Shown: piece after piece, positions 1-44,103 of the stretch
How positions within the stretch are numbered: the stretch's first letter is position 1
Layout of the letters: each line of letters begins with the position of its first letter
IMG/VR virus record: IMGVR_UViG_3300045988_091239
Location: 1-44,103 of that record
Direction: 5' to 3' (one strand)
DNA: 44,103 bases
From: a virus
The notes under the pieces: generated by a model
Database searches by the model: none
What the model was told of the DNA's origin: nothing
The model's input: only the letters and a program-made list of their open reading frames with translations
Position numbers and translations under genes: made by a program

Positions 1-55
1 GCTGCAATGAAATTGACAAAAAGCTAATGGCAATGTACGTTGAGAACCATGCGCC
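1..55. repeat. 55-bp terminal overlap identical to 44049..44103 (circular assembly closure; unit genome 44,048 bp)
   Basis: gctgcaatgaaattgacaaaaagctaatggcaatgtacgttgagaaccatgcgcc occurs at both window ends; an ORF is continuous across the join. Confidence 0.9.
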
Positions 56-935
56 AAAGTATAGCTTTTTAGAGCCAATTCAGACGTTTAAGGACAGAAA
101 CGACCTGCCAAGCGAATTGTATAACTTAGATATTTTGGACGGCTCACCACCATGCAGTACATTCTCGATGGCAGGCCAAAGGGAAAAGAATTGGGGCAAG
201 GCCAAGAAGTTTCGCGAGGGTCAAGAAATGCAAGTTTTGGACACTTTATTTTTCGACTTTATCGAGTTGGCTAAAAAATTGCAGCCCAAAGTTGTCGTGG
301 CCGAAAACGTAAGAGGGCTTTTGTTGGGCAATGCCAAAAAGTACATGCAAAGAATACATGAGGAGTTCGACAAGGCTGGTTATTATTGCCAATATTTCTT
401 ATTGGATGCCGCGAAGATGGATGTACCTCAACATAGGCGGCGCGTTTTCTTTATATGTCTGCGAAAAGATTTGGCGGCGCAATTTCTTGCGGATGTCGAT
501 TTGTTCACCAAGATGCCAAAGTTAGATATGAACTTTAACGGCCGCGGCATACCATTCCAAGAAATAGAGGATAAGGGCAATTTTGAAAATCCGCTATATC
601 CGGGTATCAAAAAAATGTGGGATAAAAGGAAGTGGGGAGATTATTCATTAGCCAAGGCGGCAGAGCGCGCAACTGGTGTGTATAAATGCTTTTCTCAAAA
701 TATTATTTATAATTTTGGCGTATTGAGAACAATAACGACAAAAAAAGATGCTAATATATTGTATCACGAGCCACGTTTTTTAAACAAAATTGAAGTTATA
801 AGGGCATCTAGTTTCCCTATTGATTACAATTTCTGTGGCAACGATGTATTCTATACTTGCGGCATGAGTGTTCCGCCCTACATGATGTATCATATAGCGA
901 AAAATATTTATAACCAATGGCTTAGTAAATTATAG
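1..935 (+). CDS. dcm: DNA (cytosine-5)-methyltransferase, 3' portion (5' portion is 43925..44103 across the circular junction)
   Basis: Motif IV PPCSTFS, motif VI VVAENV, motif VIII QHRRRVFF, C-terminal GMSVPP; same frame as the ATG at 43925 that encodes motif I (FSCFACGGGSTMGY). Confidence 0.85.
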   Translation, partial: CNEIDKKLMAMYVENHAPKYSFLEPIQTFKDRNDLPSELYNLDILDGSPPCSTFSMAGQREKNWGKAKKFREGQEMQVLDTLFFDFIELAKKLQPKVVVAENVRGLLLGNAKKYMQRIHEEFDKAGYYCQYFLLDAAKMDVPQHRRRVFFICLRKDLAAQFLADVDLFTKMPKLDMNFNGRGIPFQEIEDKGNFENPLYPGIKKMWDKRKWGDYSLAKAAERATGVYKCFSQNIIYNFGVLRTITTKKDANILYHEPRFLNKIEVIRASSFPIDYNFCGNDVFYTCGMSVPPYMMYHIAKNIYNQWLSKL

Positions 936-940
936 AAATT

Positions 941-1492
941 ATGGAGAAAAAGAATTTATCAATTAATTGCATCATAGCAATAGACCCAGGGGCAAGTAAT
1001 GGCGGCATTTGCGTTTTTCGCCCAAAGGAAACGCCTAAATGCGTTCGCATGCCAAAGGACTTGCGCGATTTGCGCGATTTCATTGCCTATTACAAAGGTT
1101 TCACCAACCCAATTGTTTTCGTTGAAAAACTTAACGTGCGCATTGACGATGCCGAGGAAAACAGAGGTAAGTTGTTCCGTATTCAGACTATGCTCGCCAA
1201 CTTCGAGCAGATAAAGGCCGTGTTAACTCTGCTCGATGTGCCTTATTGCCTTGTGCATCCTATGAAGTGGCAAAGTAGGCTTAATCTTCGTAAGATAGGG
1301 CGTTACGAGGAAAAAAGCGAGCGAAAGAAACGCTACAAGGAGGTCGCGCAAGACCTCTACAAGGGCGTTAAGGTTACGCTTTGGAATGCCGATGCGCTGT
1401 TAATTATGCACTTTGGCAGGGTCGTTTTAAGCAATGATTTGAGTTGGCTGTTAGAGAATATACCACGTAATACACATAATAAGTTATTCTAG
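941..1492 (+). CDS. RuvC-like Holliday junction resolvase
   Basis: N-terminal IIAIDPGASNGG (RuvC catalytic Asp motif) and C-terminal NADALLIMHFG; 183 aa, typical size. Confidence 0.65.
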   Translation: MEKKNLSINCIIAIDPGASNGGICVFRPKETPKCVRMPKDLRDLRDFIAYYKGFTNPIVFVEKLNVRIDDAEENRGKLFRIQTMLANFEQIKAVLTLLDVPYCLVHPMKWQSRLNLRKIGRYEEKSERKKRYKEVAQDLYKGVKVTLWNADALLIMHFGRVVLSNDLSWLLENIPRNTHNKLF

Positions 1493-1493
1493 T

Positions 1494-1796
1494 ATGGATA
1501 ATAGGAGATTTACTCACGATGTAAGCTACTTCGACACGTTAACGCGCGAAATGCTGTGTCACATGTGCCGCAATATCATTGATAATAATGCGATGTACGA
1601 CAATAGTATAATATCGTTTGCCCAATTCCTAGACAAGGTGCGCCAATTGCGTTATACGCAGCGGCGCGCGGCTAGAAATGAGGATTTGCAGGCAAAGCGA
1701 GAAATGCAAGAAAAAGAGATTGACGAGATTTTAAACCGCTTTTTCAACGCACAACTAACTATTTTTAATGCAAAATGCGATTTTCTTGAAAAATAA
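1494..1796 (+). CDS. hypothetical protein
   Basis: 100-aa ORF, ATG start 2 nt after the preceding stop; no recognisable motif. Confidence 0.5.
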   Translation: MDNRRFTHDVSYFDTLTREMLCHMCRNIIDNNAMYDNSIISFAQFLDKVRQLRYTQRRAARNEDLQAKREMQEKEIDEILNRFFNAQLTIFNAKCDFLEK

Positions 1797-1807
1797 TGCT
1801 TAAAAAT

Positions 1808-1838
1808 TTTGGCGGTTTGAAAAATATTAGTAACTTTG
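1808..1838 (+). promoter_or_regulatory. Bacteroidetes-type promoter (-33 TTTG 1808-1811, 19-nt spacer, -7 TAACTTTG 1831-1838)
   Basis: Matches the TTTG-N19-TAnnTTTG architecture; sits in an intergenic gap ahead of a monocistronic unit. Confidence 0.7.
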
Positions 1839-1861
1839 CAATGTGATTAATAAACAACACG

Positions 1862-1882
1862 ACTGGCACGGCAGTTTCCGTG
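1862..1882 (+). promoter_or_regulatory. 5' leader hairpin/pseudoknot element, copy A
   Basis: CACGG-CAGTTT-CCGTG hairpin (1867-1882). Upstream ACTG (1862-1865) is complementary to loop CAGT (1872-1875). The same arrangement recurs at 38013-38033 and 38755-38775 with compensatory stem changes. Confidence 0.6.
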
Positions 1883-1906
1883 AAACTTTTAAAACTAAAA
1901 AAAAAG

Positions 1907-2206
1907 ATGAAAAAGCTAGTTATTATCGAGAGAATTAACGCTACTACAAGTGAAGAAGTTAAGCAACAAGTAGAAGACCAGTTGAAGAACTGGGGCTACA
2001 ATGTAGTAGCCGATGAAGAACAGGCACGTAATTTTTTCCTTGCTGAATTTGGCAAGGAAATGAGTACAGAAGTTGCTCAAGAATTTGCCATTGATGGCGA
2101 AGTGAATTACGGCTACCAAACAACAATATATGTGACGATTAAGGCGCATTATTGCGATAGCGGTTCAGACGATTACCTCTATACGGTAGAGGTTACCGAG
2201 GACTAA
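1907..2206 (+). CDS. hypothetical small acidic protein (orphan cassette)
   Basis: ATG at 1907 in an AAAAAAAAAGATG context (the track's GTG 1880 start lies inside the leader hairpin). D/E-rich by eye. Has its own promoter and terminator. Confidence 0.6.
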   Translation: MKKLVIIERINATTSEEVKQQVEDQLKNWGYNVVADEEQARNFFLAEFGKEMSTEVAQEFAIDGEVNYGYQTTIYVTIKAHYCDSGSDDYLYTVEVTED

Positions 2207-2218
2207 GACAATAATATA

Positions 2219-2240
2219 CCTCACGGCAAAAGCCGTGGGG
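2219..2240 (+). terminator. terminator-like hairpin
   Basis: CCTCACGGC-aaaa-GCCGTGGGG, 9-bp stem including one G-U pair, 13 nt after the stop codon. Confidence 0.5.
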
Positions 2241-2293
2241 TATAAACTATTATATTAATCGAGCGCAACCCGCTCACAAAAAGATGATAAAAT

Positions 2294-3694
2294 ATGTACA
2301 TTAAGAAATTAGAGTTATTGAACTTCCAAGTTATCAAGGAGTTCAACGCAGATTTTGAGGGAAATGTCTATTTCATTACCGGAGATAACGAGTTAGGCAA
2401 GTCAACACTTTTGAAAGCTATTGGCGCACTGCTTACAGGTGAGCGCGATGCCGTCTTGCGAAAGGGTGAAGAAAAGGGCTTTGCCAAGATGGTTGTCGGC
2501 GATGGTGGCAAAGAGTACGAAGTTAGTTTGAAATTTACAAAGGCCAACCCACGCGGCGTGCTTTCGATTAAGGGCGAAAAACTTCAAAGTAGCAACGTGT
2601 CTATGTTGCAAGAGTTGTTTGGTTATCAAAACTTCGATGCTGTGGAGTTTTGCTCGTGGAGCGAAACGGCCGATGGGCGGCGCAAGCAGATAGAGGTCGT
2701 TAAGGGGCTTTTGCCAAAAAAGGTACAAGACCGCATTAACGAGATAGATGCGGACGTTAAGGCCAAAAAGGCAGAACGTACCGATTTGAACCGCGATATT
2801 AAGCTACTTTCGGCGCAAGTAAAGGCGAGTAAACAAGGTCTGGCCACTGATGACGAAAAGAAATACACCACGCGCATGGACGTTTCGGACTTGCTCAAAG
2901 TTCAGCAAAAACAGGCTGAAAACGATGCAAAGGCAAAACTTGTGCGCAGTAAGTTGCAGGAAAGAGTAGACCAGTTGGCCGCCATTCCTCAAAAAATCGA
3001 GGGTGCAAAAGCCAAGTATGAGCAAACAAAAGCGGCTATCGAAGATGAGTTGAGAATAGCGCAAGAACGCTTTAACCAACTAAAACAAGAATTGGACAAG
3101 CGCAATAGCATGGCGTTTGAAGAATTTGAAAACGCACAAAAAGAAATTGCCGCCGAAAAGGCAGATGCCGAGGAGCGCAAGGCCAATTGTGAAAGTTGGC
3201 TAAAAGATTACGAAAGTACAATCAGGACGGCGGCCGACACTGATGCAATTGCACAGGCGCAAGCACACAATGAAAAGGTAGCCATTGTAGAGGGCTATCT
3301 AGCAAGAAAAAGCGAACTAGACAAGGTGCAGGCCAATTTCGACAATTTGGGCGGAGAAGTAGAGAAGTTGCTGGCCGAGCGCGCCGAGATAATCGAAAAC
3401 GCGAACTTACCAATTAACGGCCTATCATTCACAGAAGACGGCCTAACGCTCAATAATATGCCATTCATGGACGGCGTTGTTAGTGATAGCCAAAAAATGG
3501 AAGTGGCCGCCAAACTGATAATTGCCGCAAACCCAACGGTTAAGGTATTCAGAATTGCGCGCGGCGAAAGCCTAGGCGCAAAGCGTTTAAAAACTATCCT
3601 AGACGTTGCAAAAGCAAATGGTTTCCAAGGCTTTATAGAGAACGTAAAGCGCGGACAGGAAACCATGCAAGTAGAGGAATACACAGAAGAATAG
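2294..3694 (+). CDS. SMC/Rad50(SbcC)-like ATPase with central coiled coil
   Basis: N-terminal LELLNFQ...ITGDNELGKSTLL (Walker A of the RecF/SMC family), long K/E/A/Q-rich coiled-coil middle, C-terminal SDSQK signature-like motif. Confidence 0.6.
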   Translation: MYIKKLELLNFQVIKEFNADFEGNVYFITGDNELGKSTLLKAIGALLTGERDAVLRKGEEKGFAKMVVGDGGKEYEVSLKFTKANPRGVLSIKGEKLQSSNVSMLQELFGYQNFDAVEFCSWSETADGRRKQIEVVKGLLPKKVQDRINEIDADVKAKKAERTDLNRDIKLLSAQVKASKQGLATDDEKKYTTRMDVSDLLKVQQKQAENDAKAKLVRSKLQERVDQLAAIPQKIEGAKAKYEQTKAAIEDELRIAQERFNQLKQELDKRNSMAFEEFENAQKEIAAEKADAEERKANCESWLKDYESTIRTAADTDAIAQAQAHNEKVAIVEGYLARKSELDKVQANFDNLGGEVEKLLAERAEIIENANLPINGLSFTEDGLTLNNMPFMDGVVSDSQKMEVAAKLIIAANPTVKVFRIARGESLGAKRLKTILDVAKANGFQGFIENVKRGQETMQVEEYTEE

Positions 3695-3701
3695 TTATTT
3701 T

Positions 3702-3724
3702 GGGTGGGGTGAAATTCCCCACCC
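3702..3724 (+). terminator. terminator-like hairpin
   Basis: GGGTGGGG-tgaaatt-CCCCACCC, perfect 8-bp GC-rich stem just after the stop. Confidence 0.55.
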
Positions 3725-3743
3725 TACAAAAAGATGAAACAAA

Positions 3744-4166
3744 ATGGAAATACAGAAAACGACAGATTACAAGCTGTTTAAGAAATTAGATGGCAACCGC
3801 GATGTTAAGAGAACAAACGCGCTTGTGAAGTCAATACTAGAATTTGACTTAACAATGTATTCGCCAATCATTGTAAGTGAAGATTTCAGAATAATTGACG
3901 GCCAACATAGGTTTGTTGCATGCCGAGAATTAGGTCTACCAATCTATTTTGTTGTTATGCGAAACGAAAATATCGAAAAGGCAATGATTGTCTTAAACAA
4001 ATGTCAATCACAATGGCGTAATAGCGAGTTTTTTCAATACAACGTACAGAAGAAAGGCAGCATTTATGCCGAATTGAAAGAATATATAGATAAGAATAAA
4101 ATAAACTTATCTTACGCAGTTATTTTGTTTCCTCAAAAGCCATTTGAAACGAAAAAAAGTACGTGA
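3744..4166 (+). CDS. ParB-like nuclease domain (DGQHR motif) protein, N-terminal segment
   Basis: IIDGQHRFVACRELGLPIYFVV is the ParB N-terminal/sulfiredoxin-fold motif. The ORF ends just after an A7 tract (4152-4158). Confidence 0.7.
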   Translation: MEIQKTTDYKLFKKLDGNRDVKRTNALVKSILEFDLTMYSPIIVSEDFRIIDGQHRFVACRELGLPIYFVVMRNENIEKAMIVLNKCQSQWRNSEFFQYNVQKKGSIYAELKEYIDKNKINLSYAVILFPQKPFETKKST

Positions 4167-4413
4167 TGCTAATTTTGTCTTTGAAAAATATTCAAGGTGT
4201 GACGAATTGACAGAATTTTATTTAAGCCCCGAATTTAAGATTTTGCCTTTTTGGGCATCAAAACCATTTGTTCGCGCGATACGCGCTTTCTTTGAAAAAT
4301 CAGACAAAAAGCAACTGGAAAAGCTGAAAAGAAAGGCTTTGGCGATACCTCAATGTGCAAACAATGTACAATATATCACAGCATTCGACAATCTTGTGAG
4401 AATGAGAAGATAA
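4144..4413 (+). CDS. probable C-terminal continuation of the ParB-like protein (+1 frame, no ATG start)
   Basis: 89-codon ORF with only a TTG start and no usable in-frame ATG (the sole Met is 3 codons before the stop). It overlaps the upstream ORF exactly at the A7 tract. Confidence 0.45.
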   Translation: MKRKKVRDANFVFEKYSRCDELTEFYLSPEFKILPFWASKPFVRAIRAFFEKSDKKQLEKLKRKALAIPQCANNVQYITAFDNLVRMRR

Positions 4414-4434
4414 ACAATTTAATCGCAAAAAATT

Positions 4435-4824
4435 ATGGTGAGCAAAAGAAAAGCAAAGAAAATCGTTACAAAGCCAGTTGTAGCGAAAAAGCAAAAGCCA
4501 GTAAAAGAAATGTCCGTTAAGGAGTTGCTTTTAAGTTCTGAATTTAGGGCGAATATTCAAAAACTTGTTTCTGAATTGCAGGACGAGCGCAAGCGAAAAA
4601 ACGGCCTTGTAAACATTAGTCTAAAAAGGCATCCAATCGACTATTTGAATTTGGATGTTAACTATCTGATTGCAGAGTACGCCGCAATTCTTAACAAGAA
4701 TAGCCAGTTATCTAGCAATTCGCGTGAGTTTATCAAGGCCGTTTGCGAGCATTCGGCAAGAAAAACAATTAAGCAATTACAAGACAATGAAACCGCGCGA
4801 GAAGTCTGCCACGGGGATAATTAA
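4435..4824 (+). CDS. hypothetical protein (Lys-rich N-terminus)
   Basis: 129-aa ORF with an ATG start in an A-rich context. Confidence 0.5.
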   Translation: MVSKRKAKKIVTKPVVAKKQKPVKEMSVKELLLSSEFRANIQKLVSELQDERKRKNGLVNISLKRHPIDYLNLDVNYLIAEYAAILNKNSQLSSNSREFIKAVCEHSARKTIKQLQDNETAREVCHGDN

Positions 4825-5218
4825 CGATGCCGGCAAACTCTCCATGTACATGGGAGAGTTAAACGAGTTCTTTAAGCAGCACAAGGGCGAGCGAGTTGTA
4901 GCGCGTTTCTTTGTCGCGCCGAAACAAAGTAGTGCCGCATTAGTTGGGTATTATTATAACTACATAGTACCTACAATTAGGCAAGGCATGGCGGAGTTAG
5001 GTGAGCGAAAAACAGACGAGCAAACAGAATTGTATTTGCGCGAGATTAGCCCAATAATGCAAATTGAAAACGTTGACTTGTCAACATGCACGTATAACAC
5101 GGCACTGAAAGAAATTCGGAGGTGTTCAAATGCCGAGTTAGTAGAGCATATTGAGTTTTTAAAGCAATTTGCCGCCGAGAACTTAAACGTATTTATTGAA
5201 GAGCCAAATTTGTTATAG
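4787..5218 (+). CDS. hypothetical protein
   Basis: First ATG of the 4670..5218 ORF (alternative ATG at 4844); overlaps the end of the preceding gene. Confidence 0.45.
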   Translation: MKPREKSATGIINDAGKLSMYMGELNEFFKQHKGERVVARFFVAPKQSSAALVGYYYNYIVPTIRQGMAELGERKTDEQTELYLREISPIMQIENVDLSTCTYNTALKEIRRCSNAELVEHIEFLKQFAAENLNVFIEEPNLL

Positions 5219-5220
5219 TT

Positions 5221-5442
5221 ATGAAAATAGAAAATGTATATCGCGCCAAAGAACTTATAGATGAGTATATAAGGATAGAGCGAATTGAATATTGTTTGCG
5301 TGAGAAATTCGTAATAACAATACAAATGGATTGTGAAGAAATTAAACTCTTTGAAAATCAAATGGAGTCAGTTCGCAGGGCATTATTAAGAGAGCATCGT
5401 ATTATGAAAAAATCATTGTGCGAGGAATTAGAAAATATGTAA
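5221..5442 (+). CDS. hypothetical protein
   Basis: 73-aa ORF tightly packed between neighbours. Confidence 0.45.
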   Translation: MKIENVYRAKELIDEYIRIERIEYCLREKFVITIQMDCEEIKLFENQMESVRRALLREHRIMKKSLCEELENM

Positions 5443-5443
5443 C

Positions 5444-5626
5444 ATGTTTTGCAAGTGTGGCCAAAAGCCTAGATTTTACCCATTAAGTAGTTGGCGCATA
5501 AACCACTATCGTTATACGCCGAAAGGGTTTAGCCGTGTAAAGTGTTTAAAATGCGGTTGCGAATGGCTTACGCGCAAACCATATACGAAACGAATAAAGA
5601 ATTTAGATTTAACTTTCAAATTTTAA
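5444..5626 (+). CDS. hypothetical small Cys-rich protein (possible zinc ribbon)
   Basis: CKCG...CLKCGC cysteine pairs; 60 aa. Confidence 0.4.
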   Translation: MFCKCGQKPRFYPLSSWRINHYRYTPKGFSRVKCLKCGCEWLTRKPYTKRIKNLDLTFKF

Positions 5627-5630
5627 AAAG

Positions 5631-6464
5631 ATGGAATACAAAATTAAAGATGTGTTGTTTTTTGACGTAGAAACAACGGGAGTGCCTGAAAAAGGTTTGA
5701 AATGGGATGTCGATTTTGACAAATTTCCCTTTGTAGTGCAATTTGCATGGCTGAAAGATGGTGTATTGAAAAAGCACTTAATCAAGCCAATTACGCCCAA
5801 AGGAATTGCGTTTGAAATTCCAAAAGAAACAACTGAGATACATGGTGTATCGACAGAATTGGCAATGCGCGATGGGCGTTTGTTCGAGGATGTTGTTCAA
5901 GAATTTGTACAGGATTGCACAAACTCGCCGCTTATCTGTGCGCACAACATCTATTTTGACACCTCAATAATAAAGGCAAACATTATGCGCTATCTAGGTA
6001 AGGAGTACTATGATAGCAAGGTGGAGGCCGCTCTGTTCAAGGGCAAGCGAATTGATACCATGATGGAAACAATGAAGTTCGTGGGGGCTACTTTCCCCAA
6101 TAGTAGCCGTATTAAATTCCCCACATTGGAGGAACTTTACGCGCGTTGTTTTGACGGCAAAAAGTTCGGCGCACACGATGCAGGCGAGGATGTCAAGGCG
6201 TTAGCAGAGTGCTTGCCGATAATTGTAGAACTGGGCTTTGTTAAGTTGGAGCAAAAGGAGTACAATGAGGATGGCACACAAAAAAAAGGTGCTGTTAAAA
6301 AATCTCCGAGCATCCCCAAAACGAAAATCGTAAAGGCAAAAAACCTTTTTGACGATGCAGACAAGAAAGCGAAAGAGGGCGTTTCGGCTGAAAACGTTAC
6401 AGAAGAAACACCCAAAAATCCGCTTTTGAGTGGTGAAACTTTGTGGGGGGAGGACAAGTTTTGA
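5631..6464 (+). CDS. DnaQ-like (DEDDh) 3'-5' exonuclease
   Basis: ExoI FFDVETTG, ExoII CAHNIYFDTSII, ExoIII GAHDAGEDVKALAEC. Confidence 0.8.
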   Translation: MEYKIKDVLFFDVETTGVPEKGLKWDVDFDKFPFVVQFAWLKDGVLKKHLIKPITPKGIAFEIPKETTEIHGVSTELAMRDGRLFEDVVQEFVQDCTNSPLICAHNIYFDTSIIKANIMRYLGKEYYDSKVEAALFKGKRIDTMMETMKFVGATFPNSSRIKFPTLEELYARCFDGKKFGAHDAGEDVKALAECLPIIVELGFVKLEQKEYNEDGTQKKGAVKKSPSIPKTKIVKAKNLFDDADKKAKEGVSAENVTEETPKNPLLSGETLWGEDKF

Positions 6465-6490
6465 TAGAGTACTTTGTTAATATTGCTTGT

Positions 6491-6802
6491 ATGTTAATTC
6501 TCCTTGCAATGGCCGTTATTGCGTGTGCGTTTTTCTGCTTTATTGTAGATTGTGCCAGAGAGGAGAGGGCAAAAAAAAGAGTTTCAGAAAGAAAATTATC
6601 TGATGAATTGCTAATGCAATACTTAGATATTCGATTTTCAGACGAAACAGAAGAGCAAAGTGTAAGGCGAAAAATTGACACATTAGAGTGTTTGGCCATT
6701 GAATTGCGAATGAAATATAATGCGTGTGAGGTGGCCAGTGATTTTAAATACATTAAAAACAAAAAACATGGAAAAAGAAAACAAAAAGCCAATTCCGAGT
6801 AA
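6491..6802 (+). CDS. hypothetical membrane-anchored protein
   Basis: First ATG of the 6443..6802 ORF. N-terminal hydrophobic segment MLILLAMAVIACAFFCFIV, then a charged tail. Confidence 0.4.
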   Translation: MLILLAMAVIACAFFCFIVDCAREERAKKRVSERKLSDELLMQYLDIRFSDETEEQSVRRKIDTLECLAIELRMKYNACEVASDFKYIKNKKHGKRKQKANSE

Positions 6803-7379
6803 AAAGGCGTTCACTTTGTCAAAGGCTAAGTTAGCAAGTGGTGGCGGCCTAGATGTTCATTATGAAGTTAGTGAGCAAGACGGCAATGCCAATTACCTCA
6901 ACAAGCACCATGACGAGTGCGCGCAAGACGTTCAAAAAGAACTTAGAGAACTTTTCCAAGAATTGCGGCCAATTGTAGGCAGGATATTCAATATCACGAG
7001 TTTTAAAACTCTGATGGAAACGGACGAGTTTAAAGCGACCGAGCAACAAAAGGCTTTGGGCGATGATTTTGCGCAAGAATGTTTGAACAAAATTGAGGTG
7101 CGCGGCATTTCGTTGAGCGGCAAAGACGATAAAGTAGGCGTTGTTATTACATCCGTTTACGAGGTTGCCAACGGTCAGAAAGTGGCAATCAATACGCCGC
7201 GCATTCGCTTTGATAGTGAAACATGGGGATTTGAGGAGGAACTTGAAAACATTGTTTATGAAATCGAAAACGAGGTTTACGAGTTTCTTTTTATGGGCAA
7301 AAAAGCCGAATTGTCCCTATTTGGTGAAGACCAAGGAGAGGACGAGCAAGGCAACCAAACAGAAGAAGACAACTATTAA
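6768..7379 (+). CDS. hypothetical protein with acidic C-terminal tail
   Basis: ATG at 6768 in an AAAAAACATG context within the 6720..7379 ORF; C-terminus EDQGEDEQGNQTEEDNY. Confidence 0.5.
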   Translation: MEKENKKPIPSKKAFTLSKAKLASGGGLDVHYEVSEQDGNANYLNKHHDECAQDVQKELRELFQELRPIVGRIFNITSFKTLMETDEFKATEQQKALGDDFAQECLNKIEVRGISLSGKDDKVGVVITSVYEVANGQKVAINTPRIRFDSETWGFEEELENIVYEIENEVYEFLFMGKKAELSLFGEDQGEDEQGNQTEEDNY

Positions 7380-7386
7380 TAACATT

Positions 7387-7410
7387 GGCGGAGCATTGCG
7401 CTCCGCCTTT
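7387..7410 (+). terminator. intrinsic terminator
   Basis: GGCGGAGC-attgc-GCTCCGCC followed by TTT. Confidence 0.6.
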
Positions 7411-7421
7411 ATATTACAAAC

Positions 7422-7850
7422 ATGGCCATACTAATAGAAGATGTAGCGTGTTATATGTATGCACGCGATAAAGGCTTTGAGCCACTTATCGACAAACGAT
7501 TTGAAATGCCTATAAGTGTTCGTGTTGATGTGCAGCGGCATTTATTCGGCCGTGGCCACTCGATGGCCGAGAATGAAAAATTTTATCGATATTGTTGGCG
7601 AATATATCCGCACATCTGCCAAGAATGCTTGCGGCCGCTTGGCAATTATTCGGCCGTATATATATCGCACATACGCACGCGCGGAGCGTTTCCCGAAATG
7701 GCGCACGATGTTAGGAATGTGAATGTACTTTGTTTTAAGCATCACAACCAGTGGGAAACTGGCAATAGAAAGGCAATGCGGATATATCCGCGCAATGCCA
7801 TGACAATAGAGCAGCTTACACGGGAGTATCGAGAGTTTTGGCGGCCTTAA
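7422..7850 (+). CDS. HNH / NinG(Rap)-like endonuclease
   Basis: CQEC...ISHIRTRGAFPEMAHDVRNVNVLCFKHHNQWETGN fits the Cys-pair plus H-N-H pattern of HNH/NinG-type nucleases. Confidence 0.5.
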   Translation: MAILIEDVACYMYARDKGFEPLIDKRFEMPISVRVDVQRHLFGRGHSMAENEKFYRYCWRIYPHICQECLRPLGNYSAVYISHIRTRGAFPEMAHDVRNVNVLCFKHHNQWETGNRKAMRIYPRNAMTIEQLTREYREFWRP

Positions 7851-7945
7851 AGTATGCCTAATTGTTATAGAATGTGAACAAGGTGCGTTTTAACGGGTAT
7901 TTGTGTTAACAAAATCCAAAACAATAATATTTATTTGTTTTTTGC

Positions 7946-7976
7946 TTGCAAGTTTCAAATATACTTATTACCTTTG
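7946..7976 (+). promoter_or_regulatory. Bacteroidetes-type promoter driving the ORF-free region (-7 TACCTTTG 7969-7976; weak -33 cTTG 7945-7948)
   Basis: Same TACCTTTGCATTGTGATTAA box as the promoters at 37982 and 38726. Confidence 0.6.
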
Positions 7977-7983
7977 CATTGTG

Positions 7984-8671
7984 ATTAAGAAACACACATA
8001 TAAAGCTTGTTTCGAGGTCACGCAACAAACTTGCCAAAGTATAAATGGTTTCTGAAAGTCGATGCAGGGACAGAAGAGTAAAAAAACAAAGAAGCCTAAG
8101 CCCTTGGTGGTATGGTGAGCGGTCTGCATAACTCCTACCAACGCAAAACATCGTATGCGCGTTGATGTTGGCCCGAAAGGGTGCGGTTGAAAGCCTGAAA
8201 AGATAACCGCTTAAAGTGGCTGATGCCCTTGGAGTTGGGGCGTGGAACTCACCACGCGCTAAAAAAGAGGAACTTCGCACATGCGGACAATAGCCTGTAA
8301 AGTTGGGGTGTTCAAAAAATCCGTAGAGTACGCATTATGCGTAAGTACCCACTTAATCTAGGCATGGCACTTGTAAACCTTTTAGGTTATGCAAGAGTGG
8401 TTGGGCAATAATGTGAGTGAAACCCCGTAGAACTCTACTCACTTAGTGTTGAATGCGCACGAAACAGCACTTATTCAATAAGTGCAGCATCAAGGAGGAC
8501 GCTCCTTGCGCAGGTCAGCAATGCGCTGAAAGCTGAAATCCGCAACGGTGACCAACTATGAAAGCTAGTAGTTTGGTGCTAAGCAAGCGGCAAAGGGCAA
8601 GCCCACGGCTTGGGCTAAGCGAATGCCCCGCGCGGTGTTTTTAGTGTTTTTGACACCGCATTTTTATTTTT
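7984..8671 (+). ncRNA. candidate large (~690 nt) highly structured ncRNA, class not recognised
   Basis: No + strand ORF of 60 aa or more between 7851 and 8622. Flanked by a promoter and an intrinsic terminator. Many local helices, e.g. 8104-8114/8127-8141, GCCC-GAAA-GGGT 8171-8182, 8183-8188/8205-8210, 8240-8257, 8329-8343, 8368-8399, 8413-8418/8437-8442, 8467-8485, 8491-8508, 8551-8577, 8598-8612. Confidence 0.6.
8632..8671 (+). terminator. intrinsic terminator ending the ncRNA candidate
   Basis: GCGGTGT (8632-8638) pairs with ACACCGC (8653-8659), followed by ATTTTTATTTTT. Confidence 0.65.
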
Positions 8672-8679
8672 CTAAAAAG

Positions 8680-8913
8680 ATGGAGGAACTAACTATGACG
8701 AACTTTCTGAACTTTAAGGCGGCAAAAAATTCCGACCTTTGGTGGCTTTGCCTAGCAGATGCCGCAGGCGGCATTCTCGATGAGAGGGATAGTTGGTTGG
8801 CAGTAATTGATGTAAGGGTTGGGCGTAATCTTACAGCCTGTGGCCATAAGTTCCGCATGCCCAGTTTTGACAATTTAAGCCGCGGATGGGTACGTAGGAA
8901 TGTACCCCAATAG
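8680..8913 (+). CDS. hypothetical protein
   Basis: ATG at 8680 in a CTAAAAAGATG context. The track's upstream extension (8623) runs through the terminator hairpin. Confidence 0.4.
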   Translation: MEELTMTNFLNFKAAKNSDLWWLCLADAAGGILDERDSWLAVIDVRVGRNLTACGHKFRMPSFDNLSRGWVRRNVPQ

Positions 8914-9026
8914 GCTGCCTATTCTGTGTTATGCCACACAGCGAACAAGGACAAAAAGCACATTATAAAGGCCAATGGCGCGAGCCTTACCAAATCCGTG
9001 CCATAATTTTAAACTCAAAAAAAAAG

Positions 9027-9329
9027 ATGAAGAAGTATATTAGCAATGCTTTCTCCTTGCAGATGCTAGACACTAGCAAGGAGTTGAACGTAAGAGTTAC
9101 CCCAATCAGTGGGGAGGAGTTTAATGGTGCAAAAGCCACGGCCGTGTCTGCCGTAGGTCACCCCGATACCGCGGCCGTTTTGGGCGTTCCATTCAATAGA
9201 ATGAGCCTTAAAATGGAAAAGGGCGATGAATTATTTGTTGCCCAGCTTATTGGCGGCCGTCTGCCAGAGGGTTGCACCGAGTTGCCACAAGGTTTTAAGT
9301 TCACTTTTCTCAAAGTGACACTACTATAA
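9027..9329 (+). CDS. DUF1874 / STIV B116-like protein
   Basis: ATG at 9027 in an AAAAAAAAGATG context. SNAFSLQML...AVGHPDTAAVLG...NRMSLKMEKGDELFVAQ...GGRLPEG resembles the B116-like family from memory. Confidence 0.5.
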   Translation: MKKYISNAFSLQMLDTSKELNVRVTPISGEEFNGAKATAVSAVGHPDTAAVLGVPFNRMSLKMEKGDELFVAQLIGGRLPEGCTELPQGFKFTFLKVTLL

Positions 9330-9335
9330 CTATAT

Positions 9336-9363
9336 GCTAGTAGCCATAACGGCTACTAGCTTT
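9336..9363 (+). terminator. intrinsic terminator
   Basis: GCTAGTAGCC-ataac-GGCTACTAGC, perfect 10-bp stem followed by TTTG. Confidence 0.65.
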
Positions 9364-9377
9364 GTCGTATATAAAAA

Positions 9378-9578
9378 ATGAATATGGAAAATAAAAGAGG
9401 TGGTGCGCGTAAGCGTGCAGGCAGAAAAAAGTTGGGTAAAACCTCGATAATGGTTTACCTATCGCCCGAAAATGCCGAGTTTGTTCGAGAAATGGCAGAG
9501 AAATATTACAAAACGCTGTCCAGTACGGTGGAAGAGTTCATTGTTCAAGCGAGAGAAAGGGCGGGAAATGAGGGTTAA
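9378..9578 (+). CDS. small basic DNA-binding protein, possibly ribbon-helix-helix
   Basis: Arg/Lys-rich N-terminus, then a predicted beta strand (SIMVYLSPE) and helices, as in the CopG/Arc layout. Confidence 0.4.
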   Translation: MNMENKRGGARKRAGRKKLGKTSIMVYLSPENAEFVREMAEKYYKTLSSTVEEFIVQARERAGNEG

Positions 9579-9894
9579 CAAACCTAACTATGCCGAAATA
9601 TCAAGGCGTAGCGTTCGCGCGGACTTCGCGCCGCGTAAATTCCAACGTGAAATAAGAAAGGAAAGGCCGCAAAGTGATGATGTACGCAGAATAGCGTTTG
9701 TTAATCCGAATAGCGGCTATTTCAAGTATAAAAACTTACTTCTAGGCAAACAAGTGCGCTTACTTCGTGAGGCCATTCTTGGCGGTTGGTTTTGTGAGTT
9801 TCTGAACGACAACGACCGAAAGGCCGTCAATGATGCGGCAGGGTGGAGCAATGAAAAAAAAGAATACTTGTTTGATGGGGTGAAATTCAAATAA
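9568..9894 (+). CDS. hypothetical protein
   Basis: ATG at 9568 within the 9472..9894 ORF; overlaps the previous stop. Confidence 0.45.
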   Translation: MRVNKPNYAEISRRSVRADFAPRKFQREIRKERPQSDDVRRIAFVNPNSGYFKYKNLLLGKQVRLLREAILGGWFCEFLNDNDRKAVNDAAGWSNEKKEYLFDGVKFK

Positions 9895-9895
9895 A

Positions 9896-9985
9896 ATGAG
9901 TGACAAGTTAATAGAAAACATATTTGGGCTAACAGCCTTTATAGTTGTTTTCGTAGTTTATTACCTAACAATTAGAGAAAAATGA
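9896..9985 (+). CDS. 29-aa single-TM mini-protein (below the ORF-track cutoff)
   Basis: MSDKLIENIFGLTAFIVVFVVYYLTIREK; its stop overlaps the next start (ATGA). Confidence 0.35.
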   Translation: MSDKLIENIFGLTAFIVVFVVYYLTIREK

Positions 9986-10095
9986 AAGCTGAAAACGGTT
10001 ACAAATTGGTGTTTTGGGGTTTTGTTCTATTGACCTTATTCTGTTACATCTACACACTAGTAGATGTTGTTAGCACAATCTTTAAAGTATTCTGA
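9982..10095 (+). CDS. 37-aa single-TM mini-protein (below the ORF-track cutoff)
   Basis: MKAENGYKLVFWGFVLLTLFCYIYTLVDVVSTIFKVF; ends 2 nt before ssb. Confidence 0.35.
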   Translation: MKAENGYKLVFWGFVLLTLFCYIYTLVDVVSTIFKVF

Positions 10096-10097
10096 TT

Positions 10098-10397
10098 ATG
10101 GCAATCAACAAAGTTATATTACTGGGTAATGTCGGCAATGCGCCTAAAATGTACACTTTTGACGATGGAAGAAAAGCCGCGCAAATATCATTGGCAACAT
10201 CCACGCCCGAATACCAAAAAAAAGACGGCACGAAAGTGAATGCCGTGACAGAGTGGCACAATGTGGTATTATACACGCCACTGGCCGAAATCGCGGAGAA
10301 GTACGTTCATAAGGGGATAAACTCTACATTGAGGGGCGTGTACATTATCGCAATTACGAGGAGAATGGCGTTAAGCATTTCTTTACCGAAATTATAG
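10098..10397 (+). CDS. ssb: single-stranded DNA-binding protein, as-assembled reading frame (OB fold interrupted after ...AEKYVHKG)
   Basis: MAINKVILLGNVGNAPK...TEWHNVVLYTPLAEIAEKYVHKG is canonical SSB. The sequence after the G4 run (10313-10316) is out of frame. Confidence 0.8.
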   Translation: MAINKVILLGNVGNAPKMYTFDDGRKAAQISLATSTPEYQKKDGTKVNAVTEWHNVVLYTPLAEIAEKYVHKGINSTLRGVYIIAITRRMALSISLPKL

Positions 10398-10519
10398 CAT
10401 TGCAAATGGAACTTTTGACCCCAAAGCCAAAGCAGCCAACGCCCGAACCATACGCCGCACCACTGCAAGAGCAGAGTGCGCAGCCGGCGCAAGGCAATTC
10501 AGATGATTTACCATTTTAA
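10316..10519 (+). pseudogene. ssb: SSB C-terminal segment in the -1 frame (frameshifted continuation)
   Basis: The -1 frame reads DKLYIEGRVHYRNYEENGVKHFFTEIIALQMELL...GNSDDLPF*, that is, the rest of the OB fold, a Pro/Gln linker and the canonical acidic DDLPF tip. Confidence 0.8.
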
Positions 10520-10532
10520 GTAAAAAACATAT

Positions 10533-11030
10533 ATGCAAATCGACCCTAAAAAATATGATGCTGAAAAGCATGAGAAGTATTGCGCATTGAGCGTTAAACA
10601 GCCTTTCGCGGATGATTTAGTAAGCGTGGCTAGCACTGATGTAGACGGCAATTCTTATGGCGTTAAGAGCATTGAAGTACGTAGCAAATGCACGACTTAT
10701 CGAGGTAAGTTGTTGATTTGTAGTAGTAAGTCGCCCAAAATACCAAACTTGCAAAGTGGCTGCATACTGGGCTTTGTCGAGGTGTATGGCGTGAAACGTG
10801 TAGAGGACTTTACACAAGAAGATTGGGACAAGACACGAATACCACGCGCGCGCCGTGCAGAGATTAAAAGCGGCTGGGGGTGGTTAGTACGAAACCCTAT
10901 CAGAGTAGTTGAATTGCCAATTAAAGGGCAACTAGGCATTTTCAAGGCCGTTTTTGAAAAGGGCGATATTGTCGAATATCCACAAGTTTGCAAAGTCGAT
11001 AAAGAAGATTTTGAATTACTCAACAAATAA
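10533..11030 (+). CDS. ASCH (PUA-like) domain protein
   Basis: ALSVKQPFADDLV...KSIEVRSKCTTYRGKLLICSS matches the ASCH N-terminal pattern from memory. Confidence 0.5.
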   Translation: MQIDPKKYDAEKHEKYCALSVKQPFADDLVSVASTDVDGNSYGVKSIEVRSKCTTYRGKLLICSSKSPKIPNLQSGCILGFVEVYGVKRVEDFTQEDWDKTRIPRARRAEIKSGWGWLVRNPIRVVELPIKGQLGIFKAVFEKGDIVEYPQVCKVDKEDFELLNK

Positions 11031-11036
11031 AAAAAG

Positions 11037-11267
11037 ATGGAAAACGAATTAAAGAAAATCGAAAGCGGAATAAAAGAACTTATGGCGGCCGTTGAAAGGC
11101 AGCGTAATGAGTTGAACAAGTCCGCTAGCGTTAGGCGCACAAAGATGTCGCGTGACGAGAAAAAAGTAAGGGAGCAATTGTTCTCATGCAAGACTTATTT
11201 GCGTTTCGCAAAAACAAGCATTGAGAACGTACGCCAAAGTGTCCAATCAATCAAAGAAAACGCGTGA
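11037..11267 (+). CDS. hypothetical coiled-coil protein
   Basis: 76-aa ORF, AAAAAGATG start context. Confidence 0.45.
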   Translation: MENELKKIESGIKELMAAVERQRNELNKSASVRRTKMSRDEKKVREQLFSCKTYLRFAKTSIENVRQSVQSIKENA

Positions 11268-11539
11268 GTTATGGAATTTTAAAAATATATTACGGGCAAA
11301 TAAGGGAGTGGTTGGCAAAGAACGAAAATAACAGCATTATTGTTATAGTCAACGAATGCAAAGAAGATGGGAAAAGTGATATTTTTTCATCAATTGAGGG
11401 AAATTCACACCTTCTAATCACATCACTTGCCCAACATTTAGACAAAAGCCAATCATTTAGGAAAATTCTAGGTGATGCGCAGTATCTGTGCGCCGAGGTG
11501 AAAAAAAGAGTAAAGAAAACTAAACAATTACGACAATGA
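11264..11539 (+). CDS. hypothetical protein (GTG start overlapping the previous stop)
   Basis: No in-frame ATG; GTGA overlap with the upstream gene. Confidence 0.4.
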   Translation: MSYGILKIYYGQIREWLAKNENNSIIVIVNECKEDGKSDIFSSIEGNSHLLITSLAQHLDKSQSFRKILGDAQYLCAEVKKRVKKTKQLRQ

Positions 11540-11892
11540 TAGAACAAGAATTAGAACAAGAATACTTGCAAAAGTCGCGAGAAATTGAAAATCAAATAAA
11601 GGCTTTGTATTCAAAGCAAAAAGACTTGGATGCAGCATACATAGAGCGTTGCGCCCCTTTTGACGTTGGTACAAAACTTATTGTTCGCAACAAGTTCAGC
11701 AATAAAACGTTTGTCTGTTGGGTCGTTGGCTATTGTGTCGAATATAATAAAATTGTTATGTTCTACAACGATGCGAAAAACAATGGTGAACGTTCGATGC
11801 GCCAATATAAGGCCAACATTTCTAATCTAGAAATGCGAATTTGCGATGATGACAAAGATAACAAAGATAGGGCGGACGGCCTTTTGTTTTAA
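11536..11892 (+). CDS. hypothetical protein
   Basis: ATGA overlap with the upstream gene; 118 aa. Confidence 0.5.
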   Translation: MIEQELEQEYLQKSREIENQIKALYSKQKDLDAAYIERCAPFDVGTKLIVRNKFSNKTFVCWVVGYCVEYNKIVMFYNDAKNNGERSMRQYKANISNLEMRICDDDKDNKDRADGLLF

Positions 11893-12031
11893 CGTCAAAA
11901 GCCTAGGCAAAAACAAGATTGTAACGCCTTACATTTCCATTTCGGTTATTAACGGAATTGATATTTGTGTAGATGTGTGTATAGTGGCATTATTTTGGCA
12001 AGCTTGCTTGCGTTTTATATGTCTGAAAAAC

Positions 12032-12062
12032 TTTGATAAGTGAAAGAAAATCACTATATTTG
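12032..12062 (+). promoter_or_regulatory. Bacteroidetes-type promoter (TTTG 12032-12035, 19-nt spacer, TATATTTG 12055-12062)
   Basis: Exact TTTG-N19-TAnnTTTG, followed by the GCATGTAAATAAACAAG box related to the other promoter boxes. Confidence 0.7.
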
Positions 12063-12093
12063 CATGTAAATAAACAAGTAAAAAACAAAAAAG

Positions 12094-12675
12094 ATGAAAG
12101 AAGAAAATTGGCTATCCCTCAATGAGGAAAAGAAGAAAGAATTTGCCGAATTATTTGGTAAGGTCTTTGGGGAGAATGTTGAAGAGCGCATGTGTGATTT
12201 TCAACTGTTCTTTGAAAAGTTCAGAGGGATGGAACTCACTAATAGTTCTCATATTCGGCCAGATGGTGAACCGCCTTATAGCCGCAAGGATATAGAGTGG
12301 ATTGTGGCGAGAGCCGTGGGCGCATTCTATCATATAGTAACTTTGTGTGGGTTTGATTTCGCGACTTTGTTGGTACACAGCATCGAGCGTGTAAGAAACA
12401 ATATGTACAAGCCCAAAGAAAGGCCAAATGGCGGTGTACTCGATTGTCGAGAGTACACTTTGGAGTATGTCCAAAATGGGGTGATATTCGAGAATAACCT
12501 TGCGAAAGAGGTTAATGTCTTCGAGTTTGAAGAAAGCGTTTCAAAAGCCTTGTCCGTTCGTAGTGTAAGAGAAAGGTTGGGCGCGCTAATTATGTCAGAT
12601 ATTGAATACATCGTTAACGAGGACGATGGGAACAAATATAAAGTTGAAGTTGTTATCAAGAAAGAAGATTGCTAG
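12094..12675 (+). CDS. hypothetical protein
   Basis: 193-aa ORF, AAAAAAGATG start. Confidence 0.5.
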   Translation: MKEENWLSLNEEKKKEFAELFGKVFGENVEERMCDFQLFFEKFRGMELTNSSHIRPDGEPPYSRKDIEWIVARAVGAFYHIVTLCGFDFATLLVHSIERVRNNMYKPKERPNGGVLDCREYTLEYVQNGVIFENNLAKEVNVFEFEESVSKALSVRSVRERLGALIMSDIEYIVNEDDGNKYKVEVVIKKEDC

Positions 12676-12751
12676 TTTATTAATTATTGTTTGTAGGATG
12701 GTAGAGCGCGAGAGCGTTCTGCCATTTTTCCACAAAATAAAAAGCGTAAAA

Positions 12752-13663
12752 ATGGAGCAAAAAGACAACATACAGCCAACCAATACGGGATATAGCCGCG
12801 TAAACGATGAGTTACGCGACAAGCTAGCGCATGGTGAAGACAATGCGGAGTATAACGAGTTTGTAGACAAATTCAAGAAAAAGAGGACTTCGGACGATTG
12901 TTATACGCCTACTAACGTATTTGATGCCGTTGTCGATTGGTGCGAAAAGGAATATAACATTGACCGAAACAAGATTGTGCGGCCTTTCTATCCGAATGGA
13001 GATTACAAAACATTCCAATATGGAAAGGATTGTATAGTTTTGGACAATCCGCCATTCTCGATTTTGGCAGAAATTACGCGCTTTTACGTTGAGAATGGCA
13101 TAAAGTTCTTTTTATTCGCTCCATCATTGACTTTGTTCAACTCGTGTACGACTTGCACGGCTGTATGTGTAGGTGCTGAAATAATCTACGAGAACAAAGC
13201 CAATATCAACACATCATTTGTTACTAACATGAATGGTAACACGCGGTTGAGGTCTGCTCCAAGCCTTTACCAAGCGATAAAGGCGGCAAACGAGGAAAAC
13301 CAAGGCAAGAAAAGGCCAATACCGAAATATAAATATCCCTCACATGTCGTTACGGCCGCCAGCATATCGTACTTATCTAAGTATGGCATAGAGTTTAGCG
13401 CGGACGAGTTGGAAACTCAGAGGATAGCCGCACTAGACGAACAAAGAAAGGCAAAGAAGACGATTTTTGGAAGTGGCTATTTACTTTGCAGCGAGAAAGC
13501 ACAAGAAAACGAACGCGCACGACTTCTAGCTGAACTAAATTCAGATACGAAGATATGGAATTTATCCGAGAACGAAATAGAGAAGATAAAGCAACTAGAC
13601 AGAGGACACGCAGAGTTATTGAGAATTAGGCGTGAAGAGTTCAGACGGATGGGGCAAGAATAG
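12752..13663 (+). CDS. DNA methyltransferase (N6-adenine or N4-cytosine type; DNPPF motif)
   Basis: ATG at 12752 within the 12602..13663 ORF. TSDDCYTPTNVFDAVVDW followed by IVLDNPPFS (catalytic (D/N)PP(F/Y) motif). Confidence 0.65.
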   Translation: MEQKDNIQPTNTGYSRVNDELRDKLAHGEDNAEYNEFVDKFKKKRTSDDCYTPTNVFDAVVDWCEKEYNIDRNKIVRPFYPNGDYKTFQYGKDCIVLDNPPFSILAEITRFYVENGIKFFLFAPSLTLFNSCTTCTAVCVGAEIIYENKANINTSFVTNMNGNTRLRSAPSLYQAIKAANEENQGKKRPIPKYKYPSHVVTAASISYLSKYGIEFSADELETQRIAALDEQRKAKKTIFGSGYLLCSEKAQENERARLLAELNSDTKIWNLSENEIEKIKQLDRGHAELLRIRREEFRRMGQE

Positions 13664-13692
13664 ACTAACATAGGCAGAAATATACATAAACA

Positions 13693-13716
13693 ATTAAGTA
13701 ACAAGGGGTTAGTTAT
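13693..13716 (+). promoter_or_regulatory. conserved 24-nt box ATTAAGTAACAAGGGGTTAGTTAT abutting the terS start
   Basis: 21/24 identical to 19233-19256 upstream of the scaffold-like gene; a degenerate third copy lies at 34460-34483. Confidence 0.45.
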
Positions 13717-14239
13717 GAAGTACACGAAAGAAGTAAAAAAAATAATATTCGATGCGATAGCCGCAGGCGATACGCAAGTACAGGCATGCGTAAAGGCAGG
13801 GGTGAAAGAGAAAACGTTTTATCAGTGGAGGGCGCAAAAAAGTGAGTTCGCAGACCTTGTAAAGAAAGCCCATGAGAAGTATAGGGAAACTTTGCAGCAC
13901 AAATTAGAAAATGCGTTGTGGAAAAAAGCCACTGGTTACGCCGAAACAGAAACAGAAACAGAATACACGCAGGACAAGGACGGCAATTTGGTAGTAAGGC
14001 GTAGAAAGTTGCGCGAAAAGCGTTACTCGCCCGATACGGCCGCACTTATATTCGCATTGTGTAATATCGCGCCAGAGAAATGGAAGAACATGAGGAATAT
14101 ACAAAGTGAGGATATTACGGACAGACCGCAAGAAGATTTGACCAAATACCACTTTGAGGGCATTTCGGATGATATTCTGTGTAACATTGCCGATGCCTTG
14201 CAGGATGCTAGGGCAGAGGAGGAGAGTAACAAGAAATAA
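13715..14239 (+). CDS. terS: terminase small subunit
   Basis: N-terminal HTH-like segment (IAAGDTQVQACVKAGVKEKTFYQW), ...DTAALIFALCNIAPEKWKN motif, and position upstream of terL. Confidence 0.6.
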   Translation: MKYTKEVKKIIFDAIAAGDTQVQACVKAGVKEKTFYQWRAQKSEFADLVKKAHEKYRETLQHKLENALWKKATGYAETETETEYTQDKDGNLVVRRRKLREKRYSPDTAALIFALCNIAPEKWKNMRNIQSEDITDRPQEDLTKYHFEGISDDILCNIADALQDARAEEESNKK

Positions 14240-14252
14240 GGGGGCTTTTTTT

Positions 14253-14492
14253 ATGGTAAGAGGATTTAGGACAACACCAAAGGGGAGAGCAAAAGCCGAA
14301 AAGGCGGTGCAGCTGTGCAGAGAGTGCGCGCGCGCTACATGGGTAATGAAGTGGGCGCATATAGACTTAGAGGGCAACCCAATTTGTTTAACTTGCCCAT
14401 ACTCAAAGGCTTACATATTACGCAGAACAAACGCGCATGATTGTGAGCACTATGTCAAAGGCACGCCGAAAGTAGGCGAAAAAAGTTTTTAA
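14253..14492 (+). CDS. hypothetical small Cys-rich (zinc-ribbon-like) protein
   Basis: ATG at 14253 within the 14154..14492 ORF; CRECA...CLTCP cysteine pairs. Confidence 0.4.
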   Translation: MVRGFRTTPKGRAKAEKAVQLCRECARATWVMKWAHIDLEGNPICLTCPYSKAYILRRTNAHDCEHYVKGTPKVGEKSF

Positions 14493-14523
14493 TTATTTTA
14501 CAAACTCCCTTTATCTCCCCTTG

Positions 14524-14580
14524 GGGGCGACTAATACTAAGTAGTTGATAATCAGCGATAAGTATTTTTCGCCCCTTTTT
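14524..14580 (+). terminator. long interrupted hairpin plus T5 between the Cys-rich ORF and terL
   Basis: GGGGCGA (14524-14530)/TCGCCCC (14569-14575) and AATACT (14533-14538)/AGTATT (14561-14566), followed by TTTTT. Confidence 0.45.
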
Positions 14581-14599
14581 GCTTAAAACTTTACAAAAC

Positions 14600-16144
14600 A
14601 TGGATAAGAACAAGCTAATAAACGCACTTCGTAATAATCCCGAATTATTCGTAATGGCCGCGGCACGCAAAAGGCTGCTTAACTTTGCGCGCTATATATG
14701 GCCAGATATGTCAATAGTTGAATTTCATAGAAACTATTACCGCGTGTTGGACCTGTTCGCGCATGGTAAGATTAAGAAGTTAATAATACAAGCACCTCCA
14801 CAGCATGGCAAGTCGCAAGGTAGTAGCCGCTTTTTGCCCTCATTCATATTTGGCCTAAACCCGAACAAGTTAGTTTGCATTGGCTCTTATTCTGCTACAA
14901 TGGCGCAAGACTTTAACCGCGATGTTCAAAAAATAATGGATAACGAGCGATATGCAAGATTATTCCCACAAACATTCTTGTATGGCTCTAATGGTGCAGT
15001 TTCAACGCAGACGTATCTGCGCAATAGCAGTACATTTGAAATTGTAAACCATAAAGGCTCATTGCGTGTAGTCGGCCGTGGTGGCGCGTTGACTGGTAAG
15101 ACGGTCGATGTAATGATACTCGATGACGTGTACAAGGACTACGCAGAGGGCAATAGCCCAATAGTTCGCGATGCCGCGTGGAAGTGGTACACAACCGTTG
15201 TACGCACTCGCTTACACAATGACAGCCAGCAGTTAATTGTTTTCACACGATGGAATAAGGACGATATTATCGGCCGACTAGAAAAGAGTAAGGAGAAGAT
15301 TATAGACGTTAAGAATTGGGCGGACTTAGATAACATACCAAGCGGCGCGTGGGTAAGAATAAACTACGAGGCTATTAAAACTGGTGAGCCGTCAGAGATA
15401 GACCAACGTGCAGAAGATACGGCCTTATGGCCAGCGCGCCACAGCCTTGCGGCACTGAAAGAGCAAAGAGCGTTAGACCCAGTACAATTCCAATGCCTAC
15501 ACCAAGGTAACCCCAGCAGCGCGGAGGGGCTTTTGTACCAGCCTTTCAAAACATGGGTCAACAAGTCAGATTATGGCACATACATACGTAGCGGAAATTA
15601 TACTGATGTGGCAGACGAGGGCAGTGATTTGTTATTTTCTGTTTGTTATGATATTTATCTTTCGCCCAACAAGGCATACAACGAACACACGGGCAATTTT
15701 GAACCGATATTGTTTGCGCTAATAACGGATATGGTGGCCACGGATGAGCCGACAGACGTTACAACGGTGACTATCCCCGAAATGTTAAACAGAAATGGCA
15801 CGCAAAAGGCGTGGATAGAAAGTAACAATGGAGGTTCGCAGTTTGAAAAAGTTGTAAGAACAAAAGTAAAGGCTATAACCGTACCCTTTCACCAAAGCAA
15901 CAACAAGGAAAGCCGTATCATAACAAGTTCGGCAATGGTTAACCAAAGTATAGTAATGCCATTTGGCTGGGAAACTCGCTATCCGACAATACACGAGGGG
16001 TTAACGGGTTTCTTACGCAATTTCAAAGCGAACAAACACGATGATATTGCGGACGGCCTTACGGGAGTTTACGAGAAAGAAATAGCCACAAAGAATGTAC
16101 AGCCGTATAACAGGCAAACGCGCGGCGTGGTGCGGAGGAACTAG
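14600..16144 (+). CDS. terL: terminase large subunit
   Basis: ATG at 14600. Walker A-like IIQAPPQHGKSQ, Walker B VDVMILDDV, C-terminal nuclease-like region (HDDIADGL). Confidence 0.85.
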   Translation: MDKNKLINALRNNPELFVMAAARKRLLNFARYIWPDMSIVEFHRNYYRVLDLFAHGKIKKLIIQAPPQHGKSQGSSRFLPSFIFGLNPNKLVCIGSYSATMAQDFNRDVQKIMDNERYARLFPQTFLYGSNGAVSTQTYLRNSSTFEIVNHKGSLRVVGRGGALTGKTVDVMILDDVYKDYAEGNSPIVRDAAWKWYTTVVRTRLHNDSQQLIVFTRWNKDDIIGRLEKSKEKIIDVKNWADLDNIPSGAWVRINYEAIKTGEPSEIDQRAEDTALWPARHSLAALKEQRALDPVQFQCLHQGNPSSAEGLLYQPFKTWVNKSDYGTYIRSGNYTDVADEGSDLLFSVCYDIYLSPNKAYNEHTGNFEPILFALITDMVATDEPTDVTTVTIPEMLNRNGTQKAWIESNNGGSQFEKVVRTKVKAITVPFHQSNNKESRIITSSAMVNQSIVMPFGWETRYPTIHEGLTGFLRNFKANKHDDIADGLTGVYEKEIATKNVQPYNRQTRGVVRRN

Positions 16145-16181
16145 CCACGGGCGCAAGAATGGCAATTTGTTTGGCATTTCC

Positions 16182-16212
16182 TTTCATGTGTGAGAAAAAA
16201 AACGTATATTTG
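16182..16212 (+). promoter_or_regulatory. probable promoter (TTTC 16182-16185, 19-nt spacer, TATATTTG 16205-16212)
   Basis: Good -7 element, imperfect -33; lies in the 142-nt gap after terL. Confidence 0.5.
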
Positions 16213-16286
16213 TCGAGTGAAACTCAATGGGTTAGAGTTTTTAAGTTACAAGTTTCATAATTATTAATAATTAAACAAAAACGAAT

Positions 16287-16928
16287 ATGGCACGATTTTG
16301 TCAATGTCCGGGGCTAGCTGCTCTTAAATCAATCCCAAACGCGACTTGTTCGGAGGGTTTCGGGCAAATCCAAAAAGTAATTTTTCAACGCTTGCGCCAA
16401 GATAACGGCAAGCCCAACGCGTTCACAACTGAAAAGCCTATCACCAAGTTAGCCAACTTAACGCCACTTCTTGCAGCCAATGACAGCACGAAAATAGTAG
16501 TTTCCCCTTACCTGCAAGCCCCAAGTGCAGAACCGGGAGCGGCACGCAAGTTCGGCGGTGGCAACGACACTTTGGGCGGCATTGAAATTACCATCGGCCG
16601 AGAGCCTACCACGTTCACATGTGTTATCCGCAATGCCCCTCAATCGCAGATTAAGGCAATGAAGTATTTGAGTTGCGAGACGGATGTTCAAAACCTAGGT
16701 GTATTCCTTGTGAATGAGGACGGCGCAATAGGTGCGATTAAGGATGCCAAAGGCGTGGTTACGCCAATCCCAATTTTTAACTTGTTCATAAGTGACAAGG
16801 GATTTGGCGGTTTTGAGAACCCCGACAGCAACAACGTGAGTTGGAGTTTCCTCCCCAATTGGAGCGATGATTTCGTGATTATCGCACCCGAAGACTACAA
16901 TCCGCTTACCGACTTAAAGAACGCGTAA
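16287..16928 (+). CDS. hypothetical virion-module protein (possibly structural)
   Basis: 213-aa ORF between terL and the portal candidate with its own promoter; Gly-rich beta-type composition. Confidence 0.45.
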   Translation: MARFCQCPGLAALKSIPNATCSEGFGQIQKVIFQRLRQDNGKPNAFTTEKPITKLANLTPLLAANDSTKIVVSPYLQAPSAEPGAARKFGGGNDTLGGIEITIGREPTTFTCVIRNAPQSQIKAMKYLSCETDVQNLGVFLVNEDGAIGAIKDAKGVVTPIPIFNLFISDKGFGGFENPDSNNVSWSFLPNWSDDFVIIAPEDYNPLTDLKNA

Positions 16929-16930
16929 GT

Positions 16931-17134
16931 ATGGGATGCAAGGTTACGTTAATAGAGTTGTTCAATGACGATTTAGGCGTAACGCGAGAGTTTGAAGTAA
17001 CGCACGCCGCTCGCCTGTTGGCAATGCCCAACAATGGCGGGTGGCGTTTGCCCGAAAAAAGTAACTACACATTCAACGGCCATGATATTGAGTTTAGACG
17101 AGATAAGGCAGATAATCGAGCAGCCCAAGAATAG
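16931..17134 (+). CDS. hypothetical protein
   Basis: 67-aa ORF; overlaps the portal candidate start. Confidence 0.4.
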   Translation: MGCKVTLIELFNDDLGVTREFEVTHAARLLAMPNNGGWRLPEKSNYTFNGHDIEFRRDKADNRAAQE

Positions 17135-18815
17135 GGACGCTATTGACAAGGCGCGCGCACAGCAGGAGCGGATAAAATTCCACACTTGCACGAATGTCAC
17201 GCCTAACCTTAATAGGCCGCTTTCTGACTTTTTGGGCATGGTAGGCAATTTGTTGCCGAAAGACAAGTTCAGACAATTCAAACTCATGTTCCGTTTCCCA
17301 GTCAGAACAAACAGGACGGCAGGAACTATTTTTGACAAGTTAAGCCGCGTTTTTGATGGGCGAAACCCCGCATTTAACTACCAATTCACCGACACAAGTC
17401 TTCGAGAAGATTGGGAGAAGTACCGCACAGAGGTACTGAATGAGCCGAAAATTTGGGCAACGCGTGGATGGGATTATTTCAAAACCGAAATAAACTCTAT
17501 TCTTGTAGTCGATATGCCGCATGAGCCTAACAAGTCGGACGAGTTCGAGCAGCCTTATTTTTATTGGCTGACCATCGACAACGTAATAAGCTATGTCGCC
17601 CAACCATGTGGGCAAATGGAGTTTATTGCGTTCAAACAGCCCAACGACAGAATAGCGGTTATAGACGATGCTTATTATCGCGTGTATTCATACAAGGATG
17701 GAGTTTTGTCTACAGGTCCTATCGTTGAGAAGTCGCACGGCCTAGGCTACACGCCAGCAAGGTTTTTTTGGGGCGAGCCGTTGAACATTTCAAACCCCGA
17801 TATTAAGAAAAGCCCCTTATCGCTAGAATTGGAGTCGCTTGAATGGTTTTTGTTTTTCCATCTATCCAAACGAAACTTAGACTTGTATGGCGCATATCCG
17901 ATTTATAGCGGCTATGAAATGGAATGCGACTACCACAATGACGAGAGCGGCGAGCGTTGTGATGGTGGTTTTTTGAAAGACAAGAAAGACAACTATCTGT
18001 ACGATGCTAATGGCCTATTGATGCGTTGCCCGAAGTGTGGCGATAAGCGGATAGCGGGTGTTGGCTCATTCATTGAGATACCAATACCGCACACGAGCGC
18101 GAGCGGCGAGGAACAACCCGACTTGCGCAATCCTGTTCAGATGCTCACCGTTGACCGCAGTTCGCTCGACTACAACACAGAGGAAAGCGTAAGGTTAGAA
18201 ACTGATATTGTTAAGGCATGTGTAGGCACGGACACCGAGGGACTTGTTAACACACAAGCTATCAACGAAAAGCAAGTTAACGCCAACTTTGAAAGTCAAA
18301 CAACCATTCTGAACAATATTAAGAAAGGCTTTGAGGATGCGCAAAAATGGGTTGACACGACAATTTGCTTACTTCGTTACAAAAAGGGCTTTTTGGGCGC
18401 AACGATAAGTTACGGCACAGAGTTCTACAATTTGAGCGCAAACGACTTGCGAAAGCAATACAAGGATGCAAAGGACAGCGGCGCGAGCGATGCCGAACTA
18501 GATGCCTTACAAACTCAAATCTTGGAAACGGAGTACCGCAATAATCCAGCGGAGTTAAAGCGAATGCTAATCTTACGAGAATTAGAGCCATATCCACACT
18601 TGACACTTTCAGAAGTGGCAGAATATCATGGTAAGGGCATTATTTCCAATGAAGATTTGGCAGTTAAGTTGAATTTCTCTAACTTTGTTAGAAAATTTGA
18701 ACGAGAGAACGCCAACATATTAGATTTTGGCAGTGAAATAGACTTTTACAAGAAGATAGATATTATTAAACAAACATTTAACGATTATGGAAGAGAACAG
18801 ACAAAGCCCGCTTGA
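17082..18815 (+). CDS. portal protein candidate
   Basis: 577 aa from the ATG at 17082. Size and position downstream of terL fit a portal; no motif verified. Confidence 0.5.
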   Translation: MILSLDEIRQIIEQPKNRDAIDKARAQQERIKFHTCTNVTPNLNRPLSDFLGMVGNLLPKDKFRQFKLMFRFPVRTNRTAGTIFDKLSRVFDGRNPAFNYQFTDTSLREDWEKYRTEVLNEPKIWATRGWDYFKTEINSILVVDMPHEPNKSDEFEQPYFYWLTIDNVISYVAQPCGQMEFIAFKQPNDRIAVIDDAYYRVYSYKDGVLSTGPIVEKSHGLGYTPARFFWGEPLNISNPDIKKSPLSLELESLEWFLFFHLSKRNLDLYGAYPIYSGYEMECDYHNDESGERCDGGFLKDKKDNYLYDANGLLMRCPKCGDKRIAGVGSFIEIPIPHTSASGEEQPDLRNPVQMLTVDRSSLDYNTEESVRLETDIVKACVGTDTEGLVNTQAINEKQVNANFESQTTILNNIKKGFEDAQKWVDTTICLLRYKKGFLGATISYGTEFYNLSANDLRKQYKDAKDSGASDAELDALQTQILETEYRNNPAELKRMLILRELEPYPHLTLSEVAEYHGKGIISNEDLAVKLNFSNFVRKFERENANILDFGSEIDFYKKIDIIKQTFNDYGREQTKPA

Positions 18816-19221
18816 CCAGATAGCGGAAAATTACAAAATAGAAGAGGGTACAGAACATCTGTACCATGTCGCGCTTTGGATGGAGGAATACGACCCGAAA
18901 ACAGGTAAGCCAGTCCACACGCCAACAACCGATGTGTTTGGTGTTCAAACTTTCGAGAGAAACGTAAGCAACTTTAAGAAGTTGGGCTACACGCTGAAAG
19001 TATTGCACGACCCACGCGAGTTCTTGAAGAACCAAGCCGAGCAGGCGGCCGCGCGCGCTGAACAAGAAGAGCAAGACAAGATTAAAAAAGCATTGCAAGA
19101 GCAGCGTGAGGAGTTCGAGAAAACGCGCCAAGCGAATATTGAACAGGCTGTTGCCAAGGCACTAGCCGAGCGCGACAAGCAGGCAGAGCAGGCCGAAAAG
19201 CCCAAAAAGCAAGACAAGTAA
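18787..19221 (+). CDS. hypothetical protein with E/K/Q/A-rich coiled-coil C-terminus
   Basis: 144-aa ORF in the head module. Confidence 0.45.
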   Translation: MEENRQSPLDQIAENYKIEEGTEHLYHVALWMEEYDPKTGKPVHTPTTDVFGVQTFERNVSNFKKLGYTLKVLHDPREFLKNQAEQAAARAEQEEQDKIKKALQEQREEFEKTRQANIEQAVAKALAERDKQAEQAEKPKKQDK

Positions 19222-19232
19222 GAAGTTCACAA

Positions 19233-19256
19233 ATTAAATAACAAAGGGTAAGTTAT
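19233..19256 (+). promoter_or_regulatory. conserved 24-nt box ATTAAATAACAAAGGGTAAGTTAT upstream of the scaffold-like gene
   Basis: 21/24 identical to 13693-13716. Confidence 0.45.
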
Positions 19257-19259
19257 ATT

Positions 19260-20201
19260 ATGGCATTAACGCAAGAAACGATTAAAGCTAACACCGAGTT
19301 AGCAGGCTTGACAGACCAGCAAATTAGCGCGTTGGTTCAAATGAGCCAAAACGATGAGAACGATGTTATCGGCCGCCGAATTGGTGAAGTGTACCGAGGT
19401 ATGGACGAAACTATTGCAGGCGCAACGGGTATAGCGCGCAATGGCGATGAGAAAACTTACAACTACCTCAAGCGCGCAACTTTGGAACTGAAAGCGAAAG
19501 CAGACGGAGCAGCAGCGCACCAAACCGAAATTGAAAAACTCAAAGCAGAGAAGACACGCTTAGAGGAGATTGTCGCAAAGGGTGGCGACAACAAGGAGGT
19601 TACGGCACAGCTGGAACGAGCAAAGGCAGATTTGGCCAACGTTCAGAAAGAGTTTGCCGAGTTGAAGAAAACGAACGAAAGGCAAAAAGGCGATTTTGAA
19701 AAGCAGCTGCTTAACAATCGAATTGAGAATGAACTGCGCAACGCAACCGCCAATTTGAAGTTTAAAGCCGAATTGCCCGAAAACGTTACAAAAATGATTA
19801 TTGCCCAAACTCTCGAAAAGGTTAAAGGGTTCAAACCTCAATTCGAGGACGATGGCAAGGGCGGCAAAGTCCTTACATTCCACAATGAAGACGGCAGTGT
19901 GATGCGCAATGCGGCTACCAACTTAATGCCTTATTCGGCCGCTGAACTGATAACGCGTGAATTGAACGAAATGAAAGTTTTGGACACGCAAACACAAGGC
20001 GGTAGCGGCACTAAGCCGACAGGACAAGGCGGTGGCGCAACGATTAGCGTTTCGGGCGCAAAGACCCGTTCGGAGTTCATCGACCTAGCAGCACAGACAC
20101 TAGCAGCGCAGGGCATTGTACGTGGGTCAAAAGACTATTACGTACAGATGGACAAGATTTGCGGAGAAAGCGAGGAATACCAAGCTTTACCAGTTATTTA
20201 G
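19260..20201 (+). CDS. scaffolding protein candidate
   Basis: 313 aa, long coiled-coil region, immediately upstream of the capsid candidate. Confidence 0.45.
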   Translation: MALTQETIKANTELAGLTDQQISALVQMSQNDENDVIGRRIGEVYRGMDETIAGATGIARNGDEKTYNYLKRATLELKAKADGAAAHQTEIEKLKAEKTRLEEIVAKGGDNKEVTAQLERAKADLANVQKEFAELKKTNERQKGDFEKQLLNNRIENELRNATANLKFKAELPENVTKMIIAQTLEKVKGFKPQFEDDGKGGKVLTFHNEDGSVMRNAATNLMPYSAAELITRELNEMKVLDTQTQGGSGTKPTGQGGGATISVSGAKTRSEFIDLAAQTLAAQGIVRGSKDYYVQMDKICGESEEYQALPVI

Positions 20202-20259
20202 TATTATTATTCGGGCAGTGGGTTAGCCTATTTTTCGTAACACATAAAAATTTACAATT

Positions 20260-21372
20260 ATGTCCCTATTAGCAACCGTAGTCCAAGACTTACGACTACA
20301 AGCAACAGAACTAGACCGCAATATGGTTCAGATGGGCGAATATGGCGCGTTTGACTTCTTTATGCAGCAAACGAACTCGCCCACGTCAATCGTTCCCGAA
20401 GACGTGCGCCAAGCCGCATTTAACAGCATGGGAATGGACGTTTCAATACCAGTTATAGACTATAACGGCGGCGTAACGGTTACAAACTCGCGTTCGTGTA
20501 CAATTCCAGACAATGACAATACTTCTAAGTTGTACAAACTCGTTTGGACTACTTTGAGTACAGGTTTCTCGATTGTTCCGTCTGCCTACTCTAACAATAG
20601 CATTGGTTTGCAGCGCGATATGTTACGCAAGTATCAGAATTGCGCGCGCGCTCTGCTTGAGAAGATTGACAGCCTAGCGGTTTCGGCCTTGGAATTGAAC
20701 AAAACGCAAGTGTTCAACAATCCCGCTTATTACGACAAAACGGGCAATGTTATTAACGTGCCTTGGCTCATGCGTGAGAGCATTCTAGGCGATAGCGGCG
20801 CGATGATGCGTGCTAACAAGTACGGCGGACAATTGCACGTTATTGGCAATTCGGGTATTGATATTAATGTTAGGCAGCTAGCGCAGAGCGGTGTTTACAA
20901 CGAGAAGAACAAGCGTTTGGAGTTCACCGACAAAATTCTACACTACACCAACTCAATTGCTAACGAGAGTGGCAAGTTTGGTACTGGTTATGTTGTTGAG
21001 GATGGTAATTGCGCCATTCTTACACGTGTAGACCGCGATGCCGCGCGTAATGCAAAATCAACTGGCCACGAGTGGGGTACGGTGATGTTGCCTTGGTTTG
21101 ACCTTGTTCTAGGTTATCATAAGACAGACACCACAGGCGACCAAAGCGCGACCAATGGAAAAGGCACGGCCGACCTAACTTGTAGCCCCAAGGAATATTA
21201 CGGATTTAGCATTGACGTTTGTTTTGTTGTCGCGTACAACAGCGCACCAACTACAATCGCTAACCCCGTGATGAAATTCCAAATCGAAAGGCCAGTTAGT
21301 GGCGTGCCGTCGGCAAATCCCGTATTCATTACGAATGATGCCACTAATCCAGTTAAGACCAAAGCGGTTTAA
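20260..21372 (+). CDS. major capsid protein candidate
   Basis: 370 aa, follows the scaffold-like gene, and is followed by a strong hairpin, as is common after highly expressed capsid genes. Confidence 0.5.
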   Translation: MSLLATVVQDLRLQATELDRNMVQMGEYGAFDFFMQQTNSPTSIVPEDVRQAAFNSMGMDVSIPVIDYNGGVTVTNSRSCTIPDNDNTSKLYKLVWTTLSTGFSIVPSAYSNNSIGLQRDMLRKYQNCARALLEKIDSLAVSALELNKTQVFNNPAYYDKTGNVINVPWLMRESILGDSGAMMRANKYGGQLHVIGNSGIDINVRQLAQSGVYNEKNKRLEFTDKILHYTNSIANESGKFGTGYVVEDGNCAILTRVDRDAARNAKSTGHEWGTVMLPWFDLVLGYHKTDTTGDQSATNGKGTADLTCSPKEYYGFSIDVCFVVAYNSAPTTIANPVMKFQIERPVSGVPSANPVFITNDATNPVKTKAV

Positions 21373-21400
21373 CTTTGTTGTTTTCATAATGTGTACCAAG

Positions 21401-21424
21401 GGGGTGGGGCTAGACCCTATCCCC
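21401..21424 (+). terminator. terminator-like hairpin after the capsid candidate
   Basis: GGGGTGGGG-ctaga-CCCTATCCCC (9 bp with one bulge). Confidence 0.5.
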
Positions 21425-21441
21425 TCACTTTGCTTTAAAAT

Positions 21442-22794
21442 ATGTATAGACTAGGTTACATCGAAGATAAGTTGTTGAATTTGGTTGGGTGGCGACAAGA
21501 CTACAACCCAGCCAAGGCAATTAACGAGGATTTGACAAAGAGCGAAAGCGGTTTGTTGTTCCAAGATGCGCACCCACTTGTTACGCTTAACAATATCCGT
21601 TCAATCATTCCCGAAGACTTCATATTTCATTATCCCGAATGGAATGAGTTTAGAACTTATCACAGAGGGCAAAAGGTGAGATACAGGGATAGAGTTTACA
21701 TTGCGCTTAAAGAGAGCGTAAACGAAACGCCCGACACACATGTAAGCGATTTCAACGATGATTATTCGCGACAAGATTTCGGCGCAGGCGATAAGCCGTG
21801 GGCAGGATATGACCTATTGAACGAGTATCTACAAGACCTAACGCGCGCAGGTATTCGCAAAATGGTACAGACTTTTATCCAAACAAAAGAGTTGGCCGAG
21901 GAAACGAAGACGTTACTCGACCGCGTTTCTTTTTTTGACGGCGCAGGCCGCATTAACAATGTTATCGAAAACACCAACTCATTTGTAGGCATGGAATTAA
22001 CGCCCGTTCGCAGCATGGGAGTAACGGCCAAGATAGAGCGCATAGGGCTGCAAGTGTCGGGCGCAACTGGTACGATTAGGCTATACTTGTTCCATTCGTC
22101 ACGCGTTGAGCCTATTTCGTTTGTAGATGTGGAGATAACAAAGGCAAATGGCATGTTTGTTTGGGTATCGCCGAAAGACTGGTATCTTCCATATATGAGT
22201 AACAGCACCAATTCGGGCGGCTCGTGGTATATCGGTTACGACCAAAATGCCTTGCCTATTGGCATGGAAAGTATTAACGTGTCGAAAGATTGGAGTAGAG
22301 AGCCGTGCGGTACGTGCAATATGGGTGACGTTAATGTTTGGCGCGAACTAACCAAGTATTTGCAGATTAGTCCATTTCGGAAAGGCGTTGAAAAAGATTG
22401 GAGCAACCGCCCCGAATTATTCGATAACGGCGATATAATTTATCAAAGCACATTCAATTTTGGGCTAAACGTTGAAGTGTCCATATCGTGCGACTTGTCG
22501 GAGTTCATTGTTGAGCAGCGCAGCATTTTTGCAACGGCCTTGCAGCAGCAAGTAGCGGCCATAGCCTTGCGAACAATGGCGTTAAACCCCGAAACAAGGG
22601 TAAATCGAAACCAAGTAAATGCCAGCCGTATGGATTTGCTTTACGAATTAGACGGCAATACCAGTGGCACAAGACCCAACGGCCTAGGGCATGAATTAAA
22701 AAAGACCTATGCGGCCTTACGATTGAACACGCAAGGGATAGACCGCATTTGTTTGAAGTGTAACAATCATGGTGTTAAATATAGGGTGGTATAA
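21442..22794 (+). CDS. hypothetical virion protein
   Basis: 450-aa ORF in the structural module. Confidence 0.45.
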   Translation: MYRLGYIEDKLLNLVGWRQDYNPAKAINEDLTKSESGLLFQDAHPLVTLNNIRSIIPEDFIFHYPEWNEFRTYHRGQKVRYRDRVYIALKESVNETPDTHVSDFNDDYSRQDFGAGDKPWAGYDLLNEYLQDLTRAGIRKMVQTFIQTKELAEETKTLLDRVSFFDGAGRINNVIENTNSFVGMELTPVRSMGVTAKIERIGLQVSGATGTIRLYLFHSSRVEPISFVDVEITKANGMFVWVSPKDWYLPYMSNSTNSGGSWYIGYDQNALPIGMESINVSKDWSREPCGTCNMGDVNVWRELTKYLQISPFRKGVEKDWSNRPELFDNGDIIYQSTFNFGLNVEVSISCDLSEFIVEQRSIFATALQQQVAAIALRTMALNPETRVNRNQVNASRMDLLYELDGNTSGTRPNGLGHELKKTYAALRLNTQGIDRICLKCNNHGVKYRVV

Positions 22795-23243
22795 TGGCTA
22801 TTCGAGAACTCGCAGACAAGTTGCGCGATTTCAATGACAAGCTAACAAATGGTGAATACATTGCGCAAATCATAATTGACAATGAACCGTATATTGTCGA
22901 TATGAATGCGGAAGTACAGCTATACGAGCAGGGCGAGAACGCGCTTGGCATGTCAATTGCAGATTATCAGCCTTACAGGCCGCTTACAATCCGAATTAAG
23001 GAAGAAAAGGGGCAACCAACCAACCGCGTGACACTTCGCGATGAGGGAGAGTTCGAGAGTTCTTTTTTCATTGAGGTGGGAAACGAAAGCTTTACCATCA
23101 AAGCGAGCGATTTCAAAACAGAAGAGTTGGTAAAAAAGTATGGTGAGATAATGGGCTTAAATGCAGAGCATCGCGCGGAGTTGATTTGGGATTACCTTTA
23201 CCCCGAAATTATGGATAAGTTAAAAGAAAAATTAGCGAAATGA
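22794..23243 (+). CDS. hypothetical virion protein (head-tail joining region)
   Basis: 149 aa, start overlaps the previous stop (TAATG). Confidence 0.4.
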   Translation: MAIRELADKLRDFNDKLTNGEYIAQIIIDNEPYIVDMNAEVQLYEQGENALGMSIADYQPYRPLTIRIKEEKGQPTNRVTLRDEGEFESSFFIEVGNESFTIKASDFKTEELVKKYGEIMGLNAEHRAELIWDYLYPEIMDKLKEKLAK

Positions 23244-23857
23244 GGGCAATGACAAACAAAAAGGCAATAACGCCAATAATGGATAACGCCGTTATGCTAG
23301 ATAAGGCAATAGCAGATTTGCAGCTAGGTCTAGCAAGCACAATAGGTTGGCTAGATGCCATATTTGGCCGCGCTCAACGTATCACGCGAGTTGTTAACGG
23401 AAAGACTTACAAAGAGCCATTTGTTTATGCAGGTGGCACGAATTACACCAAGGGCAACTATGATAACGACTATCTAGGCGTTAGCCCCGATGGCAATATA
23501 GGCAATTTCGCTTTTTTCGATGTAACAGAGCCGCACAGAATAGAGCCGTACAACCGAGGTGTACAGAACACAATCAAAACACCATTCGCGTTAATTGTAT
23601 GGGTTGACTTGCGCCACGTGTTCAACAGCACCAAAGACCGCAATACAGAACAATTGAAAGCACAGCTATTGCGCGAATTGAACGGAGGGTTTAAGCACCC
23701 AAATTGTAGCTATGTGCTTAACAAGATATACGAATTATCCGAGAATATATATAAGGGCTATACACTAGAAGAAACAACCAATCAATATCTGATGCACCCT
23801 TATTGGGCGTGCCGAATTGAGGGGGAAATAAAATACAACGAACCTTGTTACAAATAA
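23240..23857 (+). CDS. hypothetical virion protein
   Basis: 205 aa, ATGA overlap with the upstream gene. Confidence 0.4.
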   Translation: MRAMTNKKAITPIMDNAVMLDKAIADLQLGLASTIGWLDAIFGRAQRITRVVNGKTYKEPFVYAGGTNYTKGNYDNDYLGVSPDGNIGNFAFFDVTEPHRIEPYNRGVQNTIKTPFALIVWVDLRHVFNSTKDRNTEQLKAQLLRELNGGFKHPNCSYVLNKIYELSENIYKGYTLEETTNQYLMHPYWACRIEGEIKYNEPCYK

Positions 23858-23869
23858 AATAAAGAAAAT

Positions 23870-24130
23870 ATGGAAGTTAAATTTTTGAATGCAGTTATAT
23901 TAGTGTCCTTTTTGGCCGCTTTTGTGCTTTTGTTTTTGCGCAAAATTGGGATTATCGAGCATGTGCAGGTAAAGGGCAATGAGTTTTTCTCCAAGATGGC
24001 GCATTGTGACTTTTGTTTAAGTTGGTGGATGTGCTGTTTACTCACCTTTATCCTAATAGTGTTATCGCACGATGCAGGCTACACCGCATTGCCGCTTTTC
24101 GCCACACCCCTAACACGTTATCTGCTATGA
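23870..24130 (+). CDS. hypothetical membrane protein (2-3 TM)
   Basis: AVILVSFLAAFVLLFL and WWMCCLLTFILIVL hydrophobic segments. Confidence 0.4.
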   Translation: MEVKFLNAVILVSFLAAFVLLFLRKIGIIEHVQVKGNEFFSKMAHCDFCLSWWMCCLLTFILIVLSHDAGYTALPLFATPLTRYLL

Positions 24131-24897
24131 AACAAATAAAGCTAGGTAAGCATGTAGTGAAGTTGTACGATGATATTTCGGAATTGCCAATAAAGCGATT
24201 TCACAAGTACAATAAACTGCTGTTAGTCGATGCAGGAATAGGCTCGGACCTGTCGGACTTCGATGCACACATAGAGCGCGTTGTGCGGTACATCCAAAGC
24301 GGCAACAAGGATGCAGCGGGGCAAGAATTGTTGAATATGCGACAAAACTTGTATGCGGTACAGGCGGAGTTAAGCCCGAAACACAGCGCATTCGCCTGCC
24401 TTGTGTCAGAAGTAGACGGAGTGCCACGTAATGATATATCCGATGATGCTTTGTGCGAAACGCTAGGGATGCTTAGTAGTGTTAGCATTAGCGAGTTGGC
24501 CGCCCAGTTTGGAGCGGTCAAAAAAAAAATAGAAGATGATTTGCGAGTTTATTTCCCAAATTCATTTGATGATGTTTCGACAAAAGAGTATTACGACCAG
24601 TTAAAGCGGCACACGATGCTAGTTTTGCAGGATATTGCCGAGGGAGGAGAGAACGAGCAGACAAAGCAGCAGATAGAGCAGATTACGAACACGCTAATAA
24701 CGTATGCCAAACCAAAATCGTACGAGGGCAAAGAGAGTGTTGAAATTAAGTACGACAAGCAATTTGAAAACATGTGTCTTGTTTTGAGTAAACATTTACA
24801 TGTAAACCCGAAAGAATTTACCGTGTTAGAGTTTTTCAATTCTTACGAATATATGGAAGATGAAGTTAAGCGACAGAATAAGGCGGCTAAGCATTGA
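24127..24897 (+). CDS. hypothetical protein upstream of the tape measure (possible tail assembly chaperone)
   Basis: ATG at 24127 (ATGA overlap) within the 24013..24897 ORF; assigned by position only. Confidence 0.35.
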   Translation: MKQIKLGKHVVKLYDDISELPIKRFHKYNKLLLVDAGIGSDLSDFDAHIERVVRYIQSGNKDAAGQELLNMRQNLYAVQAELSPKHSAFACLVSEVDGVPRNDISDDALCETLGMLSSVSISELAAQFGAVKKKIEDDLRVYFPNSFDDVSTKEYYDQLKRHTMLVLQDIAEGGENEQTKQQIEQITNTLITYAKPKSYEGKESVEIKYDKQFENMCLVLSKHLHVNPKEFTVLEFFNSYEYMEDEVKRQNKAAKH

Positions 24898-24985
24898 TTT
24901 GCGTTAGCGGCCTTATATGGCGTTAAGTGAGTAGATACGCGACAGGACAAGAACAAAGCCAATAGGCGCAAAAGAACAGCTAAAT

Positions 24986-27900
24986 ATGGCAACAGAAGTA
25001 AACCCCATACATTACAAAGATTTAGTTTCGCCCGATAACTCGATAACGGACTTAATTAAGCAGCTAGACGAACTTTCGGACACGTACACCAACACGCTCA
25101 AGAACATTAAGGGCGAGGCCATTCAATTAACGGCTAGCTTAAAGGGCGTAAGTGGTGCGACCGAGGAGGGGCGGCAGGCCACGCGCAAGGCATCGAGTGA
25201 TGCCGAGAAGTTGGCGCGCGCGTACCGCGAAACAGCCTTTGCGGAGAGCGAAACGGCCAAGAAGATAGCCGAGTTAAAGCAGGCCACGCGCGAGGCTAAT
25301 GAGTTGAATAAGCTTAACGTTAAACTAGCGCAGTCGGCCGAGGGTAGTTATAATAAGCTGTCCGCCCAGTATTCTATCAATAAAATATACCTCAACGGCA
25401 TGACACGCGCAGAGCGTGAGCAGACGGAGGAGGGGCGGAAACTTGTAAAGCAAACGGCCGAGATTTACGAGGAAATGAAACGTCTACAAGAAGTAACGGG
25501 CAAACACCAGTTGAATGTTGGCAATTATGGCGATTTTGGCAAGCAATTTGAAAGCATAAGCGGCGGCGTTTCGGGCTATCAAGAAAAAATTAAATCCGCC
25601 CTAGGGCTGAACAATAAGTTTGGCGAAAGTCTTATCGAGGTGGGCAAGAGTGGTGGCGGCGTTAAGACCGCATTGGCCGCCATTGGTGACGGCGTTAAGG
25701 CGTTGGGGGCATCCCTTTTGACTTTGATGGCTAACCCCGTTTTTTTGGGCATCGCAGGAATAGCAGCAGCAGGCGCGGCCTTTAAATGGTGGTACGACTA
25801 TAACGCGGGACTAGTAGAGGCCACTCGACTAACTAAGGAGTTCACGGGGCTAAGCGGAAAGGAACTAATTAGCGTGCGCAATGAGATACAGGCGTGTGCG
25901 GACGTAATGGGACACGACTACAAAGAAACGTTGTCGACCGTTGATGCGCTTATGTCCAACTTTGGGATAAACGCAAAACAAGCCCTAAAAGTTGTCGAGG
26001 ATGGTTACGCCAGTGGCGCAGACTTGTCGGGAGATATGCTCGAAAAGATACAGAACTATTCGGCCACATTCCACGATGCAGGCATAAGCGCGAGCCAAAT
26101 GGTGGCTATTCTGTCGCAAACGCGCAGCGGCATTTTTAGCGATAAAGGGTTAGATGTTATTACTATGGCATCTAAGAAAATTCGCGAAATGTCAACGGAA
26201 ACGCAGAATGCAATGAAAGGCATCGGTATTGACGTTAACCAAGTTCAAAAAGACCTAGCCACAGGCGCGCGCAACACCTTTGACGTTATCCAAGAAGTTA
26301 GCACCAAGATGAAGAATTTTGGCGCAAACAGCACGCAGGTAGGCGCAATTCTAAAAAACGTATTCGGAAAGAACGGCGCGGATGCTGGTATAAAACTCAT
26401 TGAGCAGTTGGACACAATGACCACCAGCATAGACAAGGCCAAGGAGCAGACAGGCGAGTGGGGCAAGGCGCAGGAAGAGCAGATAAAGGCCACATCCGAA
26501 CTTAACGATGCTATGAGCGCATTATTTGACGTTACGGACAAAGGATTTGAGGGCGTTGTCGACCAAGCCAAGCTAATTGCTACTAAGTGGCTAACGGCTA
26601 TCGTTAAGGGCTGTATAGACGTTGTGAATTGGGTTATCAACATGTACAATAAAAGCCTAGCCGTTAGGTTGGCCGTGGCTAATGTTGTGGCGCAATTCAA
26701 AATATTGTTTGAAGTCGGCCGACTTCTGAATAACCTTGTAATAGATATGTTTAAAGGCTTTGGCCGTTTGCTCGATGCTTTTGTAACAAGTGTTCAAAGC
26801 GCATTCAAGGCCGTAACGGGTGTACTTGCAGGTTTCGGCGAAACGATGGAGGGTATTGTCAATTTTGATTTTGACAAGATTAAAAAAGGCGTGGATGGTA
26901 TTCGCAATAGCATTACAAATGGCTTTAAGAATAGTCTTCTAAGCTTTGGAAAGGCAGTCAAACAAACTTCTGATGAAGTCAGTAATGACGTAATAAGCGC
27001 AGGCAAGAATATTGGTAAGGCATTTATTGATGGTTTCAACACCGCCACAAGCGGCAAGAAGTTGGATAACATCGCGCTACCACAATCGACAGCCACGAAT
27101 GTAGAGCCGGATAAGACAAAGACCGTTACAGACTACACACCAACAGGCAGCAATAAAAAGAAAGTGGACAAGTCCGCCGAGAAAGCGGCCGCCGCGGCCG
27201 AAAGGGCATATCAAGAAACGCTAGCAGCCAAAAGGAAAGCAGAAGATGCAGAGTTAGACCTATTGGAAGAGGGCTATGACAAGCAGCGCAAACGCACCGA
27301 ATACTACTACACTAGGCAGGTAGAGGACTTGCAGCACTCATTAACGCTATTGAAGTCTAATGAGGTACAGCGGCGCACGGATATAACCAACACGATTGCG
27401 GCTTTGCAAGAAAAGCAAAACCAAGTGTTAAAGGATATGGAGGAACAGCACGAAACGGATATGTTGAAAGTACAGGCCGATGCCATTAAACTCCGCCTAG
27501 ATGCAGTGAAGAAAGGCAGCGAACAAGAAAGGCAATTAAAGTTGGAGTTAATCGAAAATGAACGGCAACAAGCACTAAAAGAAAATGCGGCCAAACCGAC
27601 AGACAAAAAACAAGATACAGGCGATATTAACGCGAAATTCGATGCCAAGCGCGGAGGTGTGGCCGATGAGTACATAAAGGCGCAATTAGCCATATTTGAC
27701 CAACAACAGGCATTGGCCGATAGTGAGTTTGAATTGTTGAAAAATTCAGAGGAGCGCAAAACACAATATCGTTTACAGGCCGAAAAGGCGCGCTTGCAAA
27801 AAATTTTGGAACTGAACAAAATTGCAGGCACTCAATTATCAGATATTGAGATTGCCACGATACAGAACACTATTGAGAAGATTAACCAAGAGATAGGCGA

Positions 27901-28789
27901 GAGCAAGACCAAAGAACAAAGTGGCTCTATTTATGGCTTGTTAGGCTTAAATTTGTCAGACGAACAAAAAGAAGCTATCGACACATCGCTAAACTATGCG
28001 TTGGATGCTCTCAACACGTGGATAGCCGCAGAGGTGGCCGCAGCTGATGCGGAGGTAAAGCGCGCGGATAATAGGGTGAACAATGCGCAAAAAGTGCTAG
28101 ACACAGAGCGCGAGGCGCGTGCGAATGGATATGCCTCTAATGTGGAGTATGCCCAAAAAGAACTAGATTTGGCGAAAAGAAACCAAGAAAAAGCATTAAA
28201 GGAACAGCAAAAAGCCCAAAAGCAGCAAGCGGCCATTCAAGCGTTGCAGCAAATTGGAAACTTAGTAACGGCCACATCAACAATATGGTCGCAATTAGGC
28301 TTTCCGTGGGCTATCCCAGCTATTGCCGTTATGTGGGGTTCGTTCGCATTGGCCAAGATAAAGGCAGTACAGGCCACGCGCGCACAAAGCGAGAGTTACG
28401 GCGAGGGTACTGTCGAATTATTGGAGGGCGGCTCACATCAGAGCGGCAACGATGTTGATTTGGGTACGAAGAAAGACGGAACGAAACGCAGAGCGGAGGG
28501 CGGCGAGTTTTTCGCAGTTATAAACAAACGCAATTCTAAGCGTTACCGCCGCGTTATTCCCGATGTGATTAAATCGCTTAACAATGGCACATTTGAGGAG
28601 AATTTCTCGAACGCATTCGCAGGCCGTGGAATTGAATTGACAATGAAACAGAGTGAGCCAAATATAAGCGAACTAAACGACAATGTGCGCAGCATCCGCG
28701 AGCAAAACGAACGCAGGGTGTACAACGATATGGACGGCTCAACCATTATTCAGTACAAGAATTTGACACGTAAAATTATAAGAAAATGA
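24986..28789 (+). CDS. tail tape measure protein
   Basis: 1267 aa, extended coiled coils, internal hydrophobic segments (PVFLGIAGIAAAGAAF; WAIPAIAVMWGSFALA), sited before the distal tail genes. Confidence 0.8.
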   Translation: MATEVNPIHYKDLVSPDNSITDLIKQLDELSDTYTNTLKNIKGEAIQLTASLKGVSGATEEGRQATRKASSDAEKLARAYRETAFAESETAKKIAELKQATREANELNKLNVKLAQSAEGSYNKLSAQYSINKIYLNGMTRAEREQTEEGRKLVKQTAEIYEEMKRLQEVTGKHQLNVGNYGDFGKQFESISGGVSGYQEKIKSALGLNNKFGESLIEVGKSGGGVKTALAAIGDGVKALGASLLTLMANPVFLGIAGIAAAGAAFKWWYDYNAGLVEATRLTKEFTGLSGKELISVRNEIQACADVMGHDYKETLSTVDALMSNFGINAKQALKVVEDGYASGADLSGDMLEKIQNYSATFHDAGISASQMVAILSQTRSGIFSDKGLDVITMASKKIREMSTETQNAMKGIGIDVNQVQKDLATGARNTFDVIQEVSTKMKNFGANSTQVGAILKNVFGKNGADAGIKLIEQLDTMTTSIDKAKEQTGEWGKAQEEQIKATSELNDAMSALFDVTDKGFEGVVDQAKLIATKWLTAIVKGCIDVVNWVINMYNKSLAVRLAVANVVAQFKILFEVGRLLNNLVIDMFKGFGRLLDAFVTSVQSAFKAVTGVLAGFGETMEGIVNFDFDKIKKGVDGIRNSITNGFKNSLLSFGKAVKQTSDEVSNDVISAGKNIGKAFIDGFNTATSGKKLDNIALPQSTATNVEPDKTKTVTDYTPTGSNKKKVDKSAEKAAAAAERAYQETLAAKRKAEDAELDLLEEGYDKQRKRTEYYYTRQVEDLQHSLTLLKSNEVQRRTDITNTIAALQEKQNQVLKDMEEQHETDMLKVQADAIKLRLDAVKKGSEQERQLKLELIENERQQALKENAAKPTDKKQDTGDINAKFDAKRGGVADEYIKAQLAIFDQQQALADSEFELLKNSEERKTQYRLQAEKARLQKILELNKIAGTQLSDIEIATIQNTIEKINQEIGESKTKEQSGSIYGLLGLNLSDEQKEAIDTSLNYALDALNTWIAAEVAAADAEVKRADNRVNNAQKVLDTEREARANGYASNVEYAQKELDLAKRNQEKALKEQQKAQKQQAAIQALQQIGNLVTATSTIWSQLGFPWAIPAIAVMWGSFALAKIKAVQATRAQSESYGEGTVELLEGGSHQSGNDVDLGTKKDGTKRRAEGGEFFAVINKRNSKRYRRVIPDVIKSLNNGTFEENFSNAFAGRGIELTMKQSEPNISELNDNVRSIREQNERRVYNDMDGSTIIQYKNLTRKIIRK

Positions 28790-31305
28790 TAAATCCAATA
28801 TACAAGTTTTATCTAAGATTGGGGACGGACGCGGTTGAATATGCGACCGCCCCAATTTATAAGGACGATTTAAGCATAGATTTCGAGCAAGAAAGCGGAC
28901 AAAAGTTTTTTCGCAAAAAACTAAATGGCAAACTTACGTTCTTGCGCAAGGATTATGAACTGATAATGAATGCGCCATTTGATACGATATACAATGTCGT
29001 TATTAAGAAGTCTAACGATTTTGGCAAAACGTGGACTAATTATTGGAACGGCAAGTTTATGCGCACCGATTGCGTTATAGACGAGTTCGACAAGGTTTTG
29101 ACCGTTCAGCCTAGCATTATAGACGAATATACAGACGTTTTGGCAGGCTTAGAAAAAGAGTACAATCTTATTCAGTTAGCACCACACACAGAACACTTGT
29201 TACTAACAAAAAGGCCGTTAATTCAAGTCTATAAAAAAGGTGACAAATACGTGTCTTGTTTCCTTTCGGGGTCAAATTGGCAGCAGGAAGTTAAACAACG
29301 TGTTGACAACATAAATGAGTTGTTGAGAAAGTACAATTTTGCAAAAACATACGAGAACATAACCGCGGCCGTTTTTGGCGTTGGTTATGGCCAAGACACA
29401 TCAGAGTATCACGGCATTTATAATCTTACAAGCACGCAGAATAATGGCAATAATACAACGCACAAGTTAGTGAGGGTTGACGATGCAACATACACCATCG
29501 AGTTAAGCATAAACAGGGCGACAAATTACAGCTACATCCGCATTTTAAAAGGTGGTGATATAAAGTTTGAACAACTCATATACTCTAATGTTGAGAATGA
29601 TGGTGTACACAATGTTAATAATAAGCCAAAGCCCGACCAATTTGTAACCCATTCTGTTAAGGTTGAGATAAAGAACGTAAGCGTTTTTTCAAGGCTTTTG
29701 TTGGACAAGACGAAAATCTTAGATAAAGACACTTACCAAATTGCCGATGATGATTTAGTGGAGAACAACCGCAATTATCGTTACGCAATTGGCTACAATA
29801 TGGGCAATATCGTTACCACGTCAAGGGGGAGCAAAGAGCCGACAGAGTACGGAAAGCGAGAAGATGGCCTATACTACATGCCGCCATATTATAGCGAAAA
29901 GTACTATCCGATTGGCAAAGATACGTGGGGTATGCTTTCCTTTTGGTTCAAGTTCAAATTTGAGGACAATCTTGCAGAGGAAGACGGCCGCGCGGATATT
30001 GAGTTAAAGGACGCCTATGAGTTGGGCAGTTGCATTGACGTTCTATTGCAAAAAGTTAGTGATGTGCGATTTGTAAGTGACGAAACATGCTCAAAGTTTC
30101 TTTATGGCGAAGTAAACCCAATCACATGGCAAGAACAAAGGTTGTTTATTACGCCGAAAAGCAATGTAATTGTAAGCGAATACCAAGACCCAGCGCAAAA
30201 AGCATTGTGTACATTACAAATGCTATTCAACATGCTGCGTGACACTTGCCGGTGCTATTGGTTCATTGAGGACAAAAAACTACACATTGAACACATTAGC
30301 TATTTCAACAATGGCGGCACTTACGATGTACAAGCGCAAGTAGGTTATGACCTAACGAAATTAAAAAACGCGCGCAATGGTAAGCCGTGGAGTTTCGCGC
30401 GCGGCGAATATTCATTTGATAAATTTGATATGGCCGAACGCTATCAATTTAAGTGGATGGATGATTGCACCGAGCCTTTTGATGGTTTTCCAATCGAAAT
30501 AAAAAGCAACTATGTTCAAAAGGGCAAGATTGAAGAAATTAATGTTGGCAATTTTTCAAGTGATGTGGACTTAATCATGTTAAACCCAAAGAACATAAGC
30601 AAGGACGGATTTGTCGTTATGGCGGCCGTACAGGCGACTGCCACGAAAAGCGACTATAACGGCTATTTCTTGCAGTACAACAACAAAAAAGACGGATTAG
30701 CAGATAAGAAATATCATATCAAAAAAGGCATTAGGGGGCATCGCATTAAACTGAAAATGTATGTAAAAAAACATGTGGAGAACGGGGTCGAGCAAGCGGG
30801 GCTTTGGTTAAATCCAATCTTATGCCGCGGCGATGATAAAGAGGGGACTTTTATCCGCCTGTTTGCATCAAATGATTTGCAAGAAGTTTTAATTGACGTG
30901 CCAAAAGATGTAGATAGCATTATGTTTCATTGCTATGGTTGGATGTCCTTTGCGGTGGTCGATGCAAAAGTAGTCGATGGATTGCGCGAATTGCCTTTTT
31001 ACGCGAAACAAATTGACAATGTTAAATACGCATTGCAAAACGGCTATATGTCCTTTGTGTATCTGCAAGAAAAATTTTACAGACACGATTTGCCTGCTAG
31101 GTTAATAATAATGAATAAAGAATACACGCACGCGATTAAAGTCGACAAGAAAAAGAAACAAACAATCAGTTTCCCAGCAGGCATTTACGACCCAAACCCA
31201 CAGAAATTAGTAAAAACATTACTGGGCAATGGACAATTTGAAAAAATATCCGTAAATTTGTGTAACAGGACGATTAAGGCAACGCTGAAATATGATACAG
31301 AATAA
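28786..31305 (+). CDS. distal tail / baseplate protein candidate
   Basis: 839 aa, ATGA overlap with the tape measure stop. Confidence 0.45.
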   Translation: MINPIYKFYLRLGTDAVEYATAPIYKDDLSIDFEQESGQKFFRKKLNGKLTFLRKDYELIMNAPFDTIYNVVIKKSNDFGKTWTNYWNGKFMRTDCVIDEFDKVLTVQPSIIDEYTDVLAGLEKEYNLIQLAPHTEHLLLTKRPLIQVYKKGDKYVSCFLSGSNWQQEVKQRVDNINELLRKYNFAKTYENITAAVFGVGYGQDTSEYHGIYNLTSTQNNGNNTTHKLVRVDDATYTIELSINRATNYSYIRILKGGDIKFEQLIYSNVENDGVHNVNNKPKPDQFVTHSVKVEIKNVSVFSRLLLDKTKILDKDTYQIADDDLVENNRNYRYAIGYNMGNIVTTSRGSKEPTEYGKREDGLYYMPPYYSEKYYPIGKDTWGMLSFWFKFKFEDNLAEEDGRADIELKDAYELGSCIDVLLQKVSDVRFVSDETCSKFLYGEVNPITWQEQRLFITPKSNVIVSEYQDPAQKALCTLQMLFNMLRDTCRCYWFIEDKKLHIEHISYFNNGGTYDVQAQVGYDLTKLKNARNGKPWSFARGEYSFDKFDMAERYQFKWMDDCTEPFDGFPIEIKSNYVQKGKIEEINVGNFSSDVDLIMLNPKNISKDGFVVMAAVQATATKSDYNGYFLQYNNKKDGLADKKYHIKKGIRGHRIKLKMYVKKHVENGVEQAGLWLNPILCRGDDKEGTFIRLFASNDLQEVLIDVPKDVDSIMFHCYGWMSFAVVDAKVVDGLRELPFYAKQIDNVKYALQNGYMSFVYLQEKFYRHDLPARLIIMNKEYTHAIKVDKKKKQTISFPAGIYDPNPQKLVKTLLGNGQFEKISVNLCNRTIKATLKYDTE

Positions 31306-32434
31306 CAACCTTACGCCACTCGCATTTCAAAGAGAAGAAGAGTGGCTTAACCACAATAAGAGTTACGCTTTTGGGGCTATATACAATTTGTTCAGCCCCA
31401 ACAGCATGCTTTTGCCCTTTCAAATCGTAAGGCCGCACCGAAACGACAATATAGGAAGTGTAGAATTATACACACGCGATGGCGAATTAGTAAGCGATAT
31501 AACCAATGATATTGTTTCTTTGGGTCTAGTGGTTAAGCCATTCGAGTTGTATGGATATGATGTAATAGTATATCCAGCGTATCTGCCTTTAAGCATCAAC
31601 ATACCACTAGGAATATTTTACATTAAAATATCCGATGGTGTGGACACATGGTGTAGTGAAATGTTTACAAACGTGGCATCCGTTGATGGCTACATAAAGG
31701 TCGAATGGTGGGATAATGAAGATTTTTTGCTTGAAGATGGCCGCATAGTCTATTCAGGTCTGAAATATCACAATGTGGTTTATCTTAATTCAAAGATTGG
31801 TAAGCCTGAATATAAGTTTGTCGAAGAGGGTGAAACGCGCGATGGCTACTTTTTCCCCGAAAAACAACTATCCGAGAAAGTTTACAAATTCACTTTCATT
31901 GCGCCCGAATATCTGTGCGATGCCATGCGTTTCATTAGGATGGCCGATAACGTGTTAATCACTGATGAAGTAGGCCGTGAATACGATTGCGATACATTCT
32001 TAATGTCGACAAAGTGGCAGACACAAGGAGATTTGGCAAGCGTGGAAGTTGAGTTTGAAACGGCTACAATTGCAAAAAAAATAGGCAGTTTCCAAACCAT
32101 TTTGAAAGGCGGCGACTATAACGGCGACTTTAACAACGATTTCAACACGGATAACGGCGTTAGCATGGCAAATGTTATATTGGAATTTAGCGTGTACAAG
32201 AATGATTTTGCAAGAATTTCCGCAGATACTTCGTTAGTATATGATGTTAAGGTAACGGCCGATGCTTACTTAGTAAATGGTGAGGTAGTGCCGATTGTCG
32301 GAGTAATACCAGCGGGGCAAAGTGTAACGCTAGTTACAAATGACAAGTTAGACAATATCAATTATTTCGACAACATGAAGGTCGAGAAGTTGAATAATGC
32401 AGACAATACGAATTACGTTGTAAAACAAAAATAA
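31292..32434 (+). CDS. tail protein candidate
   Basis: 380 aa, overlaps the upstream gene by 14 nt. Confidence 0.4.
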   Translation: MIQNNNLTPLAFQREEEWLNHNKSYAFGAIYNLFSPNSMLLPFQIVRPHRNDNIGSVELYTRDGELVSDITNDIVSLGLVVKPFELYGYDVIVYPAYLPLSINIPLGIFYIKISDGVDTWCSEMFTNVASVDGYIKVEWWDNEDFLLEDGRIVYSGLKYHNVVYLNSKIGKPEYKFVEEGETRDGYFFPEKQLSEKVYKFTFIAPEYLCDAMRFIRMADNVLITDEVGREYDCDTFLMSTKWQTQGDLASVEVEFETATIAKKIGSFQTILKGGDYNGDFNNDFNTDNGVSMANVILEFSVYKNDFARISADTSLVYDVKVTADAYLVNGEVVPIVGVIPAGQSVTLVTNDKLDNINYFDNMKVEKLNNADNTNYVVKQK

Positions 32435-32440
32435 TAAGAT

Positions 32441-33940
32441 ATGAATAAGTACGATGCTTTAAAAAATGCCGTTAAGAATGTTATCAAGAATAACGGCCGC
32501 CAAGAGATAACGGGAGATATTTTACAAAACATCCTTGTAAGATTTGTTGACACGTTCGGTAGTGACTACAATATTAAAGGTTTGGCAGATGCCAACCAAA
32601 TGCCAGACACCTCGGCGAAATGTATTTATTTCGCGACCGAAAGCGGAAGTTACCGCAATTATGGTGGGTTAGAATTGCATAAGGGTGAGGTGGCCATGTT
32701 AGTCTTTGATGGTGGCGGATGGAACAAGGTTTTGTTAGTCGACACGAGTGGCTTTGTTTCGTCTGAATATGTCACAGAAATAAACGTGAGCAGCCTTAAC
32801 GCCGATAGTTCGTTTGAGTTGGCCGCCGCAATTGCAAAAGTACCGCCAACTTACAGAAAGGGTGGTTTGACGATAAAATTTATCGAAAAATCGTCTAACG
32901 AATATGTGATGTACTATAACAAGAATAGTAGTTGGAGTACAGATGTAAATGATTGGATTAATCTACAATCCACGAAAAAAACTACAATGACAATTGAGGA
33001 GCTTAAAACATTCCCTGCATCAGTGGAGGAGGCTGTTAAGTTCTTGAAAAACAACAAAGATGCAAGTATTGTTGTACTAAGCAAATACGGCCGCGCTGTT
33101 GGAACATTAAGCATATACGGCAATTTAAGTAGTTACACTTTCATTGAAGTATTTGAAACGCAACTAAAAGTGAAGAGTGGCTACAATAGTAGTGAAATTA
33201 ACGGTAGTCCGCGCAAATATTGGCGATATTATGGGTTGGACAACTATGGAGGTGGAGTAGTTAGTCGCGGAGAGTGGTCTGAATGGAATGAAATGGTAAG
33301 TAAACCGTTTGAAATTCTACAATCACGCTTAAATAGTGTGTTGGACGTATATAACGGCTCACCGGTTGGTGGTGTAACTACAATTGGTAGGGCTCTCCGA
33401 GACATTGATGATGGCAATGTGTTTAAAAATAAGATAATGCTTATCAGTATTATTGACGAGGTTACGCATAAACGCACGTTATATTATTGCACTACCGAAA
33501 GTTTCTCACGAAACGAAAGCGATTGGGTTGAAGTAGGCAAGGGCGGTAATTTTGACGAACTTGTCAACGATGCAAAAAGGAAGATACAGGAGGCTGTTGA
33601 CCATGCTAAAACTATCCAAAAAGGAGAAAAGGGCGACAAGGGCGACACTGGTTGGTTAAGGCTTGTCAATCATGGCACGGCCGACACAACTTTTGCACTA
33701 ACACCAAACGCAATGCACGTTTGGGGACAGGTTGCGCAACTAAGATTAACGCTAGGCGCGGCAGTTCCTAACATTGTTAATGAATACGCTTTTGAGTTCC
33801 AATCGCCTGCCACGCCTACTAATTTATCATTGCCCGCTACATTGAAGTGGTACAATGGCTATGTTACACCAGTTCGCGCAAACAAACGCTACCAAGCTAG
33901 CATAGTGAATAACGTTATAATTATGGGGGAAATTGAGTAA
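32441..33940 (+). CDS. tail fibre / receptor-binding protein candidate
   Basis: 499 aa, short collagen-like GEKGDKGDTG triplets, last large gene of the tail module. Confidence 0.45.
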   Translation: MNKYDALKNAVKNVIKNNGRQEITGDILQNILVRFVDTFGSDYNIKGLADANQMPDTSAKCIYFATESGSYRNYGGLELHKGEVAMLVFDGGGWNKVLLVDTSGFVSSEYVTEINVSSLNADSSFELAAAIAKVPPTYRKGGLTIKFIEKSSNEYVMYYNKNSSWSTDVNDWINLQSTKKTTMTIEELKTFPASVEEAVKFLKNNKDASIVVLSKYGRAVGTLSIYGNLSSYTFIEVFETQLKVKSGYNSSEINGSPRKYWRYYGLDNYGGGVVSRGEWSEWNEMVSKPFEILQSRLNSVLDVYNGSPVGGVTTIGRALRDIDDGNVFKNKIMLISIIDEVTHKRTLYYCTTESFSRNESDWVEVGKGGNFDELVNDAKRKIQEAVDHAKTIQKGEKGDKGDTGWLRLVNHGTADTTFALTPNAMHVWGQVAQLRLTLGAAVPNIVNEYAFEFQSPATPTNLSLPATLKWYNGYVTPVRANKRYQASIVNNVIIMGEIE

Positions 33941-34467
33941 TGCACAGGCGAACAATGATGATGAGGAGTGACCTCGATATGTTATGCGTTGATGGTGTAA
34001 ACTATTCGGTACAGCCCGATAACGAAATATGGTACACCACCACCGATAATAACAAGTCGGATAACGCGGCCGTATTGAACAATTATGGAGGTGACAGAGA
34101 TATTAAGATATTGGCACATGTCTTTGAAAATGGTGTTTGGAAAGTAAAGGCAGACAGGCCAATACAAAGAATACCCGAAAGTTACATAAAACTTGCGCCG
34201 ACAATCGTGTCAATATCATTGCCTAAATCGGTATTTCATTGTGGTGCATGGTCAATGGGATTAAATCGTACTGCGCAATATTCACTTAACTTGCAAACCA
34301 TTATATTGGCTAGTGTGATAACGTCTTTTAATAGTGGTTTTGCACCATTTGCTTGTGGCGGTTTAAACATATATGTACCACGAGGAAAAAGAGAAGAGTT
34401 CATCGCAACAAAAATATTAGAAAAGACTCCAACAAACAAAGTCTTTGAGTGGGGTAGGGTTAAATAA
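33940..34467 (+). CDS. BspA-type leucine-rich-repeat-like protein
   Basis: PDNEIWYTTTDNN opening and IVSISLPKSVFHCGAWSM... repeats resemble Bacteroidetes BspA-like LRR proteins from memory. Confidence 0.4.
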   Translation: MHRRTMMMRSDLDMLCVDGVNYSVQPDNEIWYTTTDNNKSDNAAVLNNYGGDRDIKILAHVFENGVWKVKADRPIQRIPESYIKLAPTIVSISLPKSVFHCGAWSMGLNRTAQYSLNLQTIILASVITSFNSGFAPFACGGLNIYVPRGKREEFIATKILEKTPTNKVFEWGRVK

Positions 34468-34483
34468 AAGAAAGGGTAAAAGT

Positions 34484-34546
34484 ATGATAAGAATGTTATT
34501 CGTTTTGCTCCTTGGTCTGTTAACGAATGTAAACGGGGGGGGGTAA
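34484..34546 (+). CDS. 20-codon signal-peptide-like mini-ORF ending in a G9 tract
   Basis: MIRMLFVLLLGLLTNVNGGG*. Strong A-rich start context (AAAGGGTAAAAGTATG). A G8 tract would fuse it in frame to 34551..35123. Confidence 0.4.
   Translation: MIRMLFVLLLGLLTNVNGGG
34535..34543 (+). repeat. G9 homopolymer tract
   Basis: Counted directly: aaacgggggggggtaataac. Confidence 0.95.
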
Positions 34547-34550
34547 TAAC

Positions 34551-35123
34551 ATGAGTTTGACAAGATTAAGACTTATGCGGCAAGCATGGGGAGAACAAGA
34601 ATTGCAGTTTGTAGACCCTTACGCCCAAAAGGTTATGCGTGAGAAATATGGCAAACTAACAATGAATAATGTACGGTCAATAACTACACTAAATACTACA
34701 TTTACAACTGATGATTTGCGCAGTTTTGAGGAGTTGAAATATTTTACAAATGTAGAGTATTTATATAGAACTTTCTCACCATGTACAAACTTACGTGGAA
34801 CAATAACTGTACCAGATAGTGTTAAGAGAGTTAGTGTAGTTTGTTTCTTTCAAACGCAATTGGAGGGAATTGAATTTTTGGCACAAGATTTTAAATGGGC
34901 ATCATTAGCCATTAGGCAGAATAATAATTTGAGATGGATTAAGATGCACTCTATTGAGCCGCCGCAGAAGATTGAAAGTAATAAAACTCAATTTGATTAT
35001 GACAGCGGTAACAATACATGGAAATTATATGTACCTGATGGTTCAGTAGCTAAATATAAGGCTGATTTTAATTTCCAAAATCTTGGTGATAGAATTAGGC
35101 CAATGAGCGAATTTAAAGAATAA
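34551..35123 (+). CDS. LRR-like protein (as assembled, starts at the ATG 7 nt after the G9 tract)
   Basis: FTNVEYLYRTFSPCTNLRGTITVPDSVKRVSVVCF resembles BspA-type LRR units. The start context is G-rich, unlike other genes here. Confidence 0.5.
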   Translation: MSLTRLRLMRQAWGEQELQFVDPYAQKVMREKYGKLTMNNVRSITTLNTTFTTDDLRSFEELKYFTNVEYLYRTFSPCTNLRGTITVPDSVKRVSVVCFFQTQLEGIEFLAQDFKWASLAIRQNNNLRWIKMHSIEPPQKIESNKTQFDYDSGNNTWKLYVPDGSVAKYKADFNFQNLGDRIRPMSEFKE

Positions 35124-35126
35124 GTT

Positions 35127-35648
35127 ATGAGATACGTAGACGATAAGGGCAATTTTGCCAAAAATGAAATTGTATTAGATGGTATGTTGGTTTTAAACCC
35201 AACAGCCGAGCAGTACGAGAAAGCAGGCTATACACAATTTGTTGAGCCGATGCAGACAGCAGAAGACGAGTTAAGAAAGGCCATTGCCGCCAAGATTGAA
35301 GAGATAAGAGAGTACGACAAATCGACAGAGGTCAACTCTTTTTCTCTCGATGGCTTTAACGCGTGGATTAATCGAGAAGACCGCATAGGCACGCGCAAGG
35401 CGATAGAACTGATTAAGGCAGGCGGCAAACAGGAATGTGAAATTTGGCTGCAAGGTGTCCATTTGAAAGTAAATTGCGATTTGGCTTTGGCCTTGCTAGA
35501 TGAGGTAGGCCGTTACGCTTATGATGCGTATAACTGCACACAATCGCATATCCACGCAGTTGGCTTGTTAAAGTCGGTTGAGGAAGTCAACAATTACGAC
35601 TACAAGAAAGGTTATCCGAAAAAACTTGAACTAAAAACAACCTTGTAA
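35127..35648 (+). CDS. hypothetical tail-fibre-associated protein (DUF4376-like?)
   Basis: 173 aa. Central KIEEIREYDKS... and C-terminal NNYDYKKGYP pattern recalled from fibre-associated DUF4376 proteins; weak. Confidence 0.3.
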   Translation: MRYVDDKGNFAKNEIVLDGMLVLNPTAEQYEKAGYTQFVEPMQTAEDELRKAIAAKIEEIREYDKSTEVNSFSLDGFNAWINREDRIGTRKAIELIKAGGKQECEIWLQGVHLKVNCDLALALLDEVGRYAYDAYNCTQSHIHAVGLLKSVEEVNNYDYKKGYPKKLELKTTL

Positions 35649-35649
35649 C

Positions 35650-36090
35650 ATGGCGATAGCAAGTGCAATTGTACTAAGTGCCTATCTTATCATTATGGCA
35701 CTTTGTTACGGCGTAAAAAAGTACGTAAGTGACAATTATTATATAGGTAAGTGGCCGTGGGCGTTTTCCACGGCCATAGCCGTAAGCGGTGGACTATTAT
35801 TGCCGCCTATGCTCGACAAGGGCGGAAGTGTCCAATTTCTAGCGTTATTCGCCGTGTTTGGCCTTATGATGGTGGCAATATCGCCGCATTACAAGGTAGA
35901 GAAGATGCACAGCGTAGGGGCGATTATCGCGCTAGTGTGCGGTGTGGGTTGGGCGTTATCATTCCATCCAATACCAATAATATGCGTTATAGCCTTATGG
36001 TGCATATACTACTTATTGAAGTTACCTAGACCTTATTACATTGGTGAAGTAACAGCTTTCGTAATAATATACATAACTACAATACTATAA
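35650..36090 (+). CDS. multi-TM membrane protein (holin-like)
   Basis: Hydrophobic over almost its whole length (4 or more TM segments by eye), upstream of the endolysin. Confidence 0.45.
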   Translation: MAIASAIVLSAYLIIMALCYGVKKYVSDNYYIGKWPWAFSTAIAVSGGLLLPPMLDKGGSVQFLALFAVFGLMMVAISPHYKVEKMHSVGAIIALVCGVGWALSFHPIPIICVIALWCIYYLLKLPRPYYIGEVTAFVIIYITTIL

Positions 36091-36092
36091 TT

Positions 36093-36611
36093 ATGTTTGA
36101 TAAGATTTTCACGTTAGAACAAGTGCGGCTACTGATAGTTAGCACCATTGCGCCAATATTGGCGTACTACACAGCCACTAGTACATATATCTATGCGCTA
36201 GTGTTGGTGTTTGGATTTAACATTTGGGCAGGAATGCGAGCGGACGGCGTGGCCATTAAGCGATGCCGTAACTTCTCGTTTAGCAAATTCAAAAACGCGC
36301 TAGGCGAATTATTGCTGTATGTCACAATCATATACGTAATATATACGGTTATGAGTTTACAAGGCGATAAGAACGTATCTTTGATTGTCGTCAAAACGCT
36401 AAGCTACATATTTGAATACGTGTACATACAGAATGCGTTCAGAAACTTAGTTATCGCTTATCCGCGGCGGATGGTGCTACACATTATATACCACGTTATC
36501 CGTTTTGAGTTCACGCGCGCATTACCTGCACATGTTAAGGAAATTATAGAGCGTTATGAGCGGGAACACCCCGAAGAAGTAGAATTTGACAAAAAGAATA
36601 AAGTAAAATGA
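36093..36611 (+). CDS. holin candidate (multi-TM)
   Basis: Three or more TM segments and a charged C-terminus; its stop overlaps the endolysin start (ATGA). Confidence 0.5.
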   Translation: MFDKIFTLEQVRLLIVSTIAPILAYYTATSTYIYALVLVFGFNIWAGMRADGVAIKRCRNFSFSKFKNALGELLLYVTIIYVIYTVMSLQGDKNVSLIVVKTLSYIFEYVYIQNAFRNLVIAYPRRMVLHIIYHVIRFEFTRALPAHVKEIIERYEREHPEEVEFDKKNKVK

Positions 36612-37135
36612 GCAGAGAAGAATTAGAAAAGTACATTAAGACGGCGCAATGCGGCCGCCAAATAAAGTATCTTATTGTGCATTGCACGGCCACGCGCGCT
36701 AATGTAGTGGCCAACGTGCGTGTTATTGACGAATGGCACAAGGCACGGGACTTCCACAAGCAGCGAATGAGCGGCCACTATTGCGGCTATCACTTCGTTA
36801 TAGCACAGGATGGCTCGATAGAGGTGGGTAGGTATCTCAACGAGATAGGCGCACACACTCCTAACTACAATACGCCAAGCATTGGAATATGTTACGCGGG
36901 CGGCCTTGATGCGCAAGGCAGGCCAGCCGATACACGTACGCCCGAACAAAAGGCCGCCTTAGAGTGGCTTTTAACGCAACTGGTAGCGCGTTTTCCAAAT
37001 GTTCAGAAAATCGCAGGTCACCGCGATTTCAGTCCCGACAAGAACGGAAACGGAATTATCGACAAATGGGAGTACTTGAAAGATTGCCCCTGTTTCAACG
37101 CAATTCCCGAATACAAGCACCTCCTTAAAAAGTAA
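36608..37135 (+). CDS. N-acetylmuramoyl-L-alanine amidase (amidase_2/PGRP) endolysin
   Basis: IVHCTAT, GYHFVIAQDGSIEVGR, GAHTPNYNTPSIGICYAGG, IAGHRDFSPD...CPCF motifs. Confidence 0.85.
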   Translation: MSREELEKYIKTAQCGRQIKYLIVHCTATRANVVANVRVIDEWHKARDFHKQRMSGHYCGYHFVIAQDGSIEVGRYLNEIGAHTPNYNTPSIGICYAGGLDAQGRPADTRTPEQKAALEWLLTQLVARFPNVQKIAGHRDFSPDKNGNGIIDKWEYLKDCPCFNAIPEYKHLLKK

Positions 37136-37139
37136 AGTT

Positions 37140-37769
37140 ATGGCTAAAATCAAAAAATACATCTATTTAATTGCCGTGGTGGCCTTGATTGGCCTTATTG
37201 TGGCAAATTGTATTGGTTGGCGGCTAGCAAGCCGCTACAAGCAAAAAGAAAGCATGCAGCGCGCGAATGTAGGCGCACTTATGCAGAGCGTAGAGCGTTA
37301 CAAGGTTAATGACAGCCTTAACGCGGTGCGTGTGCATGGCTTAACGCTTACGATTGAGGACTTGAAAAAGTATCGCCCCGATGATGTCGAGTTAGCCAAA
37401 GAAATGGACGTTAAAAACAAACATCTAGGAAGTGTTACGCACATGAATACACGCACGACTACTAGAATAGTCACACGCGTGCGTGATAGTATAGTGTATA
37501 TTCATGGTGATACGATTTACAAGGTAGACACTTTGCGATGTTTTTCGGCCGCCAATAAGTGGTTTTGGTTCGATGGTTGTATTAATAATAAAGGCCAGTT
37601 TGTCGGCACGCTCAAAACGTACGATAAGTTACGGATAATTGAAGAAGTGCGATATAAGCGTTTCCTTTTTTGGCCCACGAATAAAATAAAAAGCCGAAAG
37701 GTGAACGCGGTTAGCGATAATCCGAATACAACAATTACCGATATAGAGTTCATACAATTGATTAAGTAA
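37140..37769 (+). CDS. TM-anchored lysis accessory protein (spanin-like)
   Basis: N-terminal anchor YIYLIAVVALIGLIVANCIGW; last gene of the lysis cassette. Confidence 0.4.
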   Translation: MAKIKKYIYLIAVVALIGLIVANCIGWRLASRYKQKESMQRANVGALMQSVERYKVNDSLNAVRVHGLTLTIEDLKKYRPDDVELAKEMDVKNKHLGSVTHMNTRTTTRIVTRVRDSIVYIHGDTIYKVDTLRCFSAANKWFWFDGCINNKGQFVGTLKTYDKLRIIEEVRYKRFLFWPTNKIKSRKVNAVSDNPNTTITDIEFIQLIK

Positions 37770-37820
37770 TTTCATATTATTTGTTTTTTGAGGTTAGAAG
37801 TACCATACAATTGGTTGAGG

Positions 37821-37854
37821 TGGCAGGGTGTCGAGAGATACTCTGCCATTTTTT
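37821..37854 (+). terminator. intrinsic terminator ending the late operon
   Basis: TGGCAGGG...CTCTGCCA stem followed by TTTTTT. Confidence 0.65.
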
Positions 37855-37958
37855 GCATTAATACGTGGCACGCTATTTTTAAGTATAGCGGTAAGCCCTA
37901 TTGTTTTGGTTAAACGAAGTTAAAAACAACACAAATCTAAAATATTATGCCCGAAAGT

Positions 37959-37989
37959 TTTGGTAATTCGGTTTTTCTTTGTACCTTTG
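37959..37989 (+). promoter_or_regulatory. Bacteroidetes-type promoter (TTTG 37959-37962, 19-nt spacer, TACCTTTG 37982-37989)
   Basis: Exact consensus architecture. The downstream 27 nt are identical to copy A (CTTTGCAATGTGATTAATAAACAACAC). Confidence 0.75.
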
Positions 37990-38012
37990 CAATGTGATTA
38001 ATAAACAACACA

Positions 38013-38033
38013 ACTGATACGGCAGTTTCCGTA
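38013..38033 (+). promoter_or_regulatory. 5' leader hairpin/pseudoknot element, copy B
   Basis: ACTG 38013-38016; TACGG-CAGTTT-CCGTA 38018-38033. The C->T and G->A changes relative to copy A are compensatory. Confidence 0.6.
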
Positions 38034-38076
38034 AAAATAAAAATGGTGGGGTCACACCGAAACAACGATTAAAAAG

Positions 38077-38604
38077 ATGAAAAGTTTTGATTTCATTAAA
38101 CTCGCAGAAGAACAAGGTCTACAACTTGTAGAGGTTACACAAGGCATGAATGGCTATCCCAAAGGAATTTACAAGGCCATTATTGGCTTTGATAACTTCA
38201 AGGCTGCCAAAAAGATGGCCGAGGAAAATGGCCTACAAGTAGTATCATTGCGCAGCCGTGACGGCTGGCAGTTCTACGAGGAACTAGGTGCTATATATTC
38301 GCCATTTGACGAATATGATGTTTATCCAACGGACGAGTACGACCACTATACCAACATTTCGTTTGACGAGTTTTGCGCACAGGAAGATGTGCAAGGCACG
38401 TTAAAAACCGCTGGCGACTTCGAGGAAATGCTCGCCATGTTAGAAAACTACAAAGACATTTTCGAGCAAATCGAAAATCTAGGTAGTGATGAAGTAGCCG
38501 TTATTCACCGCGAAAGCGGAGAGGGCGAAACAATAAAGAAAGAATATTGCCACTACCATTACGATGTATGGCAATATGAGATAGCCCTCGTAGAAAAGGC
38601 ATAA
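38077..38604 (+). CDS. hypothetical strongly acidic protein (orphan cassette)
   Basis: 175 aa, D/E/Y-rich, own promoter, leader and terminator. Confidence 0.6.
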   Translation: MKSFDFIKLAEEQGLQLVEVTQGMNGYPKGIYKAIIGFDNFKAAKKMAEENGLQVVSLRSRDGWQFYEELGAIYSPFDEYDVYPTDEYDHYTNISFDEFCAQEDVQGTLKTAGDFEEMLAMLENYKDIFEQIENLGSDEVAVIHRESGEGETIKKEYCHYHYDVWQYEIALVEKA

Positions 38605-38610
38605 TAATAA

Positions 38611-38650
38611 AAGCCCCTATATTGGTAAAACGATGTAGGGGCTTTGTTTT
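38611..38650 (+). terminator. intrinsic terminator
   Basis: AAGCCCCTA...TAGGGGCTT, 9-bp stem followed by TGTTTT. Confidence 0.65.
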
Positions 38651-38725
38651 GTTGTGTAATTAGAAAAATATAACAACAAAGCTAAAAATAATGCGCAAAA
38701 GTTATGGTAACTCAAATAAAAGTAG

Positions 38726-38733
38726 TACCTTTG
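38726..38733 (+). promoter_or_regulatory. -7 element TACCTTTG of a third cassette promoter (weak -33)
   Basis: TACCTTTGCATTGTG box shared with 7969 and 37982. Confidence 0.55.
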
Positions 38734-38754
38734 CATTGTGTTAAGGTTGACACG

Positions 38755-38775
38755 ACTGGCTAAGCAGTTACTTAG
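38755..38775 (+). promoter_or_regulatory. 5' leader hairpin/pseudoknot element, copy C
   Basis: ACTG 38755-38758; CTAAG-CAGTTA-CTTAG 38760-38775. The stem sequence is fully replaced, but pairing, spacing and loop CAGT are kept. Confidence 0.55.
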
Positions 38776-38797
38776 AAATTTAAAAACAAAAAAAAGT

Positions 38798-39070
38798 ATG
38801 AACACTTATCACATTACTTACAGCTACAAGCTAAATGGTAGTATTTTTGTTGTTGACTGCAACATTGAAGAGGTACACAAATCTGATATTAAGCGCGGCG
38901 ATACTATTCTGTCAGATAATGGCGACACAAAAACGATAGGCAGGCAAGATATATTGTTTGATAGTTTTGTAGGCCGATGTATATGTAGCGATAGCTACAA
39001 GCTAGGCAAAAGATTGGTTAAGCGAGTGACAAACCTTAAAATGGGGACACCGACACAATTTGGATATTAG
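38798..39070 (+). CDS. hypothetical small protein (orphan cassette)
   Basis: ATG at 38798 in an AAAAAAAAGTATG context (the track start 38738 lies in the leader). Confidence 0.55.
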   Translation: MNTYHITYSYKLNGSIFVVDCNIEEVHKSDIKRGDTILSDNGDTKTIGRQDILFDSFVGRCICSDSYKLGKRLVKRVTNLKMGTPTQFGY

Positions 39071-39090
39071 CCCCCAATACAAAAAGTTAC

Positions 39091-39124
39091 TATCCGCCCG
39101 TTGTCAACAATAACAGGGCGGATA
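39091..39124 (+). terminator. terminator-like hairpin
   Basis: TATCCGCCC...GGGCGGATA, perfect 9-bp stem. Confidence 0.55.
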
Positions 39125-39158
39125 GTTTGGCCACAAAACTAAAATTACACATACACAA

Positions 39159-39569
39159 ATGCGAATATATAAAGATAGATTTTTAAGGGCGTTAGCCAAC
39201 CGAGCGAAATGCCCTTACTATGTAGTCGATGAAAGAATATGCGACTACTTATTATATAAGGGCGCAATTTGCGATGAATATTTAAAAGGTAGAAAAATAA
39301 AGGATAACATCGCCGAAAACACCCCTTTTCTTTTGGTTTGTGGAGTTTTCAAAGAAATAGGCATAAACAAGCCTACTTGCGAAGATTTCGCCAATTTGAT
39401 GCGCTGCACTATTATGGGCGATAGTATATGCCCCGAATGTGGCGGCGATTGCGATGTGGTTGATGGCGAGTACACATCGCACCAAATCGACCGCGATTTA
39501 GAGCCCGAAATTACCACAAAATGGGAGTTGTACGAGTGTCGTGATTGTGGTTGTAAATTTTATAAATAA
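39159..39569 (+). CDS. hypothetical zinc-ribbon protein
   Basis: CPECGGDCD...CRDCGCKFY cysteine pairs. Confidence 0.45.
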   Translation: MRIYKDRFLRALANRAKCPYYVVDERICDYLLYKGAICDEYLKGRKIKDNIAENTPFLLVCGVFKEIGINKPTCEDFANLMRCTIMGDSICPECGGDCDVVDGEYTSHQIDRDLEPEITTKWELYECRDCGCKFYK

Positions 39570-39575
39570 AAAGAT

Positions 39576-39818
39576 ATGGAAAGGACAGATTTTAAGTTAA
39601 AAAAAGCCTTTATTAAGGCCGAAATGAACGGCAAAAAGGTGTTTAAGAAAGACCTTGCTGCCAAGTTATGGCCGAAAGGCACACCATCCTCGCAGCAGGT
39701 CAATATGACCAAACTCCTAAGTGGACGTATCTGCTATATTGCGCCCGAATGGGTAAAAATAATCTGTGAGGAACTGGAATGTACTGCGGATTTTCTCTTT
39801 GGATTGAGCGATGAATAA
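39576..39818 (+). CDS. XRE-like helix-turn-helix regulator candidate
   Basis: 80 aa; KKDLAAKLW...SQQVNMTKLLSG...ELECTADFLFGL resembles HTH_XRE proteins. Confidence 0.45.
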   Translation: MERTDFKLKKAFIKAEMNGKKVFKKDLAAKLWPKGTPSSQQVNMTKLLSGRICYIAPEWVKIICEELECTADFLFGLSDE

Positions 39819-40014
39819 GTACTTTAAGAAAGTGTGCGATGTGGTGTGCGGTGCGCACCAATTGCAGATAATACGTAATATGCTGTATGTACTTATCACA
39901 TCGTGTGTATTGTTGTCGCCGCTTAATGGTGGATTGCTCATATTGGCCGTAATTGGCTGTGTGGGTATGGCCTTTGTAAATTCAGAAATTGAGGAACAAG
40001 ACAAAAACGAATAA
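39811..40014 (+). CDS. small 2-TM membrane protein
   Basis: MLYVLITSCVLLSPL and LLILAVIGCVGMAFV hydrophobic segments. Confidence 0.4.
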   Translation: MNKYFKKVCDVVCGAHQLQIIRNMLYVLITSCVLLSPLNGGLLILAVIGCVGMAFVNSEIEEQDKNE

Positions 40015-40016
40015 AG

Positions 40017-41225
40017 ATGGAACAAAAAGAAAACATGCCCGATATGATGGGCGCAATAAGCGGACAAGGCGAGCAATTGCCGCCATTCGCGGAGGTAGAG
40101 CAAGAAAAAAGCCAAGTGGTTGAGTTGCTCCAAGGCGTGACAAGTGAGGAAATAAAAAGTATTTTCTTTGACAAGGACGCCCTTGTCGAGCCGCCTTACA
40201 GAGTATTCCAGTTGAATAGTAGTGGGCATCGTTACTATTATCGTTTTAACGAGGATGGCGAACCGCAATTTTATCCAAGCGTTACCACCATTCTAAGCCA
40301 AACCATGCCGAATAATCCTTACTTAACAAAGTGGATAGCGGATAAAGGCTTTGACGAGGCGGAGCGGTACAAGATGGAGCGCGCCAATTATGGCACATTT
40401 ATGCACGCGCAATTTGAAAAACTGCTTATTCAACGCACATACGATTTGGACGGCCTTAAAGACGAGTTGCGCGAATACATCGAGTATAATCGTTTGCCCG
40501 ATGATTTCATACATTACGCGGACGAGTTGAAAAAAGATGTATTGGCATTCGCTCAATTCGTACTAGATTACGATGTTAGGCCGCTTGCCGTTGAGATTGC
40601 GCTCGTACATCCTGTATATAACTATGCCGGCATGATTGACCTCCCTTGTACGATGGCCGCGGCGAAAGGCAGTGACAAGCGAATAACGGCAATAGTTGAC
40701 TTTAAAAGCGGCCGTAAAGGGTTTTACCCAGATTATGAAGTGCAATTACACTTGTACAAAATGATGTGGGAGGTAAATTTTGAAAAACACCCAATTGATA
40801 AGGTGTTTAATTTCGCGCCGAAAGATTGGCGTAAATTTCCAACTTATCACTTGAAAGACCAAACCGACAGCGTTGAGAAATTGAAGATACCGCATTTGTT
40901 GGGGCTGGCCGAAATTGAGGACAAAAAGCGCGACAACACATTTGTAGCGTGTAGCGGTGTCGTATCGCTCGACACTAACGACTTGACAAGTAATGTTATT
41001 AGTTTGTCGCTTTCCGAATTGATAAAGACAAAGGCCAACAAGGACGATAAACCAAATGACGATAAGGCAATTTCAGAGAGTGACGTTATTGCACAAAATG
41101 CAGAGAATGAACGAAATGTGTTAAATTCAGAACGCCAAACGTTAAATTCAGCACAAAAACAAGCCGAAAAGAACGAAAGTGAGAAAATTAGCACAAGTTT
41201 GAAACTTGATTTAAGCGATATGTAG
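40017..41225 (+). CDS. PD-(D/E)XK family exonuclease (RecB/YqaJ-like fold)
   Basis: YPSVTTILS, GTFMHAQFE, GMIDLPC, IVDFKSGRK...YEVQLHLYKMMW match the PD-(D/E)XK motif order. Confidence 0.6.
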   Translation: MEQKENMPDMMGAISGQGEQLPPFAEVEQEKSQVVELLQGVTSEEIKSIFFDKDALVEPPYRVFQLNSSGHRYYYRFNEDGEPQFYPSVTTILSQTMPNNPYLTKWIADKGFDEAERYKMERANYGTFMHAQFEKLLIQRTYDLDGLKDELREYIEYNRLPDDFIHYADELKKDVLAFAQFVLDYDVRPLAVEIALVHPVYNYAGMIDLPCTMAAAKGSDKRITAIVDFKSGRKGFYPDYEVQLHLYKMMWEVNFEKHPIDKVFNFAPKDWRKFPTYHLKDQTDSVEKLKIPHLLGLAEIEDKKRDNTFVACSGVVSLDTNDLTSNVISLSLSELIKTKANKDDKPNDDKAISESDVIAQNAENERNVLNSERQTLNSAQKQAEKNESEKISTSLKLDLSDM

Positions 41226-41227
41226 AT

Positions 41228-41953
41228 ATGGATGGACGAATAAAAAGACCTAGCCCCGATAAGGGGTTAGCCTTGCCAAGAATAGGAAGTTTGCACGTTG
41301 GCAAAAAAGTTGTTGGCCGAAATGGCAAAGAATATCCGACAAGCACCGATTACTTTATACCGAGTGGCAAGTATGCGGCTTTGTTTACAAAAGCGTTTGG
41401 CGAAAAGCCCTCAACCATTCAAATTGTTTTTCCAGACAATTCGCCCGAAAAAGTATGCGCGGAGCGGTACGAATATAGGGACGATGCTGGCGGCCTTGTG
41501 GCTTATGGGGATGGACAAGCATTTAACGTTTGGAATGAGCAAAAATATGTTACTTATCTAATTTCAGACTATCCCGACTTGATGGGGGGTATCGCTAGAA
41601 AGTACCCTAATCGAGCCGCGCGCGCTGGGTTTGATGGTTGGAACGTAATTTTAACGCTAACTTTTGTTATTCCATCCGTGCGCGGTGTGGCTGGCGTGTG
41701 GACTTTCACGACAAAGGGCGCGGCGAGCAGCATCCCACAAGTACGCAATACCTTTGATGCAATTTTGCAAGAAAAAGGCTTTGTGCGTGGAATAATCTTT
41801 GATTTGAACGTGAAATTTGCCACATCGCAAAAGCCTAACAACAATAGCCGTTATCCAGTTGTTTCGCTTGTACCAAACGAAAGCGAGGATAATGTGGCAT
41901 TAGTTAAGCAGGCATTTCTGCCAATAAATGCGCCAATTTTAAAGACAGAATGA
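41228..41953 (+). CDS. conserved phage protein, possible recombination partner (pattern recalls phiC31 gp3-like 'RDF-like' proteins)
   Basis: LPRIGSLHVGKK...YPTSTDYFIP...FGEKPSTIQIVFPDN...YGDGQ; a weak recall-based match, plus adjacency to the exonuclease. Confidence 0.3.
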   Translation: MDGRIKRPSPDKGLALPRIGSLHVGKKVVGRNGKEYPTSTDYFIPSGKYAALFTKAFGEKPSTIQIVFPDNSPEKVCAERYEYRDDAGGLVAYGDGQAFNVWNEQKYVTYLISDYPDLMGGIARKYPNRAARAGFDGWNVILTLTFVIPSVRGVAGVWTFTTKGAASSIPQVRNTFDAILQEKGFVRGIIFDLNVKFATSQKPNNNSRYPVVSLVPNESEDNVALVKQAFLPINAPILKTE

Positions 41954-41972
41954 AAATAATTTGCAAAAATGC

Positions 41973-42003
41973 TTGTAAGGTAGGATATTATTTGTTATCT
42001 TTG
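41973..42003 (+). promoter_or_regulatory. promoter (cTTG 41972-41975, 20-nt spacer, TATCTTTG 41996-42003)
   Basis: Good -7 element in the 250-nt gap before the replication genes. Confidence 0.55.
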
Positions 42004-42032
42004 CACACATAAAGAGATAAACTTCCTTCATG

Positions 42033-42084
42033 TGGCCACTCCACTTAGTTTTGTTTCATCTTTTCTAGGTGGGTGGCCATTTTT
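42033..42084 (+). terminator. strong intrinsic terminator about 30 nt downstream of the promoter (short RNA or attenuator)
   Basis: TGGCCACTCCACTTAG (42033-42048) pairs with CTAGGTGGGTGGCCA (42065-42079), about 15 bp with one bulge, followed by TTTTT. Confidence 0.6.
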
Positions 42085-42202
42085 AAAGAAATTAATAGGC
42101 TTATTCCATCACAATAAGCAAAAAATATTTGCAGTGCAACTTTTCCCCTATCTTCAAAGTGTGTGATGGCCTTTGTTGATGGGGGTTTTTCTTTTTAAAG
42201 TT

Positions 42203-42982
42203 ATGGAACAAAATAACTTGATTATCCGCCATAATAGCGGCGGTAACTTCACAATTCTAAACAACGAGATTTTGCAGGACACGAATATGACGTTTTTTGC
42301 AAAAGGGCTTTTATGTTATTTGTTGAGTTTGCCAAAATATTGGGAGGTGAATGTGGCACAGGTGGCCGACAAGTTCGGCGAAAAGGAATGCCGTATATTA
42401 AGGGCATTCCGCGAACTGATAGACCTAGGCTATTGTATGCGTAAAGCATACCATGAGAATGGCCGCTTAAAGGGTCAAAGGTACTATGTTAGCGATGTGG
42501 CTGGCGTGTTTGGCGAAATTGATAAAAAGCCAAAAGAGCCAAGTCTTTTTGACGAGAATACAGCCCCCCCGAAAAAAGGGGACACTGAATGCACAGCCCC
42601 CCAAAAAAACACGCCCACTGAAAATACAGCCCCAACGAAAAAGGGGGGGGCATATACAAATAACAATAGTATAGATACAAAAGAATATTATAATAAGAAC
42701 AAAAAAACGCTTTTTTCCGAAAATTCGGTTTTGGCGGATATTGATTTTGTTTTGGAAAAGTTCGCAGGTGTCGAGTACGAGGAGGTTGATATAGTGTACT
42801 ACTATCACGCCGTGCGCGATTGGAGCGATAGCAGCAATACCAAACGAACCGAAAACGGATGGTTAGCCACTATTCGGAGTTTTATTCGCACGGATATAGA
42901 GCGCAACAAATTGCACAAGAAAACACAATATAGGGCGGATGCAGTTATAGCGGATGAGGCTCTTCAATTCTTAAAGATGTAG
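42203..42982 (+). CDS. replication initiator / replisome organiser-like winged-helix protein
   Basis: ATG at 42203. NFTILNNEILQDTNMTFFAKGLLCYLLSLPKYWEVNVAQVADKFGEKECRILRAFRELIDLGY is the typical phage Rep/DnaD-like N-terminal wHTH pattern. Confidence 0.5.
   Translation: MEQNNLIIRHNSGGNFTILNNEILQDTNMTFFAKGLLCYLLSLPKYWEVNVAQVADKFGEKECRILRAFRELIDLGYCMRKAYHENGRLKGQRYYVSDVAGVFGEIDKKPKEPSLFDENTAPPKKGDTECTAPQKNTPTENTAPTKKGGAYTNNNSIDTKEYYNKNKKTLFSENSVLADIDFVLEKFAGVEYEEVDIVYYYHAVRDWSDSSNTKRTENGWLATIRSFIRTDIERNKLHKKTQYRADAVIADEALQFLKM
42557..42650 (+). repeat. three tandem degenerate ~31-33-nt repeats rich in C/A/G homopolymers (iteron-like)
   Basis: AATACAGCCCCCCCGAAAAAAGGGGACACTG / AATGCACAGCCCCCCAAAAAAACACGCCCACTG / AAAATACAGCCCCAACGAAAAAGGGGGGGG. 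Encodes NTAPPKKGDTE/CTAPQKNTPTE/NTAPTKKGG. Confidence 0.8.
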
Positions 42983-42987
42983 TGCGT

Positions 42988-43923
42988 ATGAATGATATTG
43001 TTATAAGTAAGAATTTGCCCGAATTGCGCAAAAACGCCGCCTTAATGGTTCAGCGGCCAAAGGCAGGACAAAAGGCTATCGAGGTGCGCAGGGCTTTGGC
43101 AGAATTACCCGAAACCCTTTCGGGGCTTTCAGAACAAGAACGCGAGATTTTTTCGGCAAGCGTAAAAAAACAGATTTGCGAGTATGACAACGCGCTCGAA
43201 TTGACGGCCTATATTAAGCCTTTGTTTAAGTACATTGCAAAAGATGTTGGCTATACCATACCAAGCAAGGAAGAAGAATGGAAATACATTCAAACGCGCA
43301 TATTGGATATATTGCGAAAATATTTCGCAAATTTGACTTTGAACGATATTAAGCTGGCATTTGAGTTGACGGCAATAGGCGAACTAGATGTGTTTTTGCC
43401 GAAAAACAAAGACGGCAAGGCAGATAGAGGACATTACCAAAATTTCAATGCGGAGTATTTCTCGAAAATTCTGCACGCGTATCAAGAAAAGCAAGGGTGC
43501 GTTTTTGAAAAAGTGTTTAAAAACACTTCTACAATTGCCATTGCCGATAACTCTGCCAAAGTGGCACAAAACAAGTTCCGTAAGCTGCTTGTGTATGCGT
43601 TCTATCATTACAAGTATCGTGGTTACATGCTTGATTTGAGCGCGCCCCAACAAATAATGCTATATAGCATATTGCACAATCTAGGATTTATCACGGCCGT
43701 TTTGTCAGATGATGATTTAAAGCGGTCAATGGCAGAAGTTCGTAAGCAAATCGCAATGAATATAATAAAGCCCTTTCAGGCTGGAATTATAAAGGCTAGG
43801 GGCGTGGAGCATGATGCTGTTAAGGCTGGCGCAGTCAAATTCGCGCAATATAGGGCAATAGTTGAATGCTTTGACGAGTTATTAAGCAATGAAATTCAAA
43901 TAACCGATTATATACATTTATAG
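42988..43923 (+). CDS. hypothetical replication-module protein
   Basis: ATG at 42988 (the track GTG at 42982 overlaps the previous stop); 311 aa; no Walker motif seen. Confidence 0.45.
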   Translation: MNDIVISKNLPELRKNAALMVQRPKAGQKAIEVRRALAELPETLSGLSEQEREIFSASVKKQICEYDNALELTAYIKPLFKYIAKDVGYTIPSKEEEWKYIQTRILDILRKYFANLTLNDIKLAFELTAIGELDVFLPKNKDGKADRGHYQNFNAEYFSKILHAYQEKQGCVFEKVFKNTSTIAIADNSAKVAQNKFRKLLVYAFYHYKYRGYMLDLSAPQQIMLYSILHNLGFITAVLSDDDLKRSMAEVRKQIAMNIIKPFQAGIIKARGVEHDAVKAGAVKFAQYRAIVECFDELLSNEIQITDYIHL

Positions 43924-43924
43924 A

Positions 43925-44103
43925 ATGAAATTAAATTGGAGATTACAAGATACTGAATTTACCAAGGATAAAGGCAAGGTGTTTTCTTGTTTTGCTTGTG
44001 GGGGGGGGAGTACAATGGGCTATAAACTAGCGGGTTACGATGTTATTAGCTGCAATGAAATTGACAAAAAGCTAATGGCAATGTACGTTGAGAACCATGC
44101 GCC
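43925..44103 (+). CDS. dcm: DNA (cytosine-5)-methyltransferase, 5' portion (continues at 56..935 of the circle)
   Basis: MKLNWRLQDTEFTKDKGKVFSCFACGGGSTMGYKLAGYDVISCNEID... contains motif I (FxGxG); in frame across the junction. Confidence 0.85.
   Translation, partial: MKLNWRLQDTEFTKDKGKVFSCFACGGGSTMGYKLAGYDVISCNEIDKKLMAMYVENHA
44000..44008 (+). repeat. G9 homopolymer encoding the Gly-Gly-Gly of methyltransferase motif I
   Basis: tgt ggg ggg ggg agt, counted directly. Confidence 0.95.
44049..44103. repeat. second copy of the 55-bp terminal overlap
   Basis: Identical to 1..55. Confidence 0.9.

Follow-up and report, generated by a model that had tools for sequence, protein, structure and literature searches.

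A non-coding interval of approximately 690 nt in a Bacteroidales gut phage (positions 7985 to 8672 of the window, by which we mean the whole 44,103-nt stretch of viral DNA that was analyzed) raises the question of whether it specifies a functional RNA and, if so, how that RNA acts. A first-pass annotation had likened its size and context to those of the "ornate large" phage RNAs, without asserting membership. Our best reading is that the interval is a new, narrowly distributed structured phage RNA, either trans-acting or an operon leader, in an anti-defense locus. That the interval is a functional element at the RNA level, in cis or in trans, is highly probable. The narrower and joint explanation, that it is a functional structured non-coding RNA of the + strand that most likely acts in trans, is the best we can offer and is put forward tentatively. 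The locus opens the question of a trans-acting decoy versus a giant operon leader.

The interval lies in a 1.7-kb cassette (7851 to 9567) in which the RNA is followed by a 72-amino-acid (aa) open reading frame (ORF), a DUF1874/AcrIII-1-like ring nuclease, and a ribbon-helix-helix (RHH) regulator. The cassette is an insertion relative to phages L012 and L015; sister phages without the region are L012, L015, the P0008/P0009 lineages, and PD491P1, and lineages whose NinG-like HNH protein is at most 80% identical also have no cassette. Because this block is an accessory cassette missing from sister phages, the RNA most likely acts in trans. The surroundings are a replication/recombination module with an exonuclease, a NinG-like HNH protein, and SSB adjacent; the HNH protein has 142 aa and is not IscB. 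The first-pass annotation did not include this context, in which the RNA heads an inserted accessory cassette with an AcrIII-1-like gene. Two sets of possible cassette borders were discarded. An inverted repeat (7829-7853/8711-8735) that might have bounded a mobile element matches at 20 of 25 positions, a score reached by 11 of 40 shuffles, and the second copy of the direct repeat CTAACTATG at 8689 and 9584 lies off the gene start, so that the repeat is probably due to chance. The features of the cassette are the following.

7934-7947, + strand: T-rich block TTTGTTTTTTGCTT, candidate -33 element of a Bacteroidetes-type promoter, invariant in all homologs.
7969-7993, + strand: -7 box TACCTTTG (7969-7976) and conserved putative transcript start GCATTGTGATTAAGAAAC, a 25-nt invariant block.
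7985-8310, + strand: 5' domain, the sole part common to every variant, L060 included; 14% variable sites.
8311-8410, + strand: optional middle module with hairpins 8329-8343 and 8368-8399, delimited by deletion variants.
8411-8672, + strand: 3' domain with 15% variable sites and invariant blocks of 40 nt and 74 nt.
8632-8672, + strand: predicted intrinsic-terminator-like hairpin with an 8-bp stem and a 12-nt U-rich loop, then AUUUUUAUUUUU.
8695-8913, + strand: small ORF72/ORF77, 72 aa from the ATG at 8695 or 77 aa from the ATG at 8680, recognized by its substitution pattern.
9027-9329, + strand: DUF1874/AcrIII-1-family protein, candidate viral ring nuclease; start probably at 9027, from the alignment.
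9378-9578, + strand: 66-aa RHH (Arc-like) protein with a weak PHROG match to an Arc-like repressor (E = 1.7e-4).

Several elements suggest how the RNA would be made. The T-rich block upstream of the -7 box may serve as the -33 element, and the proposed kinship of the -7 box with the promoters of protein cassettes was borne out, as similar boxes with the same downstream TGTGATTAA stand ahead of protein genes at 1831, 37982, and 38726. This conserved Bacteroidetes-type phage promoter, with its -7 box at 7969, would drive synthesis of the RNA from a predicted start near 7985. At the other end, the hairpin GCGGTGT/ACACCGC at 8632 to 8659, then ATTTTTATTTTT, is present as described and is invariant in 13 of the 13 homologs that carry it. 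Over 8632 to 8672 the predicted folding energy is -12.6 kcal/mol (z-score, -4.3), and 0 of 200 shuffles were as stable; a standard terminator scan missed this hairpin because of its long loop. The hairpin and U tract are the probable end of most transcripts, which would give an abundant RNA of about 0.69 kb, and leaky read-through past 8672 would supply the three downstream genes. As these genes have no promoter of their own, some read-through is required. The earlier picture of a self-contained transcription unit therefore stands only in part: promoter-like and terminator-like elements are conserved, but the terminator tail (8672) lies too close to the ATG at 8680 or 8695 for a promoter to fit between them, so that the RNA is probably the first part of an operon.

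Given this lack of promoter room, it is equally natural to see the RNA as a leader that acts purely in cis, and it may be the leader of the AcrIII-1-like operon. The interval would then be a 690-nt structured 5' untranslated region of the ORF72/AcrIII-1-like/RHH operon with the 8632-8672 hairpin as a regulated attenuator, and the RNA would only set the timing or level of the downstream anti-defense genes or stabilize their mRNA. Only 8 to 23 nt separate the U tract from the next start codon, with no -7 box between them; an ORF72 homolog always comes after the RNA, even where it has diverged to 77 to 79% identity; and in L060 the ORF72 start region follows the 5' domain directly, with no terminator in between. 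The presence of an RHH gene fits as well, since anti-CRISPR operons are typically under the tight control of a small DNA-binding repressor. However, a length of 690 nt with optional modules far exceeds that of known attenuators or riboswitches, no Rfam cis-regulatory family matches, and constraint is uniform over the whole length instead of being concentrated near the terminator. There is also no conserved anti-terminator pairing, as the sole candidate (CGGUG at 8546 to 8550) is not conserved in L007-type sequences. Weighing both sides, we regard a leader of this kind as possible, if on the unlikely side.

For a structured RNA, whichever way it acts, the main evidence comes from paired changes among homologs. 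The homolog set consists of 14 distinct sequences that are 89 to 98% identical and all belong to one phage clade, and with so few and such similar sequences each compensated pair rests on one to three lineages. Across 17 local helices, pairing holds in 97.2% of cells, and both partners have been substituted in 8 pairs, compared to 2.5 ± 1.2 such pairs in shuffles (0 of 500) and 0 to 2 in slid controls. Three helices have at least two compensated pairs, versus none in 60 column permutations, and the flanking coding alignments, with about 2.5 times more variable columns, yielded only 0 to 1 such local helices. Covariation above controls was thus found for local hairpins, at least four of them, as well as for a candidate tetraloop receptor. 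Where only one side of a pair has changed in these 17 helices, the outcome is mostly a G-U pair, which favors the + strand. The local elements are the following.

8095-8115, + strand: candidate 11-nt GAAA-tetraloop receptor CCUAAG-(mini hairpin)-UAUGG, exact consensus with covariation.
8139-8164, + strand: hairpin CAACGC/GCGUUG with a 14-nt loop, absent from the first-pass list of helices.
8171-8182, + strand: GAAA tetraloop hairpin GCCC-GAAA-GGGU with an invariant loop.
8183-8210, + strand: 7-bp hairpin GCGGUUG/UAACCGC with an A-rich 14-nt loop, predicted in minimum free energy (MFE) and centroid folds.
8240-8257, + strand: hairpin GCGUGG/CCACGC, 5 of 6 pairs invariant.
8454-8512, + strand: junction closed by UGCG/CGCA and enclosing hairpins 8467-8485 and 8491-8508; fold z-score of -3.7 for 8450-8515.
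8522-8544, + strand: short stem UGCG/CGCA that never varies, with an invariant 15-nt loop CUGAAAGCUGAAAUC.
8551-8577, + strand: bulged hairpin with a GAAAGCUA loop and covarying pairs.

The clearest of these hairpins vary in sequence while conserving pairing. The hairpin at 8139 to 8164 stays paired in all sequences, and in L056 two adjacent pairs have changed on both sides (A-U to G-C and C-G to U-A). Within the junction, hairpin 8491-8497/8502-8508 has three pairs changed on both sides plus one G.U, and hairpin 8467-8485 is paired in two versions, GCACUUAU/AUAAGUGC and GCACAUG/CAUGUGC. In the bulged hairpin, pair 8551-8577 is seen as A-U, G.U, and G-C and pair 8557-8570 as U-A, U.G, and C-G across homologs, and L007-type sequences lengthen the stem by one extra compensated pair. 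The closing pair of the GAAA hairpin is G.U in some sequences and G-C in others, which fits pairing on the + strand but not on the - strand, and the one-sided changes in hairpin 8329-8343, where this is present, are of the G-U type. Most helices of the RNA never vary across homologs. The stem at 8183 to 8210 is invariant, and the alignment consequently speaks neither for nor against it; the stem-loop at 8522 to 8544 sits inside a 40-nt invariant block (8508 to 8547); and hairpin 8240-8257 overlaps a 20-nt invariant block (8237 to 8256), although its terminal pair is broken in five sequences.

The "ornate" architecture fared less well, with few helices supported, one closing helix contradicted, and an ordinary folding energy. 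Most of the dozen or so local helices drawn in the first-pass annotation are indeed complementary where they were placed, but positive evidence exists for only about 4 to 5 of some 16. Helix 8003-8011/8024-8032 is weak, with a C.A mismatch in the window and A.C in 9 of 12 homologs. The long-range pairing of 8096-8103 with 8612-8619 has an A.A mismatch, all three of its three substitutions are disruptive, and variant L060 has no 3' partner for it, while the pairing of GGGG with CCCC (8305-8308/8423-8426) is retained in deletion variants only as G.U or G.A. Secondary structure described as dense is not evident from energies: the MFE z-score of the whole region is -1.9 on the + strand and -3.4 on the - strand, and four length-matched coding segments of this genome range from -0.3 to -4.7. 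Set against these coding controls, the z-score is uninformative as evidence of structure and was discarded; values stand out only at 8450 to 8515 (-3.7) and at the terminator. Likewise, the roughly ten GAAA motifs that had been counted are present (10 copies), but at 14.5/kb versus 11.1/kb genome-wide they are not enriched. A family this narrow, with 14 sequences from one clade, puts a comparative proof of the full structure out of reach for now.

The candidate receptor is the most specific of the local elements. It has CCUAAG and UAUGG opposed, the CC:GG pairs, and the flanking G.U pair of the 11-nt receptor, to which its sequence corresponds, and the 44-kb window, searched on both strands, has a single copy of the pattern CCTAAG-N(3-30)-TATGG, at 8095 to 8115. 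Three of its seven pairs changed on both sides, compared to 0.8 in shuffles and 0 in slid controls. In L007, C8095 to A is accompanied by G8115 to U and C8101 to G by G8110 to C, and in L049, G8100 to A converts G.U to A-U; no sequence has lost any of the five defining pairs, and two of these have been preserved via changes on both sides. The element shares this exact consensus with the GAAA tetraloop/11-nt receptor modules of large self-folding RNAs (group I/II introns and RNase P); here its flanking pairs are compensated, and an invariant GAAA tetraloop hairpin lies 56 nt downstream. Unlike in those RNAs, there is no intron or RNase P core, the capping hairpin has only 3 bp, and an alternative helix uses the same bases. 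This competitor, helix 8104-8114/8127-8141 of the first-pass annotation, is compatible with the data but shows no two-sided changes. Judging from these motifs, a GAAA tetraloop probably docks into the receptor, and the approximately 0.69-kb RNA would fold into many local hairpins, with this probable tertiary contact in addition.

The RNA is modular, as natural variants without 8311-8410 and one without 8313-8669 exist. The middle module is missing from four variants (L007/L061, contig 102932, and L051), and the 3' domain is missing only in a single assembled variant, L060, which keeps 7985 to 8312 and then joins the T-rich tail directly, without 8313-8669 and its terminator. The RNA would accordingly be built from separable parts, namely the 5' domain, the optional insert, and the 3' domain. 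Such large natural deletions mean that large parts of the RNA are dispensable or that those assemblies are defective. A further sequence, L059, which appeared to offer a different 5' context, was set aside as a low-coverage chimera with a priA-like gene.

The interval is under strong purifying selection. In nine genomes, 11 to 15% of sites are variable in 7985 to 8672, compared to 45 to 60% of third codon positions and 28% of sites in the spacer at 7851 to 7933. This constraint is like that on first and second codon positions and about as tight as in neighboring genes, and the RNA is 91 to 98% identical in genomes where the downstream ORF is only 77 to 79% identical. These figures bear on the proposal that the interval is non-functional filler, either a spacer gained recently or what is left of a decayed gene, whose apparent conservation would only reflect the close kinship of 14 genomes. 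Its copies are all 89 to 98% identical within a single clade, large natural deletions occur, the folding energy is unremarkable, and no distant homolog was found. Against this, third codon positions are 3 to 4 times and the 7851-7933 spacer twice as variable in the same genomes, compensatory changes exceed the permutation, slide, and coding-region controls, and in translation the interval resembles no gene of related phages. A pseudogene remnant in particular was rejected, because tblastx against all non-family loci gave no match. We consider filler an improbable account.

Slightly less probable still is a DNA-level element, in which the hairpins would work at the level of DNA, for instance as an origin of replication, a protein-binding array, or a site of recombination or packaging. 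Its site beside the exonuclease, the NinG-like HNH protein, and SSB would suit such an element, Watson-Crick compensation alone cannot separate RNA from single-stranded DNA, and the - strand folds at a z-score of -3.4. But L012, L015, the P0008/P0009 lineages, and PD491P1 are without the region and presumably viable, which means that it is neither an essential origin nor an essential packaging site. The region also has no iterons or direct repeats, has a G+C content above the genome average instead of being AT rich, and falls exactly between promoter and terminator, and its one-sided changes favor G-U pairs on the + strand.

The least plausible alternative, that the - strand ORF at 7906 to 8280 or one or more small + strand ORFs are translated, is contradicted by the absence of codon periodicity in any phase (phase being common to both strands) and by broken reading frames, and we rejected it. 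As the first-pass annotation had stated, there is no + strand ORF of at least 60 aa in 7851 to 8679, where the longest has 50 aa (7903 to 8055) and spans the promoter, and the single long ORF is the one on the - strand (124 aa). Variable sites in 7985 to 8672 divide 38/42/40 by phase (P = 0.9), with no 3-nt periodicity, whereas all six flanking genes show a third-position excess (P from 6e-6 to 1e-25); the codon-periodicity test on the homolog alignment thus marks the interval as non-coding on both strands. Single-nucleotide gaps account for 99 of the 121 internal gaps in the alignment, with a further 10 of 2 nt and 8 of 3 nt. Each + strand frame of the region contains 14 to 19 stops. A - strand ORF of 103 to 153 aa is open in 9 of 12 homologs, but it is disrupted in the other three (L003, L007, and L049), 1-nt indels are scattered along it, it would be antisense to all other genes and cross the promoter, and long - strand ORFs are frequent opposite genuine genes in this purine-skewed genome. 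Its earlier dismissal as spurious is upheld.

The suggested kinship with GOLLD and ROOL found no support. A search of the window with cmscan and 4,227 Rfam 15 models gave 0 matches at gathering thresholds, and at E values up to 10 the stretch from 7800 to 8750 had only two spurious matches, to a Tetrahymena snoRNA and an actinobacterial sRNA. The models of GOLLD (conserved 3' core) and ROOL matched at neither level, and none was hit at E ≤ 10 for HEARO/IscB omega RNA, OLE, raiA, tmRNA, RNase P, 6S, group I/II introns, or self-cleaving ribozymes. Like GOLLD and ROOL, the RNA is phage encoded, ORF-less, and several hundred nucleotides long, with many hairpins and variable or optional subdomains; GOLLD itself comprises a conserved part and a less conserved part (PMC12286853). 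In phages and prophages, GOLLD and ROOL frequently have tRNA genes or tRNA islands as neighbors (PMC12286853), whereas here, in agreement with the first-pass annotation, ARAGORN found no tRNA or tmRNA in the 44-kb window. The RNA further differs in its lack of an Rfam match, its Bacteroidales host group, and its tiny one-clade family, and a long-range or pseudoknotted architecture is not demonstrated here, the proposed long-range helix being contradicted.

Searches for distant homologs were confined in outcome to the same clade. This was true of blastn against INPHARED phages and of exact 17-, 19-, and 20-mer scans of IMG/VR, JGI metagenomes, and GTDB genomes, both of which returned only same-clade or chance matches; candidates from the k-mer scans were checked with nhmmer, and chance matches lay inside ORFs or in unrelated taxa. 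With tblastx, no translated similarity of 7985-8672 was found outside its own family. At approximately 74 other DUF1874-bearing phage loci, neither nhmmer nor two covariance models built here from the RNA family detected a homolog, and the anti-defense link therefore rests on adjacency in a single clade. The general importance of the RNA family may be limited for the same reason of narrowness. Other candidate identities were discarded along the way: a CRISPR-like or ToxI-like repeat array (no direct repeats in the region), an antisense regulator (complementarity to phage genes not beyond chance, and neither a target nor a partner came to light), and a DGR or retron template (no reverse transcriptase among scanned proteins, and the region is not repeated elsewhere).

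Within the preferred trans-acting reading, the RNA would most likely act during host takeover or counter-defense, perhaps as a sponge or decoy that occupies an RNA-binding or defense factor of the host. The bolder proposal that it is a new phage counter-defense factor, a large, tertiary-folded, and possibly self-assembling RNA that disarms RNA-sensing host defense, is speculative and in our view doubtful. On that proposal the RNA would be produced in large amounts as the first element of an AcrIII-1 operon, and the defense in question might be target recognition by type III CRISPR, RNases activated by cOA, or some other immune protein that binds RNA. If true, a role could be assigned to an "ornate" phage RNA for the first time; of the known large structured RNAs of phages, GOLLD and ROOL among them, none to our knowledge has an established function. 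In a limited literature search, we found no such RNA described from Bacteroidales gut phages or inside an anti-defense cassette. Racrs are phage-encoded non-coding RNAs in or near anti-CRISPR loci (PMC10651486). Like RNA anti-CRISPRs (Racrs, viral crRNA-like RNAs, and rAcrIIA1), the RNA here adjoins an anti-CRISPR-type gene, the AcrIII-1-like one, with which it is predicted to be cotranscribed; but Racrs are short and imitate CRISPR repeats or guide RNAs, and this RNA has approximately 690 nt and contains no internal repeats. Rfam CRISPR direct-repeat models did not match 7985-8672. The element is short enough for deletion and lies in an accessory module missing from sister phages, and the natural truncation variants together with the linkage to a ring-nuclease anti-CRISPR homolog provide a concrete setting for questions about its role.

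The cassette resembles acr-aca operons in its strong phage promoter, small anti-defense gene, and small DNA-binding RHH protein, all in one accessory cassette, and by analogy to Aca the RHH protein is a candidate regulator of the cassette. It differs in having a 690-nt structured non-coding segment with its own terminator between promoter and genes, and we know of no described acr operon with such a segment. The product of 9027-9329 scores 24.5 bits against PF08960, just under the 26-bit cutoff, and has PDB matches to 2x4i, 2j6b, 6scf, and 2j85. The catalytic His47 aligns with its GH motif, and the His of this motif is invariant in five aligned homologs. By sequence, the protein thus has the features of AcrIII-1, namely DUF1874 family membership and the catalytic His (His47 of SIRV1 gp29). 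It is 43% identical to the product of the THSA-485A DUF1874 gene, which was shown to block cA4-dependent type III CRISPR defense (bioRxiv 10.1101/778746). ORF72 had no match in Pfam or PHROG, and its AlphaFold model (pLDDT, 42) was unusable as a clue to function. Its substitutions are biased to third positions (P = 6e-6), and homologs of ORF72/ORF77 form only six clusters in 5.8 billion proteins; the four contexts retrieved for these clusters are all identical, with the ORF always following the RNA.

The genome in the window (~44 kb) is that of a Bacteroidales siphovirus with all genes on the + strand. Parabacteroides phage PD491P1, Bacteroides phages BKO1-3 and C1_85S2P, and Alistipes phage AS73P1 have large terminases that share 68-69% identity with the one encoded here. 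As the first-pass annotation had stated, no + strand ORF of at least 60 aa lies between the NinG-named HNH protein and the next gene, and no tRNA was found in the window; the sole long ORF in the interval is on the minus strand (7906-8280). In sister phages with a 75-80% identical NinG (L012, L015, and the P0008/P0009 lineages), NinG directly adjoins a homolog of the window gene 9568-9894, and 7851-9567 is therefore an inserted accessory cassette of ~1.7 kb. The locus contains the following features:

7422-7850, + strand: HNH protein, 142 aa, named NinG by sources, 5' neighbor of the ORF-less interval
7851-9567, + strand: cassette of promoter, ORF-less stretch, 72/77-aa ORF, DUF1874 protein, and RHH protein
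7969-7976, + strand: -7 box TACCTTTG
8632-8659, + strand: terminator-like hairpin, then AUUUUUAUUUUU
9027-9329: DUF1874/AcrIII-1-family protein (ORF listed as 8931-9329; probable start 9027 from homolog alignment)
Last cassette gene: 66-aa Arc-like RHH protein

The RNA element is embedded in an anti-defense-type cassette. The DUF1874 protein matches SIRV1 gp29/ORF114, AFV3-109, the AcrIII-1-cA4 complex 6scf, and STIV B116, and it keeps the catalytic His47 position. Its closest cultured homolog, the THSA-485A gene (43% identical), experimentally blocks cA4-dependent type III CRISPR immunity (bioRxiv 10.1101/778746). For the 72/77-aa ORF (ORF72; ATG 8695 or 8680), a set of 5.8 billion proteins contains six clusters of homologs, with the same context in all those retrieved (4/6). 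The 113-nt spacer 8914-9026, which separates ORF72 from the probable start of the DUF1874 gene, has short palindromes; two homologous loci (L047 and L048) carry an additional 82-aa gene between the two genes. At the left genome end, a C-5 cytosine DNA methyltransferase (27-935; Pfam E = 2.5e-40) may be an additional counter-defense (anti-restriction) gene.

The proposed promoter family is borne out in sequence: the -7 box of the RNA region recurs before three protein genes (1831, 37982, and 38726), where the boxes share the downstream sequence TGTGATTAA... The copies at 1831-1890, 37982-38040, and 38726-38790 have the -7 box and the first ~20 nt of the predicted transcript (TGTGATTAATAAACAACAC) in common. 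In two or three of them a short conserved hairpin (e.g., CACGGCAGTTTCCGTG) comes next, which may serve one temporal class as a shared operator or leader element. The hairpin claimed at the 3' end of the unit is also real, with a stability unusual for its composition (z -4.3), and was overlooked by a standard terminator scan because its loop is 12 nt. Since the distance from the U-tract end (8672) to the next start codon (8680/8695) leaves no promoter space, the three downstream genes would have to be reached by read-through. Other strong terminator-like hairpins lie 3' of gene 6720-7379 (7387-7407) and 3' of the DUF1874 gene (9336-9360), the latter of which would split DUF1874 from the RHH gene.

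As far as can be judged from sequence, the region 7985-8672 is non-coding and functional. Its variable columns fall evenly by phase (38/42/40, p = 0.9), with no 3-nt periodic conservation among homologs, so that the region withstands the refutation test set by the first-pass annotation; third-position excess is strong in all six flanking genes (p 6e-6 to 1e-25). Internal gaps in the RNA alignment number 99 of 1 nt, 10 of 2 nt, and 8 of 3 nt. The minus-strand ORF, previously called spurious-looking, stays open in nine homologs out of 12 and is broken in three, and we regard it as a by-product of the purine-rich + strand because its substitution pattern is equally aperiodic. Across nine genomes, the share of variable sites in the RNA is 14% in the 5' part, 11% in the middle, and 15% in the 3' part, compared with 45-60% at third codon positions, 8-14% at first and second positions, and 28% in the spacer 7851-7933. 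Where identity of the downstream ORF has dropped to 77-79%, the RNA still retains 91-98%.

The predicted structure of the region is partly shown by substitution patterns. Folding energy carries no evidence here, since the whole-region z scores (-1.9 on the + strand and -3.4 on the - strand) fall within the range of four coding controls (-0.3 to -4.7), and the claim of dense secondary structure fails by this measure; the notable segments are just 8450-8515 (z -3.7) and the terminator. A search of the alignment for complementary stretches in which both partners of a pair had changed recovered three helices with at least two such pairs, versus none in 60 column permutations; flanking coding alignments have ~2.5x more variable columns yet yielded 0-1 local cases. 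Scoring of 17 local helices over all 14 aligned sequences gave 97.2% paired cells and 8 two-sided pair changes; shuffles gave 2.5 +/- 1.2 (0 of 500) and slid controls 0-2. One-sided changes in these helices are mostly G-U intermediates, which fits the + strand. The supported hairpins are as follows:

8139-8144/8159-8164: two-sided changes; absent from the first-pass list
8467-8485: substitution evidence
8491-8497/8502-8508: substitution evidence
8551-8559/8568-8577: substitution evidence

Among the local helices drawn earlier, 8467-8485, 8491-8508, and 8551-8577 are upheld by compensation, and there is little to support 8003-8011/8024-8032. An A.A mismatch inside the long-range helix 8096-8103/8612-8619 and three substitutions that disrupt it argue against that pairing. 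Several helices (8171-8182, 8183-8210, 8274-8287, 8454-8457/8509-8512, 8522-8544, 8598-8612, and the terminator) hardly vary, and the alignment therefore speaks neither for nor against them. The reported abundance of GAAA is no enrichment (14.5/kb vs 11.1/kb). UGAAAG (4 copies, at 8526-8540, 8052-8059, 8187-8203, and 8557-8564) and CUAAG (3 copies, at 8096-8100, 8579-8583, and 8615-8619) occur 8-9-fold above the genome, mostly in predicted loops or junctions, and could be protein-binding or tertiary-contact motifs.

With both strands of the 44-kb window considered, there is one exact match to the 11-nt GAAA-tetraloop receptor consensus (CCUAAG...UAUGG), at 8095-8115, upstream of the invariant GAAA hairpin 8171-8182. 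The pairs that flank it show compensation in L007 and L049 (3 of 7 changed on both sides vs 0.8 in shuffles). Because the earlier-proposed helix 8104-8114/8127-8141, compatible with the data and lacking two-sided changes, uses the same bases, the receptor is a candidate that may represent one of two alternative conformers. Segment 8311-8410 is missing in four genomes, and L060 (a 14-kb Logan contig, SRR23512197; 2524-3022) lacks 8313-8669, i.e., the 3' half of the RNA and the terminator, its 5' domain being joined to a T/A-rich tail just ahead of the ORF72 start; this is a single contig, either a real genome or an assembly artifact. These deletion variants indicate separable domains, with the 5' domain alone universal.

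It is likely that the region functions at the RNA level in one way or another. Our preferred reading, held tentatively and at somewhat short of an even chance for its four steps jointly, is that the promoter would drive an abundant ~0.69 kb RNA ending mostly at 8660-8672; that this RNA would fold into hairpin-rich domains with a tetraloop-receptor contact; that it would act in trans in host takeover or counter-defense; and that leaky termination would supply the ORF72, AcrIII-1-like, and RHH genes. The leading alternative, given less weight than the preferred reading, is that the element serves in cis only, as a giant leader or attenuator for those genes. The absence of an internal promoter and the L060 architecture speak for it; element size, uniform constraint along the RNA, and the lack of a conserved anti-terminator speak against it. 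Given the constrained variation and the compensated hairpins, non-functional filler is improbable. A DNA-level element is marginally more so, since sister phages lack the region and one-sided changes are mostly of the G-U type on the + strand. Hidden protein coding, given the aperiodic substitutions and the broken minus-strand ORF, is the least credible of all.

The RNA element is a real and conserved one that does not code for protein and is structured at least in places. The first-pass observation and interpretation stand in part, without the long-range helix 8096-8103/8612-8619 and without membership of GOLLD or ROOL. Those RNAs are alike only loosely, as long, ORF-less, hairpin-rich phage RNAs of unassigned role (PMC12286853), and differ in that the RNA here has neither a covariance-model match nor a tRNA neighborhood. 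No Rfam family matched the whole window at gathering thresholds or, apart from two spurious hits, 7800-8750 at E up to 10. The RNA shares with RNA anti-CRISPRs (PMC10651486) a position in an acr-type locus; its size is ten times theirs, it lacks repeats, and it matched no Rfam CRISPR repeat model.

Protein-guided and k-mer searches of IMG/VR, JGI/ENA metagenomes, and the Logan/ENA gene index recovered 14 distinct copies (89-98% identical), with none in GTDB representative genomes or among INPHARED phages; no gap of this kind occurs in PD491P1, a cultured relative. Covariance models of the two cores with the best support (8088-8215 and 8450-8582) had no match in 716 kb of phage loci that are related or carry a DUF1874 gene. 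The element is an unrecognised family limited to a single small clade within the gut Bacteroidales phages. In a low-coverage contig (L059:1-252), almost certainly an assembly chimera, a priA-like bacterial gene is joined to the RNA at CGTGGAACTCACCACGCGC, a string that both share (window 8241-8259). In many unrelated phages, stretches of 0.4-1.5 kb without an ORF of at least 50 aa, in which Rfam accounts for tRNA clusters and DUF805b hairpins only, lie at most 4 kb from a DUF1874 gene (L116:701-2219, L115:7014-8041, L126:2291-3278, L108:5287-6058, and others).

What the first reader, a model, noticed from the sequence alone, without database searches (positions are those of the whole stretch)
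34460..34560. G9 tract separates a signal-peptide mini-ORF from the downstream LRR gene; a G8 tract would fuse them (phase-variation-like switch or homopolymer miscall)
An ATG at 34484 has the best kind of start context in this genome (AAAGGGTAAAAGTATG, plus a degenerate copy of the box found upstream of terS and the scaffold gene). It encodes MIRMLFVLLLGLLTNVNGGG*, a textbook n-region plus hydrophobic core. It terminates only because the G run at 34535-34543 has 9 residues. With 8 G the frame reads ...NVNGGGNNMSLTRLRL..., directly into the 190-aa LRR-like ORF (34551-35123). That ORF's own ATG sits in an atypical G-rich context (GGGGGGGGGTAATAACATG). Tract length would therefore decide whether the LRR protein is made with an export signal, made without one, or made poorly. 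Slipped-strand mispairing at poly-G tracts is an established phase-variation mechanism. In a phage it could diversify a surface, exclusion or receptor-binding accessory protein.
Basis: seen in the sequence. Interest (0 to 1): 0.65.

Follow-up and report, generated by a model that had tools for sequence, protein, structure and literature searches.

The report
Poly-G frame switch in Prevotella phage
A run of nine G's in this Prevotella phage sits between a short signal-peptide-like leader and a tail-fibre-associated leucine-rich-repeat gene; related phages carry 7 to 10 G's at the same spot, so tract length decides whether the protein is made with or without the leader, a mutational switch known from a few other phages but not from this group.

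Summary
Comparative data support a real switch. The same leader/poly-G/LRR module occurs in over 15 related contigs with G7, G8, G9, G10, TG7 and G5AG7/G5AG8. In the frame-blind sample, 5 are in frame and 6 out of frame. Two contigs with 1 mismatch in about 2 kb differ by one G and in frame. GGG is the rarest Gly codon here (10.6%), yet the run persists across lineages about 70% identical. A second tract, in a C5 DNA methyltransferase, is G9 in frame here and G10 out of frame in three relatives. C6-C8 and G7-G8 runs in a replication gene stay in frame in all eight genomes. Every out-of-frame leader stops 0-4 nt from the LRR ATG, and leaderless relatives use that ATG. The switch is therefore probably "with or without leader" rather than on/off. 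The signal-peptide assignment is heuristic, and a miscall in this single assembly cannot be excluded. Host: Prevotella (CRISPR spacers). This is a new variant of known phage poly-G contingency loci.

The parts
33940..34467 (+). Upstream 175-aa ORF. It is homologous to the N-terminal half of the 350-aa two-domain LRR proteins of relatives. It is a replaceable cassette: L009-type genomes have a 123-aa gene here instead.
   Evidence: (P0004, P0008, P0034, P0040 align over both halves).
34471..34479 (+). AAAGGGTAA motif 4 nt upstream of the leader ATG, within an A-rich start context.
   Evidence: exact copies only at 19243 and 34471, both just upstream of ATGs; 60% A in the 20 nt before the ATG.
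34484..34546 (+). Leader mini-ORF MIRMLFVLLLGLLTNVNGGG* of signal-peptide-like build: R at position 3, an 11-residue hydrophobic core and a polar NVNGGG tail.
   Evidence: Conserved in two diverged sublineages (MIRMLFVLLLSLLTNVNGGG and MIKLLLASLLYLLTNVNGGG). In the AlphaFold model it is a detached helix with pLDDT below 50.
34535..34543 (+). G9 homopolymer, the variable tract. G9 puts the leader out of frame with the LRR ORF here.
   Evidence: Relatives have G7, TG7, G8, G9, G10, G5AG7 and G5AG8.
34544..34550 (+). 7-nt linker TAATAAC. It supplies the TAA stop for the G9 frame. Together with ATGA at the LRR start it supplies a TGA stop for the G7/G10 frame, and it reads Asn-Asn in the G8 frame.
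   Evidence: Read from the sequence. All seven out-of-frame alleles stop 0-4 nt from the LRR ATG.
34551..35123 (+). 190-aa BspA-type leucine-rich-repeat protein with its own ATG (MSLTRLRL...).
   Evidence: Pfam LRR_5 match below threshold. AlphaFold pLDDT above 90 for the domain. Best fold matches are Bacteroides surface LRR proteins and LRR proteins of uncultured gut phages. Leaderless relatives start at the same ATG, overlapping the stop of the fibre gene.
34514..34567 (+). Candidate RNA hairpin. Leader codons 34514-34530 pair with 34549-34567, enclosing the G tract and the LRR start codon. Tentative.
   Evidence: Fold z-score -2.9. Consensus stem is 98% paired across 14 sequences, but covariation is weak (21 of 500 shuffles do as well) and both arms are coding.
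34634..35010 (+). Hypervariable centre of the LRR gene, not alignable by blastn with the otherwise 88-92% identical genome L031.
44000..44008 (+). Second variable poly-G tract (G9, in frame here), in motif I of a C5 cytosine DNA methyltransferase. The gene starts at ATG 43925 and continues at the window start because the genome is circular.

Best explanation
The G run is a hypermutable homopolymer, that is, a contingency locus that changes length by slipped-strand mispairing during phage or prophage DNA replication. It sits at the junction between a 17-residue signal-peptide-like leader and a complete LRR gene in the tail-fibre module of a Prevotella phage. With G8 (or G8 plus or minus 3n) the leader is fused to the LRR protein through a Gly-Gly-Gly-Asn-Asn linker. 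With G9 the leader ORF stops at a TAA directly after the tract, 4 nt before the LRR ATG. With G7 or G10 it stops at a TGA that overlaps the LRR ATG (ATATGA). In those two frames the LRR protein would be made, if at all, from its own ATG by termination-reinitiation, without the leader. A phage population would therefore hold a heritable but reversible mixture of genomes making leader-bearing (probably exported or membrane-targeted) and leaderless (cytoplasmic, probably virion- or fibre-associated) LRR protein. Shown: the tract, its length polymorphism, the frame consequences, the existence of both protein forms in relatives, and the conservation of the homopolymer against codon bias. Inferred: the slippage mechanism, reversibility within a population, export of the leader form, reinitiation in the out-of-frame states, and the biological role.
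For: (1) The same module has G7, TG7, G8, G9, G10, G5AG7 or G5AG8 in over 15 distinct contigs. In the sample retrieved without regard to frame (9 IMG/VR contigs, L027 and the window), 5 are in frame and 6 are out of frame. (2) L049 (G5AG8, in frame) and L050 (G5AG7, out of frame) differ at 0 of 70 nt upstream and 1 of 2000 nt downstream. They come from different samples and different assemblers. (3) Within single 90%-identity protein clusters the protein occurs as 218-224 aa fused forms and as 191/192 or 199/200 aa short forms. (4) GGG is the rarest Gly codon (10.6%). All six other Gly-Gly-Gly runs in the genome use mixed codons. Even so, the run is kept in two sublineages that are only about 70% identical in flanking DNA and whose leaders differ in sequence. 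(5) Control: C6-C8 and G7-G8 runs in the replication gene 42173-42982 keep the frame in all 8 genomes compared. (6) A second tract behaves the same way: in the C5 methyltransferase it is G9 in frame here and G10 out of frame in L041, L042 and L047, and removing one G from L047 restores an intact 352-aa protein. (7) The LRR ATG is a real start: leaderless relatives, including a cultured Prevotella isolate, begin at MSLTRLRL with the ATG overlapping the stop of the fibre gene. (8) All seven out-of-frame alleles end the leader ORF 0-4 nt from that ATG. (9) The leader has signal-peptide proportions and is not part of the folded domain. (10) Precedents exist: poly-G tracts in Campylobacter phage receptor-binding genes and contingency loci in coliphages, and a homo-G tract in the signal-peptide region of gonococcal pilC.
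Against: No read-level data were available. Every tract length is a consensus call from a short-read metagenome assembly, some at low coverage (3.6x to 6.6x k-mer coverage for L027 and L028). The frame-preserved control runs are at most 8 nt long, one shorter than the tracts in question. No within-sample heterogeneity or reversion was observed. The signal-peptide assignment is not from a trained predictor. The related 350-aa two-domain proteins and the leaderless forms have no export signal, which makes an exported form of the same domain biologically puzzling. Most of the genomes compared are only about 90% identical, so most of the length differences could have accumulated slowly.
Confidence: 0.7

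Rival explanations
1. Homopolymer miscall. The true sequence in this phage is G8, the gene is simply a 212-aa leader-bearing LRR protein, and the length differences among contigs are sequencing or assembly errors.
For: G runs of 9-10 are error-prone, several contigs have low coverage, and no reads could be examined.
Against: About half of the independent assemblies would have to be wrong at this one site. Homopolymers of 6-8 nt in an essential gene of the same contigs are in frame in 8 of 8 genomes. The other G9 in this same assembly is in frame in a well-conserved methyltransferase motif. L050, an out-of-frame allele, has 11x coverage and L031, an in-frame allele, has 31x. The out-of-frame alleles span three different lengths from different assemblers (SPAdes and MEGAHIT contig names).
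Confidence: 0.1
2. Plain on/off switch. Only the leader-fused protein is functional, and out-of-frame tracts silence the gene because the G-rich, possibly hairpin-masked internal ATG is not used.
For: The LRR ATG has the poorest start context in the genome (45% G). A predicted stem sequesters it. Classical contingency loci such as pilC work this way.
Against: The identical ATG is the only possible start in leaderless relatives, where it overlaps the stop of the upstream gene. Every out-of-frame leader ends 0-4 nt from it, the geometry of translational coupling. Ribosomes translating the leader would melt the stem.
Confidence: 0.25
3. The leader is an independent small hydrophobic peptide gene or a coupling upstream ORF. 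The G tract is a neutral, unstable junction, and fusion to the LRR protein is incidental.
For: Half of the genomes encode it as a free-standing 20-24-aa ORF. Its 3' half (CTGTTAACNAATGTAAAC) is conserved at the nucleotide level, including synonymous sites, more than its 5' half.
Against: In the in-frame state there is never a stop between the leader and the LRR ORF in any sublineage, even though the linker varies (NN, KN, SM, N, DN, SRY). L036 compensates for G9 with a 9-nt linker that keeps the fusion. A neutral G run should decay towards the preferred GGC/GGT codons.
Confidence: 0.12
4. Recoding rather than mutation. Ribosomal +1 frameshifting at GGG-UAA, or RNA polymerase slippage on the G run, yields both products from one genotype.
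For: A stop codon directly after a slippery run (GGG GGG GGG UAA) resembles the known +1 shift-site layout (my own knowledge, not tested). It could coexist with DNA-level variation.
Against: DNA tract length itself varies and by itself explains both products. The out-of-frame alleles fall in both alternative frames, which no single recoding event would rescue. No conserved stimulatory element was found beyond a weakly supported stem, and there is no Rfam match.
Confidence: 0.08

Closest known systems
Hypermutable poly-G tracts in receptor-binding protein genes of Campylobacter Fletchervirus phages (Sorensen et al. 2021, Cell Rep 35:109214, as cited in PMC12823448 and bioRxiv 10.1101/2025.10.21.683753)
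   Same: A phage-encoded poly-G tract of 7-11 nt in a tail or host-recognition module gene. Length variation shifts the frame and creates subpopulations.
   Different: The phage and host phylum are unrelated: a Prevotella siphovirus-like phage, with no DNA match in the GenBank phage set. Here the tract lies at a leader/ORF junction, so both out-of-frame states end next to an internal start. The likely result is a change of N-terminus, not loss of the protein. Receptor binding by the LRR protein has not been shown.
Neisseria gonorrhoeae pilC homo-G tract within the signal-peptide coding region (PMC5354566)
   Same: A poly-G run inside the region encoding an N-terminal export signal; frameshifts there control the protein.
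   Different: pilC is a bacterial chromosomal gene. Its out-of-frame state gives no PilC, because there is no internal start codon with an independent, naturally occurring leaderless form.
Phage contingency loci in T2/T4 and other coliphages (Gomez, Barrick and Waters, bioRxiv 10.1101/2025.10.21.683753)
   Same: The concept is the same: short homopolymers in phage genes that mutate reversibly and provide bet-hedging.
   Different: Those tracts are mostly runs of 6 nt or more found in many gene classes, and they inactivate genes. That study reports them under-represented in tail-fibre genes. Here the tract is a long G run, kept against codon bias in a host-recognition module.
Phase-variable DNA methyltransferases (phasevarions) and the poly-G tract noted in a Bordetella phage BPP-1 methylase gene (mentioned in bioRxiv 10.1101/2025.10.21.683753)
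   Same: This applies to the second tract: a poly-G run in the 5' part of a DNA methyltransferase gene, with frame-toggling length variants among relatives.
   Different: This is a phage C5 cytosine methylase (PF00145) with the tract in the motif I glycines. No regulatory or anti-restriction consequence has been tested.
Other tail-fibre diversification systems: the Mu G-segment inversion and diversity-generating retroelements (cited in PMC12823448)
   Same: They create heritable heterogeneity in host-recognition proteins from one phage genome.
   Different: The mechanism is entirely different (site-specific inversion or mutagenic retrohoming). No invertase, inverted repeats or reverse transcriptase are involved here.

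Membership tests
Homopolymer contingency locus (phase variation by slipped-strand mispairing) | An uninterrupted mononucleotide run, about 7 nt or longer, in or just before the 5' coding region | tested here: met
   G9 at 34535-34543 at the end of the leader ORF, 8 nt before the LRR ATG.
Homopolymer contingency locus (phase variation by slipped-strand mispairing) | Tract-length polymorphism among closely related genomes that changes the reading frame | tested here: met
   G7 to G10 across relatives. L049 and L050 differ by 1 mismatch in about 2 kb but by one G in the tract and in frame.
Homopolymer contingency locus (phase variation by slipped-strand mispairing) | Out-of-frame alleles carry no other inactivating lesions, so the change is reversible in principle | tested here: met
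   The LRR ORF is intact in all out-of-frame alleles. For the methyltransferase tract, removing one G from L047 restores 352 aa.
Homopolymer contingency locus (phase variation by slipped-strand mispairing) | The tract is maintained by selection rather than by codon preference | tested here: met
   GGG makes up 10.6% of Gly codons. The other six Gly-Gly-Gly runs use mixed codons. The run persists in sublineages about 70% identical.
Homopolymer contingency locus (phase variation by slipped-strand mispairing) | High-frequency, reversible switching within a clonal population | not testable with these tools
   No reads and no cultures; only consensus assemblies were available.
Sec-type (signal peptidase I) signal peptide | Short positively charged n-region, a hydrophobic h-region of 7-15 residues, and a polar c-region with small residues at -3 and -1 | tested here: met
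   R or K at position 3. The uncharged core MLFVLLLGLLT (11 aa) has a 10-residue Kyte-Doolittle mean of 2.2-3.1. The 19-residue mean is 1.05-1.8, lower than the 2.57 of the 209-aa protein's N-terminal hydrophobic segment. The c-region is TNVNGGG, with V-N-G or G-G-G at positions -3 to -1 (and inspection).
Sec-type (signal peptidase I) signal peptide | Positive call by a trained predictor, or demonstrated export and cleavage | not testable with these tools
   No SignalP-type tool was on hand. The AlphaFold model shows only that residues 1-22 are a detached, low-confidence helix plus linker.
BspA-type leucine-rich repeat (Pfam LRR_5, PF13306) | A match to the family profile above the curated threshold | tested here: inconclusive
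   18.3 bits against a cut-off of 27.7 for the window protein. Several homologues carry a precomputed PF13306 hit.
BspA-type leucine-rich repeat (Pfam LRR_5, PF13306) | An LRR solenoid fold resembling solved BspA-like proteins | tested here: met
   The model has pLDDT 86. The top PDB matches are Bacteroides putative surface LRR proteins 4fdw, 4fd0 and 4fs7 (E = 5e-3 to 0.4, probability 0.95-1.0). The top viral match is an LRR protein of an uncultured siphovirus (E = 6e-6).
Fletchervirus-type phase-variable receptor-binding protein | The poly-G-bearing gene encodes a demonstrated receptor-binding protein | not tested
   Only position supports this (directly after the fibre genes, with start-stop overlap in leaderless relatives) together with the hypervariable centre.
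Phase-variable DNA methyltransferase (second tract) | A DNA methyltransferase with a repeat tract whose length variants toggle the frame | tested here: met
   PF00145 with E = 5e-48. G9 is in frame here, G10 is out of frame in three relatives, and G9 plus C is out of frame in one.

The most novel reading that the evidence does not exclude
One gene, two destinations. The tract is a heritable, reversible sorting switch. Leaderless LRR protein is made by coupling and joins the tail fibre as an adhesin or assembly partner. The leader-fused form of the same binding domain is exported to the host envelope, where it could mask the phage's own receptor, giving superinfection exclusion or protecting progeny from debris, or act as a BspA-like surface protein of the lysogen. 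Together with the phase-variable methyltransferase, this would give these oral and gut Prevotella phages a small set of poly-G contingency genes, a strategy not described for phages of Bacteroidota.
Probability: 0.2. Interest if true: 0.8.

Novelty: new variant of a known kind. Interest (0 to 1): 0.6.

Why it matters
Prevotella is a dominant genus of the human oral and gut microbiota, and very few of its phages have been cultured. Phase variation in Bacteroidota is known mainly from DNA inversion on the host side. If the tract is hypermutable, a temperate-type Prevotella phage family itself uses poly-G contingency loci, in a host-recognition module and in a DNA methyltransferase, to generate heterogeneous progeny. 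That bears on host range, on coexistence of phage and host, and on how such genes are annotated: the fused, split and short forms are currently called as different proteins. The junction architecture also offers a simple, testable example of a mutational switch that changes the N-terminus of a protein, and probably its location, rather than its presence.

Tried and rejected
- **GenBank phage collection:** megablast of 33900-35700 found no match, so no annotated close relative exists there.
- **Window's own LRR protein:** an exact look-up of the 190-aa protein found nothing on record.
- **Genome collection:** a scan with the leader DNA found no exact match.
- **PHROGs:** no hits for the 175-, 190- or 173-aa proteins.
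- **Rfam:** nothing meaningful around the tract.
- **Sigma-70 promoter and terminator scan:** nothing above shuffles. The scan is also not suited to Bacteroidota promoters.
- **RNA hairpin enclosing the LRR start:** well paired, but covariation is weak and both arms are coding. I keep it only as a tentative part.
- **The five P0075 contigs, all G8:** these cannot count as evidence of stable calling, because they were retrieved by exact identity to the fused protein.
- **Methyltransferase G9 as a 'stable' control:** it turned out to vary as well. The replication-gene runs became the control instead.
- **Broader leader pattern:** a scan of the viral collection added no new loci.
- **Transmembrane anchor:** rejected for the leader because the hydrophobic stretch is only 11 residues.
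- **Minus-strand 48-aa ORF across the tract (34417-34563):** rejected because every credible gene in the window is on the + strand and tract variation would break its frame.
Full report
**What is in the sequence.**
- An ATG at 34484 opens a 20-codon ORF, MIRMLFVLLLGLLTNVNGGG.
- Its last three codons are the nine G's at 34535-34543. It stops at TAA 34544-34546, and seven bases after the tract the 190-aa ORF starts at ATG 34551.
- With eight G's the two ORFs read as one: ...NVNGGGNNMSLTRLRL....
- By composition, 0.05-0.09 runs of nine or more G are expected in this window. It has two G9 runs and one G8.
- The leader ATG has the A-rich upstream context typical of this genome's genes. The LRR ATG has the most G-rich context of all 50 starts examined.

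**What the window is.**
- It has a 55-nt terminal overlap, so it is a circular assembly of about 44.05 kb. All credible genes are on the + strand.
- The finding lies at the end of the tail module. Upstream are 1267-, 839-, 380- and 499-aa genes; the 380-aa protein matches a tail-fibre N-terminus and the 499-aa protein has a collagen-like stretch. Downstream are a conserved 173-aa gene, two membrane proteins and an amidase.
- A 92-repeat CRISPR array on metagenome contig L029 has about 25 spacers matching this genome. One spacer covers the leader and G run itself. The same repeat occurs in an uncultured Prevotella MAG, whose array also targets the phage.
- Named homologues come from Hoylesella shahii, H. 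loescheii and Prevotella sp. oral taxon 472. In the last of these the gene lies in an integrated prophage.
- So this is a Prevotella/Hoylesella phage of a family that also occurs as prophages.

**The decisive comparison.** A search with the hypothetical fused product found homologues in four architectures:
- (a) The LRR gene stands alone, and its ATG overlaps the stop of the preceding fibre gene (ATGA).
- (b) A 350-aa protein in which the homologue of the upstream 175-aa ORF is joined directly to the LRR domain.
- (c) The 175-aa ORF, then leader and poly-G, then the LRR gene, as in the window.
- (d) A different 123-aa gene, then the same leader, poly-G and LRR gene.

(P0018).

At the DNA level the tract is as follows:

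| Tract | Contigs | Frame |
|---|---|---|
| G7 | L008 | out |
| TG7 | L007 | in |
| G8 | L006, L011, L013, L014, L031, L037, L051-55 | in |
| G9 | window, L009, L010, L016 | out |
| G9 with a 9-nt linker | L036 | in |
| G10 | L027 | out |
| G5AG8 | L049 | in |
| G5AG7 | L050 | out |

In the subset retrieved without regard to frame (nine IMG/VR contigs, L027 and the window), five are in frame and six are out.

**Real variation or miscalls?** No reads were available, so the argument is indirect.
- L049 and L050 come from different samples and different assemblers. They are identical over the 70 nt upstream and differ at 1 of 2000 nt downstream, yet differ by one G in the tract and therefore in frame.
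- In the tight L006-L009/L036 group, whose upstream 400 nt are 96-98% identical, the tract shows four states.
- Within single 90%-identity protein clusters the protein exists as 218-224 aa fused forms and as 191/192 or 199/200 aa short forms.
- As a control, the replication gene 42173-42982 contains C6-C8 and G7-G8 runs and is full-length and in frame in all eight genomes compared. There, length changes in one run are balanced by neighbouring substitutions.
- The other G9 in this assembly is in frame in a well-conserved motif.
- A general homopolymer-error explanation would require about half of the independent assemblies to be wrong at this one site. I rate it at about 0.1, although a miscall in this single window cannot be excluded.

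**Is the homopolymer itself selected?**
- GGG is the rarest glycine codon in this genome (10.6%). The six other Gly-Gly-Gly runs in its genes all use mixed codons.
- The G run is nevertheless retained in two sublineages whose flanks are only about 70% identical and whose leaders have diverged (MIRMLFVLLLSLLTNVNGGG against MIKLLLASLLYLLTNVNGGG).
- The leader keeps its hydrophobic character through these changes.
- That pattern fits selection for mutability plus a compositional constraint on the peptide.

**A second tract.**
- The G9 at 44000-44008 encodes the motif I glycines (FACGGGSTMGY) of a C5 cytosine DNA methylase (PF00145, E = 5e-48), which is intact at 352 aa in the window.
- In L041, L042 and L047 the tract is G10, and in L043 it is G9 followed by C. 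All four truncate at 33 aa. Removing one G from L047 restores the 352-aa protein.
- Three further relatives have lost the gene.
- So this phage family has at least two frame-toggling poly-G tracts, in the two gene classes where bacterial contingency loci are typical.

**What the switch probably does.**
- The leader has the build of a Sec signal peptide. It has K or R at position 3, an 11-residue hydrophobic core that is too short for a membrane span, and a polar NVNGGG tail with small residues at -3 and -1.
- In an AlphaFold model of the natural fusion P0014 (mean pLDDT 86), residues 1-22 are a detached low-confidence helix plus linker. The LRR domain is confident.
- The domain resembles Bacteroides BspA-type putative surface proteins and LRR proteins of uncultured gut phages.
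- The LRR ATG is a genuine start, because leaderless relatives use it with start-stop overlap to the fibre gene.
- In every out-of-frame allele the leader ORF ends 0-4 nt from that ATG. G9 gives a TAA directly after the tract. G7, G10 and G5AG7 give a TGA within ATATGA.
- That geometry suggests termination-reinitiation. I therefore favour 'leader-bearing versus leaderless protein' over plain on/off, but this step is inferred.
- A predicted stem pairs leader codons with LRR codons 3-6 and encloses the start codon. It is 98% paired but has weak covariation, and both arms are coding, so I treat it as tentative.
- The centre of the LRR gene (34634-35010) is not alignable with an otherwise 88-92% identical genome. 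Together with its position after the fibre genes, this fits a host-recognition or fibre-accessory role. That role is not shown.

**Relation to what is known.**
- Hypermutable poly-G tracts of 7-11 nt in receptor-binding genes are described for Campylobacter Fletchervirus phages.
- Poly-G tracts have been noted in a Bordetella phage methylase gene and a PB1-like baseplate gene.
- A 2025 preprint generalises contingency loci to coliphages.
- A homo-G tract inside a signal-peptide region controls gonococcal pilC.
- What differs here:
  - the host group, Prevotella (Bacteroidota);
  - the junction architecture, in which all three frames give a defined outcome;
  - the natural leaderless and two-domain forms of the same protein;
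  - the pairing with a variable methyltransferase tract.
- I class it as a new variant of a known kind.

**Verdict.**
- Confidence is about 0.7 that this is a real, selected, tract-length switch controlling leader fusion.
- Confidence is lower (about 0.5-0.55) for two specific steps: export of the fused form and reinitiation in the other frames.
- Interest is 0.6.

Noticed in passing
window 43925-44103, continuing at 56-935 (circular); tract at 44000-44008: A C5 cytosine DNA methyltransferase (PF00145) carries a G9 tract in its motif I glycines. It is in frame here (352 aa). The tract is G10 and out of frame in L041, L042 and L047, and G9 plus C and out of frame in L043. The gene is deleted, leaving N-terminal remnants, in L040, L044 and L045. 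This is a phasevarion-like second contingency locus.
   Followed up: yes
L029 1-7600 (the spacer at about 7513 matches window 34515-34541); L048: A CRISPR array of 92 repeats (47 nt each) has about 25 spacers against this phage. One spacer covers the leader and the G run. The same repeat occurs in an uncultured Prevotella MAG, whose spacers also hit the phage. This assigns the host and shows the leader region is a CRISPR target.
   Followed up: yes
window 1-55 and 44049-44103: A 55-nt exact terminal overlap. The window is a complete circular assembly of about 44,048 bp, and the ORF at 27-935 is the 3' part of the methyltransferase gene.
   Followed up: yes
window 42540-42670 (within ORF 42173-42982): The replication/HTH protein has a linker built of repeated NTAP(P/Q/T)KK motifs, encoded by C7, C6 and G8 runs interleaved with A runs. 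Individual run lengths differ among relatives, but the total length and the frame are always preserved.
   Followed up: partly
window 33940-35123; L001-L005, L009, L012, L032-L035, L038-L039, L056: The segment between the fibre gene and the conserved 173-aa gene is a cassette hotspot. It holds a stand-alone LRR gene, a 350-aa two-domain fusion, a 175-aa ORF plus leader plus LRR, or a 123-aa gene plus leader plus LRR. The junction motif EWG/AWG-EQE is shared by all forms, which suggests recombination at that point.
   Followed up: partly
L049 1551-1564 and L050 71-83: A sublineage has a 6-nt in-frame expansion of the tract (GGGGGA followed by G7 or G8), giving five glycines. The 3' part still varies by one G.
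   Followed up: yes
window 34517-34534: The 3' half of the leader (CTGTTAACNAATGTAAAC, containing the palindrome GTTAAC) is nearly invariant at the nucleotide level, including synonymous sites, across sublineages whose 5' leader halves have diverged. The reason is unknown; candidates are slippage context, an RNA stem or a recombination site.
   Followed up: partly
window, whole: Long A runs are frequent (one A10, two A9, eight A8). I did not check their positions or their variability among relatives.
   Followed up: no
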